Virus record (IMG/VR): IMGVR_UViG_3300027969_002800
Location: 52,994 to 116,993 of that record
DNA: 64,000 nt
Direction: 5' to 3' (one strand)
Source of the DNA: a virus
The notes beneath the pieces were generated by a model. It was not told where the DNA came from. It worked only from the letters and a program-made list of their open reading frames with translations, and did no database searches. Positions 1 to 64,000 of the stretch are shown here, one piece after another; the first letter of the stretch is position 1; each line of letters opens with the position of its first letter. The translations under genes and the position numbers were made by a program.

Positions 1-9140: not shown

Positions 9141-9654
9141 ATTTTAGTTTTAATTGGTTACGTCTATTATTAACCTCCTCATACTTATACATGTCATTTT
9201 CAACATTAGAATGCTCCTCAAGGGTCAAAAGTATAATATTTTCTTCATCTAAACAAGCTTCTGGATACTTTTCTTTTGGTAAAATGTGATGGAAATATGT
9301 ACTCATTGCTTCTTTACCAAGATAGGCATCACTTATTTCTGACCTATGTGGTCTTTTCTTCCATATACACAAGAAGAACTGTCTCATTTCCAAGAACTTA
9401 CTAGGAGATTTGTCCAGTTTTTGTGATAATAAACTGGACTTTTGCAAAGATTTACCATCACTAACCCCTTTTTTAGGGGTTAATGTTGGCTTTAACCTAC
9501 TTTGAGCTAAAGGTTTTCTTTGTTTATGCTGAAAGCAATATTCTCCATCAGAATTCTTTCCACATGTTTTACACTTCATCTTCTTTAGTAAAGTAATGAT
9601 TGAAAGGATTAGGTCCTGATGTGTATGGTTGTGTACTACCAGATGTAGGACCAT
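9127..9654 (-). CDS. HNH-type nuclease (real start probably at MKCKTCG)
   Basis: CxxC..C..H N-terminus; FHHILPK..YP....ENIILL...H. Confidence 0.65.
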   Translation of the reverse strand: MVLHLVVHNHTHQDLILSIITLLKKMKCKTCGKNSDGEYCFQHKQRKPLAQSRLKPTLTPKKGVSDGKSLQKSSLLSQKLDKSPSKFLEMRQFFLCIWKKRPHRSEISDAYLGKEAMSTYFHHILPKEKYPEACLDEENIILLTLEEHSNVENDMYKYEEVNNRRNQLKLKYERT

Positions 9655-9874
9655 TAATACCTCCAGTTATTGGTAAAGTTCCAAATGGTGTAGGTGTGCA
9701 ATCACAACTTCCTTTCCATGGAGCATTTATCTTTCCACATCTATGACATTCCCATGATAAAGAAACTTTAGGACATGTGCACATTTGTGGTTGTCCTGTA
9801 CTACTCCAAGTAAGAGGCATAGTTTTATATCCTCTACAAGTTGTACATATCTGAGGGAAATCAAAATTAGTCAT
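9569..9874 (-). CDS. Cys-rich zinc-ribbon protein
   Basis: [20 protein letters not shown]...CDC. Confidence 0.55.
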
Positions 9875-10109
9875 TGTCTTCTACTTTTTCATACGTTAAT
9901 TCAAATATATCTGGTTTACATGGATAAAATTCTCCTTGTACTCCTTTTATGATATAATCACCTTTAGAAGCATGCATCTGTCCTTCTAAGGTTTGAATGT
10001 ACAATTCTCCATCTCTAAATTCAACGCCTCTTAAAAAATCATATATTTCTTCTTGATTTCCATTCCATTGAATTGCTTCAATTACAACTGGTTTTTTTCT
10101 GTATTTCAT
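9867..10109 (-). CDS. Conserved phage protein (PGDYG-like)
   Basis: [38 protein letters not shown]. Confidence 0.85.
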
Positions 10110-10741
10110 AATTTATTTATTTTTTTATGTTTAACATTAATTGGTGTATTTACTATTTTCTCTATAGACCATCCTCTAAGAACTCTATTATTAAATGTTG
10201 AAGTTGAAATATTTAATTTTTCACACCATTCAGACATACATAAAGTTTCTTCTAAGTAAGTATATACTTTATTATTAGTTCTATTTCTAGCTTGAATCAT
10301 TGGTGTAGCCCATCTACAATTACTAGGTTCATAATTTCCATTCACGTCTATTCTATCTATAGTTAAATCTTTTGATTCTCCCATATCTAAATAAAAATTA
10401 ATAAATGAATCTTTCCATTTATCACATATAATAATTCCTCTTCCTCCATAGTTTTTATAACGAGGATTATTAGAATTATAACATCTGTCTTTCATAGACT
10501 GCCATATTGAAAATTCTCTAGACTTCCACATACCATGTGATCCTGTTAGAAGTGAACATTTATTACAACTTCTAGATGCACCACTTCTCAATGATGCACC
10601 TAAAACTTGTTTTTCTTTTCCACAATCACATTTTACATTATATAATATGTGACCATTTTTGTTTCTGGTTTCAATTTCAGATATAACTGTTAGTATACCA
10701 TATTTTTTACCAATCATACATTGTTTATTTGTTTTTCCCAT
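10106..10741 (-). CDS. Free-standing HNH homing endonuclease
   Basis: [36 protein letters not shown]...QARN. Confidence 0.88.
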
Positions 10742-10791
10742 AATTTAAATATTTAAGATTTTACAAATATACAATATTTATTAAACAAAAA

Positions 10792-11097
10792 CTAATTATC
10801 CTTACAAAACTGTCCATTTCTCATAACTCCACTACGTTTAGCTATTACATTGTATGCACTCTCTAAACATTCTGTCAAACTCACTCCTTGCAGTTCTGCT
10901 TGGATGATGATTGTAACTAGGATGTCACCTAGTGCATCAATTATCTCTTCTTTGTTGTTATCAAAGATAGCATCTGCTAGTTCTTCCACTTCTTCCAATG
11001 TTTTATCACATTGTCTACCTGGTGTTCCATTCTCTAGAATACCTTTTTGTTCTGCCCATGCTAATACAAGAGCTTCTAATTCATTGTAACTTTTCAT
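10792..11097 (-). CDS. MazG-like NTP pyrophosphohydrolase
   Basis: KTLEEVEEL...DALGDILVT. Confidence 0.85.
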   Translation of the reverse strand: MKSYNELEALVLAWAEQKGILENGTPGRQCDKTLEEVEELADAIFDNNKEEIIDALGDILVTIIIQAELQGVSLTECLESAYNVIAKRSGVMRNGQFCKDN

Positions 11098-11735
11098 ATT
11101 ATTTTTTCTGTTATTAATATTTGTCTAACTTTTTCTATTAGATCTTTTATAGATCCATCATTAATGATTTCATAATCAAACTCTGCTTTATCAAGACTTG
11201 TCTCACTAGGATGTAATCTTACAGGTGTTTTACTTTTCTCAACTGGTCTAACCACTTTAATTGTAAGTCCTTTGACATCCTCTACAGCTTCTAATTCATT
11301 AGGAAACCTAACATCTGTAATAATCCAATTGCTTGGGTTGTACTCACTCATCTTTGGTCTCTTGTATTCACACATTAATGCGTTCACCCAAGCGTTAGGA
11401 TGTAATCCATCACGTATAGCTTCTGTACCAAGCTTCTGAAGAAGTTCTCTTACAGACATTAATGCATTAAACTGTATGTCAGCAAATGGTGGTATTGAGT
11501 TAAGTGGTACTTGTTGCACTGTTCCCCATTCATATCCAAGATATGACTTCTTGAATTCTTGATCTTCAAAATCCTCTACAGGAATACCAGTTAACAAGGA
11601 AGCTATTTGTTTTAGCTTCCCTGCAAACTTCTTAACTTCAAACACTGGCCCATGATTACTAAGACATACCTCTTGTATAATTTCTCCAACAGTGTCTTTA
11701 CCACTTCCTATTCTACCTGCTATACCTATTATCAT
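11094..11735 (-). CDS. Deoxynucleoside monophosphate kinase
   Basis: GRIGSGKDT, RELLQKLGTE, ITDVRFPNE, HPSE. Confidence 0.9.
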   Translation of the reverse strand: MIIGIAGRIGSGKDTVGEIIQEVCLSNHGPVFEVKKFAGKLKQIASLLTGIPVEDFEDQEFKKSYLGYEWGTVQQVPLNSIPPFADIQFNALMSVRELLQKLGTEAIRDGLHPNAWVNALMCEYKRPKMSEYNPSNWIITDVRFPNELEAVEDVKGLTIKVVRPVEKSKTPVRLHPSETSLDKAEFDYEIINDGSIKDLIEKVRQILITEKII

Positions 11736-12790
11736 AATGCATCTGGTTCAGGACATACATCTTCTTCCACTTCCACTTCTTCAATAGGAAGATCAGTTTG
11801 GTTGATTGCAGCTACAATCTTCTCTTTAAGCTCATCATAGAACTCTGGGTTATCAACTACCAACTGTTTGAATTCTTCTAAGTCATACTTAGTTCCATCT
11901 ACTGTCATAGTTTTACCATACTTACGTCCTAGCTCAAACTCATTAAGAAGAGTCATCATCTCATCAAGAATGTCAATACCTTTACCATACACAATCTCAA
12001 ACTCTGATTTTCTATATGGAGGAGACATTTTATTCTTGACAGCTTTCAGCTTAGTAATGTTACCATAGTTTACATCACCATCTTTGGCTAAAGTTCTAGA
12101 CACTTCTATTCTTACATCACTGTAGAATTTAAGAGCATGACCACCTTGAGTTGTTGTAGGATTACCAAACATAACACCAATCTTCTCTCTATATTGGGAT
12201 ATTACGATAACACATACATTATGCTGTGATAGAGCCCCTTTAAGCTTTGGATAAGCATTACTGTTCAATAAAGCTTTTCTACCGATTGTAGAGTCTCCTA
12301 CATCACCATCAAGCATCTTCTTAGGAATAAGCGATGAATCTGAATCGATAATTACTAGATCAATCTCTCCAGTGTTAATCATTTCCATAGCAATATTGAA
12401 ACCCTCCTCACCACAAGATGGTTGAGAAATCAATAGCTTAGTTGTATCAACACCTAGTTTCTTGAAATAGTTCTTGTCAACAGCATGCTCACCATCTATA
12501 TATAGAACAGTTCCTCCTGCTTTTTGACATTCAGCTGCAGCATGTCCACATATTGTAGATTTACCTGTGCCCTCCCAGCCCATAAGTTCATAGAGTTTCC
12601 CCTTTACAAATCCTCCTACACCAAGTGTGATGTGATCAAAACCAATACTCCCTGTACTGATTACATCATAATCACCTCCTGCTTTAGAGTCTAACGCTAA
12701 TATTGAACCAACCCCATATTTTTTATTAAGGTTGTCAACTGCTTCTTGAAACTTGTTATTAGTTTCTTTTACTACTTTTTTTCCTGCCAT
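11732..12790 (-). CDS. recA: RecA recombinase
   Basis: GWEGTGKST, YIDGEHA, ISQP..GEE, GGHALKFYSDVR, VKNK. Confidence 0.95.
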   Translation of the reverse strand: MAGKKVVKETNNKFQEAVDNLNKKYGVGSILALDSKAGGDYDVISTGSIGFDHITLGVGGFVKGKLYELMGWEGTGKSTICGHAAAECQKAGGTVLYIDGEHAVDKNYFKKLGVDTTKLLISQPSCGEEGFNIAMEMINTGEIDLVIIDSDSSLIPKKMLDGDVGDSTIGRKALLNSNAYPKLKGALSQHNVCVIVISQYREKIGVMFGNPTTTQGGHALKFYSDVRIEVSRTLAKDGDVNYGNITKLKAVKNKMSPPYRKSEFEIVYGKGIDILDEMMTLLNEFELGRKYGKTMTVDGTKYDLEEFKQLVVDNPEFYDELKEKIVAAINQTDLPIEEVEVEEDVCPEPDAL

Positions 12791-13036
12791 TATTTAGTTG
12801 TTTTAATTGTTTTTTAGTTATTTTTTAGTTGTTTTAACTGTTTAAAGATAATAAATTTTTGTGTTATTTCCTAACCTTTTGTAGTAAGATAGACCCCATA
12901 AATTAGGGTTTATCTATCCACGATTGGTCCCATAAATCTTAGAAATTTGGGACGAAATAGTTATTCTTGGTGAAAAATAGGTATTTCTGATATGTTCTGG
13001 TGAAAAGTAGGTTTGACTATTAATAGTCAATAGTCA

Positions 13037-13068
13037 AAAAAACCCTAAATTTCTTTAGGGCTCTTTCT
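13037..13068 (-). terminator. Intrinsic terminator
   Basis: CCCTAAA-n-TTTAGGG hairpin with a U-tract on the minus strand. Confidence 0.55.
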
Positions 13069-13103
13069 TCACAATTTAAAAAAAACATAACAGAACAGAA
13101 CTT

Positions 13104-13283
13104 TTATTCACTTGTTCTAAGTGATGTATTACCTTTTTCACATTTATCAAAAGGACAATGTCTGCATTCATTACCACAGCATTGTTTCTTTGTTTTTAAT
13201 AGATACTCCTTAGTGAAATGAATTCTTCCATCCTCTAAGTAATAGTCTCTAAACTCTATGAATTCTTTTTTATCTTCACTCAT
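13104..13283 (-). CDS. DUF5522-like Cys-rich small protein, 59 aa, not in ORF track
   Basis: DYYLEDGRIHFTKEYLLK..QCCGNECRHCPF. Confidence 0.7.
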   Translation of the reverse strand: MSEDKKEFIEFRDYYLEDGRIHFTKEYLLKTKKQCCGNECRHCPFDKCEKGNTSLRTSE

Positions 13284-13459
13284 TTTCTATTCATTTTAGA
13301 AGGAACTATTATATATTCCTCATCGAATAACTGATGCACTCTCTTTGGATCTAAACTGAATATATCAATTAGTTCTTCTGGAGATAATGCTGGATATCTT
13401 TCTTTGAACTCAAATATAAGAAGTTTAGTTTTTAGAGCTAGTTTTCTTGTATTCCCCAT
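13280..13459 (-). CDS. Small hypothetical protein, 59 aa, not in ORF track
   Basis: MGNTRKLALKTKLL...IVPSKMNRK; ATGA overlap with the next gene. Confidence 0.5.
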   Translation of the reverse strand: MGNTRKLALKTKLLIFEFKERYPALSPEELIDIFSLDPKRVHQLFDEEYIIVPSKMNRK

Positions 13460-13682
13460 CTTGAGATTGTTTTATAAGTTCTCTTTCATCTTCGAATGCA
13501 TATCGATACTTAGCATCTTTATATTCCTCCATGATGATTGGATTATGCATTTTTCTGAAGAAGTCTTTGCTGGTGCTCTCTATAGCTAGAATGATGTGAC
13601 TATCATTATATCCACATACATATCCCTTATACTTAGGATGCACTATCAACATATTCTTATACTGGTTGAATACTTTTTCCAT
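13425..13682 (-). CDS. Hypothetical protein
   Basis: ORF in packed minus-strand operon. Confidence 0.55.
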   Translation of the reverse strand: MEKVFNQYKNMLIVHPKYKGYVCGYNDSHIILAIESTSKDFFRKMHNPIIMEEYKDAKYRYAFEDERELIKQSQDGEYKKTSSKN

Positions 13683-13995
13683 CTTTGTCTAGGTTTAAAC
13701 TTGCTAATCTATTTTCTAACTCATATTCCACCTTTAGAATGAAGTTGATCTTGTCTTCGAGTTCTTGATCAACAATTCTACCTACAAAAGGCATTAGTTC
13801 ATAAAGATTTGTATACACCCTAGCTAATCCATATTTAGTTTTTATTTGACTAAATTGAAATCCAGGAATCTTTATAAGATCATTAAATATTTGGTCTACA
13901 TAAGTTAATACAGAAGGTTCATCAATAGACATTCCATAATGCCCTTCTTCTAAATAAGCTGCATACTTATCATTAAATTCTTTATACGTTCTCAT
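13657..13995 (-). CDS. Hypothetical protein
   Basis: QIKTKYGLARVY resembles the QxKEKFGxLRxY phage family. Confidence 0.6.
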   Translation of the reverse strand: MRTYKEFNDKYAAYLEEGHYGMSIDEPSVLTYVDQIFNDLIKIPGFQFSQIKTKYGLARVYTNLYELMPFVGRIVDQELEDKINFILKVEYELENRLASLNLDKDGKSIQPV

Positions 13996-14389
13996 TTGTT
14001 TCTTCTTTAGGGGTTAATTTGTTTTCTAATATTTCAAATGCTGCTTCTATAGCAAACAATTCTGCTTCTTTTCTAGTTTTTTTAATATCTGGACTGATAT
14101 TACCAATTTTATATGAAAAATAATTACTAGGATATATAGATCCTTCATTTAGTGGTCTAAAAATCTCTATTAATATATGATTCTCATCAAATACATCTAA
14201 TAACATTCTAGGATTGGCATCAATCATAATTGCTAGTTTGTCATCTTCTATACCTGTTTCTCTCATCATGTCTTTGAATTCATCTGGAACATCTGCTGTT
14301 TGCAATGATTCAATCATCTTTTCTAAAAACCATGCTCTAATAACAACAGCTGATGCTGTATGTTTTTGTAATAAATCTATTCCTTTCAT
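13982..14389 (-). CDS. Hypothetical protein
   Basis: ORF in operon. Confidence 0.6.
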   Translation of the reverse strand: MKGIDLLQKHTASAVVIRAWFLEKMIESLQTADVPDEFKDMMRETGIEDDKLAIMIDANPRMLLDVFDENHILIEIFRPLNEGSIYPSNYFSYKIGNISPDIKKTRKEAELFAIEAAFEILENKLTPKEETNENV

Positions 14390-14390
14390 A

Positions 14391-14594
14391 TTATTGTTCT
14401 ATTGGTTGTTCATGTAATACTAGAGAGGCTTCTATCCACCATACTCTTTCAAAATCAAACTCAGTTAACGGTTCCTTTTCTTTGCATGCTTTATATTTGA
14501 TGTCATACATCATAGCAGCCATCTCACAGAATGTAGCAGTCTTTTCTGTTCCATACTCTTCTATCAGTGATTCTAATATTTGTCTATTAAACAT
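14391..14594 (-). CDS. Hypothetical protein
   Basis: ORF in operon. Confidence 0.55.
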   Translation of the reverse strand: MFNRQILESLIEEYGTEKTATFCEMAAMMYDIKYKACKEKEPLTEFDFERVWWIEASLVLHEQPIEQ

Positions 14595-15138
14595 GTTCTT
14601 TTAGTTTATCAATTATTAATACTTCTTTTTCTTCATCCCAACCTTCCCACACTTCAAACTCATCTTCAAATGTAATACCTATTTTATCTTCCCAGAACTC
14701 TACAAGATCTGCGCTCTTCTTAAATATTCTCAATTGAAGACTTATCTCATCTTTGCTTAGTCCTGATTTGATAATCTTAACAGACTTAGGGAATTCACTC
14801 TGGAAGGCTTTTGATGTTTTAGAATACTTACCTTGTTTAACAAGTTCAAAGTCTTGCTTGAATCTTTCATTGAGTTGATATACAACAACAACAAACCCAT
14901 CTTCATAATCATAATCTTCTATTATAGATTTTGTTCTTTCATATTCTCCATCTAAGAACTCCCTAAACTTATCCAAATTATCAGGCTTAAATAACAGATA
15001 TATAGAATCTTTATAATCATGTTGCATTTTTTCATCTTTAATGTATCCATTTATAAATCCATTTGAGCGTAAAGCATCCTTTGGCACCCGAAGAGTGGGC
15101 ACCATAAAGATACTAGTTATATTCTTTTTTACTTCCAT
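14587..15138 (-). CDS. Hypothetical protein
   Basis: ORF immediately downstream of the PD-(D/E)XK nuclease. Confidence 0.65.
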   Translation of the reverse strand: MEVKKNITSIFMVPTLRVPKDALRSNGFINGYIKDEKMQHDYKDSIYLLFKPDNLDKFREFLDGEYERTKSIIEDYDYEDGFVVVVYQLNERFKQDFELVKQGKYSKTSKAFQSEFPKSVKIIKSGLSKDEISLQLRIFKKSADLVEFWEDKIGITFEDEFEVWEGWDEEKEVLIIDKLKEHV

Positions 15139-15139
15139 G

Positions 15140-16192
15140 TTATCCCTTAATGTTAACTATTCCATTAGATAAATAGTTTTTGTGGCTTATGTTCCACGTT
15201 CCTGTTTCTTTACACCATATAAGTGCTTTAACAATATCTTCTACACCAGGATATGTTCTTCCTTTGTGTACAAATCCATCATGAGCATCTCCCATATCAT
15301 CAATATCTAGTGTATAAATCAATGGCTGATAGTAGTTGGTTGAATCACATACAATAAACTTTAGATATTCCACTGTATATTCATAATATTCACTCTCTGG
15401 ATCATCTACTAGTTTTAACATTGCATGAAAATACAAATAAGCTTGGATGTATGCTCTTCTGTAAAGATAGTATTCTTCATAGAAATTCTCTACACTCCAT
15501 GTACATTTTAAATCATATGGCTGTATGACTCTTTCATCATGATCAATGATCACTTTATCAAGCATACTCTTAAGAGGAAGACCATCTAGGTCATATCCTT
15601 CTACCTGCATTTGATCTATCACTGTATACCTAGAGCTGTTCACTAGATTAACAATTGGTGCTGTTGTACTATTAGTCTTTAACTGCTCAACAATCTTTTC
15701 AGCAATAGATACTTCCATTGTATTGATAACAGTTAGATTCTTAGTTCTAACCATTCGTATTTCATTATAATAGATCTCAGCATCAGATCCAAAGAACTTA
15801 CCTATCACAGCCTCGTATTTAATCTTAAATCCTGATATAACATAAGCTTCTTGTGATATGTCTGTAAAATCTTTTGTCACTACACCATTTTCATCTGTAC
15901 AATCTCTTGTTACACGATATAATGCTTCAACAAAGTCTAACATTAATCCTGTTGGTGTAGAAGCACAAGATGACATATAGAACTTTTCATCAAATAAATG
16001 AGGTTCCATTAAAATACACTCAACCAACTTACCCATGTTAATAGATGTATTGTCTTTATCTTCTACAGATTCATTTAAATAATATTTTTTATAATATTTT
16101 CTTCTATTTTCAGAAAACATTTTTAAAGATGAGGAACTATCCATAACTACTTTCCTATAATCTTCTTCTGTTCTTTTTTTACTTGTTATCAT
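15140..16192 (-). CDS. PD-(D/E)XK exonuclease (RecE/Cas4-like)
   Basis: SSSSLK, GKLVEC, KSMLD...YDLK, YIQAYLY. Confidence 0.8.
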   Translation of the reverse strand: MITSKKRTEEDYRKVVMDSSSSLKMFSENRRKYYKKYYLNESVEDKDNTSINMGKLVECILMEPHLFDEKFYMSSCASTPTGLMLDFVEALYRVTRDCTDENGVVTKDFTDISQEAYVISGFKIKYEAVIGKFFGSDAEIYYNEIRMVRTKNLTVINTMEVSIAEKIVEQLKTNSTTAPIVNLVNSSRYTVIDQMQVEGYDLDGLPLKSMLDKVIIDHDERVIQPYDLKCTWSVENFYEEYYLYRRAYIQAYLYFHAMLKLVDDPESEYYEYTVEYLKFIVCDSTNYYQPLIYTLDIDDMGDAHDGFVHKGRTYPGVEDIVKALIWCKETGTWNISHKNYLSNGIVNIKG

Positions 16193-16206
16193 ATTTTTAA
16201 TTTGTG

Positions 16207-16863
16207 TTATGTTAAATATTTAAACGGTTTACATTTTTCAGGAGAATTATTTAATCTTCTTCTAAGTGTTTCTATAGGTATATTAAAAAGTTTAGCAACC
16301 ATAGACATAGATTTATATATCTCATTAGTTTCAGTATTAATAACTTTTTTTCCTTTTTTGTATAACGCTTTGTTTTTATTGTTCAATAAACCTTTTGAAA
16401 TCTTAAGTTTATGCTCATTAGAAAGTTTCTTTCCTAAATTTGCAATTCTATTAGCTTGTCTAGTTTTTGAAGATCTTTTTTTACCTAAATTAGAAATTCT
16501 TAATTTCTCTTTAGTTTCTTCAGAAACTTTATGACCAAGCATTTTTTGTCTTCTTTTTTCAATAGATTCTTTTGATTGTTTATGCCCTGCACTTCCTCTA
16601 CCTCCTGCATCAATATTTACTAGCGGTCCTTTGTTTAAAGTTCTTCTACCTATTGATTCTATTAAAGAAATTTCTATTAATAAAGCTTCTTCGTAAGTTA
16701 TATCATTATGTAGAATTTCAACTTTATAAGATGTTTTATCTGTAATTGCTTTCCAAAAAGAATTTCTGCAGTTTTTAGAATAAGCTCTTTTTAAAGTTGC
16801 ACCAACACCAATGTAAAATATTTCATTTTTGTCTAATCTGATGTGTTGATAAACTATTGCCAT
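16207..16863 (-). CDS. GIY-YIG-like homing endonuclease with NUMOD3 repeats
   Basis: VYQH...FYIGVG...RAY; E..LI..GR; LVN...GG; HKQSKES, HKVSEETKEKL, LSNEHKLKIS. Confidence 0.82.
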   Translation of the reverse strand: MAIVYQHIRLDKNEIFYIGVGATLKRAYSKNCRNSFWKAITDKTSYKVEILHNDITYEEALLIEISLIESIGRRTLNKGPLVNIDAGGRGSAGHKQSKESIEKRRQKMLGHKVSEETKEKLRISNLGKKRSSKTRQANRIANLGKKLSNEHKLKISKGLLNNKNKALYKKGKKVINTETNEIYKSMSMVAKLFNIPIETLRRRLNNSPEKCKPFKYLT

Positions 16864-16997
16864 TACATTAATAAGTCTTGAATAATTATTAATCTAATGT
16901 ATGCTGATAGGCTAAGTCCTAATGATTCAGCTTTTTTAACTAATTTTTCTTTTACTTCTCCATTTATACGAAGTAAAATAGTTTCTTGATTTTTCAT
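16863..16997 (-). CDS. Ribbon-helix-helix DNA-binding protein, 44 aa, not in ORF track
   Basis: MKNQETILLRINGEVKEKLVKKAESLGLSLSAYIRLIIIQDLLM; TAATG-coupled to the endonuclease; TACGTTTG promoter upstream. Confidence 0.75.
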   Translation of the reverse strand: MKNQETILLRINGEVKEKLVKKAESLGLSLSAYIRLIIIQDLLM

Positions 16998-17053
16998 TTG
17001 TATATATTTTTGTTATACAAACGTAATACAAATATTTTAATCTACCAAATTTT

Positions 17054-17116
17054 TTATAACATTTTTTTAAACATTACTGCTCTGTATTGAGCTTCTGTTT
17101 TTGTTCCTTTTATCAT
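17054..17116 (-). pseudogene. Orphan N-terminal fragment of the PD-(D/E)XK nuclease gene
   Basis: MIKGTKTEAQYRAVMFKKML* aligns with MITSKKRTEEDYRKVVM at the start of 15140..16192. Confidence 0.6.
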
Positions 17117-17260
17117 AATTATTTGTATATTAATATTGCTGATTGTAATGCTCGTTCACCTCTTATAGCATTGATAGATGTCATAACTAATGATACAACA
17201 GTCTTCAATTCTTTATTCTCTATCATCAATTGAAGATCTCTCTGGATGATATATACATTC

Positions 17261-17641
17261 TCACTCTCCCAATATCTTGTTTTCATCTTCTTTGATTTTT
17301 AAAATTTGATTAGTTAAATATTCTAATGAATAAGCATAAGCTTCTTCTGATTCATATGCAAACTCTATACCTATCTTTTCAAATAGATATACAATAGCAT
17401 GAAAAGCTTCATGAGCTACAATGCCTGGGTTATCTATATCATCTTTAAACCTTATAAGAATACATCCAGTCTTAAGTTTAAATGTAGTGGCTATAGCTTT
17501 TTGATTAGTCATTCTTTTATCAAACTTCTTCTTAGATATGTTCTCTTTGATTTCTTCGTACAGATCATCATCTGATTGTCCTATAGACACAACTACATCA
17601 TGTCCATATACATCTATTGGTATCACTTTAAATATGTTCAT
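17261..17641 (-). CDS. HExxH zincin-like protein
   Basis: IVAHEAFHA...EEAYAY. Confidence 0.65.
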   Translation of the reverse strand: MNIFKVIPIDVYGHDVVVSIGQSDDDLYEEIKENISKKKFDKRMTNQKAIATTFKLKTGCILIRFKDDIDNPGIVAHEAFHAIVYLFEKIGIEFAYESEEAYAYSLEYLTNQILKIKEDENKILGE

Positions 17642-17868
17642 AGTGTTTGTTTAAATGCTTCTATAATTTGTGGATACAAAGCTCGTATCTCCCTTGGTAC
17701 TCTACTGAAGAACCATCTCACCTCTAGTTCATATTGCTCACCCTTGTCATCTAATCCTTGTGGATGTATTAACCAGAAATAATGATATTTACCATTGTTC
17801 TCTACGTGTCCTTCATGCCACACTTCATTAAAAGCAGGTTCTTTGTTTATTGTTATTGCGTTAGTCAT
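17638..17868 (-). CDS. Hypothetical protein
   Basis: ORF overlapping its neighbours. Confidence 0.6.
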   Translation of the reverse strand: MTNAITINKEPAFNEVWHEGHVENNGKYHYFWLIHPQGLDDKGEQYELEVRWFFSRVPREIRALYPQIIEAFKQTL

Positions 17869-18268
17869 CTATTGTAATGTTATTAGTTATACGATGTTCT
17901 ATTTCCTTCTTCATTATTTCTTCCATCCATGGAGCTATTTTACCTCCCATATCTTTAATGATATTATTGATATGATCATTTGACATATCTGCTACTGATT
18001 TATATGATAGAGGACTTCTACCATCTTTACCTCTATTGCCCCAATGTGCAGCACTTCTATTCATCTGATGATCATCTGATAGATATATAGTGGAACGTGC
18101 ATCAACTAATGAAAGATCTTTACCTCCATAGCGTTGATAATCTGTACCACCATCTACCATTGTTTCATTCCAACAATTACATGTTTTGTAATCATGTCTG
18201 TTATATGATGTAAGCACTTCTCCACATTCTCTACATTGTACTCTATTGAGTATTATCTGTTTCTCCAT
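17861..18268 (-). CDS. Zinc-ribbon phage protein
   Basis: CRECGE..S..RHDY..CNC...VDGG. Confidence 0.7.
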   Translation of the reverse strand: MEKQIILNRVQCRECGEVLTSYNRHDYKTCNCWNETMVDGGTDYQRYGGKDLSLVDARSTIYLSDDHQMNRSAAHWGNRGKDGRSPLSYKSVADMSNDHINNIIKDMGGKIAPWMEEIMKKEIEHRITNNITIDD

Positions 18269-18273
18269 AATGA

Positions 18274-18696
18274 TTATCTATCACATTCAACAAATGATTC
18301 TGGGTACTCTTTTAATGCTTTAAGATATTCTTCTATCCAAGGAACAAAATTATGATACATTCCCCAACCATTTGGGCTATTGAATGTTTCATAATGTTTT
18401 GGTCTAGCTTTCATATCTGATAAACCTTTTTCTATAATAGGAATTATCTCATAAGCTTGTACAGGATTAGCCTCTTCAAACTTATATTGAGCATCATAAT
18501 CATTTTCAGGAATATCATACCCTGGTTTCAATTGATAAGGTCTCCATAGTGCTTCATACAATCCAGCAGCGTCAGCCATCTTTCCTAGATTATGTGTAAT
18601 GTTTGCATTATACAAAGATTCTCTTTGTGGTTCTAATGTTTTACCTTCGTCATAAGTGACATGGTAATTTCTATATAATGTTACGTCTAAACTCAT
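18274..18696 (-). CDS. Conserved phage protein
   Basis: MSLDV..ANITHNL..MA..AG...NGWG. Confidence 0.7.
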   Translation of the reverse strand: MSLDVTLYRNYHVTYDEGKTLEPQRESLYNANITHNLGKMADAAGLYEALWRPYQLKPGYDIPENDYDAQYKFEEANPVQAYEIIPIIEKGLSDMKARPKHYETFNSPNGWGMYHNFVPWIEEYLKALKEYPESFVECDR

Positions 18697-18787
18697 TTGT
18701 TTTGTTTATTACAGGTTTTACATTTTAGTGTCTCTGGATCAAAGTTTCTCTCTGTCTTACACTTGTCACAATATTGATATAATGTTA

Positions 18788-19171
18788 TCATTTCTTTTTA
18801 ACTTGTTTCTCTTTTAATGTTTTCTTATCATGGCATGTTGTACACAAAATCTGTAGATTATCTTGTTCACAGAACAATCTTTCTACAAATCCTGGTAAAT
18901 CATCTGCACAATTAAGACTCCCAGCAGGTAACACGTGATCAACATTAACTTGTTTCTCAGGATACCACTTCTTACACTTCTTACACTGATATTCATACTT
19001 CTGGCGTTTACTAACACCTTTATAATCTCTACGTGCATTTAATTTACATACTGATATAGGCTTCCACCATCTACTCTTTTGTCTCAAAGCACTTCTTATG
19101 AAGCTCCAGAAGGCTGCCTCACTCATTGTACCACTGCATCTTGTCTTTGGGACTAACACTCTCTTCGCCAT
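18788..19171 (-). CDS. HNH endonuclease
   Basis: YQCKKC...VDHV...NLQILCTTCHDKKT. Confidence 0.85.
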   Translation of the reverse strand: MAKRVLVPKTRCSGTMSEAAFWSFIRSALRQKSRWWKPISVCKLNARRDYKGVSKRQKYEYQCKKCKKWYPEKQVNVDHVLPAGSLNCADDLPGFVERLFCEQDNLQILCTTCHDKKTLKEKQVKKK

Positions 19172-19189
19172 ATTATTATAATTAAGTTA

Positions 19190-19219
19190 TGTCGCAAATA
19201 TAGGATAAATTTGCGACAC
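19190..19219 (-). promoter_or_regulatory. TAnnTTTG promoter embedded in an inverted repeat
   Basis: TGTCGCAAAT-ataggata-aATTTGCGACA; minus strand reads TATATTTG. Confidence 0.6.
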
Positions 19220-19236
19220 AACTGTAATTAATTTTA

Positions 19237-20751
19237 CTACTTAATCGTGTTCACACGATTGGTAATCTTAGCTTTCATTTCACTAAGATTCAATACAATA
19301 GCATTGATCTCTGCTGCTGATATAGAAGGCATGTTGAACTCATGTTTCTTAGCTTCAGTTGCAAATCCTTCTTTCGCTTTTTCAGCTAAGCTTTCCAATT
19401 CACGAATAGCATATTGCTCATCCAATTGTAAGAAATCAAAGCTTCTATCATTCATGATTTGATCTGCTTCAGCAACAGTGGTTAACATGAATGGAAGATA
19501 TTCCCAACATCTACCTTTCTCTGTACCAATACCAACCACTTTCATAGGATTATGAAGAGTCATAACTGTAGTATCACCACAAAGAACATAAGGAGCTGTG
19601 TATCCTGCAAAGTGAAGACCTGCTGTAGCACAATCTTGTGTACTCCAGTTACATTCTTCTTTAGGCATGCTTACAACTTGTCCTACACGAATGTCAAATG
19701 TTTGAGTCCAGTTATCAGTGAATCTATTCTCTTCTCTATTAGGAAGATCTAGATAGATTTCTGTAAGTGTACCAATTCTTTGTCCATGGTCTATAGGCCA
19801 TTCTTCATCATAAGTATATTCTTCCACCTCACCTGTTCCATCACATCTTTCACACTCTACCCATTCTCCATCTTCCCAAGATTCTTCATCTTCCCATCCA
19901 CCATCACCTAAACAATCAGGACATGTTGTAGATGTATGAGTTTCTGTTTTAGTTAGGTTGTCTTTATGTACAAGTTTGTATTCTCCTTCTTCTAAGAAGA
20001 TTGTATAATCATCTGGGTTCTTCTTCCACACAGCTTTCACTTTGTTGTAAGCATTACTTACAAAGTATACAAGCTCTGGAGAACCATGGAGTGTTACAAC
20101 ATTTCTAAGAGCTACAAAGAATCCTTGTTTAGTGATTTTGAAACTATTATCTGTTAAGAATCTGTATAGTTCATTAGCAACCTCAGCTCTTGGATTAAGA
20201 CAACACCACATAAAGAAGTTTTTATGGGCCATGTAATCATCATCATTGTTAAGAGCTTCTTGAATGTCTCCAAATCCTGTATAATAACTCACTCTATCAA
20301 CTATCTCAATGAATTTCTCCACAAGCAATTGAGGCATACTTCTAGATGTTCCTGTTAGATAAACAGAATTACCTTCTACAATGAAATCAGGAAGACTAGC
20401 AAGTGATTCTATTCCTTTCTGTAGAGCTTTGATTCTAGCTGCTTCAGCTTTTGCTTTCTCTACATCAGCTGCAACATCTCTAGAACCTATGATAGCATGT
20501 ATTTCATATGCATCTTTAGCTTCTATAACAGCATAGTAATCTTCTTCTGTTGCTCCAGGCTTACTTAATACACTTCCATCAACAAGGACCACTGTAAGTG
20601 TGTCATTAGCTATTTGAACTCTAAGATAGGGAGTCACCTTTGGTGTTTCCTCTTCCTGCATTAATTGTTCTAACTTCTCAGCTACCACTTTAGTAATTGC
20701 AGATTCTGCTGTTTGCTTGAACCAGTCAAGACTTAAAAATTTGTTTTCCAT
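19237..20751 (-). CDS. rIIB-like protein with an inserted DnaJ-type zinc finger
   Basis: LNP...ELYRFL...ITKQGFFVALRNV; GQVVSMP..C...C..GLH; KGRCWEY; CPDCLGDG/CERCDGTG; lies downstream of rIIA. Confidence 0.78.
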   Translation of the reverse strand: MENKFLSLDWFKQTAESAITKVVAEKLEQLMQEEETPKVTPYLRVQIANDTLTVVLVDGSVLSKPGATEEDYYAVIEAKDAYEIHAIIGSRDVAADVEKAKAEAARIKALQKGIESLASLPDFIVEGNSVYLTGTSRSMPQLLVEKFIEIVDRVSYYTGFGDIQEALNNDDDYMAHKNFFMWCCLNPRAEVANELYRFLTDNSFKITKQGFFVALRNVVTLHGSPELVYFVSNAYNKVKAVWKKNPDDYTIFLEEGEYKLVHKDNLTKTETHTSTTCPDCLGDGGWEDEESWEDGEWVECERCDGTGEVEEYTYDEEWPIDHGQRIGTLTEIYLDLPNREENRFTDNWTQTFDIRVGQVVSMPKEECNWSTQDCATAGLHFAGYTAPYVLCGDTTVMTLHNPMKVVGIGTEKGRCWEYLPFMLTTVAEADQIMNDRSFDFLQLDEQYAIRELESLAEKAKEGFATEAKKHEFNMPSISAAEINAIVLNLSEMKAKITNRVNTIK

Positions 20752-20812
20752 TTTATTTATTTATTTAATTGTTACTTGTTAAAGAGAGGGACACGAATGT
20801 CCCTCTGTTAAA

Positions 20813-23110
20813 TTATACTAATTCTTCTAAACTAGCTTCTGTTAATACTTCATCATTTATTCTAATTTTATAATGCTCAAGATTCACTCTATGTTTGTGA
20901 TATTTGAACAAGTCAGTCATCAAGTTGCACAATGGATCTTCTGCATTATAATAACCCATTCTTGAACACAAAGGATTCAAGAAATACAATTTATCAAGCA
21001 AAGCTTTCATCTCTAGATACTCTGTGTATATTAATGGATCAAACAGATTGTGTTGTTCTGCTACAGATAACATTGATTTAACTAATGCTGGATCACTTGT
21101 TACATAATTCAAACGCTTATATTGAACTAGCTTCTCTAGTTTATCACCTAAATCTTTAGAAGTGTAAGCAATCATTTTTGCTTTATCAAATACATATCTA
21201 TTTTTCTCAATTAGTTCATATACTAGCACTGATGTAATCATTCTTTTGAATGGTGCATTCTTTCCTTCCATAAATTTATCATATGATATTAAATTGTGTA
21301 TCTCTAGTTGATTAACTATCTTTAGTTCTCTGTCTGAAAATGTAACCACTTCCATCACTTGCTTTTGCATCATTGCATAAAGAGCATCGAGTTTCAATGA
21401 ATCTTCATGTTTAGCATACACAATCACTTCTTTACGTTTATGTAACTCTTCCAGTTTATACAATTGAGAATCAAACTTACAGTTTCTACCATTGCTATAT
21501 CTAGCTAATGGAACACCTTTCTTACATACAATCTCTCCTTGAATCTTAAGTCTTTTACCACTAGCTACACCAGCTGTACTAACCTTCACTTTCTTTCTAC
21601 TATCAATAAATGATTGTGTTACATAAATTGAATCTAGATCAATGAAGTTTGCTTCAATAAGAGATAGAACATATTGATATTCCTTAATCACTTGTCTCCA
21701 CTCATGTCTTTTATACTGATGCAATTGTAATCTGTGGTAGTAGGTATCTGAATCATAGTTGCTAGGTTTACCTAGCTTCATAGGTTTATTTCGTTTAACA
21801 AAACATTGTTGAACATCTGTTCTGCATATAGATTTCATATAGTCTTTCTTCAATTGAGAAATTCTATCTTCATATAAATACACATTAACCTTACCATTAC
21901 ATATGTTCTCTATGTTATATCCCCAAACATAATGCTTAGTGGCATCCTTCATCTTCTTATCCTTCAATGTGAATTTAAGGACATATGCACTATCTATCAT
22001 GTGTGACTTAGTTCTACCATATACAGAAGGGAAATCTAGTAGAGTTACACCTTTTAGTTCTGGGACAGCTGCTTTAATAGTGGCATATTTAATCAAAGGA
22101 CTAATACTAAGTGTTCTATTATTTACCATTTCAACAAAATGTCCACTCTTTTCCAAGTAATTAATCATAGATTTGATATCATCACTCTTGATTACAGTTT
22201 CATTATACTTACCAATAAAATAATCTGCTACCTCTGCAAGTTTCTTCTTGATGATGTCTTTAGCTTCCTGTGTATATCTTAATGATTCTCTGTTTGGTGT
22301 AGGGAATAACCCATCACTTAGTGAAAATCTAAGAGCTATAGGAAACTCAAGTCTGTCTATTCCAAGTTTTTCAAAGTCAAGTGGATAATATACATTGTCC
22401 AAACAGATGTGTAACTTGTTATCTGTATTCATTTCAGAGAATTGAAAGTGTGTGTGTCTACTAATAACAAAATCATTAGTGATGCTTGAATCTTCTGGTA
22501 CATCAAAATACACACTCTCGAAATAACACAATTGTTCTTTAATCTTTCTTTGGAAGTTATACTTATCACCATACTTAACAGGAATAATAATCTTTACACC
22601 ATTAGCTTCTGTTGTTTCTGTTTCATATAAAAGATCAATAGTGTTAGTATCTTCTCCTTCATACATCATATACTTACGTTCCATACCATCTTTTCTACAT
22701 ACAAAATAGAAACTACTAGAATATGCTAGAGGGGCCTTGAAACCAAGACCCATCATACCTAATTCTGTAGCACTATTTCTCTTAGTAGACTTACCATACT
22801 TACTAATGATGTTACGTACATCATCAGCATCTAGGCCTATACCAAAATCTTCTACACAAAACTCATAATTGTTATATGATGCAGCTTTTAGTGAAACTAT
22901 AATTGGTGTGTCTACACCAGCTCTTCTATGACTATCTAGAGCATTACTTGCGCATTCTCTAATAGCTGAGCCTATATCATCAGAATATAAATTCTTACTT
23001 AACATCTGCATCAATATCTGTGCAGAATCTAAGTCTAAAGACATACCAATACTTTCTTGTGTTTGTCCTTCTGTTAGGACGTGTGCTTCTGTCTGTTTTT
23101 CTAATATCAT
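20813..23110 (-). CDS. rIIA-like protein with GHKL ATPase domain
   Basis: LYSD..AIRE.ASNALDS, VEDFGIGL, YGKSTK, GMMGLGFKAP, PNRESL.YT. Confidence 0.85.
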   Translation of the reverse strand: MILEKQTEAHVLTEGQTQESIGMSLDLDSAQILMQMLSKNLYSDDIGSAIRECASNALDSHRRAGVDTPIIVSLKAASYNNYEFCVEDFGIGLDADDVRNIISKYGKSTKRNSATELGMMGLGFKAPLAYSSSFYFVCRKDGMERKYMMYEGEDTNTIDLLYETETTEANGVKIIIPVKYGDKYNFQRKIKEQLCYFESVYFDVPEDSSITNDFVISRHTHFQFSEMNTDNKLHICLDNVYYPLDFEKLGIDRLEFPIALRFSLSDGLFPTPNRESLRYTQEAKDIIKKKLAEVADYFIGKYNETVIKSDDIKSMINYLEKSGHFVEMVNNRTLSISPLIKYATIKAAVPELKGVTLLDFPSVYGRTKSHMIDSAYVLKFTLKDKKMKDATKHYVWGYNIENICNGKVNVYLYEDRISQLKKDYMKSICRTDVQQCFVKRNKPMKLGKPSNYDSDTYYHRLQLHQYKRHEWRQVIKEYQYVLSLIEANFIDLDSIYVTQSFIDSRKKVKVSTAGVASGKRLKIQGEIVCKKGVPLARYSNGRNCKFDSQLYKLEELHKRKEVIVYAKHEDSLKLDALYAMMQKQVMEVVTFSDRELKIVNQLEIHNLISYDKFMEGKNAPFKRMITSVLVYELIEKNRYVFDKAKMIAYTSKDLGDKLEKLVQYKRLNYVTSDPALVKSMLSVAEQHNLFDPLIYTEYLEMKALLDKLYFLNPLCSRMGYYNAEDPLCNLMTDLFKYHKHRVNLEHYKIRINDEVLTEASLEELV

Positions 23111-23111
23111 G

Positions 23112-23477
23112 TTATATAAATTTAATTTGTTCTAAAATTTGTCTTGATTCTATATATCTATTTAAGTCTTCTGGTTCTGTAAATAAACTTTCTGGGTTTT
23201 CTATTTTCATCACTCTCCATTTCCAATCCATTATATATGATTTTGCTATCCAGCTTTTATCAAACTCTTCTGAATTAGCTTTATCATGATCTCTATATGC
23301 TGCATCAGCTTTTACTCTGTTATACTGATCTAAAGATGACGCAGGCCAATGTGTTTCATAAAATTGTAATGTATTAGTACCTTCTCCACAATACCAACCA
23401 AGTGTAAATCCACTTGAATAACTAATAGCTATAAAGTCTCCTATTTGGAGATCACCTCCATAATTTACTGTTCTCAT
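23112..23477 (-). CDS. Hypothetical protein
   Basis: ORF in operon. Confidence 0.6.
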   Translation of the reverse strand: MRTVNYGGDLQIGDFIAISYSSGFTLGWYCGEGTNTLQFYETHWPASSLDQYNRVKADAAYRDHDKANSEEFDKSWIAKSYIMDWKWRVMKIENPESLFTEPEDLNRYIESRQILEQIKFI

Positions 23478-23818
23478 ATTGTTTCTCTTTTTACTAACCA
23501 GATTTGTTTGAAGTTTAAATCAAACTTCTCAATAGGACTATCCTGTTCAGGAGCTTCTATTTTATATTTTTTAATATCATATGTATAAGGAACACTCCGT
23601 TGTAATATATGATCAAATTTAGAAGCACTTCTTTGTGTAATATCTACATTAACTTTACATTTTACATTTATGTATCTATCTACAAGTGGTTGCCATTGAT
23701 AGACTGTTTTACTTCTTCTAGGAACTTCCACCAATTTTAAATACTTAGGCTGTTGCGTAAGTGTTAAGATTTCATCTCCTATTTCAAGCTCTTCTATGTT
23801 TATTAATTGATTTTCCAT
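23474..23818 (-). CDS. Hypothetical protein
   Basis: ORF in operon. Confidence 0.6.
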   Translation of the reverse strand: MENQLINIEELEIGDEILTLTQQPKYLKLVEVPRRSKTVYQWQPLVDRYINVKCKVNVDITQRSASKFDHILQRSVPYTYDIKKYKIEAPEQDSPIEKFDLNFKQIWLVKRETI

Positions 23819-23821
23819 AAT

Positions 23822-24040
23822 CTATAATGAGTTAAGTAATTCTTCTTTTGTTTTAAATATTTCTCTTTCGTAAAATGTAGGACTGTTCCCATTATACCCT
23901 TCAATGGTATATCTGTCTTGATAAGTCATAATTTTCATTATTTTACCTGGATCAACTTCATAAATAACACATTCTTTTGGTCTATTACCAATCATTATCC
24001 ATACTGTATCTCCTGGATCATATTTTGTTTCTATTTTCAT
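23822..24040 (-). CDS. Hypothetical phage protein
   Basis: MKIETKY..GD.VW...F.TKEELL.SL. Confidence 0.65.
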   Translation of the reverse strand: MKIETKYDPGDTVWIMIGNRPKECVIYEVDPGKIMKIMTYQDRYTIEGYNGNSPTFYEREIFKTKEELLNSL

Positions 24041-24049
24041 ATTGTTAAA

Positions 24050-24513
24050 TTAAAAGGGCACATCTATTGGCACCCATTGTACACTAAATCCATTGTTTTC
24101 TTCTAATAGCACATCCACTTTACTGAACACACCTTCTGTATCCCATTCAGAATGTTTATATGCAGCACTGGCTGGATGACTAAGCTCAAACACATGAGTA
24201 AATATCCCTGTGTATTTTTTATATCTAGCTGCATCCTTACCAAGAAACACAATTGGCACTCCTAAGTGATTTATTATTTCCTCAAACAGATATTTAACAA
24301 GTGGTTCCCATGCATCTAGATGACTTCCTGCTTTGTTAATCTCTGTTGTTAGAGCTGCATTGAACATAAGAACACCCTGATGAGCCAAATGACTAACATC
24401 TGGATCTTTAATAATATCAAAGTTCAATCCATTATAATATTCTCTCTCTATGCCCATATAGAAATGTTCTAATGTAGGCTGTAATTGTTCTGTAATAGAA
24501 CATCCCATTAATA
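24050..24513 (-). CDS. ung: Uracil-DNA glycosylase family 1, exon 2
   Basis: AHQGVLMFNAALT, AGSH..W, VFLGK.A, SHPAS. Confidence 0.85.
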
Positions 24514-25371
24514 CATTTGTTAACTCTAAAGCTCTTTATCCTTAGATTCTGCATCTTTTTTTTTTAGATTATACATGCAGTTCAGACTATATCATCAATT
24601 TCTACTCAATCAGAGGAAATTGTCCTGCGCTCGTGGTGTTTTACCATCTTCAGCATTACCTGTTAAGACTCCTTACACTAGTCGTTGAACCTTCTAATTA
24701 TTTCTAACTAGCTTGGCTGCTGATTGTCTATCTCTAGATTTTCCAGCAATTCACAGGATTTATCATGGACTATTAAATAATTATAAGCTGCTAGTAAAAT
24801 TTCTTTATTGTCTTTAAGGAATCCTAATCCTCTGTTACAGCTATTACATAATAAACCTCTAACCTTGTTTGTTGAATGATCGTGATCTATGCATAAAGTT
24901 GTAGCTCTCATTTTTTCTGTATCAGATATTTTTAATGATTTTTTACATATAGCACAACTTTTATTTTGATTTTCAAACATTTTCATAAATGTTTTTTTAT
25001 CTAAACCATAACTTTTTATTCTAGAAAGTCTAGATTTAGATTTATTACATTTTTTACAAGAGTAATTATTACCTGCACAACTAAACGTAGAAACACAATT
25101 ATTAAAGTTAGATAAAGGAAGTTCTAATTTGCAAGTTGGACATATAAAATTACCATTACTAATAGCAATTTTTCTCTTATCTCTAAATAATTCCACTTCA
25201 GATTTTTCTCCCTTACTTACTCTAATATTTCTAGTTATTGATGCTTTTCTACAAGAAATACATGTAGTATAACATTTGTTTTTTATTTTTCCTAAAAACA
25301 ATTTATTTTCTTTTTCTACTTTACAACGTGTACATTTTTTCATATACAAATATAATCATTTTAACTGGTTA
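24514..25371 (-). mobile_element. Group I self-splicing intron (858 nt) in ung
   Basis: Minus strand P AATTGCTGGAAA, Q AATCAGCAGCC, R GTTCAACGACTAG, S GATATAGTCTGA; exon 1 ends in U, intron ends in G; splicing restores the frame (ADGLLMGCS). Confidence 0.92.
24708..25343 (-). CDS. Intron-encoded endonuclease VII-type HNH homing endonuclease
   Basis: YGL...M...Q...CAIC...IDHDH..KVRGLLCNSCNRGLG; C-terminus ELLEN..NQQPS runs through intron P/Q. Confidence 0.9.
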   Translation of the reverse strand: MKKCTRCKVEKENKLFLGKIKNKCYTTCISCRKASITRNIRVSKGEKSEVELFRDKRKIAISNGNFICPTCKLELPLSNFNNCVSTFSCAGNNYSCKKCNKSKSRLSRIKSYGLDKKTFMKMFENQNKSCAICKKSLKISDTEKMRATTLCIDHDHSTNKVRGLLCNSCNRGLGFLKDNKEILLAAYNYLIVHDKSCELLENLEIDNQQPS

Positions 25372-25627
25372 ATCCATCTGCAACAGGCGCATCATTCTTA
25401 AGTGTGTGATATGGACATAAGCCTACCATCACAACCTTTAGTTCATCTAATGGTGTCTCTAAGAAACATCTCCAAACATGCATAGAGAGAGGAGCAACTC
25501 GCTTGCCCCTCTTACTCTCTGCTTTTAGGAATGCATATATCTTATCACACTGCTCACTCTCTATAAATGGACGCATTTTAGCATGCCATGATGGGTGAAA
25601 CTGATGTTTAAAATTGCTCCAATTCAT
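25372..25627 (-). CDS. ung: Uracil-DNA glycosylase family 1, exon 1
   Basis: TPLDELKVVMVGLCPYH...ADGL. Confidence 0.85.
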
Positions 25628-25796
25628 CTTCTTCTATTAATTGTCTAATTGATTCTTTACATAGTTCTATTTCATGTGTAGGAGAACCTCCTTCTTCTAT
25701 TTCATCTTGACACAAAGAAACAAAGTCCCATATTTCATCAAACTTATTTGGGTGCTCATTCTTTAATGATCTAGCCCATTGTACTAGCTCTTCCAT
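25608..25796 (-). CDS. Hypothetical protein
   Basis: ORF coupled to neighbours. Confidence 0.55.
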   Translation of the reverse strand: MEELVQWARSLKNEHPNKFDEIWDFVSLCQDEIEEGGSPTHEIELCKESIRQLIEEDELEQF

Positions 25797-26563
25797 TACG
25801 CTACAAATAATTCTAATTGGTTACCAGCTGGTATAACTAATTCTTGTTTAGATGTAATAATATCTGCTGCTCCTGTAAAGAAACTATGAGCATCAATATG
25901 ATTGTTCATCCATAAGCTTGGGTGCACTTGTTTCATACTAAATGTTGTAAACTGATAAAGCTCCCATAATGAATTGCTAGCATTGTAATCATGAGTTGGT
26001 TTATCCAATTCTCTCTTAATGATGTTCAATTGTGTTGATTCAATGAATTGCTCTTCAATGTACATTCTACCAATCAATTCAGCTTGTGCTCTTTTATCAA
26101 GATCAATAGATTTCATAGCTTCTCTCTCCACTTGCATCTTTATAAATGCTTCTCCTGCTCTCTTGATATATTCTACAATAGCTTGTGGTGTGAATGTTTG
26201 TATTTCTCCTTGGTGTTTCTTTTTGAATGCACCATAATCACCACTAACACATCCATTCTCACAAATGAATATTCTTGTACCAATAGCAAACTTCAGTGAT
26301 AGAGATTTATCATAGCTATTCTGCCATCCTATTTGTAATTGCATTTCACTATCTGCCACATTTTTAATTGTGAACTTACCATTAGCAACCCTACCCTCTT
26401 TTGCAGAGGTGTATAGTTCTTGGTCTAGAACAAATCCTGATTGATGTATACTCTCAAGTGTGAGGTCCATCAGTTGTTCATGTGAAACTGGTTTGTAAGT
26501 TTTAGTCTGTTGAGGGATTGGTGCTGCTAGCAACATTCCTCTTGCTGTGTTGTAATTTTCCAT
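25796..26563 (-). CDS. DUF932/DUF945-like protein
   Basis: YKPVSH, NSYDKS, RIFICENG, SLWELY. Confidence 0.7.
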   Translation of the reverse strand: MENYNTARGMLLAAPIPQQTKTYKPVSHEQLMDLTLESIHQSGFVLDQELYTSAKEGRVANGKFTIKNVADSEMQLQIGWQNSYDKSLSLKFAIGTRIFICENGCVSGDYGAFKKKHQGEIQTFTPQAIVEYIKRAGEAFIKMQVEREAMKSIDLDKRAQAELIGRMYIEEQFIESTQLNIIKRELDKPTHDYNASNSLWELYQFTTFSMKQVHPSLWMNNHIDAHSFFTGAADIITSKQELVIPAGNQLELFVA

Positions 26564-26745
26564 GTTATTTTATCCTAATGTTAATGATACGTTCCTATGA
26601 AAGAACCTTGTTAATATTCCTTCTAAATTCTCTATTCCTATACATTCCACTGTTCCTAATGTTTCACCATCTTCTGTAGTGGATAACCATTCAATATTCT
26701 CTTTAATCTCTTCTTCGAGTATTTCTAACTCGTCATCTGTTACTC

Positions 26746-26967
26746 TCATAATGTTTGTTTATAAATTTCTAATAGTTCTTTTCTGTTTCTATACTTATAC
26801 TTATTATACTCTTTGCCTTCTGATTCAATACACCACTCTGCAAATCCAATAGCAAATTCATCTGCTATTTCTACCATTTTATCTACTGATTCAGAAACTT
26901 CTTCTGCCTCTACTATAGGTTCAGTAGTCCAAATGTACTCATTATATAATTTTTCTTTTAGTGTCAT
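26746..26967 (-). CDS. Hypothetical protein
   Basis: IADEFAIGFAEW...ELLEIYK. Confidence 0.6.
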   Translation of the reverse strand: MTLKEKLYNEYIWTTEPIVEAEEVSESVDKMVEIADEFAIGFAEWCIESEGKEYNKYKYRNRKELLEIYKQTL

Positions 26968-26970
26968 AAT

Positions 26971-27369
26971 TTAATATTCTAAAATTCCTGAATCTCTAAT
27001 TGCTTCATAAAGCTCTTTCTTCTGTGGAGGGAATAACACTGTAGCATCAATCAGAGCTTCTAAATATCTCTTTCTGGATGATATATCTAATATGTTATTC
27101 ACCTTAAGTGCACTATCTATTCTATTTGATAGTTCCATTATCACTGTAGCTCCTCTTTTGAAATGTTCTGCATCTTCCTCATCTCTCACTTCAATAAGTT
27201 TACCTACATAGCCTTCAATGTGTGGAATAGTTTGTTTAAGAGACTGTTTAGCTCTATGTGTAAACAAATTATTCTCATTCATTGTTTCAAATCTCTCTAA
27301 TAATGCAACAGAGAGGGATAAGCTCTCTATCACTATATCATTTAGTTCATCTGATGTTAATTTGCTCAT
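26971..27369 (-). CDS. Hypothetical protein
   Basis: ORF in operon. Confidence 0.6.
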   Translation of the reverse strand: MSKLTSDELNDIVIESLSLSVALLERFETMNENNLFTHRAKQSLKQTIPHIEGYVGKLIEVRDEEDAEHFKRGATVIMELSNRIDSALKVNNILDISSRKRYLEALIDATVLFPPQKKELYEAIRDSGILEY

Positions 27370-27584
27370 AATATTTGATATTGTTTAGCAAAATAATCTA
27401 CAACTTCTGGTATATGTTTTTTGTAATAAGGTTGATTATCCATACAAAATTCTTTAAGTTGTTGTTTATTAGTTATAGTCTTAAAATGGCTTTCACCACT
27501 TACTGCAATACTTACTAAATCATCTAATTCGTTTATAAAATCTTTTACTAACCAACCTTCCCAAATGTGTTTTTCTAAATTCAT
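27366..27584 (-). CDS. Hypothetical protein
   Basis: IWEGW.V.DFI...NQPYYKK. Confidence 0.6.
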   Translation of the reverse strand: MNLEKHIWEGWLVKDFINELDDLVSIAVSGESHFKTITNKQQLKEFCMDNQPYYKKHIPEVVDYFAKQYQIL

Positions 27585-28585
27585 ATTATTTCTCTTTGTG
27601 TTAAATATCTCTCAATTGTCTTTAATCCATGTGTTCTGGCAAGGTCTGCCCAATCTTTTATTCCTTCTTCTAGATAAATCTTTGGTACATTACAATACTC
27701 AAACCCAAACTTTTCTGTTATGAGTTGAGAATTCTTTACACCAGCTTCATCACTGTCAAAGGATAAGATTTGTGTGTCAGAGTTTTCTTTGATGTATTCT
27801 ACATTCTCTTCAGAGAAACATCCTAAGCCTTCATTCTGTACAGCACAACAACATGGCACAACCTTCTTCATCACCATATAATCCTTCTTACTCTTATTGA
27901 TGAATGCAACATCACAATCTTTTATATCTTGTAATCCATCCATCATTGTAATAGGAACATTGTTAGGCATCCATTTATTCTTCTTATCTGCAAATGGTCT
28001 GTAGATTTTCCAATAGCCCTCATATAGATAACCAAATCTAAGCTCAGTGTCCTTTAGAGGGAACTTCTGTTTGTTTAGATAGAGAGTGTCTATTGAATAC
28101 ACATTGTTAGCTCTAAGATCATCTATGTCCTGATAATATTCATTCCAATATGCTAGCTCTTCGTGTGTGAACTTTCTTGACTTCACTTGAATAAAGAATT
28201 CACGTTTGCTTAATAATGGTGGTTGCGTATATTCAGAAACAATTCTCTCATAGTTTTTTGTAGAAGAAGAATTAACAATACCAAGATCAAAATCTCTATC
28301 AATCATAAACAATGCTTCACTTAATGATGATAGATTGAATAGCATTACCACAAAATTAAAACATCCACCTCTTCTAGTAGAATCTGAAAAATCATGAAAT
28401 GTTAATGCTTTTCCTTTATATCCTATAATGAATGAAGGATTCTTCTCGTTTCTAAATGGTGAATAAGTAACAACATTTATCTTCCAGTTATCGTGAGGCA
28501 TATACATTCTGTATATATCATATTCAGATATCCTGCTCAGTATATTCTCACATGTTAGTTTTACTCTTCTTGTTCCTTTTATCAT
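27581..28585 (-). CDS. DNA primase (crAss-type DnaG/TOPRIM)
   Basis: SPFRNEKNPSF, KIYRP, KSKKD, FDSDEAG, KDWAD. Confidence 0.88.
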   Translation of the reverse strand: MIKGTRRVKLTCENILSRISEYDIYRMYMPHDNWKINVVTYSPFRNEKNPSFIIGYKGKALTFHDFSDSTRRGGCFNFVVMLFNLSSLSEALFMIDRDFDLGIVNSSSTKNYERIVSEYTQPPLLSKREFFIQVKSRKFTHEELAYWNEYYQDIDDLRANNVYSIDTLYLNKQKFPLKDTELRFGYLYEGYWKIYRPFADKKNKWMPNNVPITMMDGLQDIKDCDVAFINKSKKDYMVMKKVVPCCCAVQNEGLGCFSEENVEYIKENSDTQILSFDSDEAGVKNSQLITEKFGFEYCNVPKIYLEEGIKDWADLARTHGLKTIERYLTQREII

Positions 28586-28701
28586 AGCTCTAAATGTAAA
28601 TTATTGCTATTAGTACCAATTATTGGTACTTTTCGCAAACTATTACTAATAAAAAACCCTCTCCAAATTAATGAAGAGGGCTCTTACTAACAATAAATCA
28701 A

Positions 28702-29574
28702 TTAATAATCATCTCCATCTTCAGATATAAACGCATCAGAAGCAACTAAGTTATCATCTGTGTTATAATCTTGTAAATCTTTCAGGATGTAATAGTCTTT
28801 ACAACCATATTCTCCAACAACATTCACTACGAATTTCTCATGTGCTTTCAATTCTTTTGGTTTCTTATTCTTAAGATTATCTATTGTTTTTCTGTTTCCA
28901 TAATCAACAAGTCTAAATTGTTTAAGACCACCTCCATAAAGAAAAGCTTTGTTGTAGATTCCTTGATACTCTTTAGACTCACCATCACGTTCTTTAACTA
29001 TGACAGTAGCTAATGCACCCACTGGACCACACCATTCACCATTGATTTCATCTTTAAGTTGTTTCACATTACCTTTCATCAACTTCTTCCATTCTATTTC
29101 TAATGTTGTAGTTGCTTTACGATAATCTAATTCACACAACCATGTGCGTAAGAAGTTATAAAAATCTTCTTCACCTACATATGCAATTCTATAATCTCTA
29201 TCTTTCTTAAACCAATCAGCTAGATCATTCTCATCAGCTGCCCAAGAACACATACCAACATTATTGACATATTGATTCTTAGTACCATCTTTATTCTCAC
29301 GTTCTTTATCTTCTAAGAAGAAGCTCACTTTGAACTTATCTTTATTTTTAAGTTCTTCTAACCATATATCAACACGAAGATAGTTATTACCATCTTTGGT
29401 CTCACCTAAGTACTCAGCAGCTTTGCTGTCTTCTTTAAGTTCCATACCAAGTATGTCTTTAAACTCTTCGATTGTTGGATTAATAGCTACTACGTTTGCT
29501 TCAAACAAACCAACTTTTTTTCCGAAATCTCCACTTCCTGTGTTTTCTCTTTTACTTCCGCCAATTCCTGCCAT
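28702..29574 (-). CDS. Putative single-stranded DNA-binding/annealing protein
   Basis: Lies between the AAA ATPase and primase; acidic C-terminus EDGDDY. Confidence 0.5.
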   Translation of the reverse strand: MAGIGGSKRENTGSGDFGKKVGLFEANVVAINPTIEEFKDILGMELKEDSKAAEYLGETKDGNNYLRVDIWLEELKNKDKFKVSFFLEDKERENKDGTKNQYVNNVGMCSWAADENDLADWFKKDRDYRIAYVGEEDFYNFLRTWLCELDYRKATTTLEIEWKKLMKGNVKQLKDEINGEWCGPVGALATVIVKERDGESKEYQGIYNKAFLYGGGLKQFRLVDYGNRKTIDNLKNKKPKELKAHEKFVVNVVGEYGCKDYYILKDLQDYNTDDNLVASDAFISEDGDDY

Positions 29575-29602
29575 AATTTTGATTTTTAATTTATTTATTT
29601 AG

Positions 29603-30277
29603 TTATGCATTATAATAATTAGTTAAACTGTCTGCTACTAATTGCAGATTGTTTGGTATTTTAAGCTCTTGGAACATTCCATCAGGGCTTTTAGCTGGTA
29701 TCTTTCTATAACGATTAGTTATTAGTTGATAGTTAACTGTTCCATCTTTGTTCTCTTCTACACTAGTGTATAGACAAACAGTCAACAGTCCTTCAAGTAA
29801 GACTTGATTGTCAATTAATTTACCTGCTGTTTTGATTTTATATCCTATGATATCTTGTCCATCCATTATTTCTTCTGGATGTGTTAGATAGAACACAGTG
29901 ATATCATTTCTTAACTGTCTAGCAGTTCTAAATAGATCTACCATGTCTTTAGCCATAACACTAAATTTGGTAAATCCTGTCTCTGTAGCTTTACTCACCA
30001 TATTGAATCCCATAATATAATTAGAGTCTTCAATGATGATGTTCTTAACATGTGGAGCTTTTTCAGAAATAGTCTTTAATAAACGAGTGATCTCGTTAGC
30101 ATCATCTACTTCCTTGTAATTCTTCTTTTCTAGATTGTAAAGTTTCTCACTCCCTTTGAATGGAAGTTCTTTCTTTGCAACATTGATAATGTACGTTTCT
30201 TCTGGATTTAAATGCTTTATTGCTGTACTTTTTCCTGTACCAGTTGCACCTACAATCCCTACTAATTTACTTGCCAT
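29603..30277 (-). CDS. AAA ATPase (Sak4/AAA_24-like)
   Basis: GATGTGKST, IIIED, KTAGKLID, AKSP.GMF. Confidence 0.8.
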   Translation of the reverse strand: MASKLVGIVGATGTGKSTAIKHLNPEETYIINVAKKELPFKGSEKLYNLEKKNYKEVDDANEITRLLKTISEKAPHVKNIIIEDSNYIMGFNMVSKATETGFTKFSVMAKDMVDLFRTARQLRNDITVFYLTHPEEIMDGQDIIGYKIKTAGKLIDNQVLLEGLLTVCLYTSVEENKDGTVNYQLITNRYRKIPAKSPDGMFQELKIPNNLQLVADSLTNYYNA

Positions 30278-30338
30278 TGATTTTAATTTATTTAGTTATT
30301 TAATTTTCATTATATAAAGATAAGAATAATTTTTTTAA

Positions 30339-30890
30339 TTATATCTTTTTATTCCAAGGTATTTTACCAAATCTAGGATTTTTGTCTCCTTTTTTAGCTT
30401 CTGATATTCTTTGTTTATGTTCTTCAGATTTTTTAACACCTTTATTGGCTTGAGACATTTTTAATTTTGTTTCATCTGATAATTTTCTATCTTGTTTTGC
30501 TAAAGATAGCTTTAATCTGTGCTCTGGAGATAATTTCTTACCAGTTAAGGCTTTTTTGGTTTTCTCAATTGCTTCTACACTATTTCCAGCTTTATTTAAT
30601 GGATGTGTAGGTTTCATATTGTAGCCTTTATTATAGTTAAATGCATCTAACATATTACACCAATAATGCTCTTGTGAATATAAATATTCTTCATCACATT
30701 CTTCAAGAATTTCAAAATCAAATGATTTTTCACCATACTTATTAAAAGCACGTTGAAGATGTTCATTTATATGAATATTGTTTCTTAAAGTATATTTATG
30801 TTTGGAAATTCTATTTAAAAAATTAATAGTTTTTCCTACATAAAGTTTATTATTTACTTTATTGGTGATTGTGTAGATGCATGAAGTCAT
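30339..30890 (-). CDS. GIY-YIG homing endonuclease with NUMOD3 repeats
   Basis: CIYTITN..N.KLYVG....R...H; LQRAFNKYG; GYN; SEEHKQRISEAKKG. Confidence 0.9.
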   Translation of the reverse strand: MTSCIYTITNKVNNKLYVGKTINFLNRISKHKYTLRNNIHINEHLQRAFNKYGEKSFDFEILEECDEEYLYSQEHYWCNMLDAFNYNKGYNMKPTHPLNKAGNSVEAIEKTKKALTGKKLSPEHRLKLSLAKQDRKLSDETKLKMSQANKGVKKSEEHKQRISEAKKGDKNPRFGKIPWNKKI

Positions 30891-31966
30891 AAGTAAAATA
30901 TTTTATCTTTGTCAAACAGATCTAAGGCTCTTGAAAGCCATGTTAATTCGATAGGTTCTGTTGTACTAACAATACAAATATACGCTTTTTTTTCTAAATT
31001 ATCATAATCCATTGCCATACATCTAAATATTTTTTGTGTAAGATTTTCAGGATTTGAATCAAAAGAATTTATTATAACTCTATTTAACTTTGAAAATGTC
31101 ACTCCTGTATTACCAATCTTTACAACAGCTAAATGTTTTCCTTCTCCTTCAGCAAAGTCTTCAAAAATACTTTTTTCTTTAGACTTATTATGATAGGATG
31201 GAATACCAAGATTATCTGCAACAGCAGTGGTACCGCAGAATACTAAGACCCTCTCATTTTTATGTGCAGCCAAAAGTGCCTTTGTAGCTATAGATTTGGC
31301 TAGGGATGATTGAATCAAACGCATTCTAGCTAGACGTAAAAACATTGTATCTGTACCACTATTCTGTAGTTTGTTAATCACCCAGGATATGCCATCATAA
31401 TGCTTCTTCTCAGTCTTGAGCTTACCCTTGTAATCATTGTACACAGTGTTATCTAAAGGCACTCTTATTACATGTATTTCATAATCTACAATAACACCTT
31501 CTTCAATTGCTTTTTCAATTGGATATGTAGCTATTACATGTATGTCAAGTTCTTCTTCTAATGTTCGTTCTGTATCACTGGCTAATGTACCAGTGAGACC
31601 AAGAATCTGTTTGTTGTTATCAAACAAATCCTTACACACTTCTATCTGAGCTTCACTCAGTAGATGTATCTCATCTATAATAACAAGATCATACTTCTTA
31701 TCACTATATTTCTTTAGTGATAGGTGAGTTGTATATGTTACATTAGCATCGAGATATCCTCTATCAGCAAAATCAGCTTGCCAAGAGTCTTTAATCTTAT
31801 TATCTGGATAAGCAATAAGCACGCTCTTAAGTTTTGGTTTAAAATGTTCTAGTATATTAATACTAGTTCTTATCTTACCAAACCTAGGACATAAGTTTAA
31901 TATGCCATGCTTCTTTTTTAACCATACATCAGCAAATTCTCTTTGCCTTTTATCACGTATTGTCAT
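30887..31966 (-). CDS. Superfamily 2 helicase
   Basis: PRFGKI, IIDEIH, GLTGT. Confidence 0.85.
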   Translation of the reverse strand: MTIRDKRQREFADVWLKKKHGILNLCPRFGKIRTSINILEHFKPKLKSVLIAYPDNKIKDSWQADFADRGYLDANVTYTTHLSLKKYSDKKYDLVIIDEIHLLSEAQIEVCKDLFDNNKQILGLTGTLASDTERTLEEELDIHVIATYPIEKAIEEGVIVDYEIHVIRVPLDNTVYNDYKGKLKTEKKHYDGISWVINKLQNSGTDTMFLRLARMRLIQSSLAKSIATKALLAAHKNERVLVFCGTTAVADNLGIPSYHNKSKEKSIFEDFAEGEGKHLAVVKIGNTGVTFSKLNRVIINSFDSNPENLTQKIFRCMAMDYDNLEKKAYICIVSTTEPIELTWLSRALDLFDKDKIFYL

Positions 31967-33030
31967 TCTCTTAGGAAATATGATTTATTTGTTACGCTCT
32001 GATAGTCATCATCAGTGATGTCTTTTTTTCTAGGCAATTCCTTGAATAGGCCCAATTCACCCAAGAATGCAAGTCCTATTCTTAAATCGTCTGCACCATA
32101 GCTATTTTTAATAAGTCTAACACTTCTAAAATACTTAGCACCATATTCATCTTTTAGTTTATCTAAGTCATAACCACTAGGGTCTGCCACTTTGTATCTC
32201 ATAGGATCAAATAATGCCATAACAACATCAGCATCATTCTGTGTTGCTGAGCTGTCTGCAAAATCCTCTAGTTGAGGTTCTACATCACCATTCTTTATTC
32301 TAGAAGGATTAGAAATGTCACGATTGAACTGACTAACCACCACTGGTGAATATCCATAGAAATCTCTAGCATATCTAAGTTCATCAGACATCTTATCAAT
32401 AGCTTGTTTCTTTGTAGGTTGATCTTTAGTTAGCTTAAGCAAACCAATGTGATCTATTACCACCATAGTGATTTGACTTGGGTCATTAGGAATATATATT
32501 TTATTCCATTTATCCAATTGTTCTATTGTACCATTCTCTAGCGCATAATCTTTTAGCTCTTTTGCTATACCTACAGGATTTTCTGGTCCATCAATGATAG
32601 TAACAATTTCACACAGCTTATCTACATAATCTTTGTAATGTAAGAACAGATCATGTTCATCTTTAGTCAGCTTCTCAGTCCAACCAAGAAGCTTACCTAC
32701 AGGAATAATGATTCCCTGGTCTAGAAATATTTTACGAGATACCCATTTGGCAATCTTATAAGTTCTACTTCTCTCCATGGACCTATACCACACCTTCACT
32801 TTGATACCTGAAGCAATTCCTTCTTTAGACATAGCCCAATCAACAGGATTAAGAACAAATGCATCATCAATGAAAGATGTTTTACCACTACCAGTTAGAC
32901 CACCTACAAGATAATACATACTCTTACGAATACCTACATATCTAGTCAAGCGATCAAATCCCATAGGGATTCCTTTGTTGAGATCATTCATCCCTTTCTC
33001 AACTTCTGCATTTAATAGTTCAAAACTCAT
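31963..33030 (-). CDS. DnaB-like replicative helicase
   Basis: GLTGSGKTS, SME, IDHIGL, SQFNR, QNDADVV, IKN. Confidence 0.9.
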   Translation of the reverse strand: MSFELLNAEVEKGMNDLNKGIPMGFDRLTRYVGIRKSMYYLVGGLTGSGKTSFIDDAFVLNPVDWAMSKEGIASGIKVKVWYRSMERSRTYKIAKWVSRKIFLDQGIIIPVGKLLGWTEKLTKDEHDLFLHYKDYVDKLCEIVTIIDGPENPVGIAKELKDYALENGTIEQLDKWNKIYIPNDPSQITMVVIDHIGLLKLTKDQPTKKQAIDKMSDELRYARDFYGYSPVVVSQFNRDISNPSRIKNGDVEPQLEDFADSSATQNDADVVMALFDPMRYKVADPSGYDLDKLKDEYGAKYFRSVRLIKNSYGADDLRIGLAFLGELGLFKELPRKKDITDDDYQSVTNKSYFLRE

Positions 33031-33428
33031 GTTTTATGTTTTTAGATGGATATCTACTTATTCTTGACCTAGGATTTTCTTTCATTGCATGCTTTAATGA
33101 ATCATACTCAGTAAAAACTCCTTCTGGCTTATATCCACATTCATTTTCATAAATGTAAATATCTGGAGCATCTTTTAATTCTAATTCATTATATAGCTCA
33201 ACTGTTCTATCATCAAATGTAACTACTCTTTGTTTCATAATAGCTCTATTTCTTGTTTAACTTCTAACCAAAATGGTTTCATCACTTGATAACAGTGTTC
33301 TAATATCTCATCAACTGCTATTAATGCACAATTCTTAGCTCTTTGTAAACAATCTTCTTGTCCAAGTTTCCATTGAACATTAGGATAGAACTTCTGAATT
33401 AATTCTTTAGCCTTTTCTTTTGGTGTCA

Positions 33429-34058
33429 TTAGATATCTGTACCTCCTGTTGGTTTTAGTTTAGCTTCAGTGATTGTTCCACCATCTTTAATTAGTTCAAT
33501 GAAAGGCTCAAATGCTCTTTGATTCAGATATACAGAGGATCCTTGCATAAACTTAAGTCTATTGGCATTCTCTGTAATGGATGTTTCTTTCTTTTGATTC
33601 ACCTCGAAGTTGAGAGCAGCTATAAGTTGTTCAGCTGTATATTCTCCTTCTAAGAGTATTTTATCAAATTTCAATCTACAATCATCTTTATGTAATCTAA
33701 GTGCTCTAGTGCCCTTGAATGTCTTACCCTTGTGTTCAAATGAATCTGTACCTGGGTAAGTCTTCCACCACTCTTCAAAATCTGTTGTGGCAGGTCTTCT
33801 TCTTACAATCTTAGTGTTCATCTTAGTGTCCATAAACACTAACAAATCTCTACCTAGCACTGTGAGTTTCTCATCATCTTTTGTTATCAATGCCTTTCTT
33901 ATTAAAGACTGATAGACAGAAGCAATCTTCATACTCCCCTCACATAGAGGAGAGACATCATACTGTTCGTCTATCAGCTTCAGTAGAAATATAACATCAA
34001 GGTTGTGACCTCTTTTGATGAGCTCCTCGTATTGTTGAGGGCTTATTGTCAATTTCAT
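33429..34058 (-). CDS. Putative replication initiator/helicase loader-like protein
   Basis: FEEWWKTYP motif, upstream of DnaB. Confidence 0.5.
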   Translation of the reverse strand: MKLTISPQQYEELIKRGHNLDVIFLLKLIDEQYDVSPLCEGSMKIASVYQSLIRKALITKDDEKLTVLGRDLLVFMDTKMNTKIVRRRPATTDFEEWWKTYPGTDSFEHKGKTFKGTRALRLHKDDCRLKFDKILLEGEYTAEQLIAALNFEVNQKKETSITENANRLKFMQGSSVYLNQRAFEPFIELIKDGGTITEAKLKPTGGTDI

Positions 34059-34208
34059 GTTTTACTATTTTAATTTTTGCAGGTTTTCTTTTCTTATTCT
34101 CCTGTTCATCTTCCCATTTATGCCATGCTGCTTCAATCTCTTTTTGTCTCTCAACAGCATAGATTTCATCATTGGTGTATTCCCAATCTTGTAACAGCCA
34201 GTCCATAA

Positions 34209-34472
34209 TTATTTAGCTTTTCTAGGTCTCCCAATTTGCTTCTTAGCACCTGTTGTAGTTTTGATAACGTTAGCCTTAGGAGTTCTCTTTGTGTATTTTC
34301 TCTTTGGCTTAACTTCTAGCTCTACTACATCATCACTTTTGATTGGGTAATCATCATCGTTCTCCATTTTAATTGTAACTGTTAAGTCTCTAGATGATCT
34401 AAATAAACCTAATATCACTGCTGTAGCAACAGCAACAATTCCTGTAATAATAATAACTGAATTTGTTTCCAT
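34209..34472 (-). CDS. Membrane-anchored small protein with basic tail
   Basis: N-terminal hydrophobic helix; KPKRKYTKR and AT-hook-like GRPRK. Confidence 0.55.
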   Translation of the reverse strand: METNSVIIITGIVAVATAVILGLFRSSRDLTVTIKMENDDDYPIKSDDVVELEVKPKRKYTKRTPKANVIKTTTGAKKQIGRPRKAK

Positions 34473-34483
34473 GTTTTCTTTCT

Positions 34484-34744
34484 TTAATTGTTAATGATTT
34501 TTAATCCAAACTGTAGGTCAAACCATCCGAAGGTTGACTCAGCTTTACTTTTGTTAAACTTAAATATTTTTTTTAGTAATGGAATAGCATAACGCTTGAA
34601 TTCCTCATGTTGTTCTTCTGTCATGGTATTATTACTATACCACAATTCATCTTCTTTAATATCATCAACAGTCTTACCAACCATTTTTAATTGGTATTCT
34701 ATTAGATGATCCGTAATGTTTGTACGGTTTACTTTTGCTTTCAT
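34484..34744 (-). CDS. Hypothetical protein
   Basis: ATGA overlap with the polymerase gene. Confidence 0.6.
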   Translation of the reverse strand: MKAKVNRTNITDHLIEYQLKMVGKTVDDIKEDELWYSNNTMTEEQHEEFKRYAIPLLKKIFKFNKSKAESTFGWFDLQFGLKIINN

Positions 34745-36702
34745 TCAAATAAATTTAATTGGTTAGGTATGTACACTGTTTTGATTCTTCTGCCTTCATT
34801 GTTAATCTTGGTGACTAGTCTGTTTGCTTTCTCTATGTAATAATCATAGTTTACATTATCAGTTTTACTGCGTTTTGGTAAGTAATTACAAACTTTACAT
34901 ACCCATTCGCCTGCTTCTATCTGACTGATTGCAGCAGCTCTAGTTTGACATTCAGGATTCTTCACCTTAAATATCTTATCACCATCGTTTGATACATAGT
35001 AACGTATCAACTTGTTGTACACAGTAGTTTCTCCTGTAGTTCTATTCGTTCCTTCATAATGAAAACTTCTAGTTGCTTTCTGTCTTAAACAAAAATCATA
35101 TAGATTAGTATGATGTATAATCGTAGTATCCACAGGAGTGCCATAAACAAAATAACGCTCAAGAGCAATGGGAACAATTCTAGCTGACTTGTTCTTGTGC
35201 AATTCAAAATCAGTAAGGAAATCACCTTTTTTCTTAATCTCTCCATTTGTCATAATTGCTAAATAATCATTCACTGTACTAAAAATAATCTTGGAATAGT
35301 CAGTCCTCTCTAATTCATATTGTGTTAGGTCCATCCAGTCCTTGTTGATCTCATGCATCAAAGGAAGTAATTCTTTCTTAATCTTGATAGTTACACCATC
35401 TGTGTTGGCAGAAATCACATGTATATCATTTAACTCGTATTGTTCAATAAGCATCATCAATGATAGTTCACCAGTTATAGTGGTGAACATAGTGAGTTGC
35501 CTATCATATATCCAGTTTTGCATATCTGATGATTTACCATATACAGAGTTAACAGCAAGTTTAAGTGCTCCAACAATTCCTTTAATCTTCTTATTACTCT
35601 TAGCAAGAGGTTTAAGCTCTAATCTTTTATCAAACATCTGTTTGTATCCTCTAAGGAATTCTTTTCCTAAATGAGCAGGAAACTTACCGTTGTTGATAAT
35701 GATTGCTGGGTAATAAGAACTAACATCCCAATCGATTATCTCATAGTCTTCATCAGCTTCAAATATCTTAGGACTATTCTCTGTGTGAAGACCACCTTTC
35801 ATAAAAGAATATACATTTCCATAGAAATCTATATGCTCTTTGAAATCATCTTGCAGACCAAGCTGCATTTTCTTTATCTTAGTTAAGAATGTCTTAAGCT
35901 GTGGTGTTTGAAATTCAACATACCTAGCAATACAATTCTTAACATCAATTGTCTTTCTAAAATATCCCTTCTTAGGAAGCTCTGTATATTTTATACCTTT
36001 CTCTTGACAATAATACTTCTTAATCATCTCATCACCAATTTTACTATCAGAATAGTTTAGACAAGGGATACCAAACTCTTGTTCGATATCCTGTCTAAGC
36101 TCTATTTGATTGTTTCCTTTGTATAAGGGATGATCTGTATCACCAAGTGTTATCTTATAGAATTCATACGTAGCATCAACATCATTGTGACAATAGTCAA
36201 TAGTCATTGCTACCTCTTCTTTTGTCATATCAACCTTAGTGTGATGTATAGGCATCTCTTCTATATTCTCAAGATCCATCTCAAACTCTAGTCTTTTTAG
36301 ACTCACCATTCGATTCTTATTATCGTAGTGGTGTATCTTGAACAGATCTAATTGTTTGAGGCTTAATTCATGCTCTCTGTACTCAGGAAACACATCATAA
36401 TTAGCATCATGTATAACATCAGCAGCCTTCTGTGCTATTCTTGCACATATTTCTAGGTTTGTTAACTCATGCCAATTCTCATAGTTTCTCAAGATCCATT
36501 CAACCACTTGACTATCGAAGCGTAGATTATTATATCCCACCCAATAAGCATCACTATTAGCTTCTGTATATCTAACGAAAGCATCAAGTTGATTCTTCCA
36601 TTTAGATACTTGAAAGCTTTTACCAGCTTTACCAGGCACCATACAAACAACACAAAACAGTTCTTGCATTGTCTCTATGTCGAAAATGATTACTTCTTTC
36701 AT
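34741..36702 (-). CDS. DNA polymerase family B
   Basis: Exo FDIET, GYNNLRFD, YCHND; pol DVSSYYP, K...NSVYGK, NTDG, KKKG. Confidence 0.93.
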   Translation of the reverse strand: MKEVIIFDIETMQELFCVVCMVPGKAGKSFQVSKWKNQLDAFVRYTEANSDAYWVGYNNLRFDSQVVEWILRNYENWHELTNLEICARIAQKAADVIHDANYDVFPEYREHELSLKQLDLFKIHHYDNKNRMVSLKRLEFEMDLENIEEMPIHHTKVDMTKEEVAMTIDYCHNDVDATYEFYKITLGDTDHPLYKGNNQIELRQDIEQEFGIPCLNYSDSKIGDEMIKKYYCQEKGIKYTELPKKGYFRKTIDVKNCIARYVEFQTPQLKTFLTKIKKMQLGLQDDFKEHIDFYGNVYSFMKGGLHTENSPKIFEADEDYEIIDWDVSSYYPAIIINNGKFPAHLGKEFLRGYKQMFDKRLELKPLAKSNKKIKGIVGALKLAVNSVYGKSSDMQNWIYDRQLTMFTTITGELSLMMLIEQYELNDIHVISANTDGVTIKIKKELLPLMHEINKDWMDLTQYELERTDYSKIIFSTVNDYLAIMTNGEIKKKGDFLTDFELHKNKSARIVPIALERYFVYGTPVDTTIIHHTNLYDFCLRQKATRSFHYEGTNRTTGETTVYNKLIRYYVSNDGDKIFKVKNPECQTRAAAISQIEAGEWVCKVCNYLPKRSKTDNVNYDYYIEKANRLVTKINNEGRRIKTVYIPNQLNLFE

Positions 36703-36893
36703 AGTTTTGTTTTTTTATGATCTGTCCAATCTAACCAAAATCCTATAGCTACAATAATGTTCATACTAAATGATGCTAATATTTCTACTATGTCCTTATA
36801 TACATTAATAGAAAGATGGATATGTCCTACTACCCAGAAGGGCATAGCAAGATTATTTGATATCCATCTAACTAAATAATTTATAAATTTCAT
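36699..36893 (-). CDS. Small membrane protein
   Basis: Two hydrophobic segments; TATCTTTG ends 6 nt before the ATG. Confidence 0.5.
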   Translation of the reverse strand: MKFINYLVRWISNNLAMPFWVVGHIHLSINVYKDIVEILASFSMNIIVAIGFWLDWTDHKKTKL

Positions 36894-36917
36894 AGCCTAC
36901 AAAGATAATGAAAAATA

Positions 36918-37364
36918 TTAGTTATTATAATAATATCTTACGTGATCAGAATATATTACCACTCTACTTGGTATACCATTGAATGATATATTAGTTGGAG
37001 GAACTTCAATACCTATTTCTGCAGGCTGTTGTTTAATCTCAGACTTCTCTACAATCTCTTCACATATCTCTTTTAATATTACTTCTGATTTACTATCAGT
37101 TACATCTAATAGAGAACCTGGCATAAGATCAAAGTCTATTGATTGTTGTACAATAGTTGGTCTAAGTTTTGTTTTCTTAGTTGGTCCATTCCAAGTGTTA
37201 GTAATCTTTCTAGTGTTTCTAGCTAATGCTACAGCTTTGCTATAAATACCTGATGATGGTCTTTCCCATTCTATAGCTAAATCTTCTGCTATAATAGGAA
37301 GAGGTTTACCTGTTCTAATTTGTTGTTTAATCTCATTTACTTGCTTCGGTGTGTAATGTTTCAT
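36918..37364 (-). CDS. Hypothetical protein with HTH-like N-terminus
   Basis: YT..Q...IK......IAE.L....R....I pattern. Confidence 0.5.
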   Translation of the reverse strand: MKHYTPKQVNEIKQQIRTGKPLPIIAEDLAIEWERPSSGIYSKAVALARNTRKITNTWNGPTKKTKLRPTIVQQSIDFDLMPGSLLDVTDSKSEVILKEICEEIVEKSEIKQQPAEIGIEVPPTNISFNGIPSRVVIYSDHVRYYYNN

Positions 37365-37611
37365 ACTGGTTTTAATTTACGGTTTATAAATTCTCTTACA
37401 ATCATTCTATTCTTATGTGGTAACTCTCTAGTCTCAAACTCAACTTGTATGATGTTCTCATACACTTTTCTTGATATCATGTATTTAACACCATTCTTGT
37501 GAGTTGGATCATTTGATTCTAATGTAGCAGCTGTATTCTTTAGCTTGTTAGCTATTGATTCAGCTATCTTTCTTTCTTTTGTATGCTTATCTGATGATAA
37601 TATATTCATAT

Positions 37612-38064
37612 TTATTCTTCTTCTAATCCATCATTTAATGTTTCATCCCAATCATCATCTGATTCAGGAACTCTTAATATCACTCTATCTTCAAATAATA
37701 TAACACCTGGATGTTCAGTTTCATCACTTATCTCTATATCTATATATCCATCACACTCTCGTAATATGAAATTGATATCATCTAATGATACTTCTCTAAG
37801 TTCATCTGTGTGTTGTCCTTCATCCCACCAACCAAGTTCTTCTTCAGTTGCTAATAGTTCTTCATCATCATCTATGATGAATAGTTCAACAGGCGCACCA
37901 TTAGCAGCCATAAATGCATCAGCATCTTCAGGAACTTCTTCTAGTGCCCATAGTTCTACATATGGCTCCATTATGCCAACAGATATTCTGTTGACAAAGA
38001 GCATACCCTCCTCTAATGTAAAAGGAAGGTAACTCTTTAATACTATTTCTCCTGTATACCACAT
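37612..38064 (-). CDS. Acidic hypothetical protein
   Basis: ORF in operon. Confidence 0.6.
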   Translation of the reverse strand: MWYTGEIVLKSYLPFTLEEGMLFVNRISVGIMEPYVELWALEEVPEDADAFMAANGAPVELFIIDDDEELLATEEELGWWDEGQHTDELREVSLDDINFILRECDGYIDIEISDETEHPGVILFEDRVILRVPESDDDWDETLNDGLEEE

Positions 38065-38361
38065 TAGAACCCTGTTTTAATTGGTTGTGGTGATATTTCA
38101 TATGTACATTCTTGACTATATAGTCTTAGAATGATGTGAAGCTGTTCTATTCTTAAATAGTTTTCTTCTTCATCTAATGCTAGTCCTTTTATCTGTACGC
38201 CATTACCATTATCAATTAGTTCAATAGCTTTTGTTCCTACAAGACTACTGTTCCATTCAAGGTGATCACTGTAATATAATGTGTGTATCATTGAGCCTTC
38301 TGTGTTTGTTTTTAGATAGTCATACTCATGTATACCATCTATGTAAATCTCTTCCATGTTA

Positions 38362-38775
38362 TTAGGGGGTTTTAATTATTTCTATTAATTTTTTAAGACA
38401 TTCAAGTTCTGCTTCTTCGTAGGTATAGTTTTTGCGTTCAGACTCAAAATCATCTAAATTATAATCTTGAATTACAATTTCAAATCTGTAACTAATTACT
38501 TCACCTGATGAATCGCAATAAGGTATTATTAAAGAATGCTCATTATACTTCTCTCTAAACCATCTAAATGCTTGTTGGCATAATGGTGCTGAACATATAA
38601 TATCTTCTGTTTGGTTTGTGATTAAACCATCAGTATCAAAAAGCAAAGCTCCACAGCCATATAAAGTTGGTATTCTTTCTTTTGTTTTATAAGTCCAAGA
38701 TGATAAACAAGGTTCATCAAATCCTAATTCTTTTAAAGCCAATGCTTGTTCGTAGGGAATAAACTCTTTTTCCAT
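38362..38775 (-). CDS. Hypothetical phage protein
   Basis: EFIPYEQALALKELGFDEPC...QAFRWFREKY...YEEAE..CL. Confidence 0.7.
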   Translation of the reverse strand: MEKEFIPYEQALALKELGFDEPCLSSWTYKTKERIPTLYGCGALLFDTDGLITNQTEDIICSAPLCQQAFRWFREKYNEHSLIIPYCDSSGEVISYRFEIVIQDYNLDDFESERKNYTYEEAELECLKKLIEIIKTP

Positions 38776-39706
38776 AGCTAATATCCTGCTAGTTTTGCCA
38801 TTAATCCATCTTGACTTAATATATAAGCAAGATCATCTTCTTGTTTTGGTGTAAGAGATTTAATAGCAGAAACAAGATTGATTCTACTATATGTTATATC
38901 TTCTCCATACATCTTCTTTACATTCTCTCCTATTTCTAAGAGCTCTGATACATTAAAATTGTCTACAGGATTGTTATTATCATCAACCCATCTTCCGTTA
39001 ATAATACGCATAATTATTAATTTAATTGGTTATCTATTACTTTCTCTATTATTTCATTGTATACATCATCACTAAGTAAATCAGTGATAACTATTCCTTC
39101 TAACTTAACTGATGTTATTTCAAACTCAGCAGAACATCCTGGATGTCCAGATCCATCTGGATAATACATAACCATTGGTTCTGGTGGAGAATAATACCCA
39201 TGTACATCTAAACGTACATCATATACATTTACTTCTGTTTCTATTTCTTTCATATCTTATTTCTTTTTAAATTGTTTAATAAATTGTTTAATAACATCTA
39301 TTGATGATTCAAAAGCTATTAAACTACCTTCTACTAAATGAATACTCATTTTATCTTGATTCTTTTCGATATTTTCTCTTATAATTCCTATTTCTGAAAT
39401 AATATCATTTAAAAAAGACTTAACTTTTTTCTCACTATAACTTCTTTCTTGTTGCCATTTAGCACCTGCAATAAAAGAATTTCTTATGTCATAATTTTTA
39501 TCATACCAATCCATATAATCATTTGTTTCTATAATTGGATATAATCTTTCAGCAACTTCTTCAAAAACTTTATCTTTTTGTAATTCTAAAGGCAGTTCTG
39601 ATAATTTAATTACGGATTTTGTTATTTTTTTCATCTTATTTGTTTTTAAATTGTTTAATAAATTGTTCAAGGTTTTTTCCATTATTAGATTCACAGTTTA
39701 TTCCAG

Positions 39707-40372
39707 CTATACTTGTTTTCCAAAATATTCTTTTGGAACTTTAAAAGCATTTAATGAATATTCAATAGCATCTTGTTTAAATTCTTCTTTTAGTTTGCTT
39801 TCCCAATATTTACAATTAGCGTAAAAGTAATTATCAAAATCTCCATCTTCTGAATATTCTAAACAATCATTATCAAATTTTTCAAGTAATTCTTTAGAAG
39901 CAATTTTTCTAAATTCTTCAAAACTTAATGGTTCTTCTTTTGGAATGATGATTTTGTATTCAGACCAATTTCTAATAGGTTTACCAGTAACAGTGTCTAT
40001 AAAAGTTCTTTTAACCTCAACCTCCTCACAACTTGGATTCTTAACAAACCATTCTAAAAATTCATCATCAATAGCTTTTACACCATCTTTGATTAAGTCT
40101 TGGTATGTTGTTAGAATTATTTTTTTGCAACTTGGAGCATCATTAGCTAATTCAAACATTTCTCCATTAGAAATGGTATTGTTATCAACATTTAGCCAAT
40201 AATCATTAAGTTTAATTTCTTCATCATTAGTGATGTATATGTGTTGCGGAGTAATAGAGGCTACTCTATTATCATACATTCCAGCTTCTTTTTTACATAA
40301 GGCTAGTCCTGTTCTAATAGATTTAGACAACCTACTTAGTTTATCTGTTGATAATACGTGTATGTTTTTCAT
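39707..40372 (-). CDS. Hypothetical phage protein
   Basis: MKNIHVL.TDK.SRL...KIILTT..DLIKDGV..IDDEFLEWFVKNPSCE. Confidence 0.7.
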   Translation of the reverse strand: MKNIHVLSTDKLSRLSKSIRTGLALCKKEAGMYDNRVASITPQHIYITNDEEIKLNDYWLNVDNNTISNGEMFELANDAPSCKKIILTTYQDLIKDGVKAIDDEFLEWFVKNPSCEEVEVKRTFIDTVTGKPIRNWSEYKIIIPKEEPLSFEEFRKIASKELLEKFDNDCLEYSEDGDFDNYFYANCKYWESKLKEEFKQDAIEYSLNAFKVPKEYFGKQV

Positions 40373-40494
40373 ATTATAATGTGTTTTTATAGTTAAATTG
40401 TAAGTTTTAAACTGACTAGAGTGATATAAATCATAATATAATGTGATTTATAAAAGAATAAGGGCTCCACTACAGAGCCCTTGAATTCTCCTCC

Positions 40495-40641
40495 CTAATA
40501 ACCCAACTTATGCAGTTGGTCTATGTTGGCTTCTACAATATACACACCATGTGTTATTGTACATGAGAATGCTATACACATAGCAAACGCTAATTGTCTG
40601 AATTGCCAAAACTCTGTTGGCTGTAATCTAATTGTCTTCAT
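40495..40641 (-). CDS. Small hypothetical protein, 48 aa, not in ORF track
   Basis: MKTIRLQPTEFWQFRQLAF...LHKLGY; followed by hairpin AAGGGCTC/GAGCCCTT at 40460-40482. Confidence 0.5.
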   Translation of the reverse strand: MKTIRLQPTEFWQFRQLAFAMCIAFSCTITHGVYIVEANIDQLHKLGY

Positions 40642-40674
40642 TTCTATTGTTATTAAGGATTAATACATAATAAG

Positions 40675-40702
40675 AAAAGCCCCTAGTTTCCTAGAGGCTT
40701 TA
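40675..40702 (-). terminator. Intrinsic terminator closing the ncRNA cluster
   Basis: AAAGCCTCTAG-GAAA-CTAGGGGCTTTT on the minus strand. Confidence 0.8.
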
Positions 40703-40869
40703 ATAGGACCTTCTCCCTTGAGAGATGTCAATTGTTGAGGTTAGGAACTTTGGATACCCTGCTTCTCTATGAGTACTCAACACCTTCTCTGCGTGGATAG
40801 GACTCAACATTCGTGGCATGCAAACTACCCAATGTCTGTTACTGTGCTATTTGCGTCAAGTAACTGCTG

Positions 40870-40965
40870 TGATTGAGACAGGACTTGAACCTGTATGTGT
40901 ACCGAGTTTATTTGGATTATGAGTACACTTAACCCAATTAGCGTCTACCATTTCGCCACTCAATC
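40870..40965 (-). ncRNA. Atypical tRNA-like RNA with no canonical anticodon arm
   Basis: Acceptor GATTGAG/CTCAATC, D-arm TGGCGAAATGGTAGACGC, T-arm ACAGG-TTCAAGT-CCTGT. Confidence 0.75.
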
Positions 40966-40982
40966 ATTTAATAATAGATAAA

Positions 40983-41486
40983 CTACATTTTATTTATATA
41001 AGATCTATTTGCAGATATATCACGTATTGTTGCATAAGGTATATCATACTCTATAGATAAATATTTCAAATCTAACTTTTCTTTATTAGTTCTTCTTAAT
41101 GAGATTATATTATATATCTGAGTAACTAAAGTAATATCAAATTGTCTATTAGGTGGTACATGTCCTTTTTGAAACTTTTTACCCTCATCTACTACTAATC
41201 TACCTTTAGCTTTACAATCTTGCATATTATCTTTCTGTGTACCTAAAAATAAATGATTAGGATTTACACATTTTCTGTTATCACATGTATGACAAACTTT
41301 TAATGTATTATCTGTGATATTACCGTAAATTAGCTCATATGATAATCTATGAGAACCATGTGTCTTATCTTTTGTTTTAAATGCACCGTATCCATTTGAT
41401 CTACATGATGCTGTCCATTCCCAACAATCATTCTCTGATTTGATACTTACTTTATCCCAGAATCTTTTAATTTGTTCTTCAGTCAT
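40983..41486 (-). CDS. HNH homing endonuclease within the RNA gene cluster
   Basis: RFWDKV...CWEW...GYG...HRLSY...VCHTCDNRKCVNPNHL.LGT..DN..D. Confidence 0.9.
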   Translation of the reverse strand: MTEEQIKRFWDKVSIKSENDCWEWTASCRSNGYGAFKTKDKTHGSHRLSYELIYGNITDNTLKVCHTCDNRKCVNPNHLFLGTQKDNMQDCKAKGRLVVDEGKKFQKGHVPPNRQFDITLVTQIYNIISLRRTNKEKLDLKYLSIEYDIPYATIRDISANRSYINKM

Positions 41487-41501
41487 AATATAATTATTTT
41501 G

Positions 41502-41550
41502 CCACAGGGATAAGAATTGAACTTACATTTACATACCATTATGCCCTGTG
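41502..41550 (-). ncRNA. 49-nt mini-tRNA-like element with no anticodon arm
   Basis: CACAGGG/CCCTGTG acceptor, CATA-ATGG-TATG hairpin, GTAAG-TTCAATT-CTTAT T-arm. Confidence 0.65.
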
Positions 41551-41882
41551 TGGTGGAGGTGGCGGCATACGATAGCCGCGTCCAAATTACGTTCATCAAT
41601 ACAATTTATACAGCTTATTTAGGGTCAAGCTCAGCTTAACGATCCACCACTCTGTTTAATCTAACAGAGAAATCTTCATTAATTTAGGCTGCTACACCAA
41701 GATCAGTATCTACATTCAATAATGAGAACACTTTGTTCATGTTAGCTTCGATTTGTGCGTTTGCTCCTAGAGCCACTACACGAGAATTGTTTTTGCCATT
41801 TAATTAAATTCACCTTAGTTTACAGTTATCTCTCTGGCTGATTGTATTAATTATTGGTAACCTGTCAAATCCAGTCACCCCC
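41551..41882 (-). ncRNA. ssrA: tmRNA (332 nt)
   Basis: 5' GGGGGTGACTGGATTTGAC; 3' CACCTCCACCA; G3.U70 pair; resume context TAAAT-GGC; tag ends in AA-stop. Confidence 0.93.
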
Positions 41883-42327
41883 AAAATTGTAGGATATCGC
41901 TTAACCTACGAAGTTGATCACACTTCTTTTCTATACGAACGATTTTTTTTAGCACCCAGTTTATATAGCTTGAATCTCTCAAGCACCATGCCTTATTAGG
42001 GTCTCTATATAAACTTAGGGTCACGTAGTAAGAGATGCTCTAAATGTTTTTTACAGATAGACTGGGACACATTACTACTTGCTGAGAACTCATTTGTGTT
42101 GTATATGCAGAAATTCTCATATCTTCATCTCATTATCTTTCTCAAGGATAACAACACATTCTACATCTCTGTAGACATCTTTATGTAAACACACTACTAT
42201 AGCCAAGTCTTTTAACGCAGACCTCATTAAGGCAGGCTTTTTGTTTACAAAGGTATTCAATGTTTAACCTATAGCTTCTAACAGATTATAAGTTCTGACG
42301 CTTTACACAGCTTAGCTATTTATTATG

Positions 42328-42335
42328 CAAATATA
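42328..42335 (-). promoter_or_regulatory. Bacteroidota-type -7 promoter element heading the ncRNA cluster
   Basis: TATATTTG on the minus strand. Confidence 0.6.
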
Positions 42336-42500
42336 ATAAATTATTATTGATTAAGTGTATGTCTTACATCAATTGTTCTTTGTCTTATAATTCCTCTCTT
42401 GAAATTATATATCACTTCTACTATTAGTCTCTTAGACAATGTATGTCTGTAGGTATTAGTTGAACCAACTAATGTTCCTTTACTAATTCTAGGTCTCATG

Positions 42501-42731
42501 TTACAGCGTAGCAATGAACATAGTTATTGATGCTGTAGCTAATATAGCACACACCCAGCATAATATATTGAAATCACGCTTATATATAGCTTTCTGTTTC
42601 TCTAGCACATCTATTATCTGATCTTTGATCTCTAATGCTCTTTCTGCTTTATTCTGATATTCATGTACATCAGCTTTAATAAGCTGTATTTGATTCAATA
42701 GTTGATCTATTGTCTTTAAATCTTTCTTCAT
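42501..42731 (-). CDS. Coiled-coil protein with C-terminal TM helix
   Basis: ILCWVCAILATASITMFIATL. Confidence 0.6.
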   Translation of the reverse strand: MKKDLKTIDQLLNQIQLIKADVHEYQNKAERALEIKDQIIDVLEKQKAIYKRDFNILCWVCAILATASITMFIATL

Positions 42732-43098
42732 TGTTATTTGATTGTTTAATTATTTCTTACCTAATATCATACCAATAAGAATTGGTAGTATGATTGGACT
42801 AAATATAAATGATGCGAAAGCATAAGCCTTCACATCATCTAATCTATCATAAGTCTCTATGAACACACCTAGCATAACTAAGTATGATGCAATGATGTAT
42901 ATAAATATCATAAGCCAATAAGTTCATCAAAACAGCTCTCTAACAAATATGTTAAATCACGTCTCTCGTGTAACAATACATCAACTTGTTCTTCAATGAT
43001 ATGAATATTCGTATCATCGTGTGCATCTCTAAGACCATCTAAGAAACATATTTCATTCTTGATGTCTTGTAATCTTTGTTCAATTTGTTCTGTTCTCA

Positions 43099-43491
43099 TT
43101 ATATTAAGTATTTTTTAAATTTTTCTGTTACTAATCGTATTTGTTCTCTAGCATAAACATCTGCATCATAATCCATATATGCATCAACAAGAGCTTTTAT
43201 TTCATTGGCTTTATCTGTTACATATTGCACACCATGAGTAGAATTATTATAACTATGAGCTGTGTCAAAGCCTATAATAAAGTATTCATTGTCTTTGTCC
43301 CATTGACTAAGTGTTATCTCTTCAGGACATCCATCGGGCTGTAGATAGTTTCCCCAACCTTCATTATCTATTAGTTTTACTAATATTGGATGGTCTTTGG
43401 GAATATGAACGTATCCACATCCCCAACCAATTGTTCTAATATGAGATTTAAAATCTTCCTCATATGCTACTGTACTAATGTATGTCTCCAT
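43099..43491 (-). CDS. Hypothetical phage protein
   Basis: GWGCGYV.IP..HP...GFDTAH. Confidence 0.7.
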   Translation of the reverse strand: METYISTVAYEEDFKSHIRTIGWGCGYVHIPKDHPILVKLIDNEGWGNYLQPDGCPEEITLSQWDKDNEYFIIGFDTAHSYNNSTHGVQYVTDKANEIKALVDAYMDYDADVYAREQIRLVTEKFKKYLI

Positions 43492-43763
43492 AATGTTATA
43501 ATGTTTTATCTATTACTACTTCTATTAATACTAATCCAGAAAATAATAGAGCTAACAATACTATTAGCCCTAATACAGCTTCTCTATGTTTCCACATGTA
43601 AGCTAATTGTTGTTTAATGTTTTTCATATTACTCTATGTTTAGGATATTTATAACTGTGTGGTGAATGTGAAGCACAACTACTCATACTAAGTATAATAA
43701 GAAGTGCTGTTGCTGTAATAGCGTACATTATTAATAATGTAATGTAAGGATGTCTTTTCATGG

Positions 43764-43970
43764 CTAATTGCTATTAAAATGTTTTTCAAGATCACATGCT
43801 ATTATAACACTTGGTATCCAACCAAATAATAACATAAGCATTAGTATGCCACCATCTGTGTAACATTCACGTAGCGATAGCTCTGATAGAGCATATCCAA
43901 TAAGACTCATAGAAGTCCATGTTGTAAGTAAGCATGCTATTATAGCAAGCATAAGTTTTGTTGATTTCAT
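43764..43970 (-). CDS. Small two-TM membrane protein
   Basis: Two hydrophobic helices. Confidence 0.6.
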   Translation of the reverse strand: MKSTKLMLAIIACLLTTWTSMSLIGYALSELSLRECYTDGGILMLMLLFGWIPSVIIACDLEKHFNSN

Positions 43971-44220
43971 ATTGTTTGTTATTAAGGGATTAATAATCTA
44001 ATTAAGAATACAAATGCTATAACTATTATCCATAGTATAGTTTGTAATCCTTGGTTTTGTTTATTCTCGTGATACATAATGTATGTGTATTAAATCATCT
44101 ATAGTTATTCATAAAAGGAAAACGACCAAATCTTCAGAGTGTGAAGGTGTATATGTACTACATCCTACTGTTCTAGGAGTTAAATGATTTGTAATAGAAA
44201 GAGAGACAAAAACTTTCTAT

Positions 44221-44571
44221 TTATCTATGACCATGATTAAGTCTTGTTAAATAACTGTTGCTTGGTGATTTAGATTCTCTCTTCATGCCTTCAAGTTTTC
44301 TAATAGGTGATAATTTTTTACCATATGTCTGTAATAAGAAAACGTTATAAAGTTCACGATCTTTAGAAGGCTTATCTATTCTGAATTCTTCAGTGATACC
44401 AAGTTCATCTAATATATCATCCATAAAGGTTACACCACTAAGATTAAAATATATTGATATGAGAGTTTTTTGTTTTCTCATACCAAATATATGTTCTACA
44501 GTGCAATCTTTATATTTACCAAATTTAAGCTTTGACTTAACTGTCAGTGTTCTTAATATTGTTGCGCTCAT
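44221..44571 (-). CDS. Protein with FGKYK motif (DUF3820-like)
   Basis: LKFGKYKDCTV. Confidence 0.55.
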   Translation of the reverse strand: MSATILRTLTVKSKLKFGKYKDCTVEHIFGMRKQKTLISIYFNLSGVTFMDDILDELGITEEFRIDKPSKDRELYNVFLLQTYGKKLSPIRKLEGMKRESKSPSNSYLTRLNHGHR

Positions 44572-45207
44572 GTTTTTTAATGTTAAATATAACTAACAAA
44601 TAACAATGTATTTGTAAATTATATGTTGTGTTATGTTCAATAGACCCGTAGAAGAGCCTATTATTATTCTTTTATAATAGATAACAAATATATAAGAACA
44701 TCTCTCTTACCACGTAAGTATTCATATTCTAATATATATGATTCATCTTTATCAGATATCATTAACATATCATCTAGTAAGAAGAATCTATCTGCTATTA
44801 TATCAAGCTCTGATTGTATAATGTCTTTCATAATGCTATATGTATTGATTATGTTATTAGGTTTTTATTGTTTGTTATTAGAGGTTATTTTACTATGAAG
44901 GTATACACATCGATACATTCACACTCATTAAGAATTATAAATTCCTACAAAAATATCATCAAAACATCGTATTGTGATGTAATACTCTTACAAAAAGTTT
45001 ATTTCTCCCTCGTAGAAAGTTTGTTTTCTTCCTACAAAATATATTCTACAGTTTATACCTATATATATAGGTAGAAGTTATTGATGTTGTGATGTTGTTT
45101 TTTATAGCCCACCCAAACGATTAACATCCCACCCTTATATATAACAATAAGGTTTAACACTAAGTAGAATGTTGAGCCTCCCATTGATTGAGAGGCTCGA
45201 GTTCCAT

Positions 45208-45606
45208 TTAGATTTGCGCTAACAATGCGTCAACATTAACTTGAGACAATCCTGCGCTCACTGCAGTTGATTTCACTGCTTGTGCTTTAAGAATGTCCAA
45301 AGCAAAATCATCAGCATAATCATCAGCCAATGCTTGTGCACTTGTGAATGCATCAATGATGTCAGTTCTTGTGAATGTGCTTGCACTACCATCAGCATTA
45401 AGAATGACCTTCTTGTCAGCATCAACATTGTTGTATGTGAATGTATTAACATTACAATACAATGGGAATGTGATGTCCTCTGACTTGGTCCAACCATTTT
45501 CTACTAACACTGCTTTAGGGCAGAAGTAAGAATCTTTTGCTTTATCAACGAAGTAAGCATTTCCTGCAGGCGTAAAGTTAGCCTTAACAATTTTAAGTGA
45601 TTTCAT
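45208..45606 (-). CDS. First gene of the leftward (early) block, hypothetical
   Basis: Start moved to MKSLK; followed by hairpin GAGCCTC/GAGGCTC near 45174-45198. Confidence 0.65.
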   Translation of the reverse strand: MKSLKIVKANFTPAGNAYFVDKAKDSYFCPKAVLVENGWTKSEDITFPLYCNVNTFTYNNVDADKKVILNADGSASTFTRTDIIDAFTSAQALADDYADDFALDILKAQAVKSTAVSAGLSQVNVDALLAQI

Positions 45607-45941
45607 AATCAGGTTCTGTTTTTTATTGAGTGTTACGTTGAATGGGGGACTACCCCCAACCACTCAAAATGATGTGGGGGTCTTGGGTTGGAGTGGTCTC
45701 ACACAGTACACACATAAGCCATATCAAAATTTTGAAAAAAAATTTGAAAAAAGTTTTTGGATATATAAAATATATTTTACCTTTGGCGGGTGGGTGGGTT
45801 TGTCTATAAGGATAATTAGTTATCAATATAGTTCTCTAGATAAATATTATTCATAATATAGCTATGATATAAAAATATTTATCTATTATGTTCATTGTTA
45901 GTTTTATTTATATATCTTTGTCAATAGAATAAAACTAAATT

Positions 45942-46292
45942 ATGGAACCAACAGTTATAGTACAAAGACTAAAGAAGAGTGTATCAACTGATATACAACT
46001 AGCTGAGAAGTATTATTCTATTCTATCAGCTATAAACAATCTACATCTCACTGAGAGAGAAATACAGCTTATATCTTTTACAGCTATTAAAGGAAACATT
46101 ACATATGCTAATGTAAGGGAAGAATTCTGCAAACTACACAAAACAACAGGTCCTACAATTAACAACATCATCAGCAAGCTGAAGAAGGTGGGTATATTTA
46201 TTAAGGAAGGTGGTAAGGTGAAGGTGAACCCAGTTATTGTTATTGATTTCACTAAAGATTTAACACTAGGTATAACACTCACACATGAATAA
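45942..46292 (+). CDS. Winged-helix-like DNA-binding protein
   Basis: LTEREIQLI...TINNIISKLKKVG; TATCTTTG promoter at 45913-45920. Confidence 0.6.
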   Translation: MEPTVIVQRLKKSVSTDIQLAEKYYSILSAINNLHLTEREIQLISFTAIKGNITYANVREEFCKLHKTTGPTINNIISKLKKVGIFIKEGGKVKVNPVIVIDFTKDLTLGITLTHE

Positions 46293-46647
46293 GCCAACAA
46301 CAATGTCTGTGAAAGAGTTCATCATTAAGAGGATGGCTCTTAGTTTAGTAACATCTGAGAAGATTATTGATAATGTTATACAACATCAGTTTGATTCTGC
46401 CAATGATGCTCTCAACTTAAACAACACTGTAGAGATATCAGGGTTTGGTAAGTTCTTCTTTAATGTTAAGAAGGCAGAGACACATTACAATAAGCTTCTA
46501 GCCATGAAGCAAGCATATGAGAATACATTAGCTGATCAATCTATAACAGATAAGAAAAGAAATGCTACAGAACAAAGAATGATTACAGTGTTAAGGGATA
46601 TCAAAACATTAAAACCAAAGATGCATGAGCCTAGGACAGATATATGA
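46285..46647 (+). CDS. IHF/HU-like protein
   Basis: I...F....AL....VEISGFGKF; typical position upstream of the terminase in crAss-like phages. Confidence 0.6.
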   Translation: MNKPTTMSVKEFIIKRMALSLVTSEKIIDNVIQHQFDSANDALNLNNTVEISGFGKFFFNVKKAETHYNKLLAMKQAYENTLADQSITDKKRNATEQRMITVLRDIKTLKPKMHEPRTDI

Positions 46648-46882
46648 GGGATGGAAGAATCATCTTCTCCCTGAAGAAAGAAATAAAGCTTTTATAGAAT
46701 ATACAAGCCAAACAAGAACTGCTATATGTGAACAATGTGACAAGCATTCTTCTAAACACAAATCAGTGAGACCAGATGCACATTGCACAGAATGTGGGTG
46801 TACGCTCTCAGCAAAGACTAAATGTTTAACATGTGAATGTCCATTAAGAAAATGGAGAGCCACAGAACTACCTACAATATGA
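46625..46882 (+). CDS. Cys-rich zinc-binding protein
   Basis: R.AIC..C...C.ECGC.L.AKT.C..CECP..KW. Confidence 0.65.
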   Translation: MSLGQIYEGWKNHLLPEERNKAFIEYTSQTRTAICEQCDKHSSKHKSVRPDAHCTECGCTLSAKTKCLTCECPLRKWRATELPTI

Positions 46883-47190
46883 ACATACGTAAAATCCCTT
46901 TAGAACCTCTTATACAAATCCTTCAAGATCTATTTGAGAATGGAACTGATTTCATTGATATATCAGGAGAACAGAATGCAGAAGGTGAAGCTCCAAGAGA
47001 CATGATAAAGATATCAGTTAAACCTGAATATATGATGGATCATGATGAACTTAATGATGAGAATACAATTGAGTTTATGGAAGAGGAAATAGAGATGGAT
47101 TACACAGGTTCATTTGAAGAGAACACTAAACGTACCATCATAGATGATAAGACGTCCTTCTCTGATGAAGATATAGATAATTTAATATAA
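46837..47190 (+). CDS. Acidic hypothetical protein
   Basis: ORF in operon; start may be MNIRKI. Confidence 0.55.
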   Translation: MSIKKMESHRTTYNMNIRKIPLEPLIQILQDLFENGTDFIDISGEQNAEGEAPRDMIKISVKPEYMMDHDELNDENTIEFMEEEIEMDYTGSFEENTKRTIIDDKTSFSDEDIDNLI

Positions 47191-47196
47191 GAAGCT

Positions 47197-47472
47197 ATGA
47201 CAAAACCAAACTATCATAGAAAAATTATACAGCTGTTAGAACGTCTACACAAAGCACATCCTACATATAATATAGGAAGACATTTTGCAACAGCTCTTGA
47301 TGGTTATCAAGATGTATGGGGAGTGTCTGACAGAGAATTGCTCTTCTCATTACAGAAATATGAAGCAAGCCTGGATATGGATAGAGATCATATAGATGAA
47401 GAAGAGATAGAAGAGATAATAAAGGATGGCATGAATTTAAATGTAATATTCCTTGATGAAGAGGAGGACTAA
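47197..47472 (+). CDS. Hypothetical protein
   Basis: ORF in operon. Confidence 0.6.
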   Translation: MTKPNYHRKIIQLLERLHKAHPTYNIGRHFATALDGYQDVWGVSDRELLFSLQKYEASLDMDRDHIDEEEIEEIIKDGMNLNVIFLDEEED

Positions 47473-47483
47473 ACAAATACAAA

Positions 47484-47816
47484 ATGGCAGTAAAGAAAAC
47501 TACATACATAACAACGGAACTCAATTGGGCAGAAGAACAGTTATCAAGCTGGAAACAATACGTTGATGCTAATCCTTTACATACATTAGAGGATAGAATC
47601 AAATGGAAAGAAACTAAAGCTGGTGGTGCTATGCCTATGGTGATTGCCTCTATCGAGGCTCAAGGTAAGTTTGTACAAGAGACAATGAAGAACTATCTAG
47701 CTCTCTTAGAACAAGTAGAAAAGCTCAGAGAGAAAGAAGAAGCTAAAGCAGTACCTATAAGAGGTGGTGCTGAGCTTGGAAGTATGGCAGAAGAGTTTTT
47801 AAAAGGTAGAAAATAA
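47484..47816 (+). CDS. Putative terminase small subunit
   Basis: Helical 110-aa protein TAATG-coupled to TerL; call based on position. Confidence 0.45.
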   Translation: MAVKKTTYITTELNWAEEQLSSWKQYVDANPLHTLEDRIKWKETKAGGAMPMVIASIEAQGKFVQETMKNYLALLEQVEKLREKEEAKAVPIRGGAELGSMAEEFLKGRK

Positions 47817-49840
47817 TGGATGGACTACAAAGTATTGACTACAAGGATTGGTTCATCAATCAAAAGAGAGTTCCTCAGAAAGACTCAGATGAGTATAAAG
47901 CGTTCTATGCCTATCATAAACAACTATGCATTGATGGTTGTACAATGGGAGGAGTATATATCAATCCTTTTTTATATTGGCATTTAAACTTCTGGAATAC
48001 AGAAGTAGATATAATAGATGAACGTGGAAGAATATCACAGAAATATGCTAATCCATATTTACGTGATAATGAATGGGTTATTACAAATGAAATAGATAGA
48101 GCACAAATAGAAAAGAAAGGCCTAGTTATACTGGGCATTCGTCGTTTGGCTAAGTCAGTAATTGAGAGCAGTTATATAGGTTGGGGAGCTACATTTGATG
48201 AGAACTCCCAGAACATTATAGCAGGATTGAATGCTCCCGATATAAAGCTTATCACAGATAAGATTGACAAAGGATTAAACTTTCTACCAGAAGCATGGAG
48301 ATGGCAGAGGGTTGAGGATAATTGGAAAAACCAAGTTACTTTAGGGATCAAGACAAAAGCAGGAGAGCGAATCCCCTTTTCTCAGATCCTTATTCGTAAC
48401 TTAGATGGTGGTAATAACGAGGAAGCAATTGCAGGTACTAAACCTAGAAAATTAATTATTGATGAGATTGGTAAAGGAAGTTTCCTTAGAGGACTACAAG
48501 CTGCAACTCCAGGTTTTACTACACCATATGGTTGGGGATGTAGCCCTATCCTTACAGGTACTGGAGGAGATATGCAGAATTTTATGGATGCTAAGTCTCT
48601 TATGTTCGATGTAGAGAATTTCAACTTCCTTACATATAATAACGCTAAAGATGATAAACGAGTACATGGGCTATTCATATCCCATAAGTACAGAATGGAA
48701 GCTAAAGAAGAATCCACATTAGGAGCATACCTTGAACAACCAGCAGATTCTGAATTACACAATGTAAAGATGCTAGTCTCTAATGAAGAGAAAGCAGATA
48801 AGATTACAAATGATAACCTTGACAGATTAAAAAAAGCTGGTGATAGACTAGCTTATTTAAAAGAGAAGATGTATTACCCACAAGAAGTGGATGATATATT
48901 CTTGAATGAGGACACAAATATATTTGATATAGAAGCTACCAAACGTCAGAAGGCTAGACTACTAGCACAAGAAAGAACAGGAACCCCTGTTGTTCTTTAT
49001 GATGATGGTAATGGTGTAAAGCATGAGTTTACAGACAAATTACCTATATCAAACTTCCCTCTTAAGAATAGTGATAACAAAGAAGCTCCTGTAGTGATAT
49101 ATGAGTTTCCAATAGAGAGTCCTCCTTATGGATTATATGTAGCAGGGATTGACCCTTATAGACAGGGCAAGTCTGCTTATTCAAGTTCATTAGGATCTGT
49201 GTATATATACAAACGTATGCACAGTATATCAGGAGAGAAGTATCAAGATATGTTTGTTGCTAGCTATTGTGCTAGACCAGAGAAGAAAGAAACCTGGGAA
49301 GAACAAGCACGTTACCTGATTAAATATTACAATGCAAGAGCTCTATGTGAGAATGACGAAATATCTTTTATTGACTACATGATAGCTAAAGGAGATGCTC
49401 ATTACCTAGAAAGACAACCTGATTGGTTAAAGGAAATAGTTCCAAATACTACCGTAAGACGAGACTATGGAATACATAGATCTTCTGAGAAAATTAGAGA
49501 CTTTTTACATGGCTGCCTTAAAAAATATTCAGAAGAAGTTATACATACAGAGAAAGATGAAGATGGAAACATTAAATCTGAAACAAAAGGTATGTCTAAA
49601 ATATTTGATCCTGTTCTCCTCGAGGAGATGATACAATATAATGAGACAGGTAACTTTGATAGAATCATTGCAGCAGAACTAGCAATAGCTCTAGCAATGA
49701 AACTAGATCCCATAATGGGAAAAATAGGAGGAGAGCAAGATGTAAGAATGCAATCAATGTTCACAAAGAACAAAAAGAATACTCTGTTTACACAAAGCAG
49801 ATCAATGTTTAACACACCAAAAAATAAATTGTTTAGATAA
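47816..49840 (+). CDS. terL: Terminase large subunit
   Basis: RRLAKS Walker A variant, IIDEIG Walker B, GTGG, AGIDPY, NFDRI. Confidence 0.92.
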   Translation: MDGLQSIDYKDWFINQKRVPQKDSDEYKAFYAYHKQLCIDGCTMGGVYINPFLYWHLNFWNTEVDIIDERGRISQKYANPYLRDNEWVITNEIDRAQIEKKGLVILGIRRLAKSVIESSYIGWGATFDENSQNIIAGLNAPDIKLITDKIDKGLNFLPEAWRWQRVEDNWKNQVTLGIKTKAGERIPFSQILIRNLDGGNNEEAIAGTKPRKLIIDEIGKGSFLRGLQAATPGFTTPYGWGCSPILTGTGGDMQNFMDAKSLMFDVENFNFLTYNNAKDDKRVHGLFISHKYRMEAKEESTLGAYLEQPADSELHNVKMLVSNEEKADKITNDNLDRLKKAGDRLAYLKEKMYYPQEVDDIFLNEDTNIFDIEATKRQKARLLAQERTGTPVVLYDDGNGVKHEFTDKLPISNFPLKNSDNKEAPVVIYEFPIESPPYGLYVAGIDPYRQGKSAYSSSLGSVYIYKRMHSISGEKYQDMFVASYCARPEKKETWEEQARYLIKYYNARALCENDEISFIDYMIAKGDAHYLERQPDWLKEIVPNTTVRRDYGIHRSSEKIRDFLHGCLKKYSEEVIHTEKDEDGNIKSETKGMSKIFDPVLLEEMIQYNETGNFDRIIAAELAIALAMKLDPIMGKIGGEQDVRMQSMFTKNKKNTLFTQSRSMFNTPKNKLFR

Positions 49841-49841
49841 C

Positions 49842-52427
49842 ATGGCAATAATTAGATACACAAAAGATGCTACCATACGGTATGCCTACTTAAACATCTT
49901 TCCTGATCAGTTCAAGACAGAGAAGGAGAAACAAGATGAGAGCTGGATTAAAAACACCATGGATTATTTTTCCAACAAAGCTTATGCTGAATACATAAAG
50001 AATAGAGATACGTTTGTAAAGAACTATGATCTTATGAAGGGTATTCTACGTATGGAAGATTTCTATCAAGAACCAGAGGTGAGAAGCTTTACAGATGTAC
50101 TTACAGCAGATCTAGAACTTCCAGCTTATGTAAAACATTATTCTATTGTAACAACACCTATTAATGAGTTAGTAGGAGAGATATCAAAAAGACCTGATAC
50201 ATTCAGAGTGAAAGCTTTTGATGATGATAGTAAAGCAGAAGAGCTTCAGTTCAAGACTGATACATTACAAGAATATGTAATTAATCAAGTGAAACAACAA
50301 CTAGCTGCAAAAGCTGCAATGCAAGGAGAAGAAATAGATCCTGAGCAATTAGATCAGATGACTATGGAACAAGTTAAGGATCAACTTGATAGTTATACAT
50401 CCATAGCTGAGAAGTGGGCTAACCATGTTCTTACATGTCAGAAAGCTGAATTCAATCTTAAAGAAAAGAGTGAAGATGCATTTAGAGATATGTTAATATC
50501 TGCTAGAGAGTTCTATCATATATATGAAGACAACTCTAAGTTAGGATTTAACATAGAGGTGGCTAATCCAAAGAATACTTGGTACCTATCTACACCAGAT
50601 AGAAAATATATATCAGATCCAACAGGTAGAGCACAAGGTGCATATGCTGCTGGTACTGTGACAGTTATGGAACTATCTGAAATTATTGAATCTGTTCCTG
50701 ATCTTACTAAAGAAGAAATAGATCACCTTAGATCATCCTTACAAGATTATGGATTAATCAATGTACGTGAATCTAATCTTGGTAATCCTAATGCTCCAGA
50801 AGGACAAGACTCTGTGCAGTATGATACATTTGACCCTCTCGTTTTACAAACAAGAATGATGATAGAGAGTGAGATGAAAGAGAACAATGATGGACTTAAA
50901 GACTTCTTAGGACTAACCAACAACGTTAGTTCATTTGGATATAAGTATGTTGTTGTAAGAAGCTATTGGATATCTAAAAAGAAAATAGGTAAGTTGATTT
51001 ATACAGATGAAATGGGTAATGAGCAATCAATGCTTGTTGATGAATCATATAAATCAGGAACTATTCCTACACAATCATCACTAGAATGGGGATGGATTAA
51101 CCAATGGTATCAAGGAACAAAGATTGGTCCAGACATCTATCATATCAAACCATTTAAACTATTAAACTATTGTCCTATTATTGGTACTATACATGAGGTG
51201 AAGAACACAGAGGCTAAATCTCTTGTCGATCTTATGAAGCCTTTCCAGGTAATATATAATGTATGTATGAACCAACTTTACAAACTACTTGAGAAAGAGG
51301 TGGGTAAAGTGCAGCTTATGTCATTAAGACACATTCCTATTCCTAAAGATGGAGATGCACAAGATGCTCTTGACATATGGGAAATGGAAGCACGTAATAG
51401 AGGAGTGGTGTTTATTGATGATAGCCCAGAGAATATGAAGAGCCCTAGCTCATTCAATCAATTTACAGCTCTTGATCTTACACGTACACAAGAGATACAA
51501 TCTAGATATAATCTTGCTATGCAGATTAAACAAGAATGTTGGGAACTTGTAGGTATGTCTAAACAACGTATGGGATCTGTTTCTGCTTCTGAATCAGCTA
51601 CAGGTACTAACACTGCAATGCAACAGAGTTATTCTCAAACAGAGCCTCTGTTCGTGGCACATGAGTATGTGATGGGACAATTGTATCAGAGTATTATAGA
51701 TGCTGCTCTTTATGTAGAATCATCCAAACCACAATCTACTCTATCATATATTACATCTGAGGGTGAGTCTGCATTTGTACAAGTGAATGGAACAGATCTT
51801 AGATTTAGAGATTTGAAAGTGTTCCTTACTAATAGACCAGAAGATACACAAATGTTTAATGAGCTTAGACAATTGTCTCAAGCTATTATACAAAATGGTG
51901 GCACACTTTATGATGTTGTTGAACTGTACAGTTCTAAATCACAAAGAGATCTTAAGAAAACATTCAAAGATCTTAGAGATAGACAGATTGCACAACAAGA
52001 ACAAGCTAATCAGTTGCAACAACAACAATTGCAACAACAACAAGAACAATCTCAAGCACAAATTCAACAAGCTGCTCAACAAGCTGAAGCACAAATGGCT
52101 CATGATGATTATCAAAAAGAACTTGATAGACTATCTAAAAAAGAAATTGCCATCATACAAGCTACAGGATTTGGTAATGTTGAAGCTGAAGATGTTAATG
52201 CTAATGCTATTCCTGATGTAATGGAAGTTAGTAGACTTGCTTACGATCAAGATAAAGCTACTAAAGAATATGGATTAAAAATGGCTGATGTTCAATCTAA
52301 AAACAAACAGTTCAACGATAAGATGGCAGTTGAAAAAGATAAGATTGCTGTTGCAAGAGAGAACATGGCAAACGATTTAGCTATTGCTAAAGAAAATGCT
52401 AAGGGCAGAAATAACAAAAAAGGTTAA
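49842..52427 (+). CDS. Portal protein
   Basis: 861 aa directly after TerL; P.I..LVGE..KRP; Gln-rich C-terminal coiled coil. Confidence 0.88.
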   Translation: MAIIRYTKDATIRYAYLNIFPDQFKTEKEKQDESWIKNTMDYFSNKAYAEYIKNRDTFVKNYDLMKGILRMEDFYQEPEVRSFTDVLTADLELPAYVKHYSIVTTPINELVGEISKRPDTFRVKAFDDDSKAEELQFKTDTLQEYVINQVKQQLAAKAAMQGEEIDPEQLDQMTMEQVKDQLDSYTSIAEKWANHVLTCQKAEFNLKEKSEDAFRDMLISAREFYHIYEDNSKLGFNIEVANPKNTWYLSTPDRKYISDPTGRAQGAYAAGTVTVMELSEIIESVPDLTKEEIDHLRSSLQDYGLINVRESNLGNPNAPEGQDSVQYDTFDPLVLQTRMMIESEMKENNDGLKDFLGLTNNVSSFGYKYVVVRSYWISKKKIGKLIYTDEMGNEQSMLVDESYKSGTIPTQSSLEWGWINQWYQGTKIGPDIYHIKPFKLLNYCPIIGTIHEVKNTEAKSLVDLMKPFQVIYNVCMNQLYKLLEKEVGKVQLMSLRHIPIPKDGDAQDALDIWEMEARNRGVVFIDDSPENMKSPSSFNQFTALDLTRTQEIQSRYNLAMQIKQECWELVGMSKQRMGSVSASESATGTNTAMQQSYSQTEPLFVAHEYVMGQLYQSIIDAALYVESSKPQSTLSYITSEGESAFVQVNGTDLRFRDLKVFLTNRPEDTQMFNELRQLSQAIIQNGGTLYDVVELYSSKSQRDLKKTFKDLRDRQIAQQEQANQLQQQQLQQQQEQSQAQIQQAAQQAEAQMAHDDYQKELDRLSKKEIAIIQATGFGNVEAEDVNANAIPDVMEVSRLAYDQDKATKEYGLKMADVQSKNKQFNDKMAVEKDKIAVARENMANDLAIAKENAKGRNNKKG

Positions 52428-52570
52428 AAAAGTTCTCCTCTTCGGGGGAGTAAAAAATATTAATGCTATATTATCAACAAAATTGAATCATATCAACTGA
52501 TAATGCTTTGATATTCAAAACTCTTATTATACATTTACATTAAATAAACCAAACACAAATACAACTACAT

Positions 52571-53827
52571 ATGGCTGACAATTTAGAAACTATGGGAAAC
52601 TTTAGTATCCAAGATACTATGGAAATGGGAATGGGTAACCAAGAACTATTAAATGACTTGTTTTCCCCTGAGACAGCATCATCTAATCCAGAAGATGTAA
52701 CTCCTATTATCAATGAGGCTGATGCACCTGCTGCACCTGCTAAACCAGAAGTTCCAAAAGGTAAGGATATTGTTCCTCCTAAGAGCGTTGATGGTAAAAC
52801 AGATGAAGAGAAACTAGAAGGTCAATCAATGATCTCTGATTTCTTAAGTGATAATCCTGATGATGAAGAGGAAGAAGCTCCAGTATCAAAAGTTGCAAAA
52901 TCTGCAACAGTTGATAATGATGAGGTTGAAGATGAACCAGAAACAACACAGTTCACAGCTCTTGCTAATGATCTATATAAACTAGGAGTGTTCACATCTG
53001 ATGATGATACACAAGAACCAGTTTCTACAGCAGAAGAATTCTTAGAAAGATTTAATGAAGAAAAGAAAAAAGGTGCTAGTGAAATAGTACAAAACTTCAT
53101 AGGACAATTTGGAGAAGATTATCAAGAAGCTTTTGATGCCATATTTGTAAAAGGAGTTGATCCAAAAGATTACTTCACTACATATAACACTGTTGTTGGA
53201 TTTGCTGAGATGGATCTTTCTGATGAGACCAATCAAGTTAGAATAATGAAACAAGCTCTAACTAATCAAGGGTTTGATCCAGAAGATATAGAAACAGAAG
53301 TTGAAAGACTTAAAAACTATGGTGACTTAGAAAGTGTTGCAACTAAAAACCACAAGGTGTTAGTTAAAAAAGAAGCAGCTAAGTTACAAGAATTAGAAGC
53401 TAAATCTGCAGCTGAGCTACAACAAAAAGCTCAAGTCAGAAATCAATATATAAGCAATGTGCAATCCATCTTAAATGATAAGGTGAAAGCAAAAGAGTTT
53501 GATGGTATTCCTATCAATCCAAAATTAGCAACAGAACTACAAGACTTCTTATTAGTAGATAAGTGGAAAACTCCATCAGGAGAAACTCTTACAGACTTTG
53601 ATCGTGCTATTCTTGATATGAAAAGACCTGAGAACCACGCAATGAAAGTTAAGGTGGGGCTAATTCTAAAGATGTTAGAAAAAGATCCTACATTATCAGC
53701 TATACAAAGAACAGGTGTTACGAAGAAATCTAACGAACTGTTTGGAGAAGTTGCAAGACAAGTTACCAAAGCTAAGAGCACTGGTACAGGAGCAAGTAGT
53801 GTTAATACAAAATCGTGGTTTCAATAA
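52571..53827 (+). CDS. Acidic scaffold/cargo-like head protein
   Basis: Acidic disordered N-terminus; between portal and MCP as in crAss-like phages. Confidence 0.6.
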   Translation: MADNLETMGNFSIQDTMEMGMGNQELLNDLFSPETASSNPEDVTPIINEADAPAAPAKPEVPKGKDIVPPKSVDGKTDEEKLEGQSMISDFLSDNPDDEEEEAPVSKVAKSATVDNDEVEDEPETTQFTALANDLYKLGVFTSDDDTQEPVSTAEEFLERFNEEKKKGASEIVQNFIGQFGEDYQEAFDAIFVKGVDPKDYFTTYNTVVGFAEMDLSDETNQVRIMKQALTNQGFDPEDIETEVERLKNYGDLESVATKNHKVLVKKEAAKLQELEAKSAAELQQKAQVRNQYISNVQSILNDKVKAKEFDGIPINPKLATELQDFLLVDKWKTPSGETLTDFDRAILDMKRPENHAMKVKVGLILKMLEKDPTLSAIQRTGVTKKSNELFGEVARQVTKAKSTGTGASSVNTKSWFQ

Positions 53828-53856
53828 CAAATTAATAATTAATAAATTCAAATAAA

Positions 53857-55410
53857 ATGGCAGTTCAAACAATCCCTGGGTTAACTGGTTTTACTTATGC
53901 TCGTGTAGCGTCTATGGACAAGCGTGCAGTAGGTAAACTTACAGACTCGAATCACTTGGAAAGTTTTCACTCTACTGAGCCTGCGGACTATGACAAAAAA
54001 ATCATCAGTCTTTATACCCAGAGCTCATTGTACAGTAATGACTTTCTTGACATGATCAACAAAAGCACACCTTATTATATCGATAATAATAGTGATGCAT
54101 GGAAATGGCAAGTAGCAGTTCCTTACAAATTCCCAAAAATTATTGACATCCCTGCTTCTACAGAAGCTCTGAGCAAACCAGGTATCGATGGTCAAGAATT
54201 CCAATTAGTATTAGATACTAATGAGTTTTCTAAAAACGCTATCATCTCTGTAGGTACACGTCAGTATGGTCCACGTTTCTACGTAATTAAAGATCCTGTG
54301 CCTTGGAATGCTGGATTTTTGTATTCATTCACTCTTGTGACTGACAATCCTACTATCGATTTCGTTAATCCTTTGTTCTTACAATATGGTATCGAACTTG
54401 AATTAGTTGATGCAGCTATTGGAGAATTTGATCAAGACTTATTAGGTCTTCCAAGATTAGGTGAGCAAATCACAATGTTCGAATCTTTAGGTTCTGCATA
54501 TGGATATGAGCACAAAATCACAGAATGGGCTGATGATAAAATGATGAGAGATGCTTCAGGTAAACCTCTTGACATTTTGGTATATGCTCCACAAAGACGT
54601 AACCAATTACCTTTAACTCGTAATGATGTTAAATGGGAACCGTTCATTGAGTTCTGGATGCGTAAATCTATGTTGGAATTGAAAGTTAAACGTATGATCT
54701 GGGCTAAACCAGGTACAGTTAAAACTAACGGTTCTAAACAAGAAGTTAAACGTACATCTGCTGGTGTTTACCACAGAATGAGAAACAATGGTAACTTAGT
54801 ACAATACAACAGAGGTGAATTCTCTGCTAACTTGATTCGTTCAGTATTTGGTGATCTTTTCTACAGAAGAGTGGATGTTAAAGACAGACGAGTTAAAATG
54901 TACACTAACGAAGCTGGATTCGATGTATTCCAACAAGCTTTGAAAACTGATGCATTAAATTCAGGTCTTACATTTATGGCAGATTCTGGAAACAGATATA
55001 TGCAAGGTGAAGGACAACATATCACTTACAACTTTGCATTCGATGCAATGGTTACACGTGAGACTGGTAGAGTTGAACTTATTCACTTGAAAGAATTAGA
55101 TTTACCACAAACTAACCTAGAGTTTGGACAAAACAAAAAATCTACGCCTGTATTTATGGTGTTTGATGTTTCTCCAATGGGTGATGGTAGTATGGTGAAC
55201 AACATTAGAGAAGTGAGAATGAAAGGTGCTCCTTCTATGACTTGGGGTTATATTGATGGTACTCGTCACCACTTAGGTTTTGCTAAGTCTCAAGGTATGA
55301 GTTCAGCTAACAAATTCCCAGGATATGAAATTTGGATGAAAGACAGATGTGATGTATTCATCGAAGATTTGTCTAGAACTGTGTTGATCGAGGAAATCCC
55401 ACAATTCTAA
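53857..55410 (+). CDS. Major capsid protein
   Basis: 517 aa, crAss synteny, visibly biased codon use (TTC/AAC/CGT) typical of high expression. Confidence 0.85.
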   Translation: MAVQTIPGLTGFTYARVASMDKRAVGKLTDSNHLESFHSTEPADYDKKIISLYTQSSLYSNDFLDMINKSTPYYIDNNSDAWKWQVAVPYKFPKIIDIPASTEALSKPGIDGQEFQLVLDTNEFSKNAIISVGTRQYGPRFYVIKDPVPWNAGFLYSFTLVTDNPTIDFVNPLFLQYGIELELVDAAIGEFDQDLLGLPRLGEQITMFESLGSAYGYEHKITEWADDKMMRDASGKPLDILVYAPQRRNQLPLTRNDVKWEPFIEFWMRKSMLELKVKRMIWAKPGTVKTNGSKQEVKRTSAGVYHRMRNNGNLVQYNRGEFSANLIRSVFGDLFYRRVDVKDRRVKMYTNEAGFDVFQQALKTDALNSGLTFMADSGNRYMQGEGQHITYNFAFDAMVTRETGRVELIHLKELDLPQTNLEFGQNKKSTPVFMVFDVSPMGDGSMVNNIREVRMKGAPSMTWGYIDGTRHHLGFAKSQGMSSANKFPGYEIWMKDRCDVFIEDLSRTVLIEEIPQF

Positions 55411-55575
55411 TAATAACAGTAGGCGTACAGCTTCCCATTATAGAACAGCGTATGTCTCTTTTTTCCGAGAAGAATCCCCTCACCTCCTCTCCCTCCTAGA
55501 GGGGAAGCTTCTCAAATTAGAGTGATGGATTGTGGTGTCCACAGTCGCATTCCATTCAATTGGAACACTCTGCAA

Positions 55576-55646
55576 GGCGGTTTAGTGTAATAGGTAGCAT
55601 ATCGGGCTCATAACCCAATGGCCAGGTTCGAGTCCTGAATCCGCAA
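55576..55646 (+). tRNA. tRNA-Met(CAT), initiator-like, with stem mismatches
   Basis: GGG-CTCATAA-CCC anticodon arm, unpaired 1:72, CAGG-TTCGAGT-CCTG; no encoded CCA. Confidence 0.8.
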
Positions 55647-55680
55647 CTAAAATAAACCAAATAAATTAAATTAACTACAT

Positions 55681-56649
55681 ATGGGTAAGACAGGCAAAAT
55701 CTCTACGATAAAGAGAGAGTTCACTAGTACACAACTTCAAACTATGGACAGTGGGTTAGCACAAAAAGGAATGACAAGAATCCCTGGAACAGGAGTATTC
55801 AAGTATCCTTACAAAGAATTAGATGGTAAGTACAGAACAGGATTAGATCCTACTGCTTCATACATCAGAAGAATTTCAGATCCTCTAGAAAGAGAATTAG
55901 AAACTGAAAGAGTTACTAAGCTTAAAGAAAAACTTGAATATGAATTAGGTGATATTGATTTAGGACCTCGTTCAAACTTCTGGAACTATGGACTATCAAC
56001 TTCTACAGATGACCAGACTCACGTACAATCTGTTAAATTAATGGATGGTGATAACTTCTTTGATCTATCAGTTCCTTTTCAAGAGATAGCCTTTTCATGG
56101 TTGAGAGTACATCCAACAATTGCATCAAGTCACCAAGCTTGGGAAAGAGGTGAGTATCCAGCAGAGACACAGTTCTATGTTGTAGATGATGAGATTGAGA
56201 ATGCAGTTATATACAAGAAAAAACAATTGATCAACAAAGCAATTGTATTATTTGATTCAATGACTCCTGAGAAGAAAAAGAAAGTTGCAAGACTTTTAGG
56301 ACTTCCAGTAACAGAAGAAACCAAAGAAGAGGTTGTTTACAATCAAGTAGATAACGTATTGAAACAAACAGAATTTAAGAATGGTAAATATTCAGGATTA
56401 AATCCAGTTGAAGTGTTCAATAGATTTGCTACAATGAAAGATGACTTACTACATATTAAAGATTTAGTTAAACAAGCAACAGCACATTCAGTATATAGAA
56501 TCAAACCTAATGGTAAGATATATGAAGGTGAATATGAAGTGGCAAAAGATGAAGATGACTTAGTTAGATTCTTAGCTGATGATGATAACCAAGATGAGTT
56601 ATTGATATTAGAAGGTAAATTAAAAACTAAAAAACTAGCTTCTGTTTAA
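55681..56649 (+). CDS. Conserved protein of the structural module
   Basis: Synteny after MCP; hairpin AAAACTAGC/GCTAGTTTT over the stop codon. Confidence 0.6.
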   Translation: MGKTGKISTIKREFTSTQLQTMDSGLAQKGMTRIPGTGVFKYPYKELDGKYRTGLDPTASYIRRISDPLERELETERVTKLKEKLEYELGDIDLGPRSNFWNYGLSTSTDDQTHVQSVKLMDGDNFFDLSVPFQEIAFSWLRVHPTIASSHQAWERGEYPAETQFYVVDDEIENAVIYKKKQLINKAIVLFDSMTPEKKKKVARLLGLPVTEETKEEVVYNQVDNVLKQTEFKNGKYSGLNPVEVFNRFATMKDDLLHIKDLVKQATAHSVYRIKPNGKIYEGEYEVAKDEDDLVRFLADDDNQDELLILEGKLKTKKLASV

Positions 56650-56677
56650 GAGGCTAGTTTTAAAAATATAAAAGCAT

Positions 56678-57409
56678 ATGATCCCAGTAGATAGTTTATT
56701 ATATAAAGTAGATCAAAGACTAAATAAACTATCAACTAATGAGCACCAACAGATTCAATTAGAAGATAAGATTTTAGCTTTGAACGAAGCTCAGATTAAG
56801 TTGATAAAACAAAAGATTGATGGTATTAGTATTGCTAGTGGATTAGGAATGGATTCTTTTAAAAAGCGTTACGAAGATTTACAAAGTCTTGTAATGAATT
56901 ATAATCACCAACCTTTAACATTAACATTAAAAGATCGTGATTTAAATCAATGGGCTGCTAATATTCATTTACTTGAACCTAAGTATATGTTTTATGTTGA
57001 CAGTTATGCATTAGCTGATAAAGGAAGATGTAAAGATAGAAAGATATGGATTAACCGAGATCTTGCTAAACATGGTGATCTTCAATTCATATTAAACAAT
57101 GAGCATTACAAACCTTCATTTGAATACCAAGAAACATTTAACTTCTTAGCATCAGATGAAATCTCAATCTTTACTGATGGTACCTTTACCCCTAAGAATC
57201 TACAAATAATGTATATGAGATATCCTCTTTATATTAATAAAACAGGATATATAATGTTAGATGGTAATCCATCATTTGATCAAGACTGTGAACTTGAGAC
57301 ATACTTAGAAGATGAACTTCTAGATCTTACAGTTCAGAATCTAGCAATGTATACTGAGAATGCTGCTGCAGTACAAAGTGCACAGTTCAGAATACAAACA
57401 AACGAGTAA
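56678..57409 (+). CDS. Putative tail ring/head-tail adaptor protein
   Basis: LNEAQ, KRYEDLQ.L, Y.RYP, CEL...EL...V pattern typical of crAss ring proteins. Confidence 0.6.
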   Translation: MIPVDSLLYKVDQRLNKLSTNEHQQIQLEDKILALNEAQIKLIKQKIDGISIASGLGMDSFKKRYEDLQSLVMNYNHQPLTLTLKDRDLNQWAANIHLLEPKYMFYVDSYALADKGRCKDRKIWINRDLAKHGDLQFILNNEHYKPSFEYQETFNFLASDEISIFTDGTFTPKNLQIMYMRYPLYINKTGYIMLDGNPSFDQDCELETYLEDELLDLTVQNLAMYTENAAAVQSAQFRIQTNE

Positions 57410-57434
57410 ATTTTTAACTTAATAAATAAACAAA

Positions 57435-58625
57435 ATGGCTGATTTTTCATTAACCACGTTATTCGTGGTTCCAGTAGGGCAAACAACTGTCCCTAGCTCT
57501 GGCTCAACACAAGACTTGACTGCAGGTACTGTGGGAATCTTTAACAATCTTTATGCTACTGTAACTAGTACCACTATCAAAAGTGCTCCTTACTTCTACA
57601 TTGCACAAGGAAGACAAAACACTTATCTTCAAGGATCTAAAAGATCTGACAAAATTGGTGTTGCTACAACTGCATTAACAGGTAATGCTCAAACAATTTC
57701 AGGAAAAGCATCTAACGTAACTGAATGGTATAAAGTAACAGGATGTCCAACTGCGGCAAACCAAATTACTGATGTAACTAACTTCACTGCACAATGTGGT
57801 GATGTAATCACACTTACCCTTCGTGCTGACAGTTCTTACCTTAGAACTCTTTATTTCAACGGATTTACACGTTCAGTAACTATTCAAGCACCTTGTTGTG
57901 ATTGTGGTGATGATCCATGTACTGATGTTGATGCAAATGGATTGATTAACCAATTGATTGCAAAATTAACTGCACAAGCTCCTGGTATCAATCCTGACAA
58001 CATTAGCTTGAACAACTTCTACACATTTGAAAATGTAGGTGGAACTATTCTACGTATTACAGGAAAACCTTTAACAGCATATGGACAACCATGTGATATT
58101 GCTGCGTTCCCTTTTGAATATGACAGAATGACTTTCAGAACTTTTGTATATGCTGGTCCAGCTACAACTGCTGACTTTATTGTTGCTGATTCTTGTAACA
58201 TTGTTGCTGATGCTGTTATCACTCAACGTTCTTCTTATGCTTCAGGACAAGCTGCAGAATTTATTCAATTAGAGAAAAACTTCTATAGCTACCAAGCTGG
58301 TTACTTGAAACACCTTTACAGAATGAATGGTTACAATGAGAACTTTGAATCTTATGTTTCTGCAGGTGCTACTTATAACTCATTCTATATCAAATTCAAT
58401 GAGTATGACAAATCTGCTTACCAATGGGGCGATTATATTATGGAAGATTCTACAGTAATTCTTGCGGTTCCTCAAGGAGGTTCTGATCTTACTGATGAAT
58501 TTGAAGCAATCTTGGTAGGTGCTTTAGGAGCTGTTACAGATGATAATGATTGTGTAATTACAACCACTACTACATCAACTGCTGCGCCTTCAACAACAAC
58601 CACTTCATCTACTAACATTCCTTAA
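57435..58625 (+). CDS. Abundant virion structural (auxiliary capsid-like) protein with Thr-rich C-terminal tail
   Basis: High-expression codon bias; ends ITTTTTSTAAPSTTTTSSTNIP. Confidence 0.65.
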   Translation: MADFSLTTLFVVPVGQTTVPSSGSTQDLTAGTVGIFNNLYATVTSTTIKSAPYFYIAQGRQNTYLQGSKRSDKIGVATTALTGNAQTISGKASNVTEWYKVTGCPTAANQITDVTNFTAQCGDVITLTLRADSSYLRTLYFNGFTRSVTIQAPCCDCGDDPCTDVDANGLINQLIAKLTAQAPGINPDNISLNNFYTFENVGGTILRITGKPLTAYGQPCDIAAFPFEYDRMTFRTFVYAGPATTADFIVADSCNIVADAVITQRSSYASGQAAEFIQLEKNFYSYQAGYLKHLYRMNGYNENFESYVSAGATYNSFYIKFNEYDKSAYQWGDYIMEDSTVILAVPQGGSDLTDEFEAILVGALGAVTDDNDCVITTTTTSTAAPSTTTTSSTNIP

Positions 58626-58658
58626 GGATAACAAGTAGAATTATAAATTCCTAATACT

Positions 58659-58697
58659 GAGGGGAGATGAGTTTAAAAACGCTCTCTCCCCTTTTTA
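58659..58697 (+). terminator. Intrinsic terminator
   Basis: AGGGGAGA...TCTCCCCT followed by TTTT. Confidence 0.7.
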
Positions 58698-58718
58698 TTA
58701 ACCTTCAAACACAAACTC

Positions 58719-59285
58719 ATGGCAGATTTAAAATTAGACATACTTGTAGTACCTACATATAGTACATTAACACTTGGAGTGATGGACGCTTCAACCTATC
58801 CAACAGATCCACCAGATGTTGAAAGTGCAAGTATGAAAATAACTATTCCTGGATTTGGAGAAGCTCCATTATTACCATTTGATGTAAATTCATTTAATTT
58901 ATATAACTCTGGTAATCTTGGTATTACTGAAGTGGGTATTGATCAACCTCTACCTGATGGAATATACAGATTAAGATACTCTGTAGCACCTGCATATTTG
59001 AACTTTGTAGAAAGAACAATAATGCGTACAGAAAGAATACAAGAAAAGTTTGATAGAGCTTTTCTTCAATTAGATTTAATGGAATGCGATGGTGCAATTA
59101 AAACACAATCTAGTGTTACATTAAACACGATCAACTTCTTTATACAAGGAGCAATAGCTGCAGGTAATAACTGTGCTGAATATGAGGCAACTAGATTATA
59201 CAATCAAGCAGATAATATGTTAAATAGTTTTTTAAGATCTAACTGTGGTTGTTCAGGTAACAACTATCAAATTAATTTCAATTAA
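58719..59285 (+). CDS. Putative structural protein
   Basis: LPDGIY..Y motif; tail region. Confidence 0.6.
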   Translation: MADLKLDILVVPTYSTLTLGVMDASTYPTDPPDVESASMKITIPGFGEAPLLPFDVNSFNLYNSGNLGITEVGIDQPLPDGIYRLRYSVAPAYLNFVERTIMRTERIQEKFDRAFLQLDLMECDGAIKTQSSVTLNTINFFIQGAIAAGNNCAEYEATRLYNQADNMLNSFLRSNCGCSGNNYQINFN

Positions 59286-59287
59286 TC

Positions 59288-59383
59288 ATGGCACAATGTA
59301 ATTCATGTGGAGCTAATGTAGGATGTGGATGTCAATTAAAAAATGGACTATGTGCTACATGCGCAGGTAAAATAAATAAATAA
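59288..59383 (+). CDS. 31-aa Cys-rich peptide, not in ORF track
   Basis: MAQCNSCGANVGCGCQLKNGLCATCAGKINK; fills the gap between two genes. Confidence 0.65.
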   Translation: MAQCNSCGANVGCGCQLKNGLCATCAGKINK

Positions 59384-59384
59384 T

Positions 59385-59750
59385 ATGTTAACACCAAGAC
59401 TAACTAATTGTCCTGAATGTGCAGACATTCCTAATTTATTAAAAAAGATAGATTGTAAGTTAGCAGAATATGCTAATGGTCTATACAACAATGTTGTATT
59501 CATGTTGAATCAAGTTGTCTCTGCTGGAGCAATGATTCAACTTTTGGCGTATAAAAGAATCCTTACATACAAACAATGTAATCCTGATTACTTAAGTGAT
59601 TTCTGTATGGATAAGATTGTAAGTAAGGTGATAAGACTAACATCAGGTTGTTATATCAAACCTATCTTTACACCAATTCCTACAACATCTACAACATCAA
59701 CATCTACTACTTGTCAACCACTAACCACCACCACCACAACAACAATATAA
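59385..59750 (+). CDS. Putative structural protein with Thr-rich tail
   Basis: Ends PIPTTSTTSTSTTCQPLTTTTTTTI. Confidence 0.65.
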   Translation: MLTPRLTNCPECADIPNLLKKIDCKLAEYANGLYNNVVFMLNQVVSAGAMIQLLAYKRILTYKQCNPDYLSDFCMDKIVSKVIRLTSGCYIKPIFTPIPTTSTTSTSTTCQPLTTTTTTTI

Positions 59751-59762
59751 AATAAATATAAT

Positions 59763-60893
59763 ATGTCTAATTGTCAAAATTGTTTTAATGGATGCACCGA
59801 AACTGTTTCAGATCAGTGTGTCAGATATACAGGAATAGATGTTCCTACATTAGGTATTCAAACTGGTGATCCTTTATCAGTGATTGAACAATCTCTAACC
59901 ACATTTCTTGTTTCTGCATTAGATGGATCTGGAATAAAAATAGACCTTAGTAGTATAGATGTATGTACAGCGGTACAACAATATCTTCCTAATTGTGGAG
60001 AACTATCTATTGCAGATATATCAAAAGCTCTTATAGAAGCTGCTTGTAATATACAAGAACAAGTTGATGTTATTGCTGCTACACTTGCTGTATTAAACGC
60101 TGATTATACAATTGGATGTTTAACAGGTGTTACAGCATCTTCTGATACACATGCCATTGTGCAAGCTACAATAACAAAACTTTGTAGTGTTGATGCTAGT
60201 TTAGCATTTGTAATTGGTCAACTGCCATCATATGTATTAAAATCAGAAATCTGTACATTGATTGAAGATTGTACAAGTGGTACTAGTGTAGCAATTAAAG
60301 CTCAAAGCAAAATGCTTCCTTATAGTGTAATTTCTTATTATGGACCAGCATCTGGATATCCAACTATATCAGATGGATTTGGTAGTACAGGTGCAGGATA
60401 TGGATATTGGGAAAATGTATATCTATGTAATGGAGGAAATCCAGGTGTTCCAGATTTGAGAGGAAGAGTTGCTGTAGGTGCTACAGATATGGCAACAGCA
60501 GCATGGCCTACCAGTGGACAAACACAACCAGGTGTTAATGATAATCCTGCATATGGATACAAAGATCCAGCTACAGGAATACAAGGAAGTAACTTTACTA
60601 CATTAACATTAGCACAAATACCAGCACATAATCATGCTGGTTCTACAGCAACTACAATTATTTCTCCATCGAGCCACAGTCATACTTTTGCTACACAAAA
60701 TGTTTCTACTGGTTCTGTTGGTAATAATGTTCAAGGTACAAGTCAAAGTACTGCGGGTGGAACAAAAACAACAAGTGATGTTACAATTAGTGCAACAACA
60801 ACATTAACAATATTACCACAAGGCCAGGGTGAGAAACATTCTAATATTCAACCAGGACTTGCAGTTTATTATCTTATCTATATCCCAGCATAA
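59763..60893 (+). CDS. Tail collar domain fibre protein
   Basis: LCNG..PDLRGRV.VG; TLT.AQIPAHNH; HSNIQP. Confidence 0.8.
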   Translation: MSNCQNCFNGCTETVSDQCVRYTGIDVPTLGIQTGDPLSVIEQSLTTFLVSALDGSGIKIDLSSIDVCTAVQQYLPNCGELSIADISKALIEAACNIQEQVDVIAATLAVLNADYTIGCLTGVTASSDTHAIVQATITKLCSVDASLAFVIGQLPSYVLKSEICTLIEDCTSGTSVAIKAQSKMLPYSVISYYGPASGYPTISDGFGSTGAGYGYWENVYLCNGGNPGVPDLRGRVAVGATDMATAAWPTSGQTQPGVNDNPAYGYKDPATGIQGSNFTTLTLAQIPAHNHAGSTATTIISPSSHSHTFATQNVSTGSVGNNVQGTSQSTAGGTKTTSDVTISATTTLTILPQGQGEKHSNIQPGLAVYYLIYIPA

Positions 60894-60899
60894 TAATAT

Positions 60900-63800
60900 A
60901 TGTCTTACCCACCTACTCCACAAAGAAAAGCTTGCAACTGTAGTGATCCTTGTATCTCTACAGATGATGTTTACTACGCTGGTCCCAATCTTCCAAACTC
61001 AGGAATCAATACTTATAATGTATTAACAGAAGTTATAGAGAAGCTAGATGCTATCTATGCTGTTCCTACATTACAGAAAGTAACAGAGGTGGGTAATTAT
61101 ACCACTCTACCAATAATTGCAGATTCATTTGTAAAGATTGGTGGAGATGGTACTAATATTTTATTGGATGATGGTACAGTGTTACCTATAGGAGATTTAC
61201 CTTCACCTACAACACCTGGATTACAAGAAGTATTAACTGTTGGCAATACTGACAACATAGGTAATTCAATGTTATTTATTGACCCTTCGGATACTAATAA
61301 TCTTTCAGGGATTAATTATGGGGGTCATTTTGTCGTTGGTAATGAATTAAATAATTCTTTAAGTAGTACATCTATGTTAAATACTGGAATTAGATTCTAT
61401 AATAGTGATATAGGTTCTGATACATTACATTTTAATGCTAATTTAACTACTGATGATAAATCAAATTGGGGATATACTAATAATTATTTTATACCTAAAA
61501 AACCTGAAGGAACTTATACACTAGCTACATTAGATGATATACCAGCACCTTTAGGATATACACCAGTTAATAAAGCTGGTGATACAATGCTTGGAGATTT
61601 AATACTAAATGAAGATCCATCAACTGCATTAGGTGCTGCAACAAAGCAGTACGTGGATAATATAGCAGCAGGGATTAACTTCCATGCTCCTGTAACAGTG
61701 GCCACAGATGTATCATTAGTTGCCACATATAATAACGGTGTAGATGGTCTAGGGGCAACGTTAACAGGAACATCTGTTGGTGTATTAATGATAGATGGAG
61801 AAACTCCTGCATACTTACAAAGAATATTAGTTTGGCAACAAATAAATGCTATTGAGAATGGTATATATGATTTAACTACAGTAGGAGATGGGACAACAAT
61901 ATATCAGTTAACAAGATCAACAGATGCTGACAATTCTCCTGTAGGTGAAATACAGTATGGAGATTACGTTCTTGTATTATCAGGAGATACTAACGGAGGA
62001 TTTGGATTTATATGTAACACACCAGGAACAATAGATATTGGAATAACACCAATTAACTATGTTCAATTTAATGCTGCTCAAGCTGTAACAGCTGGTTATG
62101 GATTACAAGAGCTAACTCCTAATGTAATATCTATAAACCCATTAGAGACACAGGAGAAGATAACCCTTACAACAACAGGTACTGGAGCTGCTACATTAGA
62201 TGATCTTACTAATACACTTAATATACCTACAATAGGAGTTGTTTCAGCTACAGAAACTGGTGTAGTAAATAATACTTCCTTACAAGAACTTGGAGGAGTT
62301 GATAAAACAATTAATGGTGTAAGAGTTGGTAGAGGGAATATTTCTGACCCTGCTTCTGAAAATACCGCAGTAGGTTATCAGGCTTTACAATCAGTTATTC
62401 ATACTACAGGAGATGAAGGATATTATAACACTGCATTTGGTGATGAAGCATTAAAATCATTAACTACTGGTAATTCAAGTAGTGCATTTGGAGATTGGGC
62501 ATTAAGACTTTGTACAACAGGGTCATATAATACAGGAATTGGAGGTGGAGCTTTAATGGGTCTAACTACTGGCTCATACAATCTAGCAGTAGGTGAGAAT
62601 AGCCTTCTTTCTAATGTATCTGGACAAAGGAATACTGCAGTGGGTTCTTTTGCATTAAATTTAAATACAGGTTCTTATAATACTGCAATTGGTATGTTAG
62701 CAGGAGGATTATCAACTTCTTCAGGTAATTGGAATATACTTGTAGGAATGCAAGCTGGTAGAGATATAAGCACAGGAGGCAACAATTTATTAATTGAAAA
62801 CATAACTAATGCCTCTATAACTTCAGGTAGTTTTAATATTGTGTTAAACCCTAAACAAAAATCTGGTGTAACCACAGGATCTTTTAATACGATTATAGGA
62901 TGCTGGGATGGGGCATTTCCAAATGCAATGGCAAATAATGTTATAATAGGAGATGGTCAAGGTAACATTAGGTTTAGAACAACAGAGACAGGATTAACAA
63001 CAGTTCCTGGTCAAACAAATGCTTTAATAGATGGAGACACCACTGGTAAAGCTGTGGTGACTAAGGAGTATTTAAGTACTACTAACTACTGGACTAAGAC
63101 AGGGAATGATATTTACAATAATAACACTGGAAATATAATAATTGGAGCAACTACAGCCCCAAATCCATCACTTATAGGAAAATTAAATATAGTAGGTAAT
63201 ATTTATACAACTGGAAAAGTATGGTCTGCAGATGCTCAAGGTTTCAGATTTAATGATGGGGCATCAGGAATGTATTATAGAGCCACTCAAGGTTTAGAAT
63301 TTGTAGTTTATGGTGATGGAACTAGTGCACTAGGACACTATAATTTTACACCTGTATATCCACTTGGAGGTAATCCAAATTATGTAAGTGGTACAACAAG
63401 ATGTATAAATACTAGTGGAACATACGCTGCAATTTCTGGAAGTGTATCATCAAGAATAATAAATATAGAACCTACTATTAACCAAACTGGAACAGCAAAT
63501 GGAATAATAAGAGGTCTTTATATAAATCCAACACTAACCTCTGCTTATGATTTTAGAGCAATAGAAGTAACTGCTGGAAAGGTGATTGTACCAACTGCAA
63601 TTAATAGTAATGAGGCTGTAAATAAAGGACAAGTAGATAACAGACTCGTAGTTGAAACAGCAGTACCATATACACTAACAGATACAGATAGTGGAGGAAT
63701 AGTTATATTCACAGCATCTACAACACTAACAATACCAACAGGACTTGCTGCTGGGTTTGAATGTACATTTGTAACATTAGCTGGTGTAACACTAACTGTA

Positions 63801-63917
63801 TCTGCTGGATCAAATGTATTAAATAATGCTACTGGTACTTTATTGGCACCACAACTAAGTTTTACATTAAAGAGAATGATAGCTGCAAACACATTCATAG
63901 CAACAGGAAACCTATAA
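60900..63917 (+). CDS. Mosaic tail fibre/adhesin
   Basis: LQ.VT..GN repeats, VNKAGDTM.GDL, AATKQYVD, tandem NTA.G..AL beta-roll repeats. Confidence 0.82.
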   Translation: MSYPPTPQRKACNCSDPCISTDDVYYAGPNLPNSGINTYNVLTEVIEKLDAIYAVPTLQKVTEVGNYTTLPIIADSFVKIGGDGTNILLDDGTVLPIGDLPSPTTPGLQEVLTVGNTDNIGNSMLFIDPSDTNNLSGINYGGHFVVGNELNNSLSSTSMLNTGIRFYNSDIGSDTLHFNANLTTDDKSNWGYTNNYFIPKKPEGTYTLATLDDIPAPLGYTPVNKAGDTMLGDLILNEDPSTALGAATKQYVDNIAAGINFHAPVTVATDVSLVATYNNGVDGLGATLTGTSVGVLMIDGETPAYLQRILVWQQINAIENGIYDLTTVGDGTTIYQLTRSTDADNSPVGEIQYGDYVLVLSGDTNGGFGFICNTPGTIDIGITPINYVQFNAAQAVTAGYGLQELTPNVISINPLETQEKITLTTTGTGAATLDDLTNTLNIPTIGVVSATETGVVNNTSLQELGGVDKTINGVRVGRGNISDPASENTAVGYQALQSVIHTTGDEGYYNTAFGDEALKSLTTGNSSSAFGDWALRLCTTGSYNTGIGGGALMGLTTGSYNLAVGENSLLSNVSGQRNTAVGSFALNLNTGSYNTAIGMLAGGLSTSSGNWNILVGMQAGRDISTGGNNLLIENITNASITSGSFNIVLNPKQKSGVTTGSFNTIIGCWDGAFPNAMANNVIIGDGQGNIRFRTTETGLTTVPGQTNALIDGDTTGKAVVTKEYLSTTNYWTKTGNDIYNNNTGNIIIGATTAPNPSLIGKLNIVGNIYTTGKVWSADAQGFRFNDGASGMYYRATQGLEFVVYGDGTSALGHYNFTPVYPLGGNPNYVSGTTRCINTSGTYAAISGSVSSRIINIEPTINQTGTANGIIRGLYINPTLTSAYDFRAIEVTAGKVIVPTAINSNEAVNKGQVDNRLVVETAVPYTLTDTDSGGIVIFTASTTLTIPTGLAAGFECTFVTLAGVTLTVSAGSNVLNNATGTLLAPQLSFTLKRMIAANTFIATGNL

Positions 63918-64000
63918 TTATGAATAACTTAGCATTCCAAATATACGGAACAAAAAAAGCAGCTCCCTTTCAATCTGTCTGGAAGACAGATACTGCTGTT

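What the first reader, a model, noticed from the sequence alone, without database searches (positions are those of the whole stretch)
41502..41553. Anticodon-less mini-tRNA fused with zero spacer to the tmRNA CCA end
Seen: the base after the tmRNA CCA (41551) is position 1 of a perfect 7-bp acceptor stem (CACAGGG/CCCTGTG) with a T-arm (TTCAATT loop), a 4-bp hairpin with a TGG D-loop-like loop, and no anticodon arm. Known: RNase P recognises the acceptor stem plus T-arm, and MALAT1/mascRNA uses this geometry for 3' end formation. Inference: RNase P cleavage would release the mature tmRNA 3' end in one cut and liberate a small RNA that might act as a decoy.
Basis: partly seen in the sequence, partly recalled or inferred. 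Interest (0 to 1): 0.75.

Follow-up and report, generated by a model that had tools for sequence, protein, structure and literature searches.

The report
Mini-tRNA fold abutting phage tmRNA
A 49-base RNA fold shaped like the top half of a tRNA really does start at the base after a phage tmRNA's CCA end, but it belongs to a mobile endonuclease insertion that relatives lack, and most likely marks where tRNA-trimming enzymes cut.

Summary
On the minus strand, the tmRNA (41882-41551) ends in an encoded CCA. The next base starts a perfect 7-bp stem that stacks on a 5-bp arm with a canonical T loop. A 4-bp hairpin carries a GG loop, and there is no anticodon arm. A shape descriptor, written after seeing the element, finds 2 such shapes in the 117-kb genome against 0.033 per random genome.

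The context changes the reading. The element lies inside a ~700-nt segment (41578-40872) that kin lack. That segment holds a foreign tmRNA T arm plus CCA, the mini-tRNA, an HNH homing endonuclease and a long tRNA-like shell. None of 12 related phage records with the tmRNA locus has the mini-tRNA or the HNH gene, and 11 of 11 relatives have a normal T loop and no encoded CCA.

My best reading (about 0.5) is a tRNA-type processing signal. RNase P would cut at 41551/41550 to make the tmRNA end, and RNase Z would free the endonuclease mRNA. There is no covariation or RNA-end evidence, and the decoy idea has no support.

The same lineage has a separate anticodon-less tRNA-like element after the capsid gene, with strong covariation. 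This scan has noted mini-tRNA punctuation in other phages before.

The parts
41551..41882 (-). Phage tmRNA, standard one-piece form, with a G3-U70 acceptor and an encoded CCA (41553-41551).
   Evidence: Rfam RF00023, 72.8 bits, model 1-374. The body is 84-89% identical to the tmRNAs of related phage records.
41551..41583 (-). Foreign 3' end of the tmRNA. The T arm (41579-41562) has an 8-nt loop instead of TTCGANT. The acceptor 3' strand, discriminator A and CCA follow.
   Evidence: These 33 nt are identical to the acceptor piece of an otherwise unlike permuted tmRNA in L115. All 11 relatives have a canonical T loop and no encoded CCA. The break in similarity lies at 41579/41578.
41502..41550 (-). 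The anticodon-less mini-tRNA. Acceptor 5' strand 41550-41544; 4-bp hairpin with ATGG loop 41543-41532; linker 41531-41527; T arm 41526-41510; acceptor 3' strand 41509-41503; discriminator G 41502.
   Evidence: Sequence, folds and descriptor with random control. Identical in a contig of run X2 over 41505-41616. Also present in a ~5% diverged contig of run X3.
41487..41501 (-). 15-nt leader between the mini-tRNA discriminator and the HNH start codon.
   Evidence: Sequence. No promoter-like or terminator-like site was found here.
40983..41486 (-). HNH homing endonuclease gene, 167 aa.
   Evidence: ORF. PHROGs endonuclease and HNH families, E down to 1.2e-30. Homologues carry PF13392. Absent from 12 of 12 related records that hold the locus.
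40870..40965 (-). Long tRNA-like shell. Acceptor, D and T arms are normal, but the middle has no 7-nt anticodon loop. It starts 17 nt after the HNH stop codon.
   Evidence: Rfam tRNA 37.9 bits with a 32-nt insert. ARAGORN calls it 'Thr agt', 97 nt. Relatives L318, L325 and L326 keep the acceptor and T arm but have unlike interiors, for totals of about 97-190 nt.
40676..40701 (-). First terminator-like hairpin with a T run downstream of the unit.

Best explanation
The 49-nt element is a genuine tRNA-derived, or tRNA-mimicking, top-half module. It has an acceptor stem, a T arm and a GG elbow loop, and no anticodon arm.

It is part of a mobile HNH homing-endonuclease insertion that landed at the 3' end of this phage's tmRNA gene. 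The insertion replaced the gene's last ~28 nt with a foreign T arm plus an encoded CCA.

The tmRNA, the mini-tRNA, the endonuclease mRNA and the downstream tRNA-like shell appear to be read as one transcript. On that transcript the mini-tRNA would act as a tRNA-type processing signal. RNase P would cut between 41551 and 41550, leaving the tmRNA with a finished CCA-3'OH in one step. RNase Z or another 3' processing enzyme would cut after the discriminator (41502), freeing the endonuclease mRNA with a 15-nt leader. The insertion would thus leave tmRNA maturation intact while the endonuclease rides on a strongly transcribed stable-RNA unit.

Shown here: the structure, the abutment to the CCA, membership of the inserted segment, and the lack of a promoter or terminator signal between the tmRNA and the HNH gene.

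Inferred: co-transcription, both cleavages, and that this role is what selection maintains.
For: 1. The shape is real and non-random. There are 2 descriptor hits in the genome against 0.033 per random genome. The T loop fits TTCRANN with G53-C61, and there is a GG in the small loop.

2. There is zero spacer after the encoded CCA.

3. The encoded CCA and the mini-tRNA occur together only in this allele. Eleven of 11 relatives end ...CTCCA followed by something other than CCA, and have nothing tRNA-like next to it. The same holds for 3 contigs of runs X19 and X4.

4. The element is linked to the HNH gene and to the foreign tmRNA end in independent samples. X3 contig 40990-41584 has 32 differences; the 28 listed all lie at or before 41482, and 4 were not shown. 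X2 contig 41505-41616 is identical.

5. No terminator-like site lies between the tmRNA and the HNH gene. The first lies at 40701-40676. No TAnnTTTG box lies on the minus strand between 42247 and 41075. That motif is recalled from memory as the Bacteroidota -7 box, and it is not enriched in the window (97 found, 91 expected).

6. The HNH mRNA is flanked by tRNA-like folds on both sides, 15 nt before its start and 17 nt after its stop.

7. Precedents read here. A 7-bp acceptor stem makes a bacterial tRNA-like domain an RNase P substrate that also receives CCA (PMC4201824). Plant mitochondrial t-elements set mRNA ends through RNase P and RNase Z (PMC1920247). One permuted tmRNA gene has a whole tRNA-Ala in the segment after its CCA (PMC11915505).

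8. The same phage lineage keeps another anticodon-less tRNA-like fold after the capsid gene, with 18 of 21 pairs covarying. Such modules are therefore under selection in this lineage.
Against: There is no RNA-end evidence. All laid runs were contigs, and the one RNA run holds only the allele without the element.

There is no diverged homologue, so no covariation. Exact-word scans of IMG/VR found nothing relevant. A covariance model of the element found 0 of 50 related records at E <= 1, although that model was built from one sequence and sees only close copies.

The nearest-neighbour energy does not favour the T arm. Its pair probability is 0.14, and the MFE is an extended hairpin 0.5 kcal/mol better than the tRNA-like fold. 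The fold z-score is only -1.64.

The -1 base is A and +1 is C, and the 3' tail is GCA rather than RCCA. From recall, none of these is the preferred bacterial RNase P context.

In four other phage contigs, unrelated HNH genes also sit right after a tmRNA CCA (L122, L123, L127, L125). They have plain hairpins there, with no T arm. A tRNA-like module is therefore not required for that arrangement.

The element does not score with the model of the lineage's conserved capsid-gene element.
Confidence: 0.5

Rival explanations
1. It is a decaying tRNA remnant that hitch-hiked with the endonuclease. The HNH gene previously sat in a tRNA cluster. A neighbouring tRNA that had lost its anticodon arm was carried along by co-conversion. 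The element has no selected role here, although host enzymes may still cut it.
For: Free-standing homing endonucleases carry flanking DNA with them. Here the tmRNA 3' end itself is foreign: 33 nt are identical to L115. The element has no detectable homologue in 50 related records. Its interior is AT-rich and thermodynamically ambiguous. This genome holds other odd tRNA-like genes.
Against: Both stems are perfect: 7 of 7 and 5 of 5 pairs. The T-loop consensus, the G53-C61 pair and the GG loop are all intact. The start falls exactly at the base after the CCA. A random deletion would rarely remove the anticodon arm cleanly and leave a 5-nt linker. No relative has a full tRNA at this place (0 of 12).
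Confidence: 0.3
2. It is a 5'-UTR hairpin of the endonuclease gene. It stabilises the mRNA, controls translation, or attenuates read-through from the tmRNA. The tRNA likeness of its interior is incidental.
For: Other HNH genes that follow a tmRNA CCA (L122, L123, L127, L125) also have a hairpin between the CCA and the start codon. In L122 that stem is likewise followed by GGCAAAAT before the ATG. The MFE of the element is one long interrupted hairpin.
Against: The stem ends 15 nt before the ATG and does not cover the start region. There is no T run, and the terminator scan reports nothing here. A canonical T loop with G53-C61 set flush against a 7-bp stem is expected about 0.03 times per genome by chance.
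Confidence: 0.12
3. It is a released small RNA with a job of its own. It would act as a decoy or mimic for a tRNA-binding factor such as SmpB, EF-Tu, a synthetase, a tRNA-modifying enzyme or a host anti-phage tRNA nuclease.
For: A molecule that is little more than the tmRNA tRNA-like domain exists in mycobacteriophage DS6A, and a similar molecule inhibits tmRNA (PMC4131195, passages read). The element has the elbow features that tRNA-binding proteins read.
Against: It has no alanine identity: C3-G70 rather than G3-U70, and G73 rather than A73. It has no encoded CCA of its own. There is no anticodon loop for anticodon nucleases to bind. It is confined to the HNH-bearing allele rather than conserved in the lineage.
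Confidence: 0.05

Closest known systems
t-elements of plant mitochondria (tRNA-like processing signals; PMC1920247, passages read)
   Same: A non-decoding tRNA-like fold with a conserved T arm, embedded in a longer transcript. Its 5' and 3' ends are expected to be cut by RNase P and RNase Z and so to set the ends of the neighbouring RNAs.
   Different: This one is in a phage, not an organelle. It is much smaller (49 nt against ~74 nt). It abuts a stable RNA (tmRNA) with zero spacer, and it rides in a homing-endonuclease insertion. Cleavage has not been shown here.
mascRNA/MALAT1 3'-end module (Rfam RF01684)
   Same: A tRNA-like fold directly downstream of the mature 3' end of a long RNA, so that one RNase P cut makes that end and releases a small tRNA-like RNA. 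I recall this mechanism; I did not read it here.
   Different: No sequence or model relation: there is no Rfam hit at E <= 10 in 40800-42000. mascRNA is eukaryotic and keeps an anticodon-like arm.
Permuted tmRNA gene with a whole tRNA-Ala in its intervening segment (PMC11915505, passages read)
   Same: A tRNA-shaped unit lies in the stretch that follows the CCA of a tmRNA acceptor piece, where tRNA-processing enzymes must cut.
   Different: That is a full, high-scoring tRNA inside a two-piece tmRNA gene. Here the gene is one-piece, the unit lacks the anticodon arm, and an endonuclease gene follows.
tRNA-like domain of bacterial Y RNA YrlA (PMC4201824, passages read)
   Same: A non-decoding tRNA mimic with T-arm and D-arm features. 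The version with a 7-bp acceptor stem is cut by RNase P and receives CCA.
   Different: YrlA is a Ro60 partner with a second, protein-binding module. I saw no Ro60 gene or such module here, and Rfam gives no such hit.
Group I introns with homing endonucleases in the tmRNA T loop (PMC11915505); also seen here in relative L319
   Same: A mobile endonuclease-associated element colonises the 3' tRNA-like part of a tmRNA gene without destroying it.
   Different: Here there is no intron. The endonuclease gene is free-standing, downstream of the CCA. RNA integrity would be restored by tRNA-type cleavage rather than by splicing.
Anticodon-less mini-tRNAs between phage genes, noted earlier in this scan (e1-5939577, e1-5955806, e1-5356103, e1-3488083; unchecked AI notes)
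   Same: Short top-half tRNA folds placed just before a phage gene, read as cut marks for host tRNA-processing enzymes.
   Different: Those are arrays in early operons of other phage groups and form conserved families. This is a single copy, fused to a tmRNA end, inside an HNH insertion, and I found no family for it.

Membership tests
Canonical tRNA (Rfam RF00005) | 7-bp acceptor stem stacked on a 5-bp T stem with a TTCRANN loop and G53-C61 | tested here: met
   Sequence and descriptor.
Canonical tRNA (Rfam RF00005) | Anticodon arm with a 7-nt loop | tested here: not met
   Only 17 nt lie between the acceptor and the T stem: a 12-nt hairpin plus a 5-nt linker.
Canonical tRNA (Rfam RF00005) | Reaches the family score (29 bits) or is called by ARAGORN | tested here: not met
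   No tRNA hit at this place even at E <= 10. ARAGORN lists only 40869-40965 and 55576-55647.
tRNA-like processing signal (t-element kind) | Non-decoding tRNA-like fold with an intact acceptor and T arm inside a longer transcript | tested here: met
   The fold is met. 'Inside a longer transcript' is inferred from the zero spacer and the lack of terminator or promoter signals.
tRNA-like processing signal (t-element kind) | Ends of the fold coincide with mapped RNA termini; cut by RNase P and RNase Z | not testable with these tools
   Only contigs could be laid, and no begin/end table was produced.
mascRNA-menRNA (RF01684) | Match to the family model | tested here: not met
   No hit at E <= 10 in 40800-42000.
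   With filters off over the whole window at E <= 10, only 55519-55575 scores (74.5 bits). Nothing appears at 41502-41550.
tmRNA tRNA-like-domain-only / alanine mini-tRNA | G3-U70 pair, A73 discriminator, CCA end | tested here: not met
   C3-G70, G73, followed by CA.
Intrinsic terminator | G+C-rich hairpin with a short loop followed by a T run | tested here: not met
   The enclosed region is 34 nt and the tail is GCAAAATAATT. The scan reports no site here.
Free-standing homing-endonuclease insertion (the wider unit) | Endonuclease gene present in some and absent from other otherwise collinear genomes, with altered flanking target sequence | tested here: met
   0 of 12 related records with the locus have it. 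Contigs join 40871 to 41579 across a canonical T arm. The flanking tmRNA end is foreign. Endonuclease activity and its target site were not tested.

The most novel reading that the evidence does not exclude
Homing endonucleases that colonise phage tmRNA genes may carry a portable repair kit. The kit would consist of a replacement tmRNA 3' end whose altered T loop is immune to cutting, an encoded CCA, and a minimal tRNA-shaped cut mark. With the cut mark, host RNase P would restore a perfect tmRNA end and at the same stroke release the endonuclease's own mRNA. This would be an RNA-level counterpart of the self-splicing intron, built from tRNA-processing signals instead of a ribozyme.
Probability: 0.25. 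Interest if true: 0.8.

Novelty: new variant of a known kind. Interest (0 to 1): 0.55.

Why it matters
tmRNA needs an exact CCA end to be charged. How that end is made is known for only a few bacteria, and not for phage tmRNAs. A tRNA-shaped cut mark fused to the CCA would be a new and very economical route to that end.

It would also show how a selfish endonuclease gene can settle inside a stable-RNA gene without harming it, using the host's tRNA enzymes where introns use splicing.

The lineage also has a covarying tRNA-like element after the capsid gene and a tRNA-like shell after the tmRNA. Together these suggest that an abundant group of freshwater phages uses anticodon-less tRNA folds as general RNA punctuation. 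That idea is testable with one RNase P assay and one small-RNA library.

If the element is only a remnant, the finding still documents a mosaic tmRNA gene and a hot spot for mobile elements.

Tried and rejected
Searches for homologues of the element:
- The exact junction 22-mer found 0 hits in IMG/VR.
- The T-arm 17-mer found 5 hits, all unrelated coding contexts.
- Model R1 found 0 of 50 related records. The window itself scored 83 bits as the positive control.

Searches through the HNH protein:
- IMG/VR relatives reach at most 54% identity, and none of the 28 loci has a tRNA or tmRNA by ARAGORN.
It returned nothing closer than a 64% partial hit cut at the contig start.
- The genome scan with P0007 found only a 42% match.
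- The phage collection gave at most 45% identity over the full length.
- Closer homologues exist, P0001-P0022 at 56-87% identity.

ORF221 relatives (77 loci) gave three distant phage tmRNAs with no mini-tRNA.

Ideas considered and dropped:
- An intron reading of the locus. The tmRNA acceptor is complete at 41551, so nothing needs splicing.
- A split-tRNA reading. Both acceptor strands lie upstream of the HNH gene.
- Descent from the intervening segment of permuted tmRNAs. The sequences show no likeness.

Parts of the stretch that runs X2-X4 and X19 did not cover are not used as evidence. Supplements of the papers were not opened, and the tmRNA database tables (PMC11915505) might list this T-loop variant.

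Literature searches for phage mini-tRNAs or a tRNA-like unit after a tmRNA found no such description. One search listed 15 of 93 papers, one search found 6, one search found 1, and one search listed 12 of 82.

Full report
WHAT IS THERE

The window is the right-hand 64 kb of a 116,993-bp IMG/VR virus record that CheckV rates as complete. It encodes terminase, portal, major head protein and a DNA polymerase.

On the minus strand, Rfam finds a one-piece tmRNA at 41882-41551 (RF00023, 72.8 bits, full model). ARAGORN does not call it. Its acceptor stem has the G3-U70 pair, and it ends in an encoded CCA at 41553-41551.

The next base, 41550, opens a perfect 7-bp stem (41550-41544 with 41509-41503). 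A 5-bp stem abuts the 3' strand of that stem with no spacer. Its 7-nt loop, TTCAATT, fits the T-loop pattern and keeps the G53-C61 closing pair. Between the acceptor and the T stem lie 17 nt: a 4-bp hairpin with the loop ATGG, then a 5-nt linker. There is no anticodon arm. The discriminator is G (41502), followed by CA.

IS IT MORE THAN CHANCE?

I wrote a descriptor for this shape. It requires a 7-bp acceptor with G-T allowed, an adjoining 5-bp T stem with G53-C61, the loop TTCRANN, and 8-75 nt between the acceptor 5' strand and the T stem. It hits two places in the whole genome on both strands: this element and the long tRNA at 40870-40965. Three hundred first-order Markov genomes gave 0.033 hits each, and 10 of 300 had any hit. 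I wrote the descriptor after seeing the element, so the figure is generous. The exact start at the base after the CCA comes on top of it.

Some results count against a strong fold.
- The z-score is only -1.64, and 12 of 200 shuffles fold as well.
- The tRNA-like fold (-11.9 kcal/mol) is second to an extended hairpin (-12.4 kcal/mol).
- The T stem has a pair probability of 0.14, while the acceptor stem has about 1.0.
- Rfam's tRNA and mascRNA models give no hit here at E <= 10.

CONTEXT

Downstream on the same strand come these features:
- a 15-nt leader;
- a 167-aa HNH endonuclease gene at 41486-40983 (homologues carry PF13392);
- 17 nt;
- a 96-nt tRNA-like shell at 40965-40870, with normal acceptor, D and T arms but no 7-nt anticodon loop;
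- about 170 nt;
- a terminator-like hairpin at 40701-40676.

No terminator-like site lies between the tmRNA and the HNH gene. No TAnnTTTG box lies on the minus strand between 42247 and 41075. I recalled that motif as the Bacteroidota -7 box, and it is not enriched in the window. One transcript across all these parts is therefore the simplest reading, but it is inferred.

RELATIVES

The capsid protein has at least 599 relatives in IMG/VR, and the 80 loci kept are 95-98% identical. This is an abundant phage lineage. Runs that hold parts of the locus are mostly freshwater and lake metagenomes.

I searched all 80 fetched records with the 1,301-nt locus. Twelve hold the tmRNA region, and none holds the stretch with the mini-tRNA and the HNH gene.

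I read what follows the tmRNA in ten of these loci:
- L317 and L321 run straight into the sequence that follows the tRNA-like shell in the window.
- L320 runs into a terminator.
- L318, L325 and L326 have a 146-176-nt spacer and then the shell. The shell keeps the same acceptor and T arm, but its interior is quite different, and it measures about 97-190 nt.
- L319 has a group I intron (RF00028, 94.1 bits) inside the tmRNA T loop.
- L322, L323 and L324 differ again.

A further tmRNA, 81.7% identical, in L236 ends the same way. In all 11 relatives the T loop is canonical (TTCGANT) and no CCA is encoded.

Public-run contigs agree with this. One RNA-library contig (X19) and two DNA contigs (X4) join window position 40871 directly to 41579. 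They do so through 22 letters that spell a canonical T arm and acceptor strand.

Two other contigs carry the window's arrangement. In X3, a 642-nt contig covers 40990-41584 with 32 differences. The 28 listed differences all lie at or before 41482, and four were not shown. In X2, a 157-nt contig is identical over 41505-41616 and then runs on unlike the window.

THE tmRNA END IS FOREIGN

The window's last 33 tmRNA bases are identical to the acceptor piece of a permuted tmRNA in an otherwise unlike phage contig, L115. They comprise GGAC, a T arm with an 8-nt loop, the acceptor strand, A and CCA.

Eleven IMG/VR contigs share this T-arm type. Loop positions 2 and 6 covary among them (A-T, T-A, C-G).
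- Seven are permuted genes.
- Four are one-piece genes in which an HNH gene follows the CCA directly: L122, L123 and L127 carry one kind, and L125 another. Both kinds are unrelated to the window's HNH.

An alignment with kin puts the break at GGAC|G.

The mini-tRNA thus sits between two pieces that are both foreign to this lineage. It is part of an insertion or replacement of about 600-700 nt (41578 to about 40983, or to 40872 when compared with relatives that also lack the shell).

HOW IT MOST LIKELY WORKS

The element has what RNase P, RNase Z and the CCA-adding enzyme read: a 12-bp acceptor/T helix and a T loop with a GG partner loop.

Published work that I read supports this inference.
- A bacterial tRNA-like domain with a 7-bp acceptor stem is cut by RNase P in vitro and in vivo and then receives CCA. 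Versions without the 7-bp stem are not cut (PMC4201824, passages).
- Plant mitochondrial t-elements set mRNA 5' and 3' ends in this way (PMC1920247, passages).
- RNase P separates polycistronic tRNA transcripts in E. coli (PMC2190699; I saw only the search listing and the start of the abstract).
- One permuted tmRNA gene has a whole tRNA-Ala in the segment after its CCA (PMC11915505, passages).

The co-occurrence of the encoded CCA with the zero-spacer mini-tRNA makes sense. Kin without an encoded CCA can use the RNase Z plus CCA-addition route. From established knowledge that I recall, an encoded CCA blocks RNase Z. A cut by RNase P at the next tRNA-like unit would then give the finished end directly.

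A cut after 41502 would free the endonuclease mRNA. The shell 17 nt after the stop codon could bound it on the other side.

I put this reading at about 0.5. The rivals are a hitch-hiking tRNA remnant (0.3), a plain UTR hairpin (0.12) and a free-acting small RNA (0.05). The decoy idea fails the one test available: the element lacks the alanine identity set (C3-G70, G73).

WHAT ELSE THE LINEAGE SHOWS

This is a Y-shaped fold between the capsid gene and tRNA-Met. It has a 6-bp closing stem, a long hairpin, and a T-like hairpin with a TTCRRT loop. Its z-score is -3.05.

It is a conserved family. A covariance model finds it in 73 of 81 sources, giving 53 distinct sequences. On an alignment fitted to the model, 91.2% of cells pair, and 18 of 21 pairs change on both sides. 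None of 500 shuffles reached the observed values, and all slid controls were far lower. The element stays in place in relatives that lack the tRNA-Met.

The mini-tRNA at 41502-41550 does not score with this model. The two are analogues, not members of one family. Even so, anticodon-less tRNA-like folds are clearly under selection in this lineage.

COMPARISON AND NOVELTY

In function the element would be a t-element or mascRNA-type cut mark. It is a member of neither family by sequence or model.

My literature searches found no description of a tRNA-like unit fused to a tmRNA end, or of phage mini-tRNAs as punctuation. Earlier notes of this scan report anticodon-less mini-tRNA arrays in other phage groups. 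Those notes are unchecked by me.

I therefore class it as a new variant of a known kind. The new points are the fusion to a tmRNA CCA and the carriage inside a homing-endonuclease insertion that also swapped the tmRNA's T arm. For this element the evidence for function is structural and contextual only.

Noticed in passing
window 55519-55575 (+); L237-L316: A conserved Y-shaped, anticodon-less tRNA-like fold lies right after the major head protein gene, with or without the following tRNA-Met. It was found in 73 of 81 sources (53 distinct sequences). 18 of 21 pairs covary and 91% of cells are paired. It is probably a 3'-end processing or stabilising signal for the capsid mRNA.
   Followed up: yes
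window 40870-40965 (-); L318, L325, L326: A tRNA-like shell lies downstream of the tmRNA. The acceptor (GATTGAG/CTCAATC) and T arm are conserved among relatives, but the interior is hypervariable, giving totals of about 97-190 nt. In L318 there is an insertion in the D loop. It looks like a natural tRNA scaffold carrying variable cargo.
   Followed up: partly
window 41562-41579 (-); L111, L113-L116, L122-L127: A tmRNA T-arm variant with an 8-nt loop (T-N-TCG-N'-A-T, where N and N' covary) replaces the canonical T loop. It occurs in 11 IMG/VR contigs, both permuted and one-piece. Four of them have an HNH gene right after the CCA. It may be a form that resists endonucleases aimed at the normal T loop.
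   Followed up: partly
L319:1798-2013 (intron core; insert about 1817-2530): A relative's tmRNA gene is split in the T loop (after TT) by a group I intron (RF00028, 94.1 bits). The tmRNA 3' region is thus a hot spot for mobile elements in this lineage.
   Followed up: partly
L122, L123, L127 (after the tmRNA CCA): After the CCA, the last 11 nt of the tmRNA are repeated 10 nt downstream. They form the 5' arm of a 10-11-bp hairpin just before an HNH gene. This may be a displaced original gene end or a target-site copy.
   Followed up: no
records G070, G074, G080: Three of the 7 related records rated at least 90% complete have no match to the tmRNA locus at all. The tmRNA is therefore an accessory gene in this phage lineage.
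   Followed up: no
window 9813-9839, 7075-7109 (+), 8455-8493 (-): Weak hits of model R2 (E 0.2-0.65) are plain hairpins followed by ACAA, ACTA or GCAA. Both tRNA-like elements have the same tail. This may be a shared 3'-side motif, or chance.
   Followed up: no

What the first reader, a model, noticed from the sequence alone, without database searches (positions are those of the whole stretch)
41684..41797. Phage tmRNA with an unusually long 37-aa tag
Seen: after TAAAT the frame reads GKNNSRVVALGANAQIEANMNKVFSLLNVDTDLGVAA-stop, and the whole RNA is only 332 nt. Known: bacterial tags are usually about 10 aa; Bacteroidota tags begin G(E/D)xN and end LAA. Here host-like ends (GKNN...VAA) surround about 27 extra residues, and the ORF appears to occupy space normally used by pseudoknots. 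The T-loop is also non-canonical (GCGGC-TATCGTAT-GCCGC). Inference: the tag may redirect rescued proteins to a different protease or adaptor, and the altered loop may resist host anti-phage RNases.
Basis: partly seen in the sequence, partly recalled or inferred. Interest (0 to 1): 0.75.

Follow-up and report, generated by a model that had tools for sequence, protein, structure and literature searches.

The report
Phage tmRNA with long tag
This is a real phage-encoded ribosome-rescue RNA (tmRNA) from a large family whose tag-coding frame is three to four times longer than the host's, and this copy also carries an unusual but recurrent T-arm beside a homing-endonuclease gene.

Summary
Infernal finds a full-length tmRNA at 41551-41882 (-), 332 nt, 72.8 bits. 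The 37-codon frame GKNN...GVAA-stop occupies exactly 41684-41797.

The long frame is a family trait. I collected 62 phage loci whose tags run 30-43 aa. Isolated relatives include Flavobacterium phage FpV4 and Cellulophaga phage phi40:1. Five Flavobacteriia genomes have 397-401 nt tmRNAs with 9-aa tags.

The resume context matches the host's, UUAAA(U/C)|GGC. The frame stays in phase across 8 length classes. Two covarying RNA hairpins lie inside the ORF, and pN/pS is only about 0.65. So RNA structure, and not only peptide function, shapes the extension. The post-stop structural RNA is 133 nt against 271-274 nt in hosts.

Within the first collection of family loci, only the window has the odd T-arm (1 of 56). 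Elsewhere it recurs in 12 confirmed standard and permuted tmRNAs with 9- to 37-aa tags. Its stem shows compensatory changes. ARAGORN misses all 12. In the window it belongs to a 3' cassette that also holds an HNH gene.

No evidence supports the proposed protease redirection or RNase resistance.

The parts
41551..41882 (-). tmRNA gene (standard, one-piece form), 332 nt, with encoded CCA
   Evidence: RF00023 at 72.8 bits, full length. Family nhmmer profile 314.8 bits. The acceptor stem GGGGGUG/CACCUCC has a G3-U pair; that pair is G-U in 22 of 22 aligned relatives.
41684..41797 (-). Tag reading frame: 37 codons plus UAA (GKNNSRVVALGANAQIEANMNKVFSLLNVDTDLGVAA)
   Evidence: Sequence. RNA nt 86-199. 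The same frame is open and the other two are closed in 62 of 62 family loci. The resume context UUAAAU|GGC equals the host's UUAAA(U/C)|GGC. The Rfam alignment places the consensus resume codon on this GGC.
41755..41781 (-). Hairpin 1 inside the tag ORF (10 bp, RNA nt 102-128, codons 6-15)
   Evidence: RNAalifold and pair counts on 22 relatives: 100% of cells paired. The G-C pair changes to U-A in 9 sequences and C-G to G-C in 1. The 15-nt in-frame deletion in phi40:1 removes its apical part.
41709..41727 (-). Hairpin 2 inside the tag ORF (7 bp, RNA nt 156-174)
   Evidence: 100% of cells paired. U-A changes to A-U in 7 sequences; C-G changes to U-A in 6 and to U-G in 8.
41650..41669 (-). Post-stop hairpin CUCUGUU/AACAGAG, followed by the invariant UGGUGG
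   Evidence: G-C changes to A-U in 8 of 22 sequences, with other compensatory changes. The 133 nt after the stop fold with z = -2.95.
41562..41579 (-). Variant T-arm GCGGC-UAUCGUAU-GCCGC (8-nt loop, C-G closing pair)
   Evidence: 1 of 56 in the family. Reproduced in independent DNA run X2 with 0 differences. In RNA-library contig X20 the two listed T-arm differences (41578, 41563) are the two partners of one stem pair, C-G to U-A. A stretch of 35 nt including this arm, the acceptor strand and CCA is identical in the permuted tmRNA of L219.
41503..41550 (-). Hairpin directly after CCA (CACAGGG...CCCUGUG), part of the 3' cassette
   Evidence: Shared with L237, where the stem reads CAUAGGG...CCCUAUG, a compensatory change. 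Absent after the tmRNA in L014, L018 and L010.
40983..41486 (-). Free-standing HNH endonuclease gene (167 aa), in an insertion of about 585 nt between the tmRNA and the next tRNA
   Evidence: Pfam HNH_3 33.6 bits (cut-off 24.8). PHROG endonuclease and HNH families down to E 1e-30. In relatives the tmRNA is directly followed by sequence that lies about 680 nt further on in the window. tblastn finds no homologue in the family loci.
40870..40965 (-). 96-nt tRNA with an oversized anticodon/variable region, 3' of the HNH gene
   Evidence: RF00005 at 37.9 bits. ARAGORN calls it tRNA-Thr(agt), 97 nt. The same gene lies between the tmRNA and the conserved downstream element in L084 and appears in L075.

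Best explanation
This is a working phage tmRNA that relies on host factors. The phage encodes no SmpB, ClpP, Lon or CCA-adding enzyme, so host AlaRS, SmpB, EF-Tu and proteases would serve it. It belongs to a large family carried by phages of Bacteroidota-type hosts. Isolated members are Flavobacterium phage FpV4 and its relatives, and Cellulophaga phages phi40:1, phi38:1 and Calle.

In this family the mRNA-like part has grown to 30-43 codons. The region that normally holds pseudoknots 2-4 has shrunk to two simple hairpins.

I infer that translation resumes at the GGC that is homologous to the host resume codon. It would then run through two conserved RNA hairpins embedded in the ORF and end at an ordinary ...VAA degradation-type C-terminus. 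The extension is kept both as RNA structure and as an open frame. A central peptide segment (ANM-x-KVFSL) also looks conserved as protein.

The odd T-arm is a separate matter. The window's last ~33 nt (T-arm, acceptor 3' strand, CCA), a following hairpin and an HNH homing-endonuclease gene form a cassette. This cassette replaced the ancestral canonical 3' end by recombination. The T-arm is of a recurrent variant type that is maintained by compensatory changes, so it is probably functional.

Shown: identity as a tmRNA, family membership, frame conservation, ORF hairpins, cassette boundary, recurrence of the T-arm. Inferred: the resume site, actual tagging, the fate of tagged proteins, and why the T-arm variant exists.
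For: - tmRNA identity.
- Family: 62 loci with 39 distinct tag DNA sequences and 34 distinct peptides. Tag lengths are 30 (3 loci), 34 (1), 35 (40), 37 (13), 38 (1), 40 (2), 42 (1) and 43 (1). The other two frames are closed in 62 of 62.
- Relatives found without reference to the tag also keep the frame. These came from the 5' 22-mer scan and BLAST. FpV4 has 35 aa and phi40:1 has 30 aa, with a 15-nt in-frame deletion and synonymous differences.
- The host resume context is identical. Hosts have 9-aa tags and 397-401 nt tmRNAs.
- ORF hairpins are 100% paired with compensatory changes. For the whole structure, 98.6% of cells are paired against 90.2% in shuffles, the covariation score is 0.282 against 0.122, 0 of 500 shuffles reach the observed value, and slid controls give 37-53%.
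- Cassette: homology of RNA-run contigs X19 and X21 to the window stops at 41579. Both continue with canonical T-arms. X2 bridges the junction with 0 differences.
- HNH insertion polymorphism.
- T-arm recurrence: 33 of 33 loci with the loop (1 viral, 32 metagenomic). The unconstrained 5' partner of stem pair 2 is always complementary, across four pair types.
- 10 of 14 of these loci examined are tmRNAs by Rfam, both standard and permuted.
- Contigs from RNA libraries X19, X20 and X21 cover the tmRNA at word depths 129-294.
Against: - The resume codon is not determined experimentally. ARAGORN, on 14 canonical relatives, picks later in-frame resume codons giving 18-31 aa.
- Outside the seven codons fixed by my own search pattern, pN/pS pooled over pairs is 0.65. 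Window against L010 even gives pN greater than pS. Peptide-level selection on the extension is therefore weak or patchy.
- The AQIEANM conservation in the loci from the second scan is by construction.
- The helix set tested was derived by RNAalifold from the same alignment.
- The T-arm breaks two near-universal tRNA/tmRNA features (a G-C closing pair and a 7-nt T-loop). No experiment shows such an arm works.
- Contigs from RNA libraries cannot prove transcription, because DNA can be present in them, and they cannot show mature ends.
- 3 of the 14 differences of the X20 contig are not listed in the output. I cannot exclude a further change in the loop.
- The host is not identified. The best terminase match among isolates is a Leptolyngbya phage at 40% identity.
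Confidence: 0.65

Rival explanations
1. Translation resumes further downstream, in the same frame (for example at the GCA/GAC codons that ARAGORN picks after the apex of hairpin 1). The real tag would then be about 18-24 aa. The first 11-13 codons would be only structural RNA that happens to be open.
For: ARAGORN-aa tags (ANAQIEANM... or DNAQIEANM...) in 11 of its 14 calls on relatives. Its other calls are 18, 27 and 31 aa. For phi40:1 it aa. The first five codons are the most variable part of the frame. Hairpin 1 covers codons 6-15 and covaries as RNA.
Against: The GGC site has the same upstream bases as the host resume site, and the Rfam model aligns it to the consensus resume codon at high posterior probability. 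ARAGORN's choices are inconsistent between close homologues. The stretch from GGC to the core stays open and in phase in 62 of 62 loci, despite indels of 12 and 15 nt and many substitutions in an A+T-rich context. Even under this reading the tag is two to three times the host's length.
Confidence: 0.2
2. The window's copy is disabled by its aberrant T-arm. It would be a decaying gene, or a decoy that soaks up SmpB, as reported for tRNA-like-domain-only molecules.
For: The loop has 8 nt and the closing pair is C-G, unlike 55 of 56 family members. ARAGORN rejects it. PMC4131195 (passages read) states that a molecule consisting of little more than the tRNA-like domain strongly inhibits tmRNA, perhaps by titrating SmpB.
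Against: The tag frame, G3-U pair, helix 2 and CCA are intact. The same arm occurs on 12 Rfam- or nhmmer-confirmed tmRNAs of unrelated backbones, scoring up to 143 bits. Stem pair 2 is complementary in 33 of 33 loci, with four pair types. A near-identical allele in another sample carries a compensatory double change. These are signs of a structure under selection, not decay.
Confidence: 0.1
3. The extra ~27 residues are a functional peptide module that sends rescued proteins to a different protease or adaptor, and the altered T-loop protects the RNA from host anti-phage RNases.
For: The central segment ANM-x-KVFSL(L/I) recurs in members found without the tag pattern: FpV4, L010 and L237, with synonymous differences visible. 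The 27-aa Mycoplasma tag is thought to have shifted recognition to Lon (PMC8403727 and PMC3985003, passages read).
Against: The C-terminus keeps the ordinary AA-type end. No phage protease or adaptor was found. pN/pS is 0.65 outside the core. RNA hairpins explain part of the sequence conservation. The odd T-arm is independent of tag length and lies in a recombined cassette with a homing endonuclease. No call bears on RNase resistance.
Confidence: 0.12
4. The variant T-arm exists because it is immune to homing endonucleases that cut the canonical T-loop DNA of this tmRNA gene. Candidates are the LAGLIDADG enzyme of the T-loop intron seen in relatives, or the neighbouring HNH enzyme itself. It would spread by gene conversion.
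For: Four relatives (L011, L061, L034, L087) carry an insertion of about 700 nt at TT^CGA in the T-loop. Rfam scored it as a group I intron in L011 only, the one of the four that was scanned (RF00028, 96.4 bits). A LAGLIDADG-type antisense ORF was found in L011, L061 and L087. The window has an HNH gene 65 nt from the tmRNA end. L233 and L242 look like L051-type genes in which the T-arm has been exchanged, since their 5' and 3' flanks read like L051's. The arm sits on unrelated tmRNA backbones.
Against: Only the window (and its alleles in X2 and X20) has the HNH gene beside the arm. L237, L233, L242 and L219 do not, and L248 has a 31%-identical HNH about 6 kb away. No cleavage data exist. The odd-arm loci were retrieved with a pattern that fixes the loop, so the spread of this exact loop partly reflects the search.
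Confidence: 0.3

Closest known systems
Standard one-piece bacterial tmRNA (Rfam RF00023), as in Flavobacteriia hosts
   Same: Acceptor stem with a G3-U pair, long helix 2, resume context UUAAA(U/C)|GGC, a tag beginning G-x-N-N and ending in AA, then a UAA stop.
   Different: 332 nt against 397-401 nt. 37 codons against 9. 133 nt against 271-274 nt after the stop. Two hairpins inside the ORF. An 8-nt T-loop with a C-G closing pair. Rfam score 72.8 bits against 128-144 bits.
tmRNAs of Cellulophaga phages Calle_1-3, phi40:1 and phi38:1, and of Flavobacterium psychrophilum phages of the FpV4 group
   Same: The same family by nhmmer (241-251 bits) and Rfam (87.6 and 58.2 bits). The same long frame with the AQ(I/V)EANM core.
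   Different: These have canonical T-loops, no encoded CCA, lengths of 359-411 nt, and tags of 30 and 35 aa. Only the Calle records annotate the tmRNA. The listed FpV4-group records (29 rows) show either no feature under the match or no annotation at all. phi40:1 and phi38:1 show a hypothetical protein there. The one paper found (PMC8776804, passages read) only counts one tmRNA in Calle.
Mycoplasma tmRNA with an extended tag
   Same: A tag much longer than the usual ~10 aa. M. pneumoniae has 27 aa and is called unusually long in PMC8403727 (passage read).
   Different: The Mycoplasma tag ends in AFA and is linked to loss of ClpXP and recognition by Lon (PMC3985003, passage read). Here the end is the ordinary VAA/LAA type, the host group keeps a 9-aa tag, and the tmRNA is viral.
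Intron-form tmRNA genes (group I intron in the T-loop, some with LAGLIDADG homing endonuclease genes)
   Same: Relatives L011, L061, L034 and L087 carry such an insertion between loop nucleotides 2 and 3. Only L011 was scored by Rfam. PMC11915505 (passages read) reports intron position 3 only from the class Bacteroidia, and LAGLIDADG genes in 23 of 844 introns.
   Different: The window has no intron (no RF00028 match). It has instead a free-standing HNH gene 3' of the gene and a replaced T-arm. The relatives' LAGLIDADG ORF lies on the strand opposite to the tmRNA.
Permuted (two-piece) tmRNA of betaproteobacterial type, carried by a phage contig (L219)
   Same: An identical 35-nt stretch: UUGGAC, the odd T-arm, the acceptor 3' strand and CCA.
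   Different: L219 is circularly permuted (RF01850 107 bits, RF04321 107 bits) and its frame reads as a 10-aa tag. The Rfam consensus of that family has a canonical T-loop. The odd arm is therefore a variant there too.

Membership tests
tmRNA, standard form (RF00023) | Covariance-model score above the curated gathering score over the full model | tested here: met
   72.8 bits against 47, model 1-374 of 374, E 2e-26; 9e-30 on the whole record.
tmRNA, standard form (RF00023) | tRNA-Ala-like acceptor stem with a G3-U70 pair and a 3' ACCA | tested here: met
   GGGGGUG pairs with CACCUCC, giving G3-U, followed by A-CCA. The G-U pair is present in 22 of 22 aligned relatives. Charging by AlaRS was not tested.
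tmRNA, standard form (RF00023) | Canonical T-arm: 5-bp stem closed by G-C, and a 7-nt UUCGAnn loop | tested here: not met
   The stem is present (5 bp), but the closing pair is C-G and the loop is UAUCGUAU, 8 nt. All 55 other family members read have TTCGAnn, or TTTGATT in one case. The same variant occurs in 11 other confirmed tmRNAs. So it is a variant within tmRNAs and not grounds for exclusion.
tmRNA, standard form (RF00023) | Internal tag reading frame: resume codon a fixed short distance after pseudoknot 1, hydrophobic or Ala-Ala C-terminus, stop codon | tested here: met
   The frame runs from GGC (nt 86) to UAA (nt 197-199) and ends ...GVAA. The upstream bases are identical to host resume sites. 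The Rfam alignment puts the consensus resume codon there. Use of this codon by ribosomes was not tested.
tmRNA, standard form (RF00023) | Four pseudoknots (PK1 before the tag, PK2-4 after it) | tested here: inconclusive
   The PK1 region aligns to the model and is nearly invariant in the family. I did not establish its pseudoknot pairing. After the stop only 67 nt remain before helix 2, and they fold as two hairpins. The Rfam alignment to PK2-4 is mostly deletions at low posterior probability. Reduced pseudoknots are known in plastid tmRNAs and two-piece tmRNAs (PMC3985003, passage read).
tmRNA, standard form (RF00023) | Acts with SmpB | not testable with these tools
   No SmpB (PF01668) in the 116,993-bp virus record. 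A host SmpB would have to serve.
tmRNA, permuted form (RF04321) | Acceptor piece (T-arm to CCA) lies upstream of the 5' acceptor strand and coding piece | tested here: not met
   In the window the 5' strand lies 332 nt upstream of the CCA, and RF00023 matches end to end. RF04321 does not match the window at gathering score.
tmRNA, intron form | Group I intron interrupting the T-loop | tested here: not met
   No RF00028 match in the window, and the T-arm is contiguous. Met in relative L011 (96.4 bits). Inferred from sequence for L061, L034 and L087.
HNH homing endonuclease (Pfam HNH_3, PF13392) | HNH_3 domain above the curated cut-off | tested here: met
   33.6 bits against 24.8. PHROG endonuclease and HNH families, E 1e-30 to 7e-12.
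HNH homing endonuclease (Pfam HNH_3, PF13392) | Presence/absence polymorphism at one site between otherwise collinear genomes | tested here: met
   In L014, L018, L010 and L011 the tmRNA abuts sequence that lies about 680 nt further on in the window. L084 has the tmRNA, a ~27-nt spacer, then the tRNA. L237 shares the T-arm and hairpin but has no HNH gene.
HNH homing endonuclease (Pfam HNH_3, PF13392) | Site-specific DNA cleavage of the endonuclease-free allele | not testable with these tools
   Needs an enzyme assay.

The most novel reading that the evidence does not exclude
Phages of Bacteroidota-type hosts carry their own remodelled trans-translation RNA. The classical pseudoknot scaffold is replaced by hairpins that lie inside a three- to four-fold longer tag ORF. 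The peptide they append (core ANM-x-KVFSL) does something the host's 9-aa tag does not, such as engaging another protease or adaptor, or delaying degradation. The C-UAUCGUAU-G T-arm would be a second, horizontally spreading tmRNA 'elbow' design. It would work with the host machinery while escaping T-loop-directed homing endonucleases or host nucleases, and it has gone unnoticed because ARAGORN-based annotation cannot see it.
Probability: 0.15. Interest if true: 0.75.

Novelty: new variant of a known kind. Interest (0 to 1): 0.5.

Why it matters
tmRNA tags are normally about 10 aa. The 27-aa Mycoplasma tag is the textbook exception, and there the length change went with a switch of protease. 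This is a viral family of at least 62 loci with 30-43 codon tag frames, covarying hairpins inside the ORF and a collapsed pseudoknot region. It gives a natural test of how much of tmRNA's architecture is dispensable, and of what a phage gains by bringing its own tagging RNA.

There is also a practical point. The FpV4-group phage records listed show no tmRNA feature under the match. ARAGORN misses every tmRNA with the variant T-arm (0 of 12) and 6 of 20 canonical family members. Its tag calls for this family are mutually inconsistent. Virome surveys that count tmRNAs with ARAGORN therefore undercount and mis-describe them.

Finally, the locus shows two different homing elements using one tmRNA T-arm, and a chimeric 3' end shared with a permuted tmRNA. 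That is a clear case of modular exchange in a structured RNA gene.

Tried and rejected
- ARAGORN as confirmation: it does not call the window's tmRNA.
- Megablast of 12 kb around the locus against isolated phages gave only a 50-nt match. No close isolate exists.
I reached host-type genomes through chance loci instead.
That is a 4.9-kb contig of a Flavobacteriales MAG with the same length and match coordinates as viral contig L070, so it is probably binned phage DNA.
- Source of the odd T-arm among the permuted tmRNAs that share the window's 5' 22-mer: 10 of 10 have canonical T-loops, so this is rejected.
- The beta-type permuted family as the natural home of the odd loop: the Rfam consensus is canonical, so this is rejected.
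- A link between HNH and the odd arm in general: tblastn of the HNH protein found nothing in the family loci. Among the 33 odd-arm loci it found one distant hit, about 6 kb from the tmRNA.
- An intron ORF related to the window's HNH: no, the intron ORFs are LAGLIDADG-type.
- A phage-encoded SmpB, ClpP, Lon or CCA-adding enzyme: none found in the 117-kb record.
- The conserved element 3' of the tRNA: no Rfam family at E up to 1 other than chance-level hits.
- Gut contigs L220, L221, L223 and L228 carry the odd arm, but Rfam calls no tmRNA there at gathering score. I found no 5' acceptor strand within 700 nt upstream. Downstream within 600 nt, only L220 gave a candidate, at +592, which I could not read further. 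These remain unresolved.
- Parts of the stretch not covered by X2, X19 or X21 contigs are not interpreted.
- Literature: the searches 'phage-encoded tmRNA' (0 papers) and tmRNA + tag peptide + bacteriophage + group I intron (0 papers) found nothing. Searches gave the papers cited. I found no description of long tags in phage tmRNAs in the passages read. The supplements of PMC11915505 list its 79 phage tmRNAs. Supplements are closed, and they may already contain members of this family or the variant T-arm.
One search failed on a term that was too short and was re-sent.
Full report
**1. The observation**

Infernal against Rfam 15 finds one tmRNA in the window, at 41551-41882 on the minus strand. 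It matches model positions 1-374 at 72.8 bits (gathering score 47), E 2e-26 (the same on the whole virus record). That is 332 nt.

On the RNA strand the bases after UUAAAU read GGC AAA AAC AAU UCU CGU ... GUA GCA GCC UAA. This is GKNNSRVVALGANAQIEANMNKVFSLLNVDTDLGVAA plus stop.

The 3' end reads GGAC-GCGGC-UAUCGUAU-GCCGC-CACCUCC-A-CCA. The acceptor stem has the G3-U pair, the T-stem has 5 bp, but the loop has 8 nt and the closing pair is C-G. ARAGORN does not report the gene.

The window is phage DNA. It is part of a 116,993-bp virus record rated complete. It encodes a large terminase, portal, major head protein, DNA polymerase and rIIA/rIIB.

**2. A family, not a one-off**

blastn against isolated phages matched the 5' half of the RNA. 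The matches were 29 Flavobacterium psychrophilum phage records of the FpV4 group, and Cellulophaga phages phi40:1, phi38:1 and Calle_1-3. Rfam confirms tmRNAs in FpV4 (58.2 bits) and phi40:1 (87.6 bits).

Two scans of the viral contig collection brought in many more:
- a scan for the 22-nt 5' end;
- a scan for a degenerate back-translation of AQIEANM (74 stretches).

An nhmmer profile of seven aligned members then recognised nearly all of them as the same RNA.

From 62 loci, window included, I extracted the frame. There are 39 distinct tag DNA sequences and 34 distinct peptides. Lengths are 30 aa (3 loci), 34 (1), 35 (40), 37 (13), 38 (1), 40 (2), 42 (1) and 43 (1). One further locus (L086) was dropped because no G-K/N start was found.

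The other two frames contain stops in 62 of 62. Nearly every tag ends in AA (VAA, LAA, AAA, MAA, IAA). The exceptions are MVA (L045) and VGV (the phi40:1 type).

The AQIEANM core is conserved by construction in the loci from the second scan. The following were found without it, by the 5' scan or BLAST, and still keep the frame:
- L005, L011 and L014;
- L010 (AQVVANM);
- FpV4 (GNTNNSVVSLEDNAQVEANMNMAFSLIREDVAVAA);
- phi40:1 (30 aa, with a 15-nt in-frame deletion).

This is shown. L237, found later through its T-arm, has a different N-terminal half but keeps ANMSKVFSLI.

**3. Comparison with hosts**

I reached five Flavobacteriia genomes through chance loci of another scan. All have one high-scoring tmRNA (128.5-143.6 bits) of 397-401 nt. 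ARAGORN tags are GENNYALAA (4) and GNNNYALAA (1).

Their resume codons are preceded by UUUUAAAU, UUUUAAAC or UUAUAACU. The window has AAUUAAAU|GGC. The Rfam alignment also places the consensus resume codon on this GGC with high posterior probability. The phage frame therefore looks like the host tag (G-x-N-N ... AA) with about 28 codons inserted.

After the stop codon, the hosts have 271-274 nt to the 3' end and the window has 133. Between the stop and the 3' strand of helix 2 the window has 67 nt. More exactly, the pseudoknot 2-4 region has collapsed while the ORF has grown.

It gave one tmRNA, on a small contig that duplicates a viral contig. I therefore have no sign of a cellular tmRNA of this kind, but that search is incomplete.

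**4. What constrains the extension**

Peptide-level constraint is only moderate. Nei-Gojobori counts on 35 distinct main-clade tags, leaving out the seven pattern-fixed codons, give pooled pS 0.253 and pN 0.166, a ratio of 0.65. For window against FpV4, pS is 0.53 and pN 0.31. For window against L010, pN exceeds pS.

RNA-level constraint is clear. RNAalifold on 22 family members predicts two hairpins inside the ORF. Explicit pair counts show both are 100% paired with compensatory changes:
- Hairpin 1 (window 41755-41781, codons 6-15): G-C to U-A in 9 sequences.
- Hairpin 2 (41709-41727): U-A to A-U in 7 sequences and C-G to U-A in 6.

For the whole tested structure, 98.6% of cells pair against 90.2% in shuffles. 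The covariation score is 0.282 against 0.122, and 0 of 500 shuffles reach it. Slid controls give 37-53%. One caveat: the helices came from the same alignment.

The A/A to S/D amino-acid switch (VVALGAN to VVSLGDN) is the protein shadow of the hairpin 1 covariation. The phi40:1 deletion removes exactly the top of hairpin 1.

The extension is therefore kept as RNA structure that must stay translatable. The single-stranded middle (ANM-x-KVFSL) is also conserved as peptide in distant members.

**5. The resume site is inferred**

ARAGORN detects 14 of 20 canonical-arm family members. It places the resume codon later in the same frame: 24 aa in 11 cases, and 18, 27 and 31 aa in the other three. For phi40:1 it gives 22 aa. 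These choices differ between close homologues.

I prefer the GGC site for four reasons:
- homology with the host site;
- the position given by the Rfam alignment;
- its position a dozen bases after the PK1 region;
- the stretch from GGC to the core remains open and in phase across 12- and 15-nt indels.

I put about 0.7-0.75 on the 37-aa reading. Under any reading the tag is at least twice the host's length. The reference list of PMC3985003 names the classical work on how the resume frame is set (Williams et al. 1999). I did not read that paper.

**6. The T-arm**

Among family members whose T-arm I could read, the loop is TTCGAnn, or TTTGATT once:
- 42 of 43 by regex;
- 10 more read by eye;
- 3 reconstituted across an intron.

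The window is therefore the only exception among 56. In the 43 regex-read loci it is also the only one that encodes CCA.

The difference is not an error. DNA run X2, from a different study than the probable source run, has a contig covering 41505-41616 with 0 differences, and another covering 41270-41472 in the HNH gene.

Contigs from RNA libraries X19 and X21 (word depths 146 and 294) are relatives. Their match to the window ends at 41579, the first base of the T-stem. They then continue with canonical T-arms. The window's 3' end is therefore a replaced segment.

An RNA-library contig in X20 (depth 129) spans 41330-41616, from the HNH gene into the tmRNA. Its two listed T-arm differences, 41578 and 41563, are the two partners of stem pair 2 (C-G to U-A). 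The loop shows no listed change, though 3 of that contig's 14 differences are not displayed.

**7. The variant arm recurs**

A scan of viral contigs for the arm plus acceptor strand found L219. This phage contig has 15 tRNAs and a permuted tmRNA of betaproteobacterial type (RF01850 107.4 bits, RF04321 107.1 bits). Its acceptor piece is identical to the window over 35 nt including CCA. The consensus of that Rfam family has a normal T-loop.

A looser pattern in metagenome contigs gave 32 stretches. Across all 33 loci the 5' partner of stem pair 2, which the pattern did not constrain, is complementary to its 3' partner. All four Watson-Crick combinations occur.

Rfam calls a tmRNA at the arm in 9 of 13 metagenome loci examined. 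Six are standard and three permuted, scoring up to 143 bits. With L219 that makes 10 of 14.

Frames that read as tags on the standard ones range from 9 aa (L250) through 23-24 aa (L241, L249, L245) to 34-35 aa (L237, L233). The variant arm is therefore independent of tag length.

- L233 and L242 are ordinary members of the long-tag family (nhmmer 320 bits). Their flanks read like L051's, but with the arm exchanged. They have no CCA and no HNH gene.
- L237 shares with the window the arm, the CCA and the following hairpin, whose stem carries a compensatory change. It has no HNH gene.

ARAGORN reports none of the 12 confirmed odd-arm tmRNAs: the window, L219, L233, L235, L237, L240, L241, L242, L245, L248, L249 and L250.

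**8. Homing elements at this gene**

The ORF 65 nt downstream of the tmRNA (40983-41486) is an HNH_3 endonuclease (33.6 bits against a cut-off of 24.8; PHROG E 1e-30). It lies in an insertion of about 585 nt.

In L014, L018, L010 and L011 the tmRNA is followed at once by sequence that in the window starts at about 40870. In L084 the tmRNA is followed by a ~27-nt spacer and the same odd tRNA that follows the HNH gene in the window.

Separately, L011, L061, L034 and L087 carry an insertion of about 700 nt between T-loop nucleotides 2 and 3. Rfam scores it as a group I intron in L011 (RF00028, 96.4 bits), the only one of the four that was scanned. L011, L061 and L087 have an ORF of about 145 aa with a GFFDADGS motif on the opposite strand. 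I recognise that motif as LAGLIDADG-type from memory and did not run a domain search on it.

PMC11915505 (passages read) reports the following:
- T-loop introns at four positions, with position 3 only in Bacteroidia;
- LAGLIDADG genes in 23 of 844 introns;
- 79 phage tmRNAs in its database;
- 10 aa as the commonest tag length.

A homing or recombination origin for the window's 3' cassette is therefore the best-supported account. Whether the variant arm is selected because it escapes such enzymes is an inference (about 0.3).

**9. Function**

The phage encodes no SmpB, ClpP, Lon or CCA-adding enzyme. The RNA must use host factors, and tagged proteins would meet host proteases. The ordinary AA-type C-terminus fits the usual ClpXP-type route, as general knowledge of the pathway and PMC3985003 (passage) indicate.

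Nothing I could compute shows redirection to another protease, and nothing bears on RNase resistance.

What a lytic phage gains from its own tmRNA remains open. PMC7162821 (passage) only lists tmRNAs and SmpB among the translation genes of huge phages. PMC11590407 (passage) speculates about integration.

The host is not identified. The family's isolated members infect Flavobacterium and Cellulophaga. The best terminase match among isolates is a Leptolyngbya phage at 40% identity, then Cellulophaga phages at 31% and crAss-like phages at 25-30%. The four runs I laid are labelled freshwater or lake-water metagenomes.

**10. Verdict**

It is wrong to link the long tag with the odd loop, and its two functional guesses are unsupported.

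The object is a new variant of a known kind. It is a phage tmRNA family with a long, internally structured tag ORF, and this copy carries a recombinant 3' end of a recurrent variant type.

In the papers and passages I could search, neither the long-tag family nor the variant arm is described. The closed supplements of PMC11915505 may list members.

Noticed in passing
window 40870-40965 (-); also L084 and L075: A 96-97 nt tRNA. Its acceptor, D- and T-arms fit the tRNA model (37.9 bits), but its anticodon region is 32 nt instead of 17. ARAGORN calls it Thr(agt), with A instead of U before the anticodon. Its identity, and whether it holds an intron, are unresolved. It lies between the tmRNA (or the HNH gene) and a conserved downstream element.
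   Followed up: partly
window about 40452-40869 (-); L014, L018, L010, L082, L084, L047 directly after the tmRNA or tRNA: A conserved, hairpin-rich element beginning CAGCAGUUACUUGA. It starts immediately after the discriminator base of the tmRNA (relatives) or of the odd tRNA (window, L084). Identity to the window is 77-88% over 100-420 nt. No Rfam family matches it. It may be another processed small RNA.
   Followed up: partly
L006-L009, L012, L013, L015, L017, L019, L020 (viral contigs): Ten phage contigs share the window's first 22 nt. Rfam scored five of them (L006, L008, L012, L017, L020) as permuted two-piece tmRNAs (RF04321, 67-75 bits). In all ten a canonical T-arm and acceptor 3' strand lie just upstream of the 5' acceptor strand. 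Most have a 10-aa frame (GEQVEMAMAA type). L012 and L017 have 39-codon frames ending AMAA, so long tags arose in a second phage tmRNA form.
   Followed up: partly
L011, L061, L034, L087: An insertion of about 700 nt at T-loop position TT^CGA of the long-tag tmRNA. It scores as a group I intron in L011, the one scanned. In L011, L061 and L087 the putative LAGLIDADG ORF lies on the strand opposite to the tmRNA and intron.
   Followed up: partly
L220-L232 and other ~100-kb metagenome contigs, several labelled human gut: The same variant T-arm lies in regions rich in Hatchet ribozymes and RAGATH RNAs. L226, L236 and L246 look like permuted tmRNAs, with a GGGGCUGA... coding piece 25-177 nt downstream. 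In L220, L221, L223 and L228 Rfam calls no tmRNA at gathering score. Phage cr128_1 also matched the window's post-stop hairpin at 94.9% over 39 nt.
   Followed up: partly
Phage records of the FpV4 group (e.g. L002), phi40:1 (L003), phi14:2 (L004): The tmRNA is not annotated in the listed FpV4-group records. In phi40:1 a hypothetical protein (gp041) is annotated across it. In the crAss-like Cellulophaga phage phi14:2, ARAGORN finds a 470-nt tmRNA (tag GSSVQKLAMVA) under several small hypothetical CDSs.
   Followed up: no
L016 (contig of 268,739 bp): A huge-phage contig has a different, higher-scoring tmRNA (99.5 bits) that shares the same 22-nt 5' end. One frame, read by eye, ends in EEASVVA.
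   Followed up: no
L219 5545-5985: Directly after the permuted tmRNA, the phage contig encodes a protein of about 147 aa that looks like a small heat-shock protein of the Hsp20 type. This is from reading the sequence only, with no domain search. The contig also has 15 tRNA genes.
   Followed up: no
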